NCBI RefSeq assembly: GCF_013122565.1
Contig: NZ_CP053258.1
Length of the DNA stretch: 64,000 nucleotides
Direction: 5' to 3' (one strand)
Source: Escherichia coli
GTDB taxonomy: Bacteria; Pseudomonadota; Gammaproteobacteria; Enterobacterales; Enterobacteriaceae
How positions within the stretch are numbered: the stretch's first letter is position 1; each line of letters opens with the position of its first letter. The translations under genes and the position numbers were made by a program. Positions 1 to 64,000 of this stretch are shown piece by piece. The notes below the pieces were generated by a model. The model had not been told where the DNA came from, searched no databases, and saw nothing but the letters and a program-made list of their open reading frames with translations.

Positions 1-2
1 CG

Positions 3-707
3 CAAGGGCGCACGCTGATCCTCGGCGGCACCGGACCAATGGGACTGTTGGCGATTGATTATGCGCTGCATGGACCAGTTAACCCGTCGCTGCTCGTCAT
101 TACCGATACCGACAACGACAAATTGAGTTATGCGCGCAAGTACTATCCATCAGAACCGCAAACACTGATTCATTATCTCAATGCCGCCGATGCAGCATTT
201 GGTACGTTAATGGCACTGAGTGGCGGTCACGGCTTCGATGATATTTTCGTCTTTGTGCCTAATGAAGGACTGGTGACTCTCGCCTCTTCCTTGCTGGCGA
301 CAGATGGTTGCCTGAATTTCTTCGCCGGACCGCAGGATAAACATTTCAGCGCGCCAATTAATTTCTACGATGTGCATTATGCATTTACCCACTACGTGGG
401 CACGTCAGGCGGCAATACCGACGACATGCGCGCGGCGGTCAAACTGATCGAAGAGAAAAAAGTGCAGGCCGCAAAAGTGGTAACACATATTCTTGGGCTG
501 AATGCCGCGGGCGAAACCACGCTTGAATTGCCTGCCGTCGGCGGCGGCAAAAAGCTGGTGTATACCGGGAAATACCTGCCGCTGACGTCACTCACGCAGA
601 TTCAGGATCAAGCACTGGCGGCGATTCTGGCGCGTCATCAGGGGATCTGGTCCGGTGAGGCGGAGCAATACCTGCTCGCCCATGCAGAAGCAATTTCCCA
701 TGATTAA
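3..707 (+). CDS. Zn-dependent medium-chain dehydrogenase family protein, 3' portion only (5' end outside window); possibly a SorE-like sorbose-1-phosphate reductase
   Basis: Frame is open from nt 3 (..QGRTLILGGTGPMGLLAIDYAL..) to the stop at 705-707, with no start codon needed inside the window. GGTGPMG is a GxGxxG Rossmann motif as in the cofactor domain of MDR dehydrogenases. The SorE assignment rests on remembered gene neighbourhood (sor operon next to pepE in some E. coli), not on sequence identity. Confidence 0.55.
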   Translation, partial: QGRTLILGGTGPMGLLAIDYALHGPVNPSLLVITDTDNDKLSYARKYYPSEPQTLIHYLNAADAAFGTLMALSGGHGFDDIFVFVPNEGLVTLASSLLATDGCLNFFAGPQDKHFSAPINFYDVHYAFTHYVGTSGGNTDDMRAAVKLIEEKKVQAAKVVTHILGLNAAGETTLELPAVGGGKKLVYTGKYLPLTSLTQIQDQALAAILARHQGIWSGEAEQYLLAHAEAISHD

Positions 708-867
708 TCGCGCTACTTAACTCTGCATGTCGCTGGCTGGTCGCCGCGGCAACTTCGCGACCTGATGTGCGGCTGATTGCAGAAGCGGCACAATGTGCAC
801 GAGAAGGATAAAAAACATCAGCGCCTTAAGGGGCGCTCAAATTGGTAGCAAAGTGCACATTGTTTAT

Positions 868-967
868 GCCGGATGCGGAATGAAGCCTTATTCGGTCTAC
901 ATAATTTTGAAAATTCAATATATTGCAGTTATCTGGTAGGCCTGGTAAGCGTAGCGCATCAGGCAAT
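868..967. repeat. Pair of inverted REP-like palindromic units (BIME-like) between the dehydrogenase gene and pepE
   Basis: 868-900 tgccggatgcggaatgaagccttattcggtctac and 936-967 gtaggcctggtaagcgtagcgcatcaggca resemble the REP consensus (GCCGGATGCG..CTTATCCGGCCTAC) in opposite orientations. Confidence 0.5.
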
Positions 968-1088
968 GCTGTGTTTGTCATCAGTCTCAGCGCCCGGTGC
1001 AATACGTGACATCGTGAGCCATGTCAGTAAGTGGTTAAATTCGCAGTGGTAGCATTCCTTCCGTGATTTCTTGCTAACCGGAGAAGTA

Positions 1089-1778
1089 ATGGAACTGCTT
1101 TTATTGAGTAACTCGACGCTGCCGGGTAAAGCCTGGCTGGAACATGCACTGCCGCTAATTGCTGAACAGTTGCAGGGTCGCCGCTCAGCGGTGTTTATCC
1201 CTTTCGCTGGCGTAACGCAGACCTGGGATGATTACACAGAGAAAACGGCTGCGGTTCTCGCTCCGCTGGGTGTTTCTGTCACCGGTATTCATAGCGTTGT
1301 CGATCCCGTTGCCGCGATTGAAAATGCTGAGATCGTGATTGTCGGCGGCGGGAATACTTTCCAGTTGCTGAAACAGTGCCGCGAGCGCGGGCTGCTGGCA
1401 CCAATTACTGACGTGGTTAAACGTGGCGCACTGTATATTGGTTGGAGCGCAGGCGCTAACCTTGCTTGCCCAACCATTCGTACCACCAACGATATGCCGA
1501 TTGTCGATCCGCAAGGTTTCGATGCGCTGAATCTGTTCCCGCTGCAAATCAACCCGCACTTCACCAACGCGCTGCCGGAAGGCCATAAAGGTGAAACCCG
1601 TGAACAGCGTATTCGCGAACTGCTGGTCGTCGCGCCAGAACTCACAATTATTGGTCTACCGGAAGGTAACTGGATCACAGTGAGTAAAGGTCACGCAACG
1701 CTGGGTGGCCCGAACACCACTTATGTGTTTAAGGCTGGTGAAGAAGCGGTTCCGCTGGAAGCGGGTCACCGTTTTTAA
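1089..1778 (+). CDS. pepE: Peptidase E (alpha-aspartyl dipeptidase)
   Basis: ORF 1071-1778; translation from the internal ATG at 1089 ([29 protein letters not shown]...) matches remembered PepE; 229 aa. Confidence 0.9.
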
Positions 1779-1784
1779 ATGAAT

Positions 1785-1855
1785 TGCCGGATGCATGATC
1801 CGGCATCTTGTTCATAGTGCCTGATGCGACGCTTTACGCGTCTTATCAGGCCTAC
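1785..1855. repeat. Hairpin (gccggat-gcatg-atccggc) followed by a REP unit in the convergent pepE/yjbB spacer; likely bidirectional terminator region
   Basis: 1785-1805 tgccggatgcatgatccggca is an inverted repeat; 1819-1855 gcctgatgcgacgctttacgcgtcttatcaggcctac fits the REP consensus. Confidence 0.5.
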
Positions 1856-1867
1856 AGGGTCACGGTA

Positions 1868-3499
1868 TTAATACTCGTCCCGTCCTTCATCTTCATCCGG
1901 CTGTTCCAGCACACTGTAAGCCACCGAACAAAACAGCGAGTTCAGACGCTGCATATCTCCCAGTAAGCCTAAATGTAGCGAACTGGTTTCAATGCTCTGC
2001 ACGTTTTGCTGATGCAGGCGATCGACGTGGGCGTGGGAATAGCGGCGATTAAGAATGCGAAAGCGATGCTTGCTGCGGCGCAAACGACGGGCGCTGGTAA
2101 CATCACCAGAGAAGAAAACCGACATTGCCAGTTTTAAATTACTGAGCAATTGCTCATAGAGCGCATCCAGTTCCTTCAAGCCATCAAGCGAAAATGCCCG
2201 CCGTGCTGCCAGCGATTTATCGGCAATTTCGCTCCCCATGCGCTCGACGATATCGGAGGCCTGTTCAAGGTTGAGCGACATTTCGATGATCTCCGCCCAG
2301 CGGCGCGACTCTTCCTCCGCCAGCTCTTCTTTTGGCATCCGCGCCAGATACAGCTTAATGGCGGTATAGAGAACGTTGATATCATCTGCCAGTTTACGCA
2401 GCTCTTTCTCCTGCCGTGGCTCGCCGTGCATCACTTTATTCAGCCCTTCCATCATCTGTTCCATGGCGTCGCCAATGCGCAGGGTTTCGCGCGCGGCGTT
2501 CGCCAGAGCAAGCGTGGGCGTATCCAGCGCGCTGACATCCAGATGTTTGGGCCGTAGCTGGGTATCCAGTTCCGGTTCATCGCGAATAATCGTTTTGCAA
2601 AACCGTGCCATCGGGTCAACAAATGGCAGCATGACCAGGCAACGTACAAGGTTGTAGAAGACGTGGAAATAGATCACCAGTTCCGCTTTTGGCAATGACA
2701 ACTTCCCCATTGTCTCTGCCAGCAAATGGACAAACGGCAGGATAATCAGGCTACCCACCAGCTTAAACAGCAAACTACCCAGCGCGACACGGCGGGCTGC
2801 GGCATTGGCGGCACTGTTGTTGAGCATCGCCAGCAGGCCGGAACCGAGGTTAGCACCAATCACCAGACAGAGCGCCACGGGGAAGGAGATAATGCCTGCG
2901 GCGGTCAGAGTCGCAGTCAGCAGTACAGCAGCAAGGCTGGAGTAGCTGATAATGGCGAACATCGCGCCAATCAGCGCATCCAGCAGAATATCGCCGGTCA
3001 GCGAGGCAAAGATCACCTGAACGCCGTTTGCCTGGGTGATCGGCGTTACGGCCTGCACAATCAACTCCAGCGCCAGCAAAATCAGCCCAAGACCAATACC
3101 GACGCGGCCCAGTTGCCCGGCGCGTGACTGTTTGCGTCCGAGGAAAAAAATCACGCCGATAAAAATAAGTAACGGTGACAGCCAGGATAAGTCGAAGGTG
3201 AGAATACGCGCCATTAGCGCCGTCCCGACATCTGCCCCCAGCACAATGACCAGAGCCGGTGCGAGGGCTACCAGATCCTGAGCGACGAACGAGGTCACCA
3301 GCATGGTGGTGGCATTACTGCTCTGTACCAGTGCGGTAACGCCGATCCCCGCGCAAAAGGCGAGCGGCTTTTTTTCGACGCTCCGGCTAAGGACAGTACG
3401 CAAACGCGCGCCGAAGACGCGCATTACGCCGGTTCGAACAATATGAGTCCCCCAGACCAGCAGGGCGACGGCAGAAAGCAGGTGAAGCAGCGTTAACAC
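1868..3499 (-). CDS. yjbB: Na+/phosphate cotransporter-family membrane protein YjbB
   Basis: 543-aa ORF, hydrophobic multi-helix translation; position between pepE and metH as in K-12. Confidence 0.85.
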   Translation of the reverse strand: MLTLLHLLSAVALLVWGTHIVRTGVMRVFGARLRTVLSRSVEKKPLAFCAGIGVTALVQSSNATTMLVTSFVAQDLVALAPALVIVLGADVGTALMARILTFDLSWLSPLLIFIGVIFFLGRKQSRAGQLGRVGIGLGLILLALELIVQAVTPITQANGVQVIFASLTGDILLDALIGAMFAIISYSSLAAVLLTATLTAAGIISFPVALCLVIGANLGSGLLAMLNNSAANAAARRVALGSLLFKLVGSLIILPFVHLLAETMGKLSLPKAELVIYFHVFYNLVRCLVMLPFVDPMARFCKTIIRDEPELDTQLRPKHLDVSALDTPTLALANAARETLRIGDAMEQMMEGLNKVMHGEPRQEKELRKLADDINVLYTAIKLYLARMPKEELAEEESRRWAEIIEMSLNLEQASDIVERMGSEIADKSLAARRAFSLDGLKELDALYEQLLSNLKLAMSVFFSGDVTSARRLRRSKHRFRILNRRYSHAHVDRLHQQNVQSIETSSLHLGLLGDMQRLNSLFCSVAYSVLEQPDEDEGRDEY

Positions 3500-3718
3500 G
3501 AGTTCAGGTTCTCCTTATCGTTATATGTTCCTGAAGCAATTGAATGACCAAAGGACCGGAAACACGCTGACTGGCATCTTTACTGTGCCTTTTGACATTC
3601 GTTTTTCCGGCTAAGATTATTCCAGCCTGTTTCCAGTATAAGTGTTTCATATTAATAAAGAGACAGGGCACTCATTGAGCGCCCTGTTTGTTGTAAGGAA
3701 AAGTGACAGATTTGTGAA

Positions 3719-7402
<3,684 letters not shown>

Positions 7403-7564
7403 ACTTGCTCCCGACACGCTCAACCCAGATTTAATAAAAATTCAACAAACCATACTGGCATAAACGCATCTGTGGTAAAAGCAACCACTACCCAACATGA
7501 GATTTGTTCAACATTAACTCATCGGATCAGTTCAGCAACTATTGCATTAGCTAACAATAAAAAT

Positions 7565-7579
7565 GAAAATGATTTCCAC
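7565..7579 (+). promoter_or_regulatory. Candidate IclR autoregulatory operator
   Basis: gaaaatgatttccac is a near-palindrome resembling the IclR box, immediately upstream of the iclR start. Confidence 0.4.
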
Positions 7580-7601
7580 GATACAGAAAAAGGAGACTGT
7601 C

Positions 7602-8426
7602 ATGGTCGCACCCATTCCCGCGAAACGCGGCAGAAAACCCGCCGTTGCCACCGCACCAGCGACTGGACAGGTTCAGTCTTTAACGCGTGGCCTGAAATTA
7701 CTGGAGTGGATTGCCGAATCCAATGGCAGTGTGGCACTCACGGAACTGGCGCAACAAGCCGGGTTACCCAATTCCACGACCCACCGCCTGCTAACCACGA
7801 TGCAACAGCAGGGTTTCGTGCGTCAGGTCGGCGAACTGGGACATTGGGCAATCGGCGCACATGCCTTTATGGTCGGCAGCAGCTTTCTCCAGAGCCGTAA
7901 TTTGTTAGCAATTGTTCACCCTATCCTGCGCAATTTAATGGAAGAGTCTGGCGAAACGGTCAATATGGCGGTGCTTGATCAAAGCGATCACGAAGCGATT
8001 ATTATCGACCAGGTACAGTGTACGCATCTGATGCGAATGTCCGCGCCTATCGGCGGTAAATTGCCGATGCACGCTTCCGGTGCGGGTAAAGCCTTTTTAG
8101 CCCAACTGAGCGAAGAACAGGTGACGAAGCTGCTGCACCGCAAAGGGTTACATGCCTATACCCACGCAACGCTGGTGTCTCCTGTGCATTTAAAAGAAGA
8201 TCTCGCCCAAACGCGCAAACGGGGTTATTCATTTGACGATGAGGAACATGCGCTGGGGCTACGTTGCCTTGCAGCGTGTATTTTCGATGAGCACCGTGAA
8301 CCGTTTGCCGCAATTTCTATTTCCGGACCGATTTCACGTATTACCGATGACCGCGTGACCGAGTTTGGCGCGATGGTGATTAAAGCGGCGAAGGAAGTGA
8401 CGCTGGCCTATGGCGGGATGCGGTGA
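7602..8426 (+). CDS. iclR: Glyoxylate-shunt transcriptional repressor IclR
   Basis: ORF 7563-8426; internal start MVAPIPAKRGRKPAVATAPATGQVQSLTRGLKLLEW matches IclR; 274 aa. Confidence 0.95.
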   Translation: MVAPIPAKRGRKPAVATAPATGQVQSLTRGLKLLEWIAESNGSVALTELAQQAGLPNSTTHRLLTTMQQQGFVRQVGELGHWAIGAHAFMVGSSFLQSRNLLAIVHPILRNLMEESGETVNMAVLDQSDHEAIIIDQVQCTHLMRMSAPIGGKLPMHASGAGKAFLAQLSEEQVTKLLHRKGLHAYTHATLVSPVHLKEDLAQTRKRGYSFDDEEHALGLRCLAACIFDEHREPFAAISISGPISRITDDRVTEFGAMVIKAAKEVTLAYGGMR

Positions 8427-8442
8427 CATTTTCGCTTCTGAT

Positions 8443-10167
<1,725 letters not shown>

Positions 10168-10195
10168 TTAGCGCCCTCATCAAGAGCAAAGAATT

Positions 10196-10239
10196 GCCGG
10201 ATGCGGCGTGAACGCCTTATCCGGCCTACAGTCAGCAAC
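10196..10239 (-). repeat. REP element in the aceA-aceK intercistronic region
   Basis: gccggatgcggcgtgaacgccttatccggcctac is a near-consensus REP; a REP in this spacer is a classic feature of the ace operon. Confidence 0.8.
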
Positions 10240-10251
10240 GGTTGTTGTTGC

Positions 10252-11556
10252 TTAGAACTGCGATTCTTCGGTGGAGCCAGTTAGCGCGGTAACTGACGAC
10301 GTACCGCCCTGAATAATGGTCGTCACTTTATCGAAATAACCTGTACCCACTTCCTGCTGGTGAGATACGAAGGTATAGCCATCTTTCGCAGCGGCAAATT
10401 CCGGCTGCTGCACTTTCTCAACATAGTGCTTCATACCCTCGCCCTGGGCATAGGCGTTTGCCAGGTCGAACATGTTGAACCACATGCTGTGGATACCTGC
10501 CAGGGTGATGAACTGGAACTTGTAGCCCATATCCGACAGCTGCTGCTGGAAGCTGGCAATAGTTTTGTCGTCGAGGTTTTTCTGCCAGTTGAACGACGGC
10601 GAGCAGTTATAAGCCAGCAGTTTGCCTGGATATTTCGCGTGGATAGCTTGTGCAAAGCGACGCGCCAGTTCCAGATCCGGCGTGGAGGTTTCACACCATA
10701 CCAGGTCAGCATATGGCGCATACGCCAGGCCACGGCTGATCGCTTGCTCAATGCCCGCATGAGTACGGAAGAAGCCTTCACTGGTACGCTCGCCGGTAAT
10801 AAATTCGCTGTCATACGGGTCGCAATCGGAGGTGATCAGATCCGCCGCATCGGCATCGGTACGAGCAACCAGCAGAGTCGGAACGCCCGTCACGTCAGCC
10901 GCCAGACGCGCCGCAACCAGTTTCTGAATAGCTTCCTGAGTTGGCACCAAAACTTTGCCGCCCATGTGACCGCATTTCTTCACTGACGCCAGCTGATCTT
11001 CGAAGTGAACTGCCGCTGCACCGGCTTCAATCATCGCTTTCATCAGTTCAAAGGCATTCAGGACACCGCCAAAACCGGCTTCCGCATCGGCAACGATCGG
11101 CAGGAAGTAATCGACATAGCGCGGATCGCCCGGCTCAATACCCGCGGACCATTGGATCTGATCCGCACGGCGGAAGGTGTTGTTGATCCGCTCCACCACA
11201 GCTGGCACCGAGTTTGCCGGATAGAGCGACTGATCCGGATACATGCTGGCCGCCAGGTTAGCGTCCGCCGCTACCTGCCATCCCGACAGATAGACCGCTT
11301 CAATACCCGCTTTCGCCTGTTGCAGCGCCTGACCGCCAGTCAGTGCACCGAGGCTGTTGATGTAGCCTTTTTTCGACTCGCCATGCAGCAGACGCCACAT
11401 TTTCGCCGCGCCCAGTTGCGCCAGCGTGCATTCAGGATTGACTGAACCGCGTAATTTCACCACATCTTCCGCGCTGTATGGGCGAGTAATGCCTTCCCAA
11501 CGCGGTTGAGTCCACTCTTTCTGTAATTCTTCAATTTGTTGTGTACGGGTTTTCAT
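10252..11556 (-). CDS. aceA: Isocitrate lyase
   Basis: ORF 10252-11571; internal start [32 protein letters not shown] gives 434 aa. Confidence 0.95.
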
Positions 11557-11585
11557 GTGCAGATGCTCCATAGTTATGTGGTGGT

Positions 11586-13187
11586 TTACGCTAACAGGCG
11601 GTAGCCTGGCAGGGTCAGGAAATCAATTAACTCATCGGAAGTGGTGATCTGTTCCATCAAGCGTGCGGCATCGTCAAAACGCCCCTGGGAGAAACGTTCT
11701 TCGCCCAGTTCGCTGGCAATGACTTTCATCTCTTCGCCCAGCATCTGGCGGAACAAGGCTTTGGTCACCGGTTTGCCATTGCTCAACGTTTTTTGATGAT
11801 GGATCCACTGCCAGATTGAGGTACGGGAAATTTCAGCCGTCGCCGCATCTTCCATCAGGCCATAAATCGGCACGCAGCCGTTGCCGGAGATCCACGCTTC
11901 AATGTACTGCACAGCCACGCGAATGTTGGCGCGCATACCTTCTTCGGTGCGTTCACCATCACAAGGTGCCAGCAGCTGATCGGCAGTAATCGGCGCGTCT
12001 TGTTCGCGCAATACTTCAAGCTGATTTTTACGGGAGCCGAGAATGTCGTTGAATACCGCCATTGCCGTGTCCGCAAGGCCTGGGTGAGCGATCCATGTGC
12101 CATCGTGACCGTTATTGGCTTCCAGCGCTTTATCCGCTTTTACTTTGTTGAGCACCTGGTTATTACGCTCTTCATCTTTGCTCGGAATAAACGCCGCCAT
12201 GCCGCCCATCGCAAAAGCACCGCGTTTATGGCAGGTTTTAATCAACAGGCGTGAGTAAGCATTCAGGAAGGGTTTATCCATCGTCACTGCCTGTCTGTCT
12301 GGCAGGACGCGATCGGGATAGTTTTTCAACGTTTTGATATAACTGAAGATGTAATCCCAACGACCGCAGTTCAGACCAACAATATGGTCACGCAGCGCGT
12401 GAATGATTTCATCCATCTGGAACACGGCGGGCAGCGTTTCAATCAGCAACGTCGCCTTGATGGTGCCGCGCGGCAGATTAAAGCGATCTTCTGCATAGCT
12501 GAAGACTTCACTCCACCAGGCCGCTTCCTGCCAGGACTGGGTTTTCGGCAGATAGAAATAGGGACCGCTGCCCTTTGCCAACAGTGCCTGATAGTTGTGG
12601 AAGAAATAGAGCGCAAAATCAAACAGGCTACCGGGGATTGCCTCACCACGCCAGGTGACATGTTTTTCCGGCAAGTGCAGACCGCGTACCCGACAAATCA
12701 AAACCGCTGGATTGGGCTTGAGCTGATAAATTTTGCCTGCTTCATTCGTGTAACTGATGGTGCCGTTAACCGCATCGCGCAGGTTAATTTGCCCGTCGAT
12801 CACTTTGTTCCAGTCTGGTGCCAGTGAATCTTCGAAATCGGCCATAAAGACTTTCACATTGGCGTTCAGTGCGTTGATCACCATCTTGCGCTCAACCGGG
12901 CCAGTTATCTCGACTCGACGATCTTGTAAGTCCGCAGGAATACCACGAATTTTCCAGCCTGCATCACGAATGGAAGCTGTTTCCGAAATAAAATCAGGCA
13001 ACGTTCCGTTATCGATATCCTGCTGCTGCTGAATGCGCGCTGCCAGAAGTTTATTGCGTTGTGGCGTAAAATGCGTCACCAGCTCAGTCAGAAATTCTAC
13101 CGCTTCGGCAGTAAGAATTTGCTTCTCCTGCTCGCCATACGGCCTTGTGAAAGCCAGTTCATCGGTTGTTGTTGCCTGTTCAGTCAT
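11586..13187 (-). CDS. aceB: Malate synthase A
   Basis: ORF 11586-13205; internal start [32 protein letters not shown] gives 533 aa. Confidence 0.95.
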
Positions 13188-13287
13188 CGTGCAGCTCCTC
13201 GTCATGGATCCGAAAACTTCCCCACTGTGAACGAAGGATCGTTGTGCGCTTTTCGTTCAGCACAACTAAGACTACTCATTTAAAATG

Positions 13288-13313
13288 CAAAATCAAAAAC
13301 AATTTCCATTTTA
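13288..13313 (-). promoter_or_regulatory. IclR operator in the aceB promoter region
   Basis: Minus-strand sequence aaaatggaaattgtttttgattttg matches the remembered IclR box of the aceBAK promoter. Confidence 0.6.
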
Positions 13314-13385
13314 ATTAAAAATACTTGATAACTTATTGATAACAATATAAATAAAATTTATTCACCTACTGAGGTGCGTTTCGGA

Positions 13386-13412
13386 AATAAAAAAGGCACC
13401 CGAAGGTGCCTG
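13386..13412 (-). terminator. Intrinsic terminator after metA
   Basis: Minus-strand aggcacc-ttcg-ggtgcct hairpin followed by a T-run. Confidence 0.6.
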
Positions 13413-13455
13413 AGGTAAGGTGCTGAATCGCTTAACGATCGACTATTACAGAAGA

Positions 13456-14385
13456 TTAATCCAGCGTTGGATTCATGTGCCGTAGATCGTATGGCGTGAT
13501 CTGGTAGACGTAATAGTTGAGCCAGTTGGTAAACAGCAAATTACCGTGACTACGCCAGCTCGCTCGCGGTTTGTTTTGCGGATCATTGTGCGGGAAATAG
13601 TTATACGGTACTTCCGGGTCTAGTCCGGCTTCCACATCGCGGAAATATTCTTGCGCCAGCGTTTGCGCATCATATTCGGGATGGCCCGTCACAAAGGCAA
13701 TGCGCTTATCTTTGCTGGCAAACAGATATGCATCCCCTCCTTCCGTCTCTGCCAGAATTTCCAGATCGGTGTAATCACGAATCAACGCTGCCGGAAAGTC
13801 AGCATAGCGCGAATGCGGTGCCAGGAATGAATCATCAAAGCCACGCGTCAGAAGCGCATGAGGATGGAGAATATGATGCTCGTAAACGCCAGAGAGTTTG
13901 TCGGTGCGAGTTTGCTTAGGAATGCCGTAGAGGATATTGAGCGCGGCCTGTACCGCCCAGCAGACAAACAGCGTCGAGGTGACGTGATCTTTCGACCACT
14001 CCAGCACCTGTTTGATCTGCGGCCAGTAAGCGACATCATTAAACTCTACCAGGCCCAGCGGCGCACCAGTTACAATCAAACCGTCAAAGTTCTGATCCTG
14101 AATATCTTCAAAGTTACAGTAGAAGTTATTCAGATGCTCTGCGGGCGTGTTGCGCGACTCGCGGGAATCGATGCGCAACAGCTGAATATCGACCTGCAAA
14201 GGCGAGTTTGAAAGCAGGCGCAGAAATTGATTTTCAGTTTCAATCTTCTTCGGCATCAGGTTAAGGATAAGCACCTTTAGCGGACGAATTTCCTGACCAG
14301 ACGCACGAGAAGTTGTCATCACAAAGACGTTTTCTTCACGCAAGAAATTGACGGCGGGTAGCTCGTCCGGCACACGAATCGGCAT
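13456..14385 (-). CDS. metA: Homoserine O-succinyltransferase
   Basis: 309-aa [31 protein letters not shown]... Confidence 0.95.
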
Positions 14386-14415
14386 AACCTGATTACCTCA
14401 CTACATACGCTTATA

Positions 14416-14436
14416 CGTTTAGACATCCAGATAGCT
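14416..14436 (-). promoter_or_regulatory. Candidate MetJ boxes upstream of metA
   Basis: agacatcc/agatagct are tandem 8-mers loosely resembling the AGACGTCT met-box; metA is a known MetJ target. Confidence 0.3.
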
Positions 14437-14541
14437 GAAGATAACCAGAAAATTTGCCAATGTCGAGCCTGCATGTTGAAGGTGAGAAAGTTTCAAGGAA
14501 AAGACTACGTTAGAATATAAGAATGACTAAAAGGAGTGAAA

Positions 14542-14985
14542 ATGGTTATTAGTATTCGCCGCTCACGGTATGAGGAAGGGGAGGAACTCGTTGCGATTTG
14601 GTGTCGATCTGTCGATGCCACCCACGATTTTTTATCAGCAGAGTATCGGGCCGAGCTGGAAGAGCTGGTTCGTTCCTTTCTGCCGGAAGCACCGTTGTGG
14701 GTCGCGGTTAATGAACGGGATCAGCTGGTTGGGTTTATGTTGTTAAGTGGGCAGCATATGGATGCGCTGTTTATCGATCCTGATGTGCGCGGCTGCGGCG
14801 TGGGTCGGATGCTGGTGGAGCATGCGCTCTCGATGGCACCGGAACTGACAACCAACGTTAATGAGCAAAATGAGCAGGCGGTTGGGTTCTATAAGAAGGT
14901 GGGTTTTAAGGTTACTGGACGCTCTGAGGTGGACGATTTGGGGAAACCGTATCCGTTGCTGAATCTGGCGTATGTGGGGGAATAA
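14542..14985 (+). CDS. yjaB: GNAT-family N-acetyltransferase YjaB
   Basis: ORF 14536-14985; internal start MVISIRRSRYEEGEELVAIW gives 147 aa; acetyltransferase-like motif region (..LFIDPDVRGCGVGRMLVEHAL..) present. Confidence 0.85.
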   Translation: MVISIRRSRYEEGEELVAIWCRSVDATHDFLSAEYRAELEELVRSFLPEAPLWVAVNERDQLVGFMLLSGQHMDALFIDPDVRGCGVGRMLVEHALSMAPELTTNVNEQNEQAVGFYKKVGFKVTGRSEVDDLGKPYPLLNLAYVGE

Positions 14986-15012
14986 GCTGCCCCCTATCGT
15001 GCTATCGTGCCT

Positions 15013-15051
15013 GCGTAAGCTGGATAAGACGCGCCAGCGTCGCATCCGGCA
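15013..15051 (-). repeat. REP-like element between yjaB and the rrnE terminator
   Basis: Minus-strand tgccggatgcgacgctggcgcgtcttatccagcttacgc fits the REP pattern. Confidence 0.5.
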
Positions 15052-15065
15052 TTTTTTTCTGCGCC

Positions 15066-15098
15066 AATGCAAAAAGGCCATCCGTCAGGATGGCCTTT
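15066..15098 (-). terminator. rrnE operon intrinsic terminator
   Basis: aggccatcc-gtca-ggatggcct hairpin with a T-run on the minus strand, immediately after the 5S gene. Confidence 0.7.
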
Positions 15099-15109
15099 CG
15101 CTTAATTTG

Positions 15110-15229
15110 ATGCCTGGCAGTTCCCTACTCTCGCATGGGGAGACCCCACACTACCATCGGCGCTACGGCGTTTCACTTCTGAGTTCGGCATGGGGTCAGG
15201 TGGGACCACCGCGCTACGGCCGCCAGGCA
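15110..15229 (-). rRNA. rrfE: 5S ribosomal RNA (rrnE operon)
   Basis: 120-nt match to the remembered E. coli 5S sequence (TGCCTGGCGGC...GGAACTGCCAGGCAT) in reverse complement. Confidence 0.95.
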
Positions 15230-15323
15230 AATTCTGTTTTATTAACCCGCTTATCGCCGGTTAATGTAATCTGTATCAGGCTGAAAATCTTCTCTCAATC
15301 CGCCAAAACATCTTCGGCGTTGT

Positions 15324-18227
<2,904 letters not shown>

Positions 18228-18411
18228 TCACAACCCGAAGATGTTTCACTTCAGAGTTGCGAAAATTTGAGAGACTCACGAACAACATTCGTTGTTCAGT
18301 GTTTCAATTTTCAGCTTGATCCAGATTTTTAAAGAGCAAATATCTCAAACATCACCCGAAGATGAGTTTTGAGATATTGAGGTCGGCGACTTTCACTCAC
18401 AAACCAGCAAG

Positions 18412-18487
18412 TGGCGTCCCCTAGGGGATTCGAACCCCTGTTACCGCCGTGAAAGGGCGGTGTCCTGGGCCTCTAGACGAAGGGGAC
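18412..18487 (-). tRNA. gltV: tRNA-Glu (anticodon UUC) in the 16S-23S spacer
   Basis: Reverse complement equals GTCCCCTTCGTCTAGAGGCCCAGGACACCGCCCTTTCACGGCGGTAACAGGGGTTCGAATCCCCTAGGGGACGCCA. Confidence 0.95.
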
Positions 18488-18572
18488 GTATCAGTCTGCT
18501 TCGCAAGACGCCTTGCTTTTCACTTTCTATCAGACAATCTGTGTGAGCACTGCAAAGTACAGTTCTTTAAGG

Positions 18573-20114
<1,542 letters not shown>

Positions 20115-20297
20115 AAAAGTTTGATGCTCAAAGAATTAAACTTCGTAATGAATTACGTGTTCACTCTTGAGACTTGGTATTCATTTTTCGTCTTGCGACG
20201 TTAAGAATCCGTATCTTCGAGTGCCCACACAGATTGTCTGATAAATTGTTAAAGAGCAGTTGCGACGCGGCTTTAGCGCACTGTCGCGAGGTGGCGT

Positions 20298-20325
20298 ATA
20301 TTACGCTTTCCTCTTTCAGAGTCAA
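20298..20325 (-). promoter_or_regulatory. rrnE P2 promoter
   Basis: Minus strand TTGACT-16 bp-TAATAT. Confidence 0.7.
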
Positions 20326-20407
20326 CCCTGAATTTCAGGATTTTTCTCTTCAACCGAACCGGCTGTTTGTGTGAAGTGATTCACATCCGCCGTGTCGATG
20401 GAGGCGC

Positions 20408-20460
20408 ATTATAGGGAGTTCTCCGCAGGCCGCAATAGAAAAATTGCAGAAAAATGACTG
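20408..20460 (-). promoter_or_regulatory. rrnE P1 promoter with AT-rich UP element
   Basis: Minus strand TTGCGG-16 bp-TATAAT followed by a GC-rich discriminator (gcgcc); AT-rich tract upstream. Confidence 0.7.
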
Positions 20461-20606
20461 ACTGCTGCATTCCCCAGCAAAACCCCGCTTTATACCTTTT
20501 TACGCACAGAGTTATCCACAATCATCAATGTAATTTCTGTATTTTTCCCACGGTAACCACTGTCAAAATTGTGATCACCATTGAAAGAGAAAAATTCGCG
20601 AGCGTT

Positions 20607-20622
20607 GCGCAAACGTTTTCGT
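20607..20622 (+). promoter_or_regulatory. PurR operator (pur box) upstream of purHD
   Basis: gcgcaaacgttttcgt matches the remembered PurR box consensus (ACGCAAACGTTTTCNT) at about 14 of 16 positions. Confidence 0.7.
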
Positions 20623-20729
20623 TACAATGCGGGCGAAAAATAAGGATGCCCCGTTAGGGGCGTTAGCTGAGTTTTTCGCGAAAAATTCAGCTAACGCTCT
20701 CTGTAATAGTCAAATCCAGGGGATTTACC

Positions 20730-22319
20730 ATGCAACAACGTCGTCCAGTCCGCCGCGCTCTGCTCAGTGTTTCTGACAAAGCCGGTATCGTCGAATTCGC
20801 CCAGGCACTTTCCACACGCGGTGTGGAGCTGCTGTCTACAGGGGGCACTGCCCGTCTGTTAGCAGAAAAAGGTCTGCCGGTAACCGAAGTTTCCGATTAC
20901 ACCGGTTTCCCGGAGATGATGGATGGACGCGTGAAGACCCTGCATCCGAAAGTACATGGTGGCATTCTGGGCCGTCGCGGCCAGGACGATGCCATTATGG
21001 AAGAACATCAGATCCAGCCTATCGATATGGTGGTTGTTAACCTGTATCCGTTCGCCCAGACCGTTGCTCGTGAAGGCTGCTCGCTGGAAGATGCGGTTGA
21101 GAACATCGATATCGGCGGCCCGACCATGGTGCGCTCCGCCGCTAAGAACCATAAAGATGTCGCAATCGTGGTGAAGAGCAGCGACTACGACGCCATTATT
21201 AAAGAGATGGATGCCAACGAAGGATCGCTGACGCTTGCAACCCGTTTCGACCTCGCCATCAAAGCCTTCGAACACACTGCCGCCTACGACAGTATGATTG
21301 CCAACTACTTCGGCAGCATGGTTCCGGCTTACCACGGTGAAAGCAAAGAAGCCGCAGGCCGCTTCCCGCGCACGCTGAACCTGAACTTCATTAAGAAGCA
21401 GGATATGCGTTACGGCGAGAACAGCCACCAGCAGGCTGCCTTCTATATAGAAGAGAATGTGAAAGAAGCCTCCGTTGCTACCGCAACCCAGGTTCAGGGT
21501 AAAGCCCTCTCTTATAACAACATCGCCGACACCGATGCGGCGCTGGAGTGCGTGAAAGAGTTCGCCGAGCCGGCATGTGTGATTGTGAAGCACGCCAACC
21601 CTTGCGGCGTGGCTATCGGCAATTCCATTCTTGACGCTTACGATCGCGCGTACAAAACCGACCCGACCTCCGCATTCGGCGGCATCATTGCCTTTAACCG
21701 CGAGCTGGATGCGGAAACCGCGCAGGCCATCATTTCTCGTCAGTTTGTTGAAGTGATCATTGCGCCATCCGCCAGCGAAGAAGCCCTGAAAATCACCGCC
21801 GCCAAACAAAACGTTCGTGTCCTGACCTGTGGTCAGTGGGGCGAGCGTGTTCCGGGTCTTGATTTCAAACGCGTAAACGGCGGTTTGCTGGTTCAGGATC
21901 GCGATCTGGGGATGGTCGGCGCAGAAGAGCTGCGCGTCGTGACCAAACGTCAGCCGAGTGAACAGGAACTGCGTGATGCGCTGTTCTGCTGGAAAGTGGC
22001 GAAGTTCGTGAAATCCAATGCTATCGTCTATGCCAAAAACAATATGACCATCGGTATTGGCGCGGGCCAGATGAGCCGCGTGTACTCCGCGAAAATCGCC
22101 GGTATTAAAGCTGCCGATGAAGGCCTGGAAGTGAAAGGTTCCTCGATGGCTTCTGACGCGTTCTTCCCGTTCCGCGACGGTATTGATGCCGCCGCCGCTG
22201 CAGGCGTGACCTGTGTAATCCAGCCTGGCGGTTCTATCCGTGATGACGAAGTGATTGCTGCCGCCGACGAGCACGGTATTGCGATGCTCTTCACCGACAT
22301 GCGCCACTTCCGCCATTAA
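20730..22319 (+). CDS. purH: Bifunctional AICAR transformylase / IMP cyclohydrolase
   Basis: 529-aa [31 protein letters not shown]... Confidence 0.95.
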
Positions 22320-22330
22320 TGGAGCAATAG

Positions 22331-23620
22331 ATGAAAGTATTAGTGATTGGTAACGGCGGGCGCGAGCACGCGCTGGCCTGGAAAGCGGCCCAGTCGCCGC
22401 TGGTTGAGACTGTTTTTGTTGCTCCGGGTAATGCAGGCACTGCGCTGGAACCCGCGCTGCAAAACGTTGCTATCGGCGTGACCGATATCCCGGCGCTGTT
22501 GGATTTCGCACAAAACGAAAAGATTGATCTGACCATCGTCGGCCCGGAAGCGCCGCTGGTGAAAGGCGTGGTCGATACCTTCCGCGCCGCCGGGCTGAAA
22601 ATCTTCGGCCCAACCGCAGGTGCGGCCCAACTGGAAGGCTCAAAAGCGTTTACCAAAGATTTCCTGGCCCGCCATAAGATCCCTACGGCGGAATACCAGA
22701 ACTTCACCGAGGTAGAACCTGCGCTGGCGTATCTGCGTGAGAAAGGCGCGCCAATCGTCATTAAAGCTGACGGTCTGGCTGCCGGGAAAGGCGTTATCGT
22801 GGCGATGACGCTGGAAGAAGCGGAAGCGGCTGTTCACGATATGCTGGCGGGCAACGCGTTTGGAGATGCGGGTCATCGCATCGTTATCGAAGAGTTCCTC
22901 GATGGCGAAGAAGCGAGCTTTATCGTGATGGTGGACGGCGAGCATGTGCTGCCGATGGCCACCAGCCAGGATCACAAACGCGTAGGCGATAAAGATACCG
23001 GACCAAACACGGGCGGGATGGGCGCTTACTCCCCCGCGCCGGTAGTAACCGATGAAGTTCATCAGCGCACCATGGAACGTATTATCTGGCCAACAGTGAA
23101 AGGCATGGCGGCGGAAGGCAACACCTACACCGGTTTTCTCTACGCGGGCCTGATGATCGACAAACAGGGCAATCCGAAGGTTATTGAATTTAACTGCCGC
23201 TTTGGCGATCCGGAAACCCAGCCGATTATGCTGCGCATGAAGTCCGATCTTGTTGAACTCTGCCTGGCGGCCTGTGAAGGCAAGCTGGACGAGAAAACGT
23301 CAGAGTGGGATGAACGCGCTTCTCTCGGCGTGGTGATGGCAGCGGGCGGGTATCCGGGTGATTATCGCACCGGTGATGTGATCCACGGCCTGCCGCTGGA
23401 AGAAGTGGCAGGCGGCAAAGTGTTCCACGCGGGCACGAAACTGGCGGATAACGAGCAGGTAGTGACCAGCGGCGGGCGCGTACTGTGCGTCACCGCGCTG
23501 GGTCATACCGTAGCAGAAGCGCAGAAACGCGCCTATGACTTAATGACCGATATCCACTGGGACGACTGCTTCTGCCGGAAAGATATCGGCTGGCGCGCTA
23601 TCGAACGCGAGCAGAACTAA
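22331..23620 (+). CDS. purD: Phosphoribosylamine-glycine ligase
   Basis: 429-aa ORF, MKVLVIGNGGREHALAWKAAQSPLVETVFVAPGNAG... Confidence 0.95.
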   Translation: MKVLVIGNGGREHALAWKAAQSPLVETVFVAPGNAGTALEPALQNVAIGVTDIPALLDFAQNEKIDLTIVGPEAPLVKGVVDTFRAAGLKIFGPTAGAAQLEGSKAFTKDFLARHKIPTAEYQNFTEVEPALAYLREKGAPIVIKADGLAAGKGVIVAMTLEEAEAAVHDMLAGNAFGDAGHRIVIEEFLDGEEASFIVMVDGEHVLPMATSQDHKRVGDKDTGPNTGGMGAYSPAPVVTDEVHQRTMERIIWPTVKGMAAEGNTYTGFLYAGLMIDKQGNPKVIEFNCRFGDPETQPIMLRMKSDLVELCLAACEGKLDEKTSEWDERASLGVVMAAGGYPGDYRTGDVIHGLPLEEVAGGKVFHAGTKLADNEQVVTSGGRVLCVTALGHTVAEAQKRAYDLMTDIHWDDCFCRKDIGWRAIEREQN

Positions 23621-24942
23621 CGCGACAGTTTTGCCAATAGCGTTTTGCGAGTGATCCCTAACTGACGGGCGGCTTCGGTTTTGTTGCCGCCCGTTTTCTC
23701 CAGCGCCGCCAGAATCACCTCTTTTTCCACTTCCACCAACGGCTGAATATCCTGACTTTGCCCCAGCGGGATCGGCGTACTGGCAATCGCCAGCGGCAGC
23801 TCGCGTTCGGAAATATATTCCCCAGTCAGCAGCACCACCGCCCGTTCCACCGCATTTTCCAGTTCACGAATATTTCCCGGCCAGTCGTAATGAATCAACA
23901 GATCCATCGCCTGGGGCGTAAAGCCTTTTACCGCCTTGCGATTACGTTCAGCAAAGCGCTGAAGAAAATGGCCAGCCAGCAGAGGAATATCTTCCCGCCG
24001 TTGCCGCAGCGACGGTACTTCAATCGCCACCACGTTCAGGCGATAGTAGAGATCCTGGCGAAAACGCCCGGCCTTTACCTCTGCGGCAAGATCGCGATGG
24101 GTCGCCGCAATCAGCCGGACATCAACCGAAATAGTCTGGTTGCTACCGACACGCTGAACTTCGCGTTCCTGAATCGCACGTAGCAGACGCACCTGCATCA
24201 TCGGCGAGATATCGCCAATTTCATCGAGAAACAGCGTGCCGCCGTCCGCCTCAACAAAGCGCCCTTCCCGGCGTTTATCGGCTCCAGTAAACGCCCCTTT
24301 TTCGTGACCGAACAATTCAGATTCCAGCAAGGATTCGTTGAGTGCCGCACAGTTGAGCGTTACCAGCGGTTTTTCGCTACGTGCGCTACTGGCGTGAATC
24401 GCCCTGGCGACCAGCTCTTTACCGGTGCCGGAATCGCCGTGGATCAGCACCGTGGCTTCCGATGGCGCGACGAGGGCGATTTCACTGAGCAGGTGTTGCA
24501 TCGCCGGGCTTTTACCGACCATACCGAACTGGCTGGCAGTCACCGCAGGTGTTTCAGCATCAATACTGTGCGTATGCGCGAGCGCCTTTTCCAGCGTCGC
24601 CTGTAGGTTATCGAAATCCAGCGGCTTGATGAGATAATCCAGCGCCCCAGTTTTCAGTGCCTCTACCGCCGTCTCGACGCTGGAGTACGCAGTCATAATC
24701 AGCACCGGAATTGCCGGGTTTAACGCTTTGATCTCTTTCAGCGTGGCGATGCCGTCCATCTCCGCCATTCGCACATCGCAAAGCACAAGATCAAAAACCT
24801 GTTCCCGCACCTGCTCCAGCGCCTGTCGCCCGCTGTTCGCCAGCGCGACGTTATAGCCCCAGCCGCGCAGTAAAGCCTGCAAAATAGTGCAGTGGCTAAT
24901 GTCATCATCCACCACCAGAATATCGATATTATCGTGCGTCAT
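23617..24942 (-). CDS. zraR: Sigma-54-dependent response regulator ZraR (HydG)
   Basis: 441-aa ORF with receiver domain, AAA+ sigma-54 activator motifs (GESGTGKE, GAFTGA) and C-terminal HTH. Confidence 0.9.
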
Positions 24943-26315
24943 CCTTGTGGGTCCTTACGCGTAATATTGACCGGAAGCCAGAGGGTGAACGTTGCGCCTT
25001 TTCCCTCCTGGCTTGCGACCTGAATTGTACCACCGTGTTGTTCAACAATATTATGCACGACCGCCAGCCCCAATCCGGTGCCTTCGGCTTTGGTGGTGAA
25101 GTACGGAGTGAAGATGGCTTCAAGCTGATCTGCCGCAATTCCCTTACCGCTGTCGGTAACGCTGATTTTCACGCCCGCGCCGCTTTCGCTGGCCGTCACG
25201 CTAATCACGCCATGCTGACCAATCGCCTGAATAGCATTGAGATAGAGATTCAACAGGACCTGAGTCAGCCTGTCCGGATCGGCCTGAATTTCCGGTAATG
25301 TGTCGTTGTCGGTAAAGCGTAACTGGATCTCCCGGCTGTTTGCATCCTGGCTTACCAGCTGTAATGAGTGGTTAATCAGCGTGTTGAGATCCACCGCCTG
25401 CAAAGCCAGATGCGTTGGCTTAACCAGTTCCAGCAACTCGCTTACCACGCGGTTTAAACGGTCGGCCTCTTTCGCCATCACCTGCGCCAGTTGATGCGCT
25501 TCTCCCCCTGCAGGCGCGCGCTCGGCAAAGTATTTCGCCAGTCCTTTAATCGAGGAAAGTGGGTTACGGATTTCGTGGGCAACGCCTGCCGCAAGATGCC
25601 CCAGCGCCACCAGCTTCTCTTTGCGCTTCATTTCATCTTGTAGAAGCTGGCGCGAGCGCAGATAGCGGCGATACCAGAAGAATGACAATACGCTTGCCAG
25701 CAAGACCGTCGCCAGGGCGAAGAGGATAATCAGGGTGTTTCTCTGCTCACGATCTTCGGCACTCACAATATTACTGGCGTCGAAAGCGATGAAAATTGCT
25801 TGTGGTGTCGCGGCATACTGCTGCATATGGCGCATCCGGTGCATTCCAGCAGCAAACATCGGTTGAAACTGGCGATAAATTTCCAGAACAGGCTCGCCGT
25901 CTGCGCTATCGATCCGCCGCCATGCTTCTTCATCTCCCGGATGTAACTGCTGCATTTCCTGCGGGGAATAAAGCTGTTTTCCCACCATGCCGGAGTTGCT
26001 ATGCATCACGATTGTTCCTTGTTCATCCGTGACCGCAAACCAACGTACTCCAGGCTGCCCGGCCATTTCTTCCAGTAAGGCCTGCTGCTGCGCATGATGC
26101 ATGCGCATCCCCATGCCGACGCGCGAGCCGGATTCAAGAGCGCGAATAAGTACACTGCCTTTTTCCAGCAGCGTTTGTCTGGCGGCGGCAGTCTCGCGCC
26201 CATAATCGCGAATCACCGTCACCGCAAACAACCCCACCAGCCCAACAATGACCACGGGGAGGATCGCGCTTAACCATTTAGCTAAGGAGTCTTTAGAACG
26301 TTGCATAAAACGCAT
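24939..26315 (-). CDS. zraS: Sensor histidine kinase ZraS (HydH)
   Basis: 458-aa ORF with two hydrophobic segments and a histidine-kinase core (HEIRNPL H-box); overlaps zraR by 4 nt. Confidence 0.9.
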   Translation of the reverse strand: MRFMQRSKDSLAKWLSAILPVVIVGLVGLFAVTVIRDYGRETAAARQTLLEKGSVLIRALESGSRVGMGMRMHHAQQQALLEEMAGQPGVRWFAVTDEQGTIVMHSNSGMVGKQLYSPQEMQQLHPGDEEAWRRIDSADGEPVLEIYRQFQPMFAAGMHRMRHMQQYAATPQAIFIAFDASNIVSAEDREQRNTLIILFALATVLLASVLSFFWYRRYLRSRQLLQDEMKRKEKLVALGHLAAGVAHEIRNPLSSIKGLAKYFAERAPAGGEAHQLAQVMAKEADRLNRVVSELLELVKPTHLALQAVDLNTLINHSLQLVSQDANSREIQLRFTDNDTLPEIQADPDRLTQVLLNLYLNAIQAIGQHGVISVTASESGAGVKISVTDSGKGIAADQLEAIFTPYFTTKAEGTGLGLAVVHNIVEQHGGTIQVASQEGKGATFTLWLPVNITRKDPQG

Positions 26316-26346
26316 CTTCTTCTTTGCCTGCTCATCCCTTTCTGAC

Positions 26347-26362
26347 AGCAGAAATCATGCCA
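26347..26362 (-). promoter_or_regulatory. Candidate sigma-54 promoter for zraSR
   Basis: Minus strand tggcat-gattt-ctgct resembles the -24/-12 consensus TGGCAC-N5-TTGCA. Confidence 0.5.
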
Positions 26363-26413
26363 TCTTTTATCAGCGCTTACCCTGCGCTGTAACACAAAGG
26401 CTTAAGTTTCAAT

Positions 26414-26459
26414 GAGTAAAAATGACTCGCTACCCGCAGCAGGCGAGTCATTTTTACTC
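26414..26459. promoter_or_regulatory. ZraR enhancer-binding inverted repeat in the zraP/zraS divergent region
   Basis: gagtaaaaatgactcgc and gcgagtcatttttactc are perfect 17-bp inverted repeats separated by 12 bp. Confidence 0.7.
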
Positions 26460-26501
26460 GCCTATCACGCCAGATTGCCCGTCATATCAGCGTTTCATCG
26501 T

Positions 26502-26517
26502 TGGCACGGAAGATGCA
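26502..26517 (+). promoter_or_regulatory. Sigma-54 promoter for zraP
   Basis: tggcacggaagatgca: -24 GG and -12 GC with correct spacing. Confidence 0.7.
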
Positions 26518-26552
26518 ATACCCGAAGTAAGACAACCACTGGAGGATTAACC

Positions 26553-26978
26553 ATGAAACGGAACACGAAAATTGCCCTGGTAATGATGGCGCTTTCAGCA
26601 ATGGCGATGGGATCGACATCTGCATTTGCTCACGGCGGACACGGTATGTGGCAGCAAAATGCCGCGCCTTTGACCAGCGAACAACAGACAGCGTGGCAGA
26701 AAATCCATAATGACTTTTACGCTCAAAGCAGCGCACTGCAACAGCAACTGGTGACGAAGCGTTATGAATACAATGCCCTGTTAGCCGCGAACCCACCGGA
26801 TAGCAGCAAAATTAACGCGGTCGCCAAAGAGATGGAGAATTTGCGTCAGTCGTTAGATGAGTTACGGGTGAAACGGGATATTGCGATGGCTGAAGCGGGT
26901 ATTCCGCGCGGAGCCGGAATGGGCATGGGCTACGGCGGCTGCGGTGGTGGCGGTCATATGGGTATGGGCCACTGGTAA
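26553..26978 (+). CDS. zraP: Zinc-resistance-associated periplasmic protein ZraP
   Basis: ORF 26412-26978; internal start MKRNTKIALVMMALSAMAMGSTSAFAHGGHG (signal peptide) gives 141 aa; Gly/His/Met-rich C-terminus. Confidence 0.9.
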   Translation: MKRNTKIALVMMALSAMAMGSTSAFAHGGHGMWQQNAAPLTSEQQTAWQKIHNDFYAQSSALQQQLVTKRYEYNALLAANPPDSSKINAVAKEMENLRQSLDELRVKRDIAMAEAGIPRGAGMGMGYGGCGGGGHMGMGHW

Positions 26979-26979
26979 A

Positions 26980-27681
26980 TCAGAACGTTTTCTCGTTGGG
27001 TTGCCAGCGACAGAAATCAGAGTTTGCCACCAACAGTAATTGCGAACCTTCGGGCGCTTCCAGCCATGCCACGCTGACATCAACAGAAGAGCGGCTCTGG
27101 CGGCGCTCGATATGCGCTATCGCCTGCGAATCTAAATCAGGTTTAATGGTTTGCCCTTCGCAGGTGGTCACGGTCTGTTCCATCGCATGCCAGCGCCCCT
27201 GGCGCAGCACGACTCTCCCCTGACGTAAGGCATCGCTAATCTGGCGGATCTGATCAGCACGATAACGGTATAAATCGATTTGGTCGTTAGAAAGCTGCTG
27301 CTTTTCCCCATCGGATTCACGTTGCATAAAGCTCAGATCGCCGCGATCGTCAAAACGCGCGCGAATGTTCACCGGCGGTTTGCTGTAAACATTGATATTG
27401 ATGAGCGTAAGGTTATCGCCCTGCCAGCGATACTCTCGCGTGGTGGTATCGCCACTGCGCCACGGGCTAAACACGGCAAGCAGATGCACATTATCGCCGC
27501 TGTCTTTTCGCCAGATACGTACCGCGCCCTGGTCTTCAGCAAATCCACTGGCGGTAAAGGGAGGAAGTGAAGAGTTGTGACTACAGGCAGTGAGAAACAG
27601 AGCGCCTGCCAGCATCAATGATCGACGCCAGAAAGACAAAAGGGGTGAAACCACCCCTTCGTTAAAACTGTTCACTGCCAC
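26980..27681 (-). CDS. yjaH: DUF1481-family putative lipoprotein YjaH
   Basis: 233-aa ORF with a lipobox-like LTAC motif near the N-terminus; position between zraP and hupA; true start may be internal. Confidence 0.7.
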   Translation of the reverse strand: MAVNSFNEGVVSPLLSFWRRSLMLAGALFLTACSHNSSLPPFTASGFAEDQGAVRIWRKDSGDNVHLLAVFSPWRSGDTTTREYRWQGDNLTLININVYSKPPVNIRARFDDRGDLSFMQRESDGEKQQLSNDQIDLYRYRADQIRQISDALRQGRVVLRQGRWHAMEQTVTTCEGQTIKPDLDSQAIAHIERRQSRSSVDVSVAWLEAPEGSQLLLVANSDFCRWQPNEKTF

Positions 27682-27687
27682 GCAATC

Positions 27688-27960
27688 TTACTTAACTGCG
27701 TCTTTCAGTGCCTTGCCAGAAACAAATGCCGGTACGTTAGCTGCGGCAATTTTGATTTCTTTACCGGTCTGCGGGTTGCGGCCAGTACGCTCAGCGCGGT
27801 GGTTCACTTTGAAGGTACCGAAACCAACCAGTTGTACAGCATCGCCTTCTTTCAGAGACTCAGTAATTGCAGCCAGAGTGGACTCCAGAGCAGCTTTAGC
27901 CTGGGTTTTGGACAGTTCTGCTTTCTCTGCAATTACATCAATCAGTTGAGTCTTGTTCAT
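27688..27960 (-). CDS. hupA: DNA-binding protein HU-alpha
   Basis: 90-aa [93 protein letters not shown]. Confidence 0.97.
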
Positions 27961-28146
27961 AAGTTATCCTTACAATGTGTTTATCGCTTGCTAAGCATCG
28001 AGTGCGACGGAAATGCCAGAATAGCACTCTCCTGCATACACGCACCGATAGCCACTTTTTTTCGCCCCCCAAATGTAGACCAGACGGGGGGCGAAAGGGA
28101 AGACTCCAGGTACGACAAATCAGGCGTTAAATCACGTTTTCTGGTC

Positions 28147-28737
28147 TTATTGCTGAAAAATTATACCAATATTGCTCTCACCCGCCTCACGCAGGTCTGC
28201 CCTAAGGCCTTTTATCAGCTCGATATCGCGTTCTTCGCACTCAGCTAAAAGTCGGAATATTTCCCACTGAATGTCCCATTCTTGCTCTACAGCTGGGTTT
28301 TCTTTGAGCTCTTCATCGCTCATTTCGCGACCAGCCTGAGTCATTTCCAGCATCGCAACGGTCGTGATGGAGGTCTTACTCACTTCTACCGCGTGTTCGA
28401 GCGTTTCACCACTCAAACGCGAATGGACCAGTTCACTTAACGCCACGCAGGCATCGATTGCGGGATAAACGCCGTACAGATCGAAATCGTCGGCTGAAGG
28501 AATCGCTTCTTCAAATTTCTCCAGTTGGCTGTCGAAATTTACTTTTGCGTCTTTAACGGTCAGCGTTTCCCAGATGAGATCGAGAATACGACGGTAAATT
28601 TGCCCATCACCAAAACCGGTTTGCTGGCAGAACATGGCGTAATTGGGGTACATGCGTTCGCATAAGCAAGCCATGAAAGTGACATGCTGCCAGCTTTCCA
28701 GGCGCTCCAGACGCAGATGAATTGGGTTTTGTAACAT
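28147..28737 (-). CDS. yjaG: DUF416-family protein YjaG
   Basis: 196-aa ORF; conserved position between nfi and hupA. Confidence 0.75.
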   Translation of the reverse strand: MLQNPIHLRLERLESWQHVTFMACLCERMYPNYAMFCQQTGFGDGQIYRRILDLIWETLTVKDAKVNFDSQLEKFEEAIPSADDFDLYGVYPAIDACVALSELVHSRLSGETLEHAVEVSKTSITTVAMLEMTQAGREMSDEELKENPAVEQEWDIQWEIFRLLAECEERDIELIKGLRADLREAGESNIGIIFQQ

Positions 28738-28779
28738 GTTGAGTTCTCAAATACGGAAATTATCCGCAGTTTACCTGAA

Positions 28780-29451
28780 TTAGGGCTGATTTGCTGTATA
28801 GCGCACGAACGCCGGACGTTCCGAGGCCACCGCGTCCGCCCAGCGCGTTGGCTCCGGCAGACGATAGCCTTTCATGCAGCGTTGTACCCACGCCAGCGCG
28901 CTGTCCACGCTGACCCGATGGCCGGTAGCGATAAACAACGGGTTACAGCGCGCTTTGCTGCGCCAGACCCAGGCCAGCTGCTCGCCTTTATCCATCAGTG
29001 GGGCCAGCGCGCCCGGTTCGCTGGAGAGCGGTTCGAATTTACCGCAGAGCCGTTTTTTCGCCACGCCAATGGTCGGCACATCCACCAGCAAACCAAAATG
29101 GCTGGCAACGCCAAGACGGCGAGGATGCGAGATCCCGTGACCATCGACAAACACTAAATCCGGCTTTTGCGACAGCATCTCCCACGCTGCCAGCAGCGCA
29201 GGATATTCGCGGAAGGAGAGAAAACCTGGAATGTAAGGCATGGTGGTGGCGATGCGGGCCACTTTATACTCCACCAGCTCAAGCGAGGGGTATTTCAGCA
29301 GCACCATCGCCGCTCGCGTCACTTCTCCGCCCTGCTCAAACCCGACATCGGCTCCGGCGATCAGATCCGGTGGATCTTTATCGAGTTGATCCTCGCGGAT
29401 CACAGAAGAAGCCAGTTCGATTTGTTGAGCGCGTAATGACGCGAGATCCAT
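28780..29451 (-). CDS. nfi: Endonuclease V
   Basis: 223-aa [55 protein letters not shown]... Confidence 0.9.
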
Positions 29452-29607
29452 AATCGCTCCTTAGAGCCTGGTTCAACAGGCGTAATTGTTGAAGGCAGTT
29501 TGAGGCCGGACAGCGCGGAAAAACCGGAGCGTACACGTAGTACGTGAGGATTTTGAGCACTGCCCGGCCTCAAAATGGCAAATAAAATAGCCTGATGGAC
29601 CAGGCTC

Positions 29608-30672
29608 TTAGCGGTGATACTGTTCAGACAGTCGATGCACTGCCTCCACAAACACGCCAGCATGTTCTGGCGGCACATCCTGATGAATGCCGTGACCAAG
29701 GTTAAAGACATGACCTTCGCCGTGACCGAAACCTACAAGTATAGTCGCGACTTCTTCTTCAATGCGGGCAGGCGGCGCGTACAGCATCGACGGATCCATA
29801 TTACCCTGCAACGCGACTTTATTGCCCACACGGCGGCGCGCATCGGCGATGTCCGTTGTCCAGTCGAGGCCCAGCGCATCGCAACCGGTTTCTGCCATGG
29901 CTTCCAGCCACTGTCCGCCGCCTTTGGTAAACAGCGTGACCGGTACGCGGCGACCGTCGTTTTCACGCAGTAAACCATCAACAATTTTATGCATGTAATA
30001 AAGCGAGAACTGTTGATAATCGCGCCCGGTAAGCACGCCGCCCCAGGTGTCGAAAATCATCACAGCCTGAGCACCGGCTTTAATCTGCGCATTCAGATAC
30101 AAAGTGACGCTTTTCGCCAGTTTATCGAGCAGAGCGTGCAGCGCCTGCGGATCGGCATACATCATTTTTTTGATCACGGTGAACGCTTTGCTGCTGCCGC
30201 CTTCCACCATGTAGGTCGCCAGCGTCCACGGGCTGCCGGAAAAACCAATCAGCGGCACTTCGCCTTTCAGTTCGCGACGAATGGTACGCACCGCGTTCAT
30301 CACGTACCCCAGTTCATCTTCCGGGTCCGGAATTGGCAGTTTATCGACGTCAGCTTTGCAGGTGACTGGCGAGGTAAAACGCGGACCTTCTCCGGCTTCA
30401 AAATAGAGCCCTAACCCCATCGCGTCCGGCACGGTGAGGATATCGGAAAAGAGGATCGCCGCATCCAGCGGGTAGCGACGCAGCGGTTGCAAAGTCACTT
30501 CGCACGCCAGCTCGGCGTTTTTGCACAGCGACATAAAATCGCCCGCCTGGGCGCGCGTGGCTTTATATTCCGGTAGATAGCGACCCGCCTGGCGCATCAT
30601 CCATACTGGAGTGACATCAACGGGCTGGCGCAGCAGCGCCCGCAGATAACGATCGTTTTTAAGTTCGGTCAT
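29608..30672 (-). CDS. hemE: Uroporphyrinogen decarboxylase
   Basis: 354-aa [53 protein letters not shown]... Confidence 0.95.
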
Positions 30673-30711
30673 TTTGGCTGTTCCTTAGTGCGTCAGGCGG
30701 TCAGTGTATCA

Positions 30712-31485
30712 TCACTCATACTCTGCCCGACACATCGCCACCGTATCTTCTATCAGACGGCGCGCTACGGTGCCGGGCGGCGGGAGTAACGGCAAATCGT
30801 CATAGCGATACCAGTTCGCCTCGAGCAATTCTTTCGGGTCGATCACGATGTCGCCGCTGTCATATTCCGCCATAAACGCGGTCATTAAAGACTGAGGAAA
30901 CGGCCACGGCTGAGAAGTCACGTAACGCAAGTTTTTAACTTTAATTCCGCTCTCTTCCATCACTTCCCGCGCGACTGCCTGCTCGAGGGTTTCGCCCACT
31001 TCGACGAATCCGGCAAGTACTGTATGGACACCGTTACGATGGCGGGTATGCTGGGCGAGGAGGATCGAATCATCGCGACGGATGGCAACAATAATGCAGG
31101 GGGCGATTTGCGGGTAGTAACGCTCACGGCAATGGCTGCACAGCATCGCCCATTCGGTTTTGCTCGGATACATTTCATGCCCGCAGTAACCACAGTATTT
31201 ATGCGATCGGTAAAACTCCGCCAGTTGTACGCCACGTCCGGCCAGTTGAAACAGCCCAACATCGAGATCAATGACCTGACGTACCGACCCCATATCGTGA
31301 CGCCGCTGCTGTTGTATTAACCAAACAGGTTCCCCCTGCCATTCGCCGATTTGTAGTGCGCGCTGACCCACAAGATCGAAATTTGCCGCTTCGCCATATG
31401 GCAATTCTCCCTTCGGCAACCATAATTTTTGTTCATGGCTGACGACCCACCAGCCGTGATCTAATTTTTCAATTATACGATCCAT
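30712..31485 (-). CDS. nudC: NADH pyrophosphatase (Nudix hydrolase)
   Basis: 257-aa ORF with a Cys-rich zinc motif (CGYCGH..CSHC) and a Nudix box ([22 protein letters not shown]). Confidence 0.9.
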
Positions 31486-31579
31486 AGCTCTTGCACTACC
31501 TTTGCATCACTGGCATGTTTAACATGGTTTTTACATTTCTCACTGAGCAGTTTTTGAATACAAACTTGCGGAGTCAATC

Positions 31580-32056
31580 ATGCTTAACCAGCTCGATAAC
31601 CTGACGGAGCGCGTCAGAGGAAGTAACAAACTGGTTGATCGCTGGCTACATGTACGTAAGCATCTGCTCGTGGCTTACTACAATCTGGTTGGCATTAAGC
31701 CTGGCAAAGAATCGTACATGAGGCTAAACGAAAAAGCCCTTGATGATTTTTGTCAGAGCCTGGTCGATTACTTGTCTGCCGGGCATTTCAGTATTTATGA
31801 GCGCATTCTTCATAAGCTGGAAGGCAACGGGCAACTCGCGCGCGCCGCGAAGATTTGGCCGCAACTCGAAGCCAATACCCAACAGATTATGGATTACTAC
31901 GATTCCAGCCTGGAAACCGCTATCGATCATGATAATTACCTTGAGTTTCAACAGGTTTTATCTGACATCGGCGAGGCGCTGGAAGCGCGCTTTGTGCTGG
32001 AAGATAAGCTGATTCTGCTGGTGCTTGACGCCGCCCGCGTCAAACATCCTGCTTGA
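31580..32056 (+). CDS. rsd: Regulator of sigma D (anti-sigma-70)
   Basis: 158-aa ORF MLNQLDNLTERVRGSNKLVDRWLHVRKHLLVAYYNLVG... Confidence 0.9.
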   Translation: MLNQLDNLTERVRGSNKLVDRWLHVRKHLLVAYYNLVGIKPGKESYMRLNEKALDDFCQSLVDYLSAGHFSIYERILHKLEGNGQLARAAKIWPQLEANTQQIMDYYDSSLETAIDHDNYLEFQQVLSDIGEALEARFVLEDKLILLVLDAARVKHPA

Positions 32057-32109
32057 GTTCTGCGCTGTTAACGCGTAATTTACATTCAACGCCCCGTTTG
32101 TGGGGGCTA

Positions 32110-32205
32110 ATTTCTTGTCGGAGTGCCTTAACTGGCTGAGACCGTTTATTCGGGATCCGCGGAACCTGATCAGGCTAATACCTGCGAAGGGAACAAGAGT
32201 TAATC
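32110..32205 (+). promoter_or_regulatory. TPP (thi-box) riboswitch in the thiC leader
   Basis: ctgagaccgtttattcgggatccgcggaacctgatcaggctaatacctgcgaagggaa contains the conserved thi-box core (CTGAGA...ACCTGATC.GG.TAATGCC.GCG.AGGGAA); boundaries approximate. Confidence 0.85.
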
Positions 32206-32286
32206 TGCTATCGCATCGCCTTTGCGGCGATCGTCTCTTGCTTCATCCGTCGTCTGACAAGCCACGTCCTTAACTTTTTGGAATGA

Positions 32287-34184
<1,898 letters not shown>

Positions 34185-34185
<1 letters not shown>

Positions 34186-34820
34186 TGTATCAGCCTGATT
34201 TTCCTCCTGTACCTTTTCGTTTAGGACTGTACCCGGTGGTGGACAGCGTACAGTGGATCGAACGTCTGTTGGATGCAGGCGTACGTACTCTCCAGCTACG
34301 CATCAAAGATCGGCGCGATGAAGAGGTGGAAGCCGATGTCGTGGCGGCAATTGCGCTGGGCCGCCGCTATAACGCGCGATTGTTTATCAACGATTACTGG
34401 CGGCTGGCGATCAAGCATCAGGCGTATGGCGTCCATTTGGGGCAGGAAGATTTGCAAGCCACCGATCTCAATGCCATCCGCGCGGCAGGCCTGCGGCTGG
34501 GCGTTTCGACACATGACGATATGGAAATCGACGTCGCGCTGGCAGCACGCCCCTCTTATATCGCGCTGGGACATGTGTTCCCGACGCAAACCAAACAGAT
34601 GCCTTCTGCACCGCAGGGGCTGGAACAGCTGGCACGGCATGTTGAGCGACTGGCGGATTATCCCACCGTGGCGATTGGCGGTATCAGTCTGGCACGCGCG
34701 CCTGCGGTGATAGCAACGGGTGTCGGCAGTATCGCCGTCGTCAGCGCCATTACTCAAGCCGCAGACTGGCGTTTGGCAACGGCACAGTTGCTGGAAATTG
34801 CAGGAGTTGGCGATGAATGA
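34185..34820 (+). CDS. thiE: Thiamine-phosphate synthase
   Basis: ORF 34182-34820; ATG at 34185 ([29 protein letters not shown]) overlaps the thiC stop by 1 nt; 211 aa. Confidence 0.9.
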
Positions 34821-35568
34821 CCGTGATTTTATGCGTTATAGCCGCCAAATCCTGCTCGACGATATCGCTCTTGACGGGCAGCAAAAACTGCTCGACAGCC
34901 AGGTGCTGATTATCGGTCTTGGCGGGCTGGGTACACCTGCTGCGCTGTACCTGGCGGGGGCTGGTGTCGGGACGCTGGTACTGGCAGATGACGACGATGT
35001 GCATTTAAGCAATCTGCAACGACAAATCCTCTTTACCACTGAAGATATCGATCGCCCGAAATCGCAAGTCAGCCAACAGCGACTGACACAGTTGAATCCC
35101 GATATTCAACTGACGGCACTACAACAACGGTTAACGGGTGAGGCGTTAAAAGATGCGGTTGCACAAGCCGATGTGGTGCTCGACTGTACCGACAATATGG
35201 CGACTCGCCAGGAGATTAATGCCGCCTGCGTGGCACTCAACACGCCGCTTATCACCGCCAGCGCGGTCGGATTTGGCGGTCAGTTGATGGTACTGACGCC
35301 ACCCTGGGAGCAGGGGTGTTACCGCTGCCTGTGGCCAGATAACCAGGAGCCAGAACGTAACTGCCGCACGGCGGGCGTGGTTGGCCCGGTGGTCGGGGTT
35401 ATGGGCACTTTACAGGCACTGGAAGCCATTAAGTTATTAAGCGGTATAGAGACGCCTGCGGGAGAATTCCGACTGTTCGACGGTAAGTCGAGCCAGTGGC
35501 GCAGCCTGGCGTTGCGCCGCGCTACAGGTTGCCCGGTATGCGGAGGAAGCAATGCAGATCCTGTTTAA
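34813..35568 (+). CDS. thiF: ThiS adenylyltransferase
   Basis: ORF 34720-35568; internal start [40 protein letters not shown] gives 251 aa. Confidence 0.9.
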
Positions 35569-35752
35569 CGATCAACCGATGCAGTGCGCCGCCGGGCAAA
35601 CTGTTCACGAACTACTGGAGCAACTCGACCAACGACAAGCGGGCGCGGCTCTGGCGATTAATCAGCAAATCGTCCCGCGTGAGCAATGGGCGCAACATAT
35701 CGTGCAGGATGGCGACCAGATCCTGCTTTTTCAGGTTATTGCAGGGGGTTGA
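35552..35752 (+). CDS. thiS: Sulfur-carrier protein ThiS
   Basis: 66-aa ORF ending in GG (..LFQVIAGG), overlapping the thiF 3' end. Confidence 0.9.
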
Positions 35753-35753
35753 G

Positions 35754-36524
35754 ATGTTACGTATTGCGGACATAACGTTTGATTCACATCTGTTTACCGG
35801 CACCGGGAAATTCGCCTCTTCACAACTGATGTTGGAGGCGATCCGCGCTTCCGGCAGCCAGCTGGTGACGCTGGCGATGAAACGTGTCGACTTGCGCCAG
35901 CACAACGACGCTATCCTCGAACCGCTTATCGCGGCGGGTGTGACCCTGCTGCCGAATACATCCGGGGCGAAAACAGCGGAAGAAGCCATTTTCGCCGCCC
36001 ATCTGGCTCGTGAAGCGTTAGGCACAAACTGGTTAAAATTAGAGATTCACCCTGACGCCCGCTGGCTGTTGCCCGATCCCATCGAAACTCTAAAAGCCGC
36101 CGAAATGCTGGTACAACAGGGATTTGTCGTGCTGCCTTACTGCGGGGCCGATCCGGTATTGTGTAAACGTCTGGAAGAAGTCGGCTGTGCAGCGGTGATG
36201 CCGCTCGGCGCGCCGATTGGCTCGAATCAGGGACTGGAAACCCGTGCCATGCTGGAGATTATTATCCAGCAGGCCACAGTTCCGGTGGTTGTCGATGCTG
36301 GCATCGGCGCTCCCAGCCATGCCGCGCAGGCGCTGGAAATGGGGGCCGACGCGGTGTTAGTGAATACGGCGATTGCCGTCGCGGACGATCCCGTCAACAT
36401 GGCGAAGGCATTTCGTCTGGCAGTAGAAGCAGGCCTGCTGGCACGTCAGTCCGGACCGGGCAGCCGCAGTCATTTTGCTCATGCCACCAGCCCGCTGACT
36501 GGATTTCTGGAGGCATCGGCATGA
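35754..36524 (+). CDS. thiG: Thiazole synthase
   Basis: ORF 35496-36524; internal start [34 protein letters not shown] gives 256 aa. Confidence 0.9.
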
Positions 36525-37654
36525 AAACCTTCAGCGATCGCTGGCGACAACTGGACTGGGACGACATCCGCCTGCGTATCAACGGCAAAATGGCTGCTGA
36601 CGTAGAACGGGCGCTAAATGCCTCGCAACTCACCCGCGACGATATGATGGCGCTGTTATCGCCAGCCGCCAGTGGCTATCTGGAACAACTGGCCCAACGG
36701 GCGCAGCGTCTGACACGTCAGCGATTTGGCAATGTTGTCAGTCTTTACGTCCCGCTTTATCTTTCCAATCTTTGCGCTAACGACTGCACGTACTGCGGAT
36801 TTTCCATGAGTAATCGCATCAAGCGCAAAACGCTGGATGAAGCGGATATTGCCAGGGAAAGCGCCGCTATACGGGAGATGGGCTTTGAACATCTGCTGTT
36901 AGTCACTGGTGAACATCAGGCGAAAGTGGGGATGGATTACTTTCGTCGTCATCTCCCTGCCCTTCGTGAACAGTTCTCTTCACTACAGATGGAAGTGCAA
37001 CCGCTGGCGGAGACGGAATACGCCGAGTTAAAGCAGCTTGGTCTGGATGGCGTGATGGTTTATCAGGAGACATATCACGAGGCGACTTATGCCCGCCATC
37101 ATCTGAAAGGCAAAAAACAGGACTTCTTCTGGCGGCTGGAAACGCCGGATCGGCTGGGGCGTGCGGGGATTGATAAGATAGGCCTCGGCGCGCTAATTGG
37201 CCTTTCCGACAACTGGCGCGTTGACTGCTATATGGTTGCCGAACATTTGCTATGGCTGCAACAGCATTACTGGCAAAGCCGTTACTCTGTCTCCTTTCCG
37301 CGCCTGCGCCCGTGTACTGGTGGCATTGAGCCTGCGTCGATTATGGATGAACGCCAGTTAGTGCAAACCATCTGCGCCTTCCGACTGCTTGCACCGGAGA
37401 TTGAACTGTCACTCTCCACGCGGGAATCACCGTGGTTTCGCGATCGCGTGATTCCACTGGCAATTAATAACGTCAGCGCTTTTTCGAAAACGCAGCCAGG
37501 TGGCTATGCCGACAATCACCCCGAGCTGGAACAGTTCTCACCGCACGACGATCGCAGACCGGAAGCGGTTGCTGCCGCGTTAACCGCTCAGGGTTTGCAG
37601 CCGGTATGGAAAGACTGGGACAGGTATCTGGGACGCGCCTCGCAAAGACTATGA
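36521..37654 (+). CDS. thiH: 2-iminoacetate synthase (radical SAM)
   Basis: 377-aa ORF with a radical-SAM Cys motif ([10 protein letters not shown]); overlaps the thiG stop. Confidence 0.9.
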
Positions 37655-37769
37655 GACGGAATGTAAGAACGTAAATTTATTCCGAGCCGCTACGGAAGAT
37701 GAAAAACGCAAGGTTGTTGAAAGCGTTGTGTTTTTTTATGGTAGTGCCGTCAGCAGGAATGTTGTCCAG

Positions 37770-37812
37770 GGCGAAAAGCTTCTTCCTCGTTTCGCCCTGC
37801 CTTTCTTAAAAA
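37770..37812 (+). terminator. Candidate intrinsic terminator of the thi operon
   Basis: cagggcgaaa-13 nt loop-tttcgccctg (10-bp stem) followed by cctttctt, about 120 nt after the thiH stop. Confidence 0.45.
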
Positions 37813-37879
37813 TTCCGTAATGCAAAGTCTGAAGCCATCGCCTGTTGAGCAATGAAAGAGATCTGATTGTAATAGAGTA

Positions 37880-38070
37880 AATACTCAACTATGATAGAGA
37901 CGAAAATAAGAACACATGTTCTCATCTTCCAGGATGCAGCAGACTGAAGAAATTCAGACATCCCGCAACCTGCGATTATCGCAAGGTCAAGGCAAAGTCC
38001 GGTAATGGCGTTCTGAATACCAGAGATAATTCTCTGGCGAAACCCACCTTAAGGTGGGTTTTGTTATTTT
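37880..38070 (+). ncRNA. Candidate small transcript (about 190 nt) between thiH and htrC, bounded by a sigma-70-like promoter and a canonical intrinsic terminator
   Basis: Promoter-like TTGAGC-17 bp-TGTAAT at 37845-37873; terminator hairpin aacccacc-ttaa-ggtgggtt at 38041-38060 followed by ttgttatttt. Transcript ends are predicted, not observed. Confidence 0.35.
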
Positions 38071-38603
38071 GAGGGCTGAGGAAGCTGCTTATTTCTCAAT
38101 AAGTTGTAGGCAATGGTGAAAAATTTCACTGATTTACCTTTCTGTTTTTCAGAAATGGGATAAGCGCTAGTTACATGCAAACGGAGTTTTTTCTTTTCCC
38201 TGAAAGCCCTGAACGCAACAAAGTAAAATGCCTTATCTCCTCCGTCTAAGTCCACCTCAATCACGGCATAGCTACCATACCCGGCATGAATAACGTTGCT
38301 TTCTGGCAGCGCCAAAATAGTTCTTTTTAAGTGTGTGCGCGCTAAGTTATAACGGTGCTGGCAGAAGGGACGAGATTCTTTAGGCGCGTGGTACATTAAC
38401 GATTGTTTTTCTTCGTTCGTCTGATGTTCATAATCTTTTGTGAAGCAGTGAAGAGAGTAGGTAACCCAAAAGCGATACTCTAAAGGCTCTTTGCCCTCAT
38501 GATGCTGAACGTAGACAGCCTGATGAGCATCAAGAAATGATAAATCACGAATATCACCATCCGGATGTCCAAAAGGTCGCCACTTTTCCACTTCCTGTTT
38601 CAT
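38064..38603 (-). CDS. htrC: Heat-shock / stationary-phase protein HtrC (YjaZ)
   Basis: 179-aa ORF at the conserved position between rpoC and thiH; identity by context and length. Confidence 0.7.
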   Translation of the reverse strand: MKQEVEKWRPFGHPDGDIRDLSFLDAHQAVYVQHHEGKEPLEYRFWVTYSLHCFTKDYEHQTNEEKQSLMYHAPKESRPFCQHRYNLARTHLKRTILALPESNVIHAGYGSYAVIEVDLDGGDKAFYFVAFRAFREKKKLRLHVTSAYPISEKQKGKSVKFFTIAYNLLRNKQLPQPSK

Positions 38604-38767
38604 TCTCGTTCCTTAAGAAAGTTACACAGGAATAGTATCGAATCCTTGCCGAGTTTGACTCAATTAGTTCAGTTAGTTTCAGGATATTAGTCATCTCTAC
38701 ATTGATTATGAGTATTCAGAAATTCCTTAAATATTCTGACAAATGCTCTTTCCCTAAACTACCCCCA

Positions 38768-38795
38768 TAAAAAAACCCGCCGAAGCGGGTTTTTA
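38768..38795 (-). terminator. rpoC intrinsic terminator (bidirectional-looking hairpin)
   Basis: aaacccgc-cgaa-gcgggttt flanked by A-run and T-run, just downstream of the rpoC stop. Confidence 0.7.
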
Positions 38796-38815
38796 CGTTA
38801 TTTGCGGATTAACGA

Positions 38816-41800
38816 TTACTCGTTATCAGAACCGCCCAGACCTGCGTTCAGCAGTTCTGCCAGGCTGGCAGATGCGTCTTCTGCAGTCACCTGCGGTGCA
38901 GCCGGAGCTTCACCCGCAGCACGGCGACGCATACGATCCTGGTGGTACGCGTAACCGGTACCTGCAGGGATCAGACGACCCACGATAACGTTCTCTTTCA
39001 GGCCGCGCAGTTCGTCGCGTTTGCCCGCAACGGCTGCTTCGGTCAGCACGCGAGTGGTCTCCTGGAACGATGCCGCGGAGATGAAGGACTCGGTTGCCAG
39101 AGACGCTTTGGTGATACCCAGCAGATCGCGGGAGTAAGTTGCACCCACTTTGCCGTTCGCTTCCAGTTCGCGGTTTGCGATCTTGACGCGAGAGTATTCA
39201 ACCTGTTCGCCTTCCAGGAAGTCGGAGCTGCCCGCGTTAACGATGGTAGCTTTACGCAGCATCTGACGAACGATAACTTCGATGTGTTTATCGTTAATCT
39301 TAACGCCCTGCAGACGGTATACGTCCTGTACTTCGTTAACGATGTAACGAGTAACAGCATGAACACCACGCAGACGCAGAATGTCGTGCGGCGCTTCCGG
39401 ACCGTCGGAAATTACGTCACCACGTTCTACACGTTCACCTTCGAACACGTTGAGCTGACGCCATTTCGGAATCATCTCTTCGTACGGATCGCTACCGTCT
39501 ACCGGGGTGATAACCAGACGACGTTTACCTTTGGTTTCTTTACCGAAGGAAACGATACCGCTGATTTCAGCCAGGATTGCCGGCTCTTTCGGACGACGTG
39601 CTTCGAACAGGTCCGCAACGCGCGGCAGACCACCGGTGATGTCCTTGGTACCGCCGGATTCCTGCGGAATACGCGCCAGGGTGTCACCAGAGCTGATCTG
39701 TACGCCATCTTCCAGCTGAACAATCGCTTTACCCGGCAGGAAGTACTGCGCAGGCATATCGGTACCTGGGATCAGAACGTCGTTACCCTGAGCATCAACG
39801 ATTTTCAGTGCCGGACGCAGATCTTTACCACCTGCGGTACGTTCTGCGGAATCCAGAACCACCAGCGAAGACAGACCGGTCAGTTCGTCGGTCTGACGCG
39901 TAATGGTCTGGCCGTCGATCATGTCAGTAAAGCGTACAAAACCGCTTACTTCGGTGATAACCGGCATGGTGTGCGGGTCCCAGTTTGCAACGGTTTCGCC
40001 GCCAGCAACCTGTTCGCCATCGCCTTTTGCCAGTACCGCACCGTAAGGTACTTTGTAGCTTTCTTTGGTACGACCGAATTCGTCGATCAGTTTCAGTTCG
40101 GTGTTACGGGAAGTGATAACCAGTTTACCGCTGGAGTTCACAACCGACTTCACGTTGCTGAGCTTGATGCTACCTTTGTTTTTCACCTGGATGCTGGATT
40201 CAGCAGCCGCACGTGATGCCGCACCACCGATGTGGAACGTACGCATGGTCAGCTGTGTACCCGGTTCACCGATGGACTGTGCCGCGATAACACCGATTGC
40301 TTCACCCTTGTTGATGATGTGGCCACGCGCCAGGTCACGACCGTAGCAGTGCGCACATACACCAAAGTCGGTGTCACAAGATACAACAGAACGTACTTTA
40401 ACCGCGTCGACAGAGTTCTCTTCCAGCAGGTCACACCACTGTTCGTGCAGCAGCGTGTTGCGCGGAACGAGGATATCAGCAGTACCCGGCTTCAGAACGT
40501 CTTCAGCAGTTACACGACCCAGTACGCGATCGCGCAACGGCTCTTTAACATCACCACCTTCGATAACCGGAGTCATCATGATACCTTCATGGGTACCACA
40601 ATCGTCTTCGGTAACCACCAGGTCCTGCGCCACGTCAACCAGACGACGAGTCAGGTAACCGGAGTTCGCAGTTTTCAGTGCGGTATCCGCCAGACCTTTA
40701 CGAGCACCGTGGGTGGAGATGAAGTACTGGAGTACGTTCAGACCTTCACGGAAGTTCGCGGTGATTGGCGTTTCGATGATGGAGCCATCCGGCTTCGCCA
40801 TCAGACCACGCATACCAGCAAGCTGACGAATCTGTGCCGCAGAACCACGCGCACCGGAGTCGGCCATCATGTAGATGCTGTTGAAGGAAACCTGCTTCTC
40901 TTCCTGACCGTCACGGTTAATCACGGTTTCAGTTTGCAGGTTATCCATCATCGCTTTGGATACACGATCGTTCGCCGCAGCCCAGATATCGATAACTTTG
41001 TTGTAGCGTTCGCCCGCAGTTACCAGACCAGACTGGAACTGCTCCTGAATTTCCGCAACTTCTGCTTCTGCCTCGGAGATGATTTCGTGTTTCTTCTCCG
41101 GGATGACCATGTCATCGATACCAACAGATGCACCAGAACGCGCTGCATATGCAAAGCCGGTGTACATGATCTGGTCCGCAAAAATAACGGTCGGTTTCAG
41201 ACCGAGAATGCGGTAGCAGGTGTTCAGCATTTTGGAGATTGCTTTTTTACCCAGCGCCTGGTTGACGATGGAGTAAGGCAGACCTTTCGGTACAATCATC
41301 CACAGAATGGCACGGCCAACAGTCGTGTCTTTCAGGCTGGTTTTCGCTACTAATTCACCGTTAGCATCTTTTTCATACTCGGTGATACGCACTTTAACGC
41401 GCGCATGCAGAGAAGCCAGACCAGAGCGATACAGACGTTCTGCTTCTTTCGGGCCAGTCAGCACCATGCCTTCGCCTTTGGCGTTAACACAGTCACGGGT
41501 CATGTAGTACAGACCCAGTACAACGTCCTGAGACGGAACGATGATTGGTTCGCCGTTCGCCGGGGACAGGATGTTGTTGGTAGACATCATCAGCGCACGC
41601 GCTTCCAGCTGGGCTTCCAGCGTCAGCGGTACGTGAACAGCCATCTGGTCACCATCGAAGTCGGCGTTATATGCCGCACAAACCAGCGGGTGCAGCTGGA
41701 TAGCTTTACCTTCGATCAGTACCGGTTCAAATGCCTGGATACCCAGACGGTGCAGAGTCGGTGCACGGTTCAGCAGTACCGGGTGTTCGCGGATAACTTC

Positions 41801-43039
41801 GTCCAGGATATCCCAAACGACAGCTTCTTCGCGCTCAACCATTTTCTTCGCAGCTTTAATGGTGGTAGCAAGACCACGCAGTTCCAGCTTGCCGTAGATG
41901 AACGGTTTGAACAGCTCCAGCGCCATTTTCTTCGGCAGACCGCACTGATGCAGACGCAGGTATGGACCCACGGTGATTACAGAACGACCGGAGTAGTCAA
42001 CACGCTTACCGAGCAGGTTCTGACGGAAACGACCCTGTTTACCTTTGATCATGTCGGCCAAAGATTTCAGAGGACGCTTGTTAGAACCGGTGATCGCACG
42101 ACCGCGACGACCGTTATCCAGCAGGGCGTCTACCGCTTCCTGCAGCATACGTTTTTCGTTACGTACGATGATATCCGGCGCAGCCAGATCCAGCAGACGT
42201 TTCAGACGGTTGTTACGGTTAATGACGCGACGATACAGATCGTTCAGGTCAGAAGTCGCGAAACGACCACCATCCAGCGGAACCAGCGGACGCAGATCTG
42301 GCGGCAGTACCGGCAGAACGGTCAGGATCATCCACTCTGGTTTGTTACCAGACTGAACGAACGCTTCCAGTAGTTTGATACGCTTGGTCAGCTTTTTACG
42401 CTTAGTTTCGGAGTTGGTTTCGTTCAGCTCTTCACGCAGCTGTTCGCACTCTTGCTCCAGATCCATGCTCTTCAGCAGAGCCTGGATTGCTTCCGCACCC
42501 ATCTTCGCGTCGAATTCGTCACCGAACTCTTCCAGCGCGTCCAGATACTGCTCTTCAGTCAGGATCTGCTGACGTTCCAGGTTGGTCATACCGCCTTCAA
42601 TAACCACATAGGATTCGAAGTACAGTACGCGTTCGATATCGCGCAGCGGCATATCAAGCAGCAGGCCGATACGGGACGGCAGCGATTTCAGGAACCAGAT
42701 GTGCGCAGTCGGGGAAGCCAGTTCGATGTGGCCCATACGCTCACGGCGTACTTTAGTCTGGGTCACTTCAACGCCGCACTTCTCACAGATAACGCCACGG
42801 TGTTTCAGGCGCTTGTACTTACCGCACAGGCACTCGTAATCTTTTACCGGCCCAAAGATACGGGCGCAGAAAAGGCCGTCACGTTCTGGTTTGAACGTAC
42901 GGTAGTTGATGGTTTCCGGCTTTTTAACTTCACCGAAAGACCATGAACGGATCATGTCTGGCGAAGCCAGAGCAATTTTGATCGCATCAAACTCTTCGGT
43001 TTTAGTCTGCGCTTTCAGAAACTTTAATAAATCTTTCAC
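38816..43039 (-). CDS. rpoC: RNA polymerase beta' subunit
   Basis: 1407-aa [52 protein letters not shown]... Confidence 0.98.
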
Positions 43040-43115
43040 GGATTTGCTCCCGTCGGAGTTAGCACAATCCGCTGCCGGGTTTTACCCCGACAGCAGTGAC
43101 CTGTTTGAGCGAGAA

Positions 43116-46100
43116 TTACTCGTCTTCCAGTTCGATGTTGATACCCAGCGAACGAATCTCTTTCAACAATACGTTGAAGGATTCTGGCATGCCCGGCTCC
43201 ATCTGATGGTTGCCGTCCACGATGTTCTTATACATCTTGGTACGACCGTTCACGTCATCAGACTTAACGGTGAGCATTTCCTGCAGGGTGTATGCTGCGC
43301 CGTATGCTTCCAGCGCCCACACTTCCATCTCCCCGAAACGCTGACCACCGAACTGTGCCTTACCACCCAGCGGCTGCTGAGTAACCAGGCTGTAAGAACC
43401 GGTGGAACGCGCGTGCATCTTGTCGTCGACCAGGTGGTTCAGTTTCAGCATGTACATGTAACCAACGGTTACCGGACGCTCGAACTGTTCACCAGTGCGG
43501 CCGTCGTACAGGCGGATCTGACCGGAAGTCGGCAGGTCGCCAAGTTTCAGCAGCTCTTTAATTTCTGCTTCTTTCGCACCGTCGAACACCGGCGTTGCGA
43601 TTGGCATACCTTTGCGCAGGTTTTCAGCCAGACGCATAACTTCTTCATCGCTGAAGGTACTCAGGTCAACTTTCTGACGAACGTCAGCGCCCAGATCGTA
43701 CGCACGCTGGATGAATTCGCGCAGTTTCGCGACTTCTTGCTGCTGTTTCAGCATGGCGTTGATCTTGTCGCCGATACCTTTCGCAGCCATACCCAGGTGG
43801 GTTTCGAGGATCTGACCGATGTTCATACGAGACGGTACGCCCAGCGGGTTCAGTACGATGTCTACCGGCGTACCGTTTTCATCGTAAGGCATATCTTCGA
43901 TCGGGTTGATCTTAGAAATTACACCCTTGTTACCGTGACGACCTGCCATCTTGTCACCAGGCTGGATACGGCGTTTAACCGCCAGATATACCTTAACAAT
44001 CTTCAGCACGCCCGGTGCCAGATCGTCGCCCTGGGTGATTTTGCGGCGTTTCGCTTCGAGTTTCTTCTCGAACTCGTGTTTCAGTTCGTCATACTGCTCA
44101 GCCAGCTGTTCCAGCTGATTTTGTTTCTCTTCGTCGGTCAGGCCCAGCTCCAGCCAGCGATCGCGCGGCAGTTTGTCGAGCTTCTCAGCTTCAACGCCAC
44201 CGGCTACCAGCACAGCACGGATACGGCTGAACAGACCCGCTTCGAGGATCTGCAGTTCTTCAGACAGGTCTTTCTTCGCCTGTTTGAGCTGCATTTCTTC
44301 GATTTCCAGCGCACGTTTGTCTTTTTCTACGCCATCGCGAGTAAAGACCTGAACGTCGATAACCGTACCGGATACACCGTTTGGTACGCGCAGAGAAGAG
44401 TCTTTAACGTCAGAGGCTTTCTCACCGAAGATCGCACGCAGCAGTTTTTCTTCTGGGGTCAGCTGAGTTTCACCTTTCGGCGTTACCTTACCAACCAGAA
44501 TGTCGCCACCGGTCACTTCCGCACCAATGTAAACGATACCGGATTCATCCAGTTTGGAGAGCGCAGCTTCACCCACGTTCGGGATGTCAGCGGTGATCTC
44601 TTCCGGCCCCAGCTTGGTGTCACGGGACACACACGCCAGTTCCTGAATGTGGATGGTGGTGAAACGGTCTTCCTGAACAACACGCTCGGATACGAGGATG
44701 GAGTCTTCGAAGTTGTAACCATTCCACGGCATGAACGCTACGCGCATGTTCTGACCAAGCGCCAGTTCACCGAGGTCGGTGGACGGACCGTCTGCCAGCA
44801 CGTCGCCACGTTCAACCGGTTCACCCAGAGACACACACGGCATCTGGTTGATACAGGTGTTCTGGTTAGAACGGGTGTATTTGGTCAGGTTGTAGATGTC
44901 GATACCTGCTTCACCCGGATACATCTCGTCTTCGTTAACTTTGATAACGATACGGGAAGCATCCACGTACTGAACGACACCACCACGTTTAGCTACCGCA
45001 GTTACACCGGAGTCAACGGCAACAGCACGTTCCATACCAGTACCAACCAGCGGCTTATCAGCGCGCAGAGTCGGAACGGCCTGACGTTGCATGTTCGCAC
45101 CCATCAATGCACGGTTGGCGTCATCGTGTTCCAGGAACGGGATCAGGGACGCACCGACGGATACCACCTGCTGGGTGGATACGTCCATGTAGTCAACCTG
45201 GTCGCGGCTGAACAAGCTGGATTCGCCTTTGCTACGGCAAGTTACCAGGTCTTCTACGAAGTGGCCTTCTTCATCCAGGTTGGAGTTCGCCTGGGCGATA
45301 ACGTAGTTGCCTTCTTCGATAGCAGACAGGTAGTGAATTTCGTCAGTTACAACACCGTCGGTCACTTTACGATACGGAGTCTCAAGGAAGCCGTATTCGT
45401 TAGTCTGTGCGTACACGGACAGGGAGTTGATCAGACCGATGTTCGGACCTTCAGGGGTTTCGATTGGACATACGCGACCGTAGTGAGTCGGGTGTACGTC
45501 TCGAACTTCGAAGCCTGCACGTTCACGGGTCAGACCGCCTGGGCCGAGTGCGGAGATACGACGTTTGTGCGTAATCTCAGACAGCGGGTTGTTCTGGTCC
45601 ATAAACTGAGACAGCTGGCTGGAACCGAAGAACTCTTTCACTGCTGCGGAAATCGGCTTGGCGTTGATCATATCCTGAGGCATCAGGGTATCCAGATCGC
45701 CCAGAGACAAACGCTCTTTCACCGCACGCTCTACACGTACCAGACCAACGCGGAACTGGTTTTCCGCCATTTCGCCAACGGAACGGATACGACGGTTGCC
45801 GAGGTGGTCGATATCATCGACTTCGCCTTTACCGTTACGGATATCGATGAGCTTTTTCATAACATCAATGATGTCGTCTTTGCTCAGGATACCGGAACCT
45901 TCGATTTCTTCGCGCAGCAGAGAACGGTTGAACTTCATACGACCAACCGCAGACAGGTCATAACGGTCTTCGGAGAAGAACAGGTTCTCGAACAGGCTTT
46001 CAGCTGCTTCACGAGTCGGCGGCTCGCCAGGGCGCATCATGCGGTAGATTTCTACCAGTGCGCTCAGACGGTCGTTAGTTGGGTCGACACGTAAGGTTTC

Positions 46101-47144
46101 AGAGATATACGGGCCGTGATCCAGGTCGTTGGTGAACAGCGTTTCGATACGCTTGTGACCAGACTGGCTCAGCTTAGCCAGCAGATCCAGGCTCAGCTCC
46201 ATGTTCGCTGCGCAGATCAGCTCGCCGGTAGACTCATCAATATAGTCTTTAGCAACCACTTTACCTGCGATGTACTCAACCGGGACTTCGATCAGTTTGA
46301 CGTCGTCTTTTTCCAGCTGGCGAATGTGGCGCGCAGTGATACGGCGGCCTTTTTCTACGTACACTTTACCGTTAGCTTCGATGTCAAAAGATGCGGTTTC
46401 ACCACGCAGGCGTTCCGGCACCAGTTCCATCTGCAGCTTGTTATCACGGATTTCAAAGATAACTTTTTCAAAGAACAGGTCGAGGATCTGCTCTGTGGTG
46501 TAGTTCAGGGCGCGCAGAATGATGGTCGCAGGCAGTTTACGGCGACGGTCGATACGTACGAACAGGTTGTCCTTCGGATCGAATTCGAAGTCCAGCCAGG
46601 AACCACGGTAAGGGATGATGCGCGCGTTATACAGCACTTTACCCGAAGAGTGGGTTTTACCTTTGTCGGAGTCAAAGAAGACGCCCGGACTACGGTGCAG
46701 CTGGGAAACGATAACACGCTCAGTACCGTTGATAACAAAGGTACCGTTGTCTGTCATGAGCGGAATTTCGCCCATGTAGACTTCTTGTTCTTTAATGTCT
46801 TTTACGGTGCCTTCCGGCGCTTCGCGCTCATAGATCACCAGACGCAGTTTAACGCGCAGCGGTGCGGAATAGGTCACGCCACGGATTTGACATTCCTGGA
46901 CGTCAAACACCGGTTCGCCAAGGCGGTAGCTGACGTATTGCAGCTCGGAATTACCGCTGTAGCTCTGAATCGGGAATACGGAACGGAAAGCAGCTTCCAG
47001 ACCATACTGCCCTTCAGGATCTTGCTCGATAAATTTCTGAAACGAGTCAAGCTGGATAGAAAGGAGATAAGGTACATCCAGAACTTGTGGACGTTTACCA
47101 AAATCCTTACGAATACGTTTTTTCTCGGTATAGGAGTAAACCAT
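43116..47144 (-). CDS. rpoB: RNA polymerase beta subunit
   Basis: ORF 43116-47177; canonical start [35 protein letters not shown] is 11 codons inside the ORF-track start; 1342 aa. Confidence 0.98.
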
Positions 47145-47389
47145 AGGGTTCCTCAGCTCGCTGACAAGTCGACCCATCTGTCCATTGAGCGGACAGTTTG
47201 TGCAACACTATTTTGTTGACCGGAAAATGGAACACTTTCCGCAATGCCTGTTGCTATCACGCTTAAACCATTTCATTGCGATTTACACAGAACGGGCGTC
47301 CTGTCGCAGTATATTAAGTCGTCGATAGAAACAAGCATTGAAAGGCACAGCAGTAGTCAAACAGTGTGAAACGCTACTGGCGCCTTACA

Positions 47390-47422
47390 GCGCAAAAAGG
47401 CTGGTGACCAAAAAGTCACCAG
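47390..47422 (-). terminator. rplL-rpoB intercistronic attenuator (partial terminator)
   Basis: Minus-strand ctggtgac-ttttt-ggtcaccag hairpin followed by a T-run, in the 286-bp rplL-rpoB spacer where the rpoBC attenuator is known to lie. Confidence 0.7.
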
Positions 47423-47463
47423 CCATCAGCCTGATTTCTCAGGCTGCAACCGGAAGGGTTGGC

Positions 47464-47829
<366 letters not shown>

Positions 47830-47895
47830 TTAAATTGTTCCTGAATATCAGAATAAGTTTATACGTAAGCGAATGCGTTAAAAAGATAACTGCGA

Positions 47896-48393
47896 TTAAG
47901 CAGCTTCTTTCGCATCGCGTACAGCAGCCAGAGTACGAACCAGTTTGCCAGCCGAAGCTTCTTTCATGGTTGCCATCAGGCGTGCAATTGCTTCTTCGTA
48001 GGTCGGCAGAGTTGCCAGGCGGTCGATCTGAGACGCCGGGATCAGCTCACCTTCAAAGGCAGCGGCTTTGACCTCAAATTTTGCATTCGCTTTCGCGAAC
48101 TCTTTGAACAGACGAGCAGCAGCGCCCGGGTGTTCCATAGAGTATGCAATCAGGGTCGGACCAACAAACGCGTCTTTCAGGCACTCGAACGGAGTACCTT
48201 CAACAGCACGGCGCAGCAGGGTGTTACGAACAACACGCATGTATACGCCAGCTTCGCGACCTGCTTTACGCAGTTCAGTCATTTTATCTACAGTTACGCC
48301 ACGGGAATCCGCAACTACTGCAGACAGCGCGCCTTTGGCTACTTCGCTGACTTCAGCAACAATCGCTTGTTTGTCTTGAAGATTTAAAGCCAT
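47896..48393 (-). CDS. rplJ: 50S ribosomal protein L10
   Basis: 165-aa [53 protein letters not shown]... Confidence 0.98.
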
Positions 48394-48684
48394 TAGCTTT
48401 GCTCCTGGATGTTTGCCAGAGAAAATCTCTGGAACTCACTTCACTCCTCCAAACGGAGAGAGCGTCTTAATTACGGTGAGCAGAAACAAGCCAGAATATA
48501 AAAGAATAATCTTAGCGTTCTGTCACCGTCTACGCAGGGGATTAAGTTTCTTGCGAAACTCCTGCGGTCTTCGACGGAGGCCTGGATAGGCCAGGCTCCA
48601 ACGAACAAATCTTTTTAGCTGCTAACTTTCGTTAGCATACGTGGGGGTAAGATTGTAGACAAAATCACCGCCCACGTAAAGGCA

Positions 48685-49884
<1,200 letters not shown>

Positions 49885-49979
49885 TTACGGGCAAGGCCCA
49901 TAAAAACAAAAGGCGCGAAATTGTATTCCAATCTCGCGCCTTGTGCAACGATTAAATCGCCGCTTTTTTGATCGCTGGG

Positions 49980-50525
49980 TTAGGCTTTTTCAACCTGGCT
50001 GAAGTCCAGCTCTACCGGGGTCGCACGACCGAAGATAGAAACAGACACTTTCAGACGAGATTTCTCGTAATCCACTTCTTCAACAACACCGTTGAAGTCA
50101 GCGAACGGACCATCATTAACACGGACCATTTCACCCGGTTCAAACAGCGTTTTCGGACGCGGCTTATCACCAACCTGCTGCAGGCGGTTCATAATCGCAT
50201 CGACTTCTTTATCGCTGATTGGCGCAGGACGATCGGAAGTACCGCCGATGAAGCCCATCACACGCGGTACGCTGCGCACCAGGTGCCAGCTCGCGTCGTT
50301 CATCACCATCTGAACGAGGACGTAGCCAGGGAAGAATTTACGTTCGCTTTTGCGACGCTGACCGCCACGGATTTCAACCACTTCTTCGGTTGGTACCATG
50401 ACTTCACCAAACAAATCTTCCATGTTGTGTAATTTGATATGCTCACGCAGCGACGTTGCTACGCGGCCTTCAAAACCGGAAAACGCCTGAACGACGTACC
50501 AGCGCTTTTTAGGAGCTTCAGACAT
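49980..50525 (-). CDS. nusG: Transcription antitermination / termination factor NusG
   Basis: 181-aa [52 protein letters not shown]... Confidence 0.98.
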
Positions 50526-50526
50526 C

Positions 50527-50910
50527 TCAGAACCTCAGGCCAGTGATAAAGGATACCAGGCGAACCAGAATACCATCCAGTCCCCACAGGATCAGTGACA
50601 TTACTGCGGTAACCGCAGCCACAATCAGCGTGGTGTGCAATGTTTCCTGGCGAGTCGGCCAAATGACCTTACGGACTTCGGTACGCGCTTCACGGGCAAA
50701 AGCAACGGTAGCTTTACCTTTTGTCGTTAACAGCGCGACACCACCCGCTGCAGCAATCAGAATTACTACGGCCAGCGCACGCAGCGGCAGCATAATGTCG
50801 CGATAAAGATAGTTGCCGACAATCGCCACCAGGAGCAATGCCACCACAACGACCCACTTCATCGCTTCCAGGCCGCGCCCGCTTCCTTGAGCTTCGGTAT
50901 TCGCACTCAT
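50527..50910 (-). CDS. secE: Protein translocase subunit SecE
   Basis: 127-aa ORF with three hydrophobic segments; immediately upstream of nusG. Confidence 0.95.
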
Positions 50911-51080
50911 AAACCAACCTGTCAGAAGTTTTCTACAAACATTTTCACCCCGCGATCGCGAGGCAAACCAAATCGAAACGCGTATTAGCTTTTCGGATTA
51001 TACGCCCTCAACAGAGCCTGTCTCAGCAATGATTATGACAAAGAAAATCACTGATGAGCCAGGTTCTGGTACGAAAGCGT

Positions 51081-51109
51081 GCAAAAAGGGCATCAAATGA
51101 TGCCCTTTT
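51081..51109 (-). terminator. tufB operon intrinsic terminator
   Basis: aaagggcatca-aa-tgatgcccttt hairpin with flanking T-run on the minus strand, about 30 nt after the tufB stop. Confidence 0.65.
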
Positions 51110-51139
51110 AGTGCGCATTGCGTCAAATGTTATCGGCAA

Positions 51140-52360
<1,221 letters not shown>

Positions 52361-52438
52361 TCACCACATCAACCAGGCAACATGCCCGACTTGTTGAATG
52401 CAATAAACAGAAGGAAAAAACAGGGAGGAGAAAAGAAG

Positions 52439-52514
52439 TGGTGCTGATAGGCAGATTCGAACTGCCGACCTCACCCTTACCAAGGGTGCGCTCTACCAAC
52501 TGAGCTATATCAGC
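52439..52514 (-). tRNA. thrT: tRNA-Thr (anticodon GGU)
   Basis: Reverse complement GCTGATATAGCTCAGTTGGTAGAGCGCACCCTTGGTAAGGGTGAGGTCGGCAGTTCGAATCTGCCTATCAGCACCA. Confidence 0.95.
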
Positions 52515-52520
52515 ACATCT

Positions 52521-52595
<75 letters not shown>

Positions 52596-52711
52596 ATCCT
52601 GGAACTCGGCTACCTGATTTTCATTCTGCACTGAATATCGAGAGAAGCTCTCTTTATTCGAGCCGGTAAGCGAACTTATCGTCTCGGGCTACGCCATCGC
52701 GTGGCCGAAAT

Positions 52712-52796
<85 letters not shown>

Positions 52797-52804
52797 GGAC
52801 TTGA

Positions 52805-52880
<76 letters not shown>

Positions 52881-52894
52881 ATCAAGTAGCGCGC

Positions 52895-52923
52895 ATTCTA
52901 TGGAGACATGCGAGTTCATGCAA
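52895..52923 (-). promoter_or_regulatory. thrU-tyrU-glyT-thrT-tufB operon promoter
   Basis: Minus strand TTGCAT-17 bp-TAGAAT followed by a GC-rich discriminator (gcgcgc), about 8 nt upstream of thrU. Confidence 0.65.
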
Positions 52924-53240
52924 CTAAAAAATTGCATAATTTGTTTTGTTGGTCACATTTTATGCGACACGATGAAGAAACAGCCGAATGGAGGGCAGAT
53001 TAGCACACTTTTTCAACATGATGTGCTCAACAATGCGCTCCTGCTAAACCATAATTCTTTTTATCAGATGGAATATCTGTCACATTGCTTTTCAACGATA
53101 GCTTCCTGGGAGAGATTTTTTCTTATTATTCCTCCCCATCTGGTGTTACCCTCCTGCCCATTAACCCATTCAACAGAACTGTGACGCGCCATGGCAAATA
53201 TCGCTTTGCCGATAGAGCTATGACCGCCAGAAACATGCTT

Positions 53241-54191
53241 ATGAGTATAAAAGAGCAAACGTTAATGACGCCTTACCTACAGTTTGACCGCAACCAGTGG
53301 GCAGCTCTGCGTGATTCCGTACCTATGACGTTATCGGAAGATGAGATCGCCCGTCTCAAAGGTATTAATGAAGATCTCTCGTTAGAAGAAGTTGCCGAGA
53401 TCTATTTACCTTTGTCACGTTTGCTGAACTTCTATATAAGCTCAAATCTGCGCCGTCAGGCAGTTCTGGAGCAGTTTCTTGGTACCAATGGGCAACGCAT
53501 TCCTTACATTATCAGTATTGCTGGTAGTGTCGCGGTGGGGAAAAGTACAACCGCCCGTGTATTGCAGGCGCTATTAAGCCGTTGGCCGGAACATCGTCGT
53601 GTTGAACTGATCACTACAGATGGCTTCCTTCACCCTAATCAGGTTCTGAAAGAACGAGGTCTGATGAAGAAGAAAGGCTTCCCGGAATCGTATGATATGC
53701 ATCGCCTGGTCAAGTTTGTTTCCGATCTCAAGTCCGGCGTGCCAAACGTTACAGCCCCTGTTTACTCGCATCTTATTTATGATGTGATCCCGGATGGAGA
53801 TAAAACTGTTGTTCAGCCTGATATTTTAATTCTTGAAGGATTAAATGTCTTACAGAGCGGGATGGATTATCCACACGATCCACATCATGTATTTGTTTCT
53901 GATTTTGTCGATTTTTCGATATATGTTGATGCACCGGAAGACTTACTTCAGACGTGGTATATCAACCGTTTTCTGAAATTCCGCGAAGGGGCTTTTACAG
54001 ACCCGGATTCCTATTTTCATAACTACGCGAAATTAACTAAAGAAGAAGCTATTAAGACTGCCATGACATTGTGGAAAGAGATCAACTGGCTGAACTTAAA
54101 GCAAAATATTCTACCTACTCGCGAGCGCGCCAGTTTAATCCTGACGAAAAGTGCTAATCATGCGGTAGAAGAGGTCAGACTACGCAAATAA
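53241..54191 (+). CDS. coaA: Pantothenate kinase (type I)
   Basis: ORF 53085-54191; internal start [27 protein letters not shown] gives 316 aa; P-loop GSVAVGKST present. Confidence 0.95.
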
Positions 54192-54194
54192 TTT

Positions 54195-54225
54195 TCAGGG
54201 GAGCTAATGCTCCCCTTTCTTATTT
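54195..54225. terminator. Hairpin terminator between convergent coaA and birA
   Basis: aggggagc-taat-gctcccct followed by ttcttatttt. Confidence 0.6.
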
Positions 54226-55185
54226 TTATGCACTACGCAGGGATATTTCACCGCCCATCCAGGGTTTTATTATTCCATCCTGCTCAAGCAATAAAGCGCC
54301 CTGTTTGTCTATTCCGCGTGAAATGCCAAATATTTCTTTATCACCAATGATAAGTTTCACTGGGCGATTAATAAAATTATCCAGCTTTTCCCAGCGCGAA
54401 AGATAAGGTGCCAATCCTTCTTGTTCGAAGAGTTCCAGCGCCGCGCGTAATTCACGTATTAGCATGGCCGCCAACGTATTACGATCGAGATTGATCCCCG
54501 CTTCCTGCAGCGTGATCCACCCCTGATTAACGACACTCTCTTCAACACGACGCATTGCCATGTTGATACCGGCTCCAATGACTATTTGCGCCGCATCGCC
54601 GGTTTTACCAGTCAGCTCCACAAGAATGCCTGCCAGCTTGCGATCCTGCAGATAGAGGTCATTAGGCCATTTAACACGAACTTTATCTGCACCCAGCTTG
54701 CGTAATACTTCCGCCATCACGATACCGATAACCAGACTTAAACCAATCGCCGCCGCCGGGCCTTGTTCCAGACGCCAGAACATCGACAAATATAAGTTTG
54801 CGCCAAAAGGCGAAAACCATTTCCGACCCCGGCGACCACGGCCAGCCTGCTGGTATTCTGCAACGCAGGCATCGCCCGATTTAAGCTCTCCGATACGATC
54901 AAGAAAGTACTGATTCGTGGAGTCAATCACTGGCAGCACGGCTACACTACCGCCATCCAGCTGACCCAATATCTGTTTAGCATTAAGTAACTGGATAGGC
55001 TCAGGCAGGCTGTATCCTTTACCCGGAACGGTAAAGACATCAACGCCCCAGTCACGCAGTGTCTGAATGTGTTTATTAATAGCCGCCCGACTCATTCCTA
55101 ACGTTTCACCCAACTGCTCACCTGAGTGAAATTCGCCATTCGCTAACAGCGCGATTAATTTCAGCGGAACGGTATTATCCTTCAT
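54226..55185 (-). CDS. birA: Biotin-protein ligase / bio operon repressor BirA
   Basis: 319-aa [54 protein letters not shown]...; ends ..SLRSA at a TAA, two residues short of the K-12 ending I recall (..SLRSAEK). Confidence 0.93.
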
Positions 55186-56210
55186 GAAATCGTCTCCACT
55201 GCGCTAACTTCACCTGATGCACCAATAAAGCGAACTTCAGGCTCAAGCCAGACATTAAATTTTTCACCCACTTTTTGTCTTACATGGTGCGCCAGTTGCA
55301 CCACATCTTCGCTTTTTGCATTGTCTTCATTAATGAGAACTAACGCCTGTTGACGGTGCACCGCTGCACCACCCATTTGCATCCCTTTTAGCTGGCACTG
55401 ATCGATAAGCCAACCTGCTGCCAGTTTTACTGAACCATCCACCTGGGGGTAATTTGGTGCTGTTGGAAATTGTGCCAGTAATGCTTTAGCCGTTTCGGCA
55501 GACACAACAGGGTTTTTGAAGAAACTACCGGCATTGCCATTCACTTTTGGGTCAGGAAGTTTGGTGGTGCGCATATGACACACCGCATCAAATACTTGCT
55601 GTGGCGTTATTGTTGCAGGATCCAGACGAGTTAAGTCACCATACGTTAGTACAGGTTGCCACTCTTTTGGCAGACGCAGACCTACGGCTACAATGGCGAA
55701 GCGATCCTGGTATTCATGTTTAAAAATACTGTCGCGATAGCCAAAACGGCACTCTTTGGCAGTTAAGCGCACTTGCTTGCCTGTCACCAGTTCAACACAA
55801 TCAACATAAGCGCAAACTCGCTGTAATTCTACGCCATAAGCACCAATATTCTGGATAGGTGATGAGCCGACACAACCAGGAATTAATGCCAGATTTTCCA
55901 GACCTGGCATACCTTCCTGCAAAGTGTATTTTACCAGGCGATGCCAGTTTTCCCCTGCCCCCACATGTAAATACCACGCATCAGGTTCATCATGAATTTC
56001 GATACCTTTGATCCGGTTGATGATCACCGTGCCGCGATAGTCTTCCAGAAAAAGTACATTACTTCCTTCACCCAGAATAAGAGCGGGTTGTCCTTTTGCG
56101 GTTGCATGCTGCCAGGCATTGAGTAGTTGTTGTTCGTCTTCGGCACATACAATGTGCTGAGCATTATGATCAATGCCAAATGTGTTCCAGGGTTTTAAGG
56201 AGTGGTTCAT
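55182..56210 (-). CDS. murB: UDP-N-acetylenolpyruvoylglucosamine reductase
   Basis: 342-aa [57 protein letters not shown]...; overlaps the birA start. Confidence 0.95.
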
Positions 56211-56299
56211 AGCTGCTTTCCTGATGCAAAAACGAGGCTAGTTTACCGTATCTGCGGGGGGATGGCTTGTAGATATGATGACAGGAAAAGTTTGTAGAA

Positions 56300-56332
56300 A
56301 CGCAAAAAGGCCCAGTCTTCCGACTGAGCCTT
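56300..56332 (-). terminator. rrnB operon intrinsic terminator (single T1/T2-like hairpin)
   Basis: Minus strand ggctcagtcggaagactgggcc hairpin followed by a T-run, immediately after the 5S gene. Confidence 0.7.
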
Positions 56333-56344
56333 CTGCTTAATTTG

Positions 56345-56464
56345 ATGCCTGGCAGTTCCCTACTCTCGCATGGGGAGACCCCACACTACCATCGGCGCTA
56401 CGGCGTTTCACTTCTGAGTTCGGCATGGGGTCAGGTGGGACCACCGCGCTACGGCCGCCAGGCA
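56345..56464 (-). rRNA. rrfB: 5S ribosomal RNA (rrnB operon)
   Basis: 120-nt reverse-complement match to E. coli 5S rRNA. Confidence 0.95.
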
Positions 56465-56556
56465 AATTCTGTTTTATCAGACCGCTTCTGCGTTCTGATT
56501 TAATCTGTATCAGGCTGAAAATCTTCTCTCATCCGCCAAAACACCTTCGGCGTTGT

Positions 56557-59460
<2,904 letters not shown>

Positions 59461-59653
59461 TCACAACCCGAAGATGTTTCTTACGATTCATCATCGTGTC
59501 GCGAAAATTTGAGAGACTCACGAACAACTTTCGTTGTTCAGTGTTTCAATTTTCAGCTTGATCCAGATTTTTAAAGAGCAAATATCTCAAACATCACCCG
59601 AAGATGAGTTTTGAGATATTAAGGCAGGTGACTTTCACTCACAAACCAGCAAG

Positions 59654-59729
59654 TGGCGTCCCCTAGGGGATTCGAACCCCTGTTACCGCCGTGAAAGGGC
59701 GGTGTCCTGGGCCTCTAGACGAAGGGGAC
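59654..59729 (-). tRNA. gltT: tRNA-Glu (anticodon UUC) in the 16S-23S spacer
   Basis: Identical 76-nt tRNA-Glu sequence in reverse complement. Confidence 0.95.
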
Positions 59730-59814
59730 GTATCAGTCTGCTTCGCAAGACGCCTTGCTTTTCACTTTCTATCAGACAATCTGTGTGAGCACTGCAAAGT
59801 ACGCTTCTTTAAGG

Positions 59815-61356
<1,542 letters not shown>

Positions 61357-61537
61357 AAAAGTTTGATGCTCAAAGAATTAAACTTCGTAATGAATTACGT
61401 GTTCACTCTTGAGACTTGGTATTCATTTTTCGTCTTGCGACGTTAAGAATCCGTATCTTCGAGTGCCCACACAGATTGTCTGATAAATTGTTAAAGAGCA
61501 GTGCCGCTTCGCTTTTTCTCAGCGGCGCGGGGTGTGC

Positions 61538-61565
61538 ATAATACGCTTTCCCGCCACAGAGTCAA
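61538..61565 (-). promoter_or_regulatory. rrnB P2 promoter
   Basis: Minus strand TTGACT-16 bp-TATTAT. Confidence 0.7.
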
Positions 61566-61656
61566 GCATTTATTTTTGCTTTCTCTGCCGAAGTTCTCAG
61601 GAGAACCCCGCTGACCCGGCGGCGTGTTTGCCGTTGTTCCGTGTCAGTGGTGGCGC

Positions 61657-61710
61657 ATTATAGGGAGTTATTCCGGCCTGACAAGAGGAAATTTAAAATA
61701 ATTTTCCGAC
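61657..61710 (-). promoter_or_regulatory. rrnB P1 promoter with UP element
   Basis: Minus strand TTGTCAGGCCGGAATAACTCCCTATAATGCGCCACCA matches the remembered rrnB P1 sequence; AT-rich UP element upstream. Confidence 0.8.
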
Positions 61711-61729
61711 CGCGCAACATTCAACCAAA

Positions 61730-62587
61730 TCAGCCTAAAACTGCCAGTTTTTCGAGCGTTCCGAAGCCATAACGTTGTAAAACGGGCATTAATTGTTCAG
61801 CTTCTGGCGTCATTGCCATACAAAAGGCAATATTCGCATCGGCAGATTTTGCATCCGGAGCTTCATGTTCTAACAGCCAGGCCGTTCTGCGAGCAATCGC
61901 TGCGCCAGAATCCACCAGCCGGGTTCCCTCTGGCAGCACCTGTAACAGTTCTTCTTGTAGTAGAGGGAAATGGGTGCAACCCAATACAACGGTATCTGGC
62001 GGCTCTTTCATTCTTAACCACGGGCGTAGGATACGTTTTAGTGCATCCAGAGAAACATCTTCGCCATGCAGCTTCGCTTCAGCCAACTCAACCATCTCTG
62101 CCGAGCCCAGCATTTCTATCTGGCATTCATTAGCGAAACGCGCGATCAGCTCATGAGTATAAGAACGTTTAACTGTTCCGCGGGTTGCCAGTAATCCGAC
62201 AATGCCATTTGCCGTCAGACGTGCAGCAGGTTTAATCGCCGGCACGACACCAACAACCGGGAAGTCGAACTTTTCGCGTAATGCAGGAAGTGAAACGGTA
62301 CTGGCAGTGTTGCAAGCGACCACTGCCAGCGCAAGGGGATAACGTTCTTGCACCGCGGTGACAATTGCCACCACTCGCTCAACAATAAACGCTTCGCTTT
62401 TTTCGCCATACGGGAAAGCGACGTTATCGAAAGCATAAATGTAATGGAGATCCGGTAAGAGATGCCGGATCTCGTCATAGACCGACAACCCACCGACGCC
62501 GGAGTCAAACACCAGCACGGTGGGACGTGGTTCAGAAGGTGTAGCTGCCAGACAAGGTGTATTCCCGTCCTGCAGTTTGGTAGCCAT
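61730..62587 (-). CDS. murI: Glutamate racemase
   Basis: ORF 61730-62599; internal start [40 protein letters not shown] gives 285 aa; its 5' end overlaps the btuB 3' end. Confidence 0.93.
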
Positions 62588-64000
62588 AGACTGTCTCATA
62601 ATCTTTGTCGAACAGGTTGGCTATTTTACCACGAACTGTCAGGTGAGAGGTGACCGGATACGCAACCGCAAGATCCCACAAGCTCACACCGCCCATTTTA
62701 ACGGTTTGATAAGGATAAGATGAGTAATCCTTATCATAGCGAGTGCCTAAATACTGATAAGTAATACCCCAGTCGAAGTCATACAACTGCCAGTCGAGCT
62801 GGTATTTCACCTGCTGTTTAGCACGGCGTAACAACGGCGTGTCGGTAATTGCATTGCGCGCATCGACATAATCATAACTCACAGTATGCGTCAGTGGTCC
62901 GGTATCAAAATTGGCGGTCGCCTCGACGCCCTTAATCCGCGCTTTCCCTTCGTTGTAATATTTCAGGGTGTGATCATCATAATCGATCAAGTCACTGACA
63001 TCGTTACGATATCCGGAAATACGCCAGTTCACCCCAGCGGTTAAGCCTTCAAACGCGCCTTCCCACTGTTTGCTTTTCTCCGGGTCCAGATTCGGATTTC
63101 CGTAGAAGCCATACAGTTGCCCCAGATTTGGTGCCTTATAAGATGTCCCGTAGGAAGCAATGAAGCGATAACCTTCGATGAATTCCCAACCGGCGCTGGT
63201 TTGCCAGGTTCCATGACGACCAAACTGTGAGTTATCGTCGCTGCGTGCTGCGCCTTCAAAGGTAAAATCGCCGACTTGTTGCAGCCCGGTCAGATAGATG
63301 CCGGTATTACGTTGATCATATCCATCCTCAACATAACCTGTACCCGGCGTCGTAGTCTGTTTCTGCCAGTCGACACCCGCACCAATACTACCGTGACCAA
63401 CGATGACATTGTTTGCCCACTGGACGGTGTATTGCTTCATCTCATCGAGCGTCGCCGACGAATCATAACGACCATAATGGGGATCGTAGTTGTAATCTTT
63501 GCTATGGCTATAGCTGGTAATGAATTGTGATTTAATCAGTTCGCCGTTATAGCGCAGCCCGGCGTCCCAACTTTGGCTATAGAGTTTACGGGTATCGAGC
63601 AACGGTGAACCGGGAGAATAATACGCGTCATAATTGGTACGGTTATCATAGCCATAGCCGCGCACAAAGCCGCTCCAGGCATCAGTAAAGTTATGCTCCA
63701 GCGCGCCATAAAGCGTTTTACTTAAAAAACCATCGTTATCTGTCTGCGCTTGCGTTCCGGTATTACCATAGGCAACAACATCATAACCATGAGTATGGGC
63801 ATAATCGCCCAACAACGTTACTCGTGTCTTATCCCCCAGTTGTTGCTGTGTAGAGACATCATAGTTCTGGTAACTATTGCTTCCCCACCCTGCTGAAATT
63901 TCCGTTCCGGGTTCATCGCGCGTCGTGATGATATTCACCACCCCGCCTATTGCATCGGAACCATAAACGGCGGAGCGCGGCCCACGGATATATTCAACAC
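62532..64000 (-). CDS. btuB: Vitamin B12 / cobalamin TonB-dependent outer-membrane transporter, 3' portion (5' end outside window)
   Basis: Minus-strand frame open from the window edge to the stop at 62532; beta-barrel-like Tyr/Gly/Asp-rich translation ending ..TLSGSYTF; overlaps murI as in K-12. Confidence 0.9.

What the first reader, a model, noticed from the sequence alone, without database searches (positions are those of the whole stretch)
54226..54240. BirA ends two residues early compared with the remembered K-12 protein
The birA frame stops at a TAA (54226-54228, minus strand) after ..SLRSA. A G-to-T change turning GAA (Glu) into TAA would explain the difference from K-12 ..SLRSAEK. 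The change is probably neutral, but BirA's C-terminal domain contributes to the biotin and dimerisation functions, so it is worth confirming the call.
Basis: partly seen in the sequence, partly recalled or inferred. Interest (0 to 1): 0.15.

Follow-up and report, generated by a model that had tools for sequence, protein, structure and literature searches.

The report
BirA loses two tail residues
A single G-to-T change makes this strain's biotin ligase/repressor BirA stop two amino acids early, but those residues lie in a naturally variable tail, so the change is real, rare and almost certainly harmless.

Summary
The birA ORF (window 54226-55185, minus strand) encodes 319 aa ending ...SLRSA, and the codons read GCA TAA AAA TAA. 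E. coli K-12 MG1655 reads GCA GAA AAA TAA (...SLRSAEK, 321 aa). The difference is one G-to-T transversion at window 54228.

The base is probably not an assembly error. An independent Logan assembly of run SRR11451224 gives a 3,596-base contig identical to the window across the site.

The allele is private. None of 5,420 complete E. coli genomes has the 47- or 57-base sequence carrying T. The exact protein (WP_171460008.1) is a UniRef100 singleton.

It is almost certainly neutral:
- In 41 aligned sequences (36 of 80 Enterobacteriaceae species representatives collected, plus 5 E. coli-type alleles), invariance of BirA ends at Arg317.
- Of the 80 representatives, 75 have 320 aa, 3 have 321 and 2 have 319. 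Shimwellia pseudoproteus ends in exactly ...SLRSA.
- At least 319 complete E. coli genomes carry a 320-aa allele (...SLRSAE).
- C-terminally extended BirA is crystallised and used as active enzyme.
- The terminator hairpin shared with coaA is untouched.

This is an ordinary, already databased allele of a well-known gene.

The parts
54226..55185 (-). birA coding sequence including the new stop; 319 aa bifunctional biotin-[acetyl-CoA-carboxylase] ligase / bio operon repressor
   Evidence: ORF. NCBIfam NF008849 equivalog at 652.8 bits against a cut-off of 474, plus TIGR00121 and TIGR00122. Pfam HTH_11, BPL_LplA_LipB and BPL_C are recorded on the identical Logan gene. The exact protein is WP_171460008.1 / QJU26017.1.
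54226..54228 (-). Premature stop TAA at codon 320. The variant base is window 54228 (T on the minus strand, G in other E. coli).
   Evidence: Sequence. Base-by-base comparison with IAI1, the 'DH5alpha' record and MG1655. No exact match to the T allele in 5,420 complete E. coli genomes.
54220..54225 (-). Former Lys321 codon AAA (54225-54223) and the ancestral TAA stop (54222-54220). Both now lie in the 3' untranslated region, and the old stop is an in-frame back-up two codons downstream.
   Evidence: Alignment to MG1655.
54197..54216 (.). GC-rich hairpin between the convergent genes birA and coaA (terminator-like on both strands). The SNP does not change it.
   Evidence: Terminator scan: stem 54197-54216 with tail TTCTTATTTT on the + strand, so the SNP lies 2 nt beyond that tail. 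RNA folds of the window and MG1655 keep the same main stem on both strands.
53241..54191 (+). coaA (type I pantothenate kinase), convergent neighbour; 316 aa as in K-12
55182..56210 (-). murB, upstream gene overlapping the birA start by 4 nt (ATGA); 342 aa as in K-12

Best explanation
This is a real nonsense SNP that no other surveyed genome shares. GAA became TAA at codon 320 (window 54228), so BirA ends at Ala319 instead of Lys321. The protein keeps the whole winged-helix DNA-binding domain, the catalytic domain and the folded C-terminal domain through the conserved ...GGEISLR317. It loses only two residues of an unconserved tail that varies in length. It should therefore still biotinylate AccB and repress the bio operon normally, which makes the change effectively neutral. 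Translation stops six nucleotides earlier than usual, the old TAA remains in frame just downstream, and the terminator hairpin shared with coaA is unaffected.

Shown: the SNP, its rarity, independent assembly support, natural variation in tail length, and the intact terminator.

Inferred: unchanged enzyme and repressor activity.
For: The sequence and ORF are. MG1655 has GAA AAA TAA and 321 aa.

Logan contig SRR11451224_301 (3,596 bases) is 100% identical to window 52767-56362 and translates to the same 319-aa protein. It ends inside tRNA-Tyr and at the rRNA operon, which are repeat boundaries.

The exact protein is in NCBI as WP_171460008.1 with n=1.

Among 80 Enterobacteriaceae species representatives, BirA has 320 aa in 75, 321 in 3 and 319 in 2. 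Shimwellia pseudoproteus ends ...SLRSA and Siccibacter colletis ends ...SLRGA. In a 41-sequence alignment (36 of those representatives plus 5 E. coli-type alleles) the last invariant column is R317.

E. coli itself has a 320-aa allele, GAA TAA TAA (VCSW5, WP_000654634.1). Its 47-mer is exact in 319 genomes, and another 414 are within 1-2 mismatches.

PDB 4WF2 is a 327-aa chain, that is 321 aa plus 6 at the C-terminus. C-terminally His-tagged E. coli BirA is used as an active enzyme (PMC4016012).

The predicted structure puts the last strand at 314-318 and leaves 319-321 as low-confidence coil.

birA is essential in E. coli (PMC5640590), and the genome comes from a sequenced, presumably cultured isolate, so the ligase should work.

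Of 39 CDSs compared in full with K-12, the other 38 show no point nonsense change. There is therefore no sign of poor assembly or gene decay.
Against: No functional measurement exists for this allele. The truncation ends two residues after Arg317. From my own recollection of Chapman-Smith et al. 2001 (Protein Sci 10:2608), which I could not retrieve here, an R317E substitution lowers ATP affinity about 25-fold. Moving the C-terminal carboxylate closer to Arg317 could therefore have a small effect. Mutations in the C-terminal domain can also give super-repressor phenotypes (PMC4016012). The structure model is weak overall (mean pLDDT 61.8). The deposited genome and the Logan contig may derive from the same reads, so they are independent assemblies but not independent data.
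Confidence: 0.86

Rival explanations
1. The T is a sequencing or assembly error, and the strain really has GAA and a 321-aa BirA.
For: The allele is a singleton. It is absent from 5,420 complete E. coli genomes and from metagenome contigs, and the protein is seen on only one NCBI contig. The site sits next to an A5 run.
Against: An independent Logan assembly of run SRR11451224 gives the same base within a clean 3.6-kb contig that breaks only at repeats. The change is a substitution, not the homopolymer-length error typical of long-read consensus. Of 39 CDSs compared in full with K-12, the other 38 show no frameshift or point nonsense change.
Confidence: 0.04
2. The truncation matters functionally. 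Shortening the tail next to Arg317 would alter ATP or BCCP handling, or the repressor set-point (for example a mild super-repressor or a derepressed bio operon), and may have been selected in this lineage.
For: The C-terminal domain belongs to the catalytic core and is thought to contact BCCP (PMC5640590). C-terminal-domain mutations can give super-repressor phenotypes (PMC4016012). From memory, R317E lowers ATP affinity, but I could not retrieve that paper.
Against: Residues 318-321 are not conserved. Wild-type BirA of Shimwellia ends at the same ...SLRSA. A 320-aa allele occurs in at least 5.9% of complete E. coli genomes. C-terminal tags are tolerated. The allele has not spread beyond one genome.
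Confidence: 0.07
3. The change acts at the RNA level rather than the protein level. It would affect termination of the convergent coaA transcript or stability of the birA mRNA, because the SNP lies near the shared terminator.
For: The SNP is 12 nt from the terminator stem and just past the coaA U-tract. It removes one base pair from a small secondary hairpin, costing about 1 kcal/mol.
Against: The main 8-bp GC-rich stem and the first 10 nt of the U-tract are unchanged. No Rfam family overlaps the site. The same hairpin already carries stem and loop polymorphisms among E. coli strains.
Confidence: 0.02

Closest known systems
E. coli K-12 BirA (WP_000654630.1; PDB 1BIA/1HXD/2EWN), the type example of a group II biotin protein ligase/repressor
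   Same: Same gene in the same murB-birA-coaA context and the same three-domain architecture. Residues 1-319 differ only by L94F and I108V.
   Different: The window protein lacks Glu320-Lys321 because of a GAA-to-TAA change.
E. coli 320-aa BirA allele (WP_000654634.1, e.g. strain VCSW5)
   Same: A natural E. coli BirA with a shortened tail, produced by a nonsense change in the last codons (AAA to TAA at codon 321). Its 47-mer is exact in 319 complete genomes.
   Different: It loses one residue (ends ...SLRSAE) and is a common lineage allele. The window allele loses two residues and is a singleton.
Shimwellia pseudoproteus and Siccibacter colletis BirA (319 aa)
   Same: Wild-type enterobacterial BirA proteins that end at the same alignment position...SLRSA and ...SLRGA.
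   Different: They are 81-82% identical orthologues from other genera, and their short tail is the species norm rather than a recent mutation.

Membership tests
BirA, group II (bifunctional) biotin protein ligase / bio repressor | Full-length match to the curated BirA equivalog model above its cut-off | tested here: met
   NF008849 scores 652.8 bits against a cut-off of 474, with protein residues 1-319 on profile positions 1-319 of 320.
BirA, group II (bifunctional) biotin protein ligase / bio repressor | N-terminal winged helix-turn-helix DNA-binding domain | tested here: met
   TIGR00122 birA_repr_reg covers residues 6-76 at 106 bits against a cut-off of 70. PF08279 is recorded on the identical gene.
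BirA, group II (bifunctional) biotin protein ligase / bio repressor | Central catalytic domain with the GRGRRGR motif (115-121) and Lys183 | tested here: met
   TIGR00121 covers residues 81-317 at 289 bits. G115-R121 and K183 are present and fall in invariant columns of the 41-sequence alignment.
BirA, group II (bifunctional) biotin protein ligase / bio repressor | C-terminal BPL_C domain intact through the conserved GGEISLR317 | tested here: met
   PF02237 is on record. The protein retains residues up to A319, and the last invariant column is R317. The modelled last strand is 314-318 (a low-confidence model).
BirA, group II (bifunctional) biotin protein ligase / bio repressor | Conserved chromosomal context murB-birA, convergent with coaA | tested here: met
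BirA, group II (bifunctional) biotin protein ligase / bio repressor | Biotinyl-AMP synthesis, BCCP biotinylation and bioO operator binding by this 319-aa form | not testable with these tools
   This needs complementation, enzyme kinetics and repression assays. It is inferred to be intact because the gene is essential (PMC5640590) and from the comparative data.

The most novel reading that the evidence does not exclude
Removing Glu320-Lys321 places the C-terminal carboxylate two residues from Arg317. This could measurably shift BirA's ATP affinity or its switch between ligase and repressor, giving this rare E. coli lineage a different biotin-regulation set-point.
Probability: 0.05. Interest if true: 0.2.

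Novelty: already known. Interest (0 to 1): 0.04.

Why it matters
It matters very little. The work confirms that the base call is sound and that the annotation of a 319-aa BirA (WP_171460008.1) is correct and not a pseudogene. It also documents that the BirA tail after Arg317 varies freely in length (319-321 aa) both within E. coli and across Enterobacteriaceae. That is mildly useful to people who engineer BirA, BioID or TurboID C-terminal fusions or truncations. Nothing about it would surprise a specialist.

Tried and rejected
1. E. albertii origin. The E. albertii type strain gave the best protein match among species representatives (99%). At the DNA level it is only 95.1% identical over the locus, against 98.2% for K-12, so I rejected it.

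2. Source strain. No complete RefSeq E. coli genome exceeds 98.4% over 3.1 kb or 98.8% over 24 kb. A paper search for SRR11451224 found nothing. The strain remains unidentified.

3. T allele elsewhere. None of 5,420 E. coli genomes matches the 57-mer or 47-mer exactly, and there are no metagenome contigs with it. A T allele combined with another nearby private SNP cannot be strictly excluded.

4. Primary paper on R317E (doi 10.1110/ps.22401). It is not held. Full-text searches for R317E and Arg317 found no occurrences. That point therefore rests on my memory.

5. AlphaFold2 model of K-12 BirA from a 41-sequence alignment. Overall confidence is low (mean pLDDT 61.8). I used it only as weak support that residues 319-321 follow the last strand, and I did not run a fold search.

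6. Rfam scan of 53900-54600 found nothing.

7. Widespread gene decay (Shigella-like) as context. Of 39 CDSs compared in full, 36 have the K-12 length, and only birA carries a point nonsense change. I rejected this idea.

Full report
**Observation**

The minus strand of the window carries an ORF at 54226..55185 that encodes 319 aa ending ...[12 protein letters not shown]. The DNA reads ...CTG CGT AGT GCA TAA AAA TAA GAAAGGGGAGC. The stop is at 54228-54226, followed by an AAA codon (54225-54223) and a second in-frame TAA (54222-54220). The protein is clearly BirA. It scores 652.8 bits against the NCBIfam equivalog NF008849 (cut-off 474) and also matches the ligase and repressor domain models. 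It sits between murB and the convergent coaA, as in K-12.

**Comparison with K-12**

The MG1655 record NZ_CP009685.1 has GCA GAA AAA TAA at this place, and its annotated BirA (WP_000654630.1) has 321 aa ending ...SLRSAEK. The difference is one G-to-T transversion at window 54228, which turns Glu320 into a stop. Elsewhere the window protein differs from MG1655 BirA only by L94F and I108V.

**Is the base real?**

Raw reads cannot be inspected with these tools, so I used two proxies.

- The exact 319-aa protein is in the public protein collection as QJU26017.1 / WP_171460008.1. It is a UniRef100 singleton, on one 4.82-Mb NCBI contig and in one Logan assembly.
- The Logan contig SRR11451224_301 was assembled independently from an SRA run. 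It is 3,596 bases long and 100% identical to window 52767-56362, including the TAA.
- That contig ends inside tRNA-Tyr and at the edge of the rRNA operon. These are repeat boundaries, which is what an accurate short-read graph assembly would produce (inference).

Of 39 CDSs in the window compared in full with K-12, 36 have the K-12 length. aceK and zraS differ because they are divergent alleles. birA is the only gene changed by a point nonsense mutation. There is no general sign of a poor consensus. I put the chance of an error at about 4%.

**How common is the allele?**

- A 57-base query centred on the SNP found all 5,420 complete E. coli genomes that carry the locus, and none matched exactly.
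- A 47-base query that leaves out the polymorphic terminator hairpin also gave no exact match.
- The closest haplotypes, such as IAI1 and W, differ from the window's last 271 bases only at this position.
- A scan of metagenome contigs for the T allele found nothing.

The allele is therefore private to one strain, or nearly so. The strain is from an uncommon E. coli lineage. The best identity to any complete RefSeq E. coli genome is 98.4% over 3.1 kb and 98.8% over 24 kb. The E. albertii type strain is only 95.1% identical in DNA, despite 99% protein identity.

**Does it matter for the protein?**

The comparative evidence points to no effect.

- Across 80 Enterobacteriaceae species-representative genomes, BirA has 320 aa in 75, 321 aa in 3 and 319 aa in 2. 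Shimwellia pseudoproteus ends in exactly ...SLRSA and Siccibacter colletis in ...SLRGA.
- In a 41-sequence alignment (36 of those representatives plus 5 E. coli-type alleles) the invariant columns run through W309, G311-G312-E313-I314-S315-L316-R317 and then stop. Positions 318-320 take S/G/P, A/V/I/N and E/G/S/N/K/D/M.
- Within E. coli, a 320-aa allele (GAA TAA TAA...SLRSAE; WP_000654634.1 in strain VCSW5) matches exactly in 319 complete genomes. Another 414 genomes are within one or two mismatches of its 47-mer. A separate 320-aa E. coli allele on a different background is also on record (P0014).
- PDB 4WF2 is a 327-aa chain with six extra C-terminal residues. C-terminally His-tagged E. coli BirA is used routinely as active enzyme (PMC4016012).
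- An AlphaFold2 model of K-12 BirA has low overall confidence (mean pLDDT 61.8), but block-mean pLDDT is 77-86 over residues 241-310, which cover the C-terminal domain. It places the last strand at 314-318 and leaves 319-321 as coil with falling confidence. I treat this as weak support only.
- birA is essential in E. coli (PMC5640590), so a sequenced, presumably cultured isolate should have working ligase (inference).

**Caveats on the protein**

The C-terminal domain is part of the catalytic core and is believed to help bind BCCP (PMC5640590). Mutations in it can produce super-repressor phenotypes (PMC4016012). From memory, R317E lowers ATP affinity about 25-fold (Chapman-Smith et al. 2001), but that paper is not held here. 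The new C-terminus lies two residues after R317, so a subtle effect cannot be excluded. I give this about 7%.

**RNA-level effects**

The SNP lies outside the GC-rich hairpin between birA and coaA (stem 54197-54216). It is two bases beyond the 10-nt T-rich tail of the coaA-direction terminator. Folding the window and MG1655 versions keeps the main stem on both strands. Only a small side hairpin loses about 1 kcal/mol. No Rfam family overlaps the site. The ancestral TAA remains in frame six bases downstream as a back-up stop.

**Verdict**

This is a genuine, private, almost certainly neutral nonsense SNP. It trims two residues from an unconserved tail of a well-characterised protein whose length already varies, and the allele already has a RefSeq accession. 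It is not novel, and interest is very low.

Noticed in passing
window ~8433-8448 and ~14980-15103: Relative to MG1655, the window lacks the 2.5-kb arpA gene between iclR and aceK (annotated 'espL4' in that record). It also lacks yjaA, which lies between yjaB and the rrn operon. The rest of the region from metH to btuB is collinear. The lineage has no close relative among 5,426 complete RefSeq E. coli genomes (best 98.4-98.8%).
   Followed up: partly
window 24939-26315 (zraS) and 8448-10167 (aceK): zraS is a strongly divergent allele. It is 86.7% identical to K-12, has several indels and encodes 458 aa against 465, while its neighbours zraR and zraP are 98-99.5% identical. aceK is 94.2% identical, has a diverged 3' end and encodes 574 aa against 578.
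   Followed up: no
window ~29460-29611: A ~150-nt near-perfect palindrome (predicted -84 kcal/mol) sits between nfi and hemE and is absent from this site in MG1655. It belongs to a dispersed repeat family with a median of 5 places per E. coli genome. About 305 complete genomes, including O121 STEC strains, match it at 95% identity or more; the six listed hits are 100% identical and lie at this same site next to hemE.
   Followed up: partly
window 48615-48637 (rplA-rplJ spacer): MG1655 has about 121 extra bases here compared with the window. I did not determine what the extra segment is.
   Followed up: no
L001 (NZ_CP026085.1, labelled E. coli DH5alpha): This 4.83-Mb record carries the IAI1-type birA (WP_000654593.1) and terminator haplotype, not the MG1655 type (WP_000654630.1). 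It may not be a true K-12 derivative.
   Followed up: partly
window 54197-54216 versus L084 (MG1655): The birA/coaA terminator hairpin is polymorphic among E. coli strains. MG1655 has a C-to-T change in the stem, which creates a G-U pair, and a changed loop base. The fold is kept in every version.
   Followed up: yes
protein cluster of P0001: The 90%-identity cluster that holds BirA (7,440 members) also contains MurB sequences, and its representative (P0002) is a partial MurB. A possible cause, not checked, is fused murB-birA gene calls across the 4-nt overlap. Cluster-level names for this family are unreliable.
   Followed up: no

Follow-up and report, generated by a model that had tools for sequence, protein, structure and literature searches.

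The closest described system is the 3' end of the rrnB operon of Escherichia coli K-12, T1-rrB-T2, which occupies the same chromosomal locus (from rrfB to murB) and is familiar as the 'rrnB T1T2' cloning cassette; it goes back to Brosius 1981 and Orosz 1991, both as cited in PMC8144298. The rrnA, rrnB and rrnD operons of K-12 have a common end, which consists of the terminator T1, a spacer of ~110 nt, a copy of the 18-nt 3' end of the 5S gene and the terminator T2. The T1-T2 spacer is a tRNA-linked repeat (TLR), present as rrA, rrB and rrF at three operons (Stenum et al. 2021, PMC8144298), in a line of work that includes Egan & Landy 1978 and Rudd 1999 (as cited in PMC8144298). Single terminators were described for the other four of the seven K-12 rrn operons, and rrB is transcribed by read-through of T1 (PMC8144298), with efficiencies of 87% for T1 and 100% for T2 (Orosz 1991, as cited in PMC8144298). 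The TLR RNA is processed into species of 173 nt and ~115 nt that bind Hfq and CsrA; for RrB, the binding to both proteins was observed in vitro, and the deletion or overexpression of rrA, rrB and rrF yielded modest phenotypes only (PMC8144298). According to Brandis et al. 2019 (PMC6735719), the rrnB and tufB operons were anciently neighbours, and murB-birA-coaA, the genes that now follow rrnB, were inserted between them.

Layout of the rrfB-murB interval and its terminator

The window, by which we mean the whole stretch of 64,000 nt of E. coli DNA analysed here, carries on its minus strand an rrnB operon composed of a 16S gene (59815-61356), a tRNA gene (59657-59729), a 23S gene (56557-59460) and, as the last gene, the 5S rRNA gene rrfB (56345..56464). 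The ends of rrfB were set by alignment to MG1655 rrfB and follow the K-12 definition of 120 nt, the match to the Rfam model RF00001 (92.8 bits) spanning 56347-56462 on the minus strand. Other Rfam matches above the gathering score in the window were sroH (37902-38062, plus strand), a TPP riboswitch (32109-32209, plus strand), P26 (47398-47459, minus strand) and StyR-44, upstream of each 23S gene (59468-59576 and 18235-18334, minus strand). Downstream of rrfB, and on the same strand, lie murB (55182..56210, 342 aa, with its ATG at 56210), birA (54226-55185) and then coaA. The murB coding sequence was delimited from the list of open reading frames and the RefSeq annotation of matching regions, the latter also serving for birA, and the name murB was taken from the annotation in near-identical strains.

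The rrfB-murB interval is 134 nt long (56211-56344). A preliminary description of this DNA had placed 134 bp and one terminator between the 5S gene and the murB start, exactly as found here in coordinates and sequence, and the terminator string that it quoted, caaattaagcagaaggctcagtcggaagactgggcctttttgcgtttctac, is present on the minus strand. In MG1655, 300 nt separate rrfB (ending at 4171756) from murB (starting at 4172057), and alignments with MG1655 and MC4100 revealed that the window interval is exactly 166 nt shorter. The additional 166 nt of K-12 correspond to T1, the rrB TLR and the 18-nt repeat, and they were placed by the alignment at the window's 5S trailer. K-12 does have at this locus the tandem T1/T2 arrangement given in that description, rather than a single terminator. 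The T1-T2 region reported there as missing is indeed absent from the window, but it had not been recognised as the TLR and small-RNA gene rrB (PMC8144298).

On the minus strand, the interval after the 5S gene begins with CAAATTAAGCAGAAGGCTCAGTCGGAAGACTGGGCCTTTTTGCGTTTCTAC. From the sequence, the 5S 3' trailer CAAATTAA was assigned to 56337..56344. In K-12, the first cut of pre-5S by RNase E is located 3 nt past the mature 3' end (PMC8144298), and the enzyme would be expected to cut at the same trailer position in the window strain. The trailer is followed by an A-rich 5' flank, GCAGAA (56331..56336; minimum free energy structure and alignment), which lengthens the stem by pairing with the U-tract and is the same as the 5' flank of K-12 T2. 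The terminator core hairpin, GGCTCAGTC-GGAA-GACTGGGCC, was delimited by folding and by comparison with K-12 operon ends (56309..56330), and has 9 bp, one of them a U.G pair, closed by a GGAA tetraloop. Directly 3' of the hairpin, the U-tract TTTTTGCGTTT (56298..56308; sequence and alignment) corresponds in the alignment to the tract after K-12 T2. The murB leader (56211..56297), defined from alignments and outgroup upstream regions, is colinear with the stretch from T2 to murB in K-12.

The preliminary description had proposed a T1-like hairpin with T2-like flanks, and both the alignment and the comparison with K-12 operon ends bear this out. The K-12 T1 core, GGCTCAGTCGRAAGACTGGGCC, is found directly after the 5S gene in the window, where it is identical to the T1 cores of K-12 rrnA and rrnD and differs by one loop base from that of rrnB. 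However, the perfectly complementary flanks of K-12 T1, AAAACGAAAGG / CCTTTCGTTTT, which generate a stem of ~20 bp, are absent, the window flanks being TTAAGCAGAAGG / CCTTTTTGCG, and the window terminator is directly followed by the murB leader rather than by the rrB TLR. In the alignment, both flanks of K-12 T2, CAAATTAAGCAGAAGG / CCTTTTTGCGTTTCTACAAAC, adjoining the murB leader, are identical in the window, as are the U-tract and the whole leader of ~90 nt, whereas the T2 core, GGCCATCC-TGAC-GGATGGCC, is not found. The window rrnB therefore has one terminator, versus two in K-12, and it lacks the long paired flanks of T1, the rrB core, the second 18-nt repeat and the T2 core.

No TLR core was found in the window. 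The core of ~110 nt located in K-12 between two terminators after the 5S gene is absent from the window rrnB, and a blastn search of the whole 64-kb window with the K-12 core gave a best E value of 0.75. The hallmark of the TLR family is that the last 18-19 nt of the upstream gene are repeated at the 3' end of the element; in the window rrnB, AACTGCCAGGCATCAAAT is present once, as the 5S 3' end. We identified no Rfam family for the T1-T2 spacer, either in the window at gathering thresholds or in the K-12 rrnB and rrnD ends at E <= 1, where only weak chance hits were obtained, and Rfam 15 contains no family for the TLR element. The window rrnB represents a natural allele without the TLR module (T1 with its long paired flanks, the rrB core of ~110 nt and the 18-nt repeat), and, since the module is lacking, this operon cannot make RrB.

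The hairpin has the features of a Rho-independent terminator. Its predicted fold, in a context of 58 nt, had an energy of -23.8 kcal/mol (K-12 T1: -33.9 kcal/mol), with a z-score of -6.3 and none of 200 shuffled sequences as stable; the core hairpin alone gave -15.8 kcal/mol (z = -5.8). This G+C-rich stem-loop is directly followed by a U-rich tract, UUUUUGCGUUU. Among nine T1-like hairpins, a small sample from which the structure itself was derived, 99.1% of cells were paired, versus 23-64% in slid-register controls, and four pairs were changed on both sides, in agreement with compensatory change in the stem. A consensus terminator scan of positions 55900-56700 detected no sites. The same scanner detects K-12 T1 but misses K-12 T2, and, as its rule runs the stem into the T-run, this negative result was given no weight. 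The weak points of the window hairpin are its U.G pair and a U-run broken after five U. According to the proposed mechanism, the 5S transcript would fold into a G+C-rich hairpin of 9 bp, closed by a GGAA loop and extended by pairing between the A-tract and the U-tract, and RNA polymerase would be released at the U-rich tract, ~45 nt past the 5S gene. The 134-nt interval very probably contains the sole Rho-independent terminator of the window rrnB, in an allele devoid of the TLR module.

Frequency of the rrnB 3' ends in E. coli

The distribution of rrnB alleles was surveyed in 5,426 complete E. coli genomes. The K-12 tandem was identified at rrnB in 2,521 of them (46%) with a locus-specific long-form query, composed of the 3' part of the TLR, T2 and the murB leader, that had to be fully covered. 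The compact T1-like form was detected by megablast, with at least 80% of the window terminator covered, in at least 1,535 genomes (28%), a minimum, as the query and the ST131-type variants have no 28-nt word in common. Its carriers include O157:H7, CFT073, the type strain and ST131. A sample of 29 informative, evenly spaced rows contained 14 long, 12 compact T1-like and 3 compact T2 alleles, corresponding to shares of ~40% for the compact T1-like form and ~10% for the compact T2-only form; the latter share is an estimate from the sampled rows (3/29) and not a direct BLAST count, since the two pieces of long alleles join as one full-coverage place. The compact T2-only allele was found in EC16 and O18ac:H14, and a minority share for it is consistent with the counts for the long form and for a T2-region query, which had a match with at least 99% identity in 3,160 genomes. 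Single-terminator rrnB ends are normal in E. coli, with the K-12 arrangement present in just under half of the genomes. The compact rrnB end is an already known kind of element, long present in reference genomes; our search of the available literature yielded no description of strain-to-strain polymorphism of the rrnB terminator.

The rrnB ends of O157:H7, CFT073, ST131 and Escherichia whittamii are built like that of the window, compact and with a T1-like core immediately before the murB leader; together with the matching terminator of Escherichia albertii, they are its true counterparts. The stems of the compact copies differ by the presence of C-G, U-A or G.U at two positions, and the CFT073 terminator has an A/C mismatch at the stem base. 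ST131-type copies have the sequence GGCCCAGTC-GGAA-GACTGGGCC, with only four U in the tract. In FDAARGOS_1266 and the O25b:H4-ST131 strain 4433, the T1-like stem is perfect, the four U precede GCGUUU and the interval is 133 nt long; the U-tract looks weaker than that of the window.

This recurrence bears on the possibility that the compact arrangement is an assembly artefact, generated by the collapse of the 18-nt 5S 3' end or of terminator modules. Repeats are common to the rrn operons here, and draft assemblies often break. However, more than 1,500 genomes that were finished independently, those of O157:H7, CFT073 and ST131 among them, show this colinear arrangement as well, and the collapse of repeats would yield a T2 core rather than a T1-like core. 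On these two grounds an artefact was rejected as scarcely conceivable.

The lineage of the window has no close representation among the 5,426 complete E. coli genomes. The best identities were 98.5% for murB-birA-coaA (53000-56210) and 99.3% for zraS-zraR-hupA (24000-28000), and a value of 99.7% was obtained with strain SBF45 for the region of the rrnE operon and yjaB (14400-15120).

The TLR itself is variable in the species. With the 110-nt core as query, it was undetectable by blastn in 1,481 of the 5,426 complete genomes (27%), and its copy number in the others ranged from one to at least three per genome. O157:H7 has no rrB and retains at rrnD a full T1-TLR-T2 module with rrF, in which the T2 tract is TTTATGC. 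In the rrnD operons of both K-12 and O157:H7, the 18-nt repeat that closes the TLR shares the variant CCAGACAT with the adjacent rrfF 3' end; as this is the variant of its own rrfF, the 18-nt repeat tracks its upstream 5S gene. Given the variable presence of the TLR, the published description of the family as well conserved needs qualification; the 2021 small-RNA paper does not mention this variability.

Origin of the compact rrnB end

The minus strand of the window carries another complete rRNA operon (15069-20114), which synteny identifies as rrnE, with 16S (18573-20114), tRNA (18415-18487), 23S (15324-18227) and 5S (~15110-15229; Rfam 15112-15227) genes. A blastn search with the K-12 rrfB-murB region, together with the sequence, revealed a single terminator at its end (15069..15110, minus strand), with the flanks CAAATTAAGCGAAAGG / CCTTTTTGC, as at the window rrnB, and a T2-type core, GGCCATCCTGACGGATGGCC (15076-15095). 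K-12 rrnG, K-12 rrnE and the window rrnE all have one intrinsic terminator within ~15 nt of the 5S gene and no TLR, like the window rrnB, and the flank family CAAATTAxGCxxAAGG / CCTTTTTGC is common to single-terminator ends and the window rrnB. The cores are different: K-12 rrnG, which consists of 5S and T2 only, and the window rrnE have the T2-type core, K-12 rrnE has an unrelated hairpin and the window rrnB has a T1-like one. A REP-like palindromic sequence after the window rrnE terminator resembles that found after K-12 rrnA and rrnG. The 5S gene of the window rrnE lies directly next to yjaB (14536-14985, plus strand), followed by metA (13456-14385, minus strand); yjaA, the Clermont phylotyping gene, is absent from 14386-15110, and this yjaA-less arrangement is common to many E. 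coli genomes.

The ends of K-12 rrnA and rrnB differ at only 1 of the first 222 nt, through GGCCTTTTTGC, and are unrelated within a few bases beyond that point, which is the pattern expected from gene conversion. Enterobacterial rrn 3' ends may consist of common flanks and two swappable hairpin cores, T1-like and T2-like, and gene conversion would have redistributed these parts among operons and lineages. TLR units would be gained by conversion and lost through recombination between the 18-nt repeats, and the K-12 tandem at rrnB probably came by conversion from another operon. We infer both the conversion mechanism and this direction of evolution.

Outgroup loci were retrieved by means of a murB N-terminal pattern, which yielded only 20 loci, many of them (including that of Escherichia albertii) on contigs ending at the rRNA operon; E. 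fergusonii and Salmonella enterica subsp. enterica are absent from this sample. In E. whittamii, the 5S gene is followed directly by CAAATTAAGCAGAAGGCTCAGTCGAAAGACTGAGCCTTTTTGCG, with the same architecture as in the window, a near-identical sequence and a fully compensated stem. A T1-like core adjoining the murB leader was also found in Phytobacter massiliensis and in E. albertii, the contig of the latter starting within the terminator, such that only the core and the leader are visible. Compact T2-like ends were observed in Escherichia sp. E1V33, 'E. coli' E69, Kosakonia, Superficieibacter, Phytobacter ursingii and Kluyvera cryocrescens, and the long form is present at murB in Salmonella diarizonae, Kluyvera genomosp. 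3 and Phytobacter diazotrophicus. Two states of the window murB leader, CCCCCCGCAG and GTCATCAT, are shared with outgroup Escherichia. A 1.2-kb contig deposited as 'MAG: Flavobacterium psychrophilum' (QFQM01000754.1) carries an enterobacterial 5S-terminator-murB junction near-identical to those of Phytobacter or Kosakonia, and was probably mis-binned.

The compact T1-like allele is shared with E. whittamii, matches the terminator of E. albertii and is more diverse than the T2-type alleles; we therefore lean towards the view that it is the ancestral state at rrnB in Escherichia. The mixed outgroup states, the contigs ending at the rRNA operon and the compact T2-like ends of E1V33 and E69 nevertheless argue against a settled polarity, and an appearance of shared ancestry could also result from gene conversion or horizontal exchange.

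Alternatively, the window hairpin may be a true recombinant, in which recombination between T1 and T2 in a long-form ancestor deleted the rrB spacer and fused the T1 core to the T2 flanks. Such an event would account for the composition of the hairpin, and T1 and T2 have a common microhomology, GGCCTTT, in the 3' arm of their stems. The long form is, moreover, old and widespread, being found in Salmonella, Kluyvera and Phytobacter, and the compact T2-only alleles indicate that TLR loss does occur. However, the left flank TTAAGCAGAAGG differs from that of T1, TAAAACGAAAGG, at 4 of 11 positions, so a recombinant origin would require a second exchange, and it has to be reconciled with the same architecture in E. 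whittamii and the same terminator type in E. albertii. In addition, the compact T1-like copies differ by several substitutions, some of them compensatory, whereas the T2-region query is matched at the level of identity given above in 3,160 genomes, and this diversity of copies is more readily explained by an old compact allele than by a recent derivative. We consider a recombinant origin unlikely.

Two single events starting from the K-12 form were also examined. A deletion by crossover between the 18-nt repeats would leave a pure T2 terminator, as in EC16 and O18ac:H14 and unlike that of the window, and a single crossover between T1 and T2 at GGCCTTT would retain the T1 left flank TAAAACGAAAGG, where the window has TTAAGCAGAAGG. 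Neither product is the window sequence, which was therefore not derived from the K-12 arrangement in one step. The words 'hybrid' and 'missing' in the preliminary description had implied derivation from K-12; this implication is at odds with the presence of the same form in at least 1,535 of the 5,426 genomes, in ST131-type strains and in E. whittamii, and with the matching terminator of E. albertii.

Read-through into murB and the role of the tRNA-linked repeat

The preliminary description also raised the question of read-through into murB-birA from an operon with a single terminator. In both K-12 and the window, murB lies ~90 nt behind the last terminator. The window terminator has the same U-tract, A-rich flank and distance to the ATG as T2, which is reported to be fully efficient, and its core is slightly more stable (-15.8 versus -14.7 kcal/mol for T2). 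Unusual read-through into murB-birA would therefore not be expected and the concern appears weak, the termination efficiency anticipated for the window hairpin being based on its similarity to T2. A comparable situation is found at K-12 rrnE, where yjaA begins 74 nt after the 5S gene (rrfE), in the same orientation and behind a single terminator.

It could be argued that the loss of the first terminator and the rrB spacer is functional, through increased read-through from the rRNA promoters to murB-birA or through altered CsrA/Hfq regulation without RrB. The K-12 terminators act in series, with reported efficiencies of 87% and 100%, RrB binds CsrA and Hfq in vitro (these data as given or cited in PMC8144298), and in the window a very strongly transcribed operon is separated by only one terminator from murB, which has the same orientation. 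This one terminator has, however, the U-tract and flanks of T2, which is reported to stop transcription completely on its own, and about half of the complete E. coli genomes have a single terminator at rrnB. The position of yjaA behind K-12 rrnE, the modest phenotypes of the rrA, rrB and rrF deletion (PMC8144298) and the 27% of genomes without any TLR core point in the same direction, and we regard a functional effect of this loss as distinctly improbable.

Searches of the available literature revealed no read-through data for non-K-12 alleles and no mapping of a murB promoter, and the murB leaders of the window and of K-12 both lacked a match to the sigma-70 promoter consensus. Two blocks upstream of murB, GATACGGTAAACTA and GCATCAGGAAAGCAGCTATG, the second of which includes the Shine-Dalgarno sequence, are conserved from Escherichia to Kluyvera, Salmonella and Phytobacter, and may correspond to a putative promoter or regulatory site.

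The rrnB end of the window is nothing exotic but an ordinary single intrinsic terminator. At least three kinds of rrnB 3' end occur in nature, the K-12 T1-rrB-T2 cassette being one, and this corrects the expectation derived from K-12. It is an evenly balanced question whether RrA, RrB and RrF, which the 2021 paper put forward as conserved regulators linked to growth rate, are accessory in E. coli; if so, strains like that of the window would be natural knock-outs, the dual terminator would serve to express a dispensable repeat and not to secure termination, and a single T2-flanked hairpin would be enough to insulate murB-birA. The variability of rrB and the TLR, from 0 to at least 3 copies per genome, bears on claims about the function of this element, and natural strains are available for testing the role of the dual terminators or of RrA, RrB and RrF.
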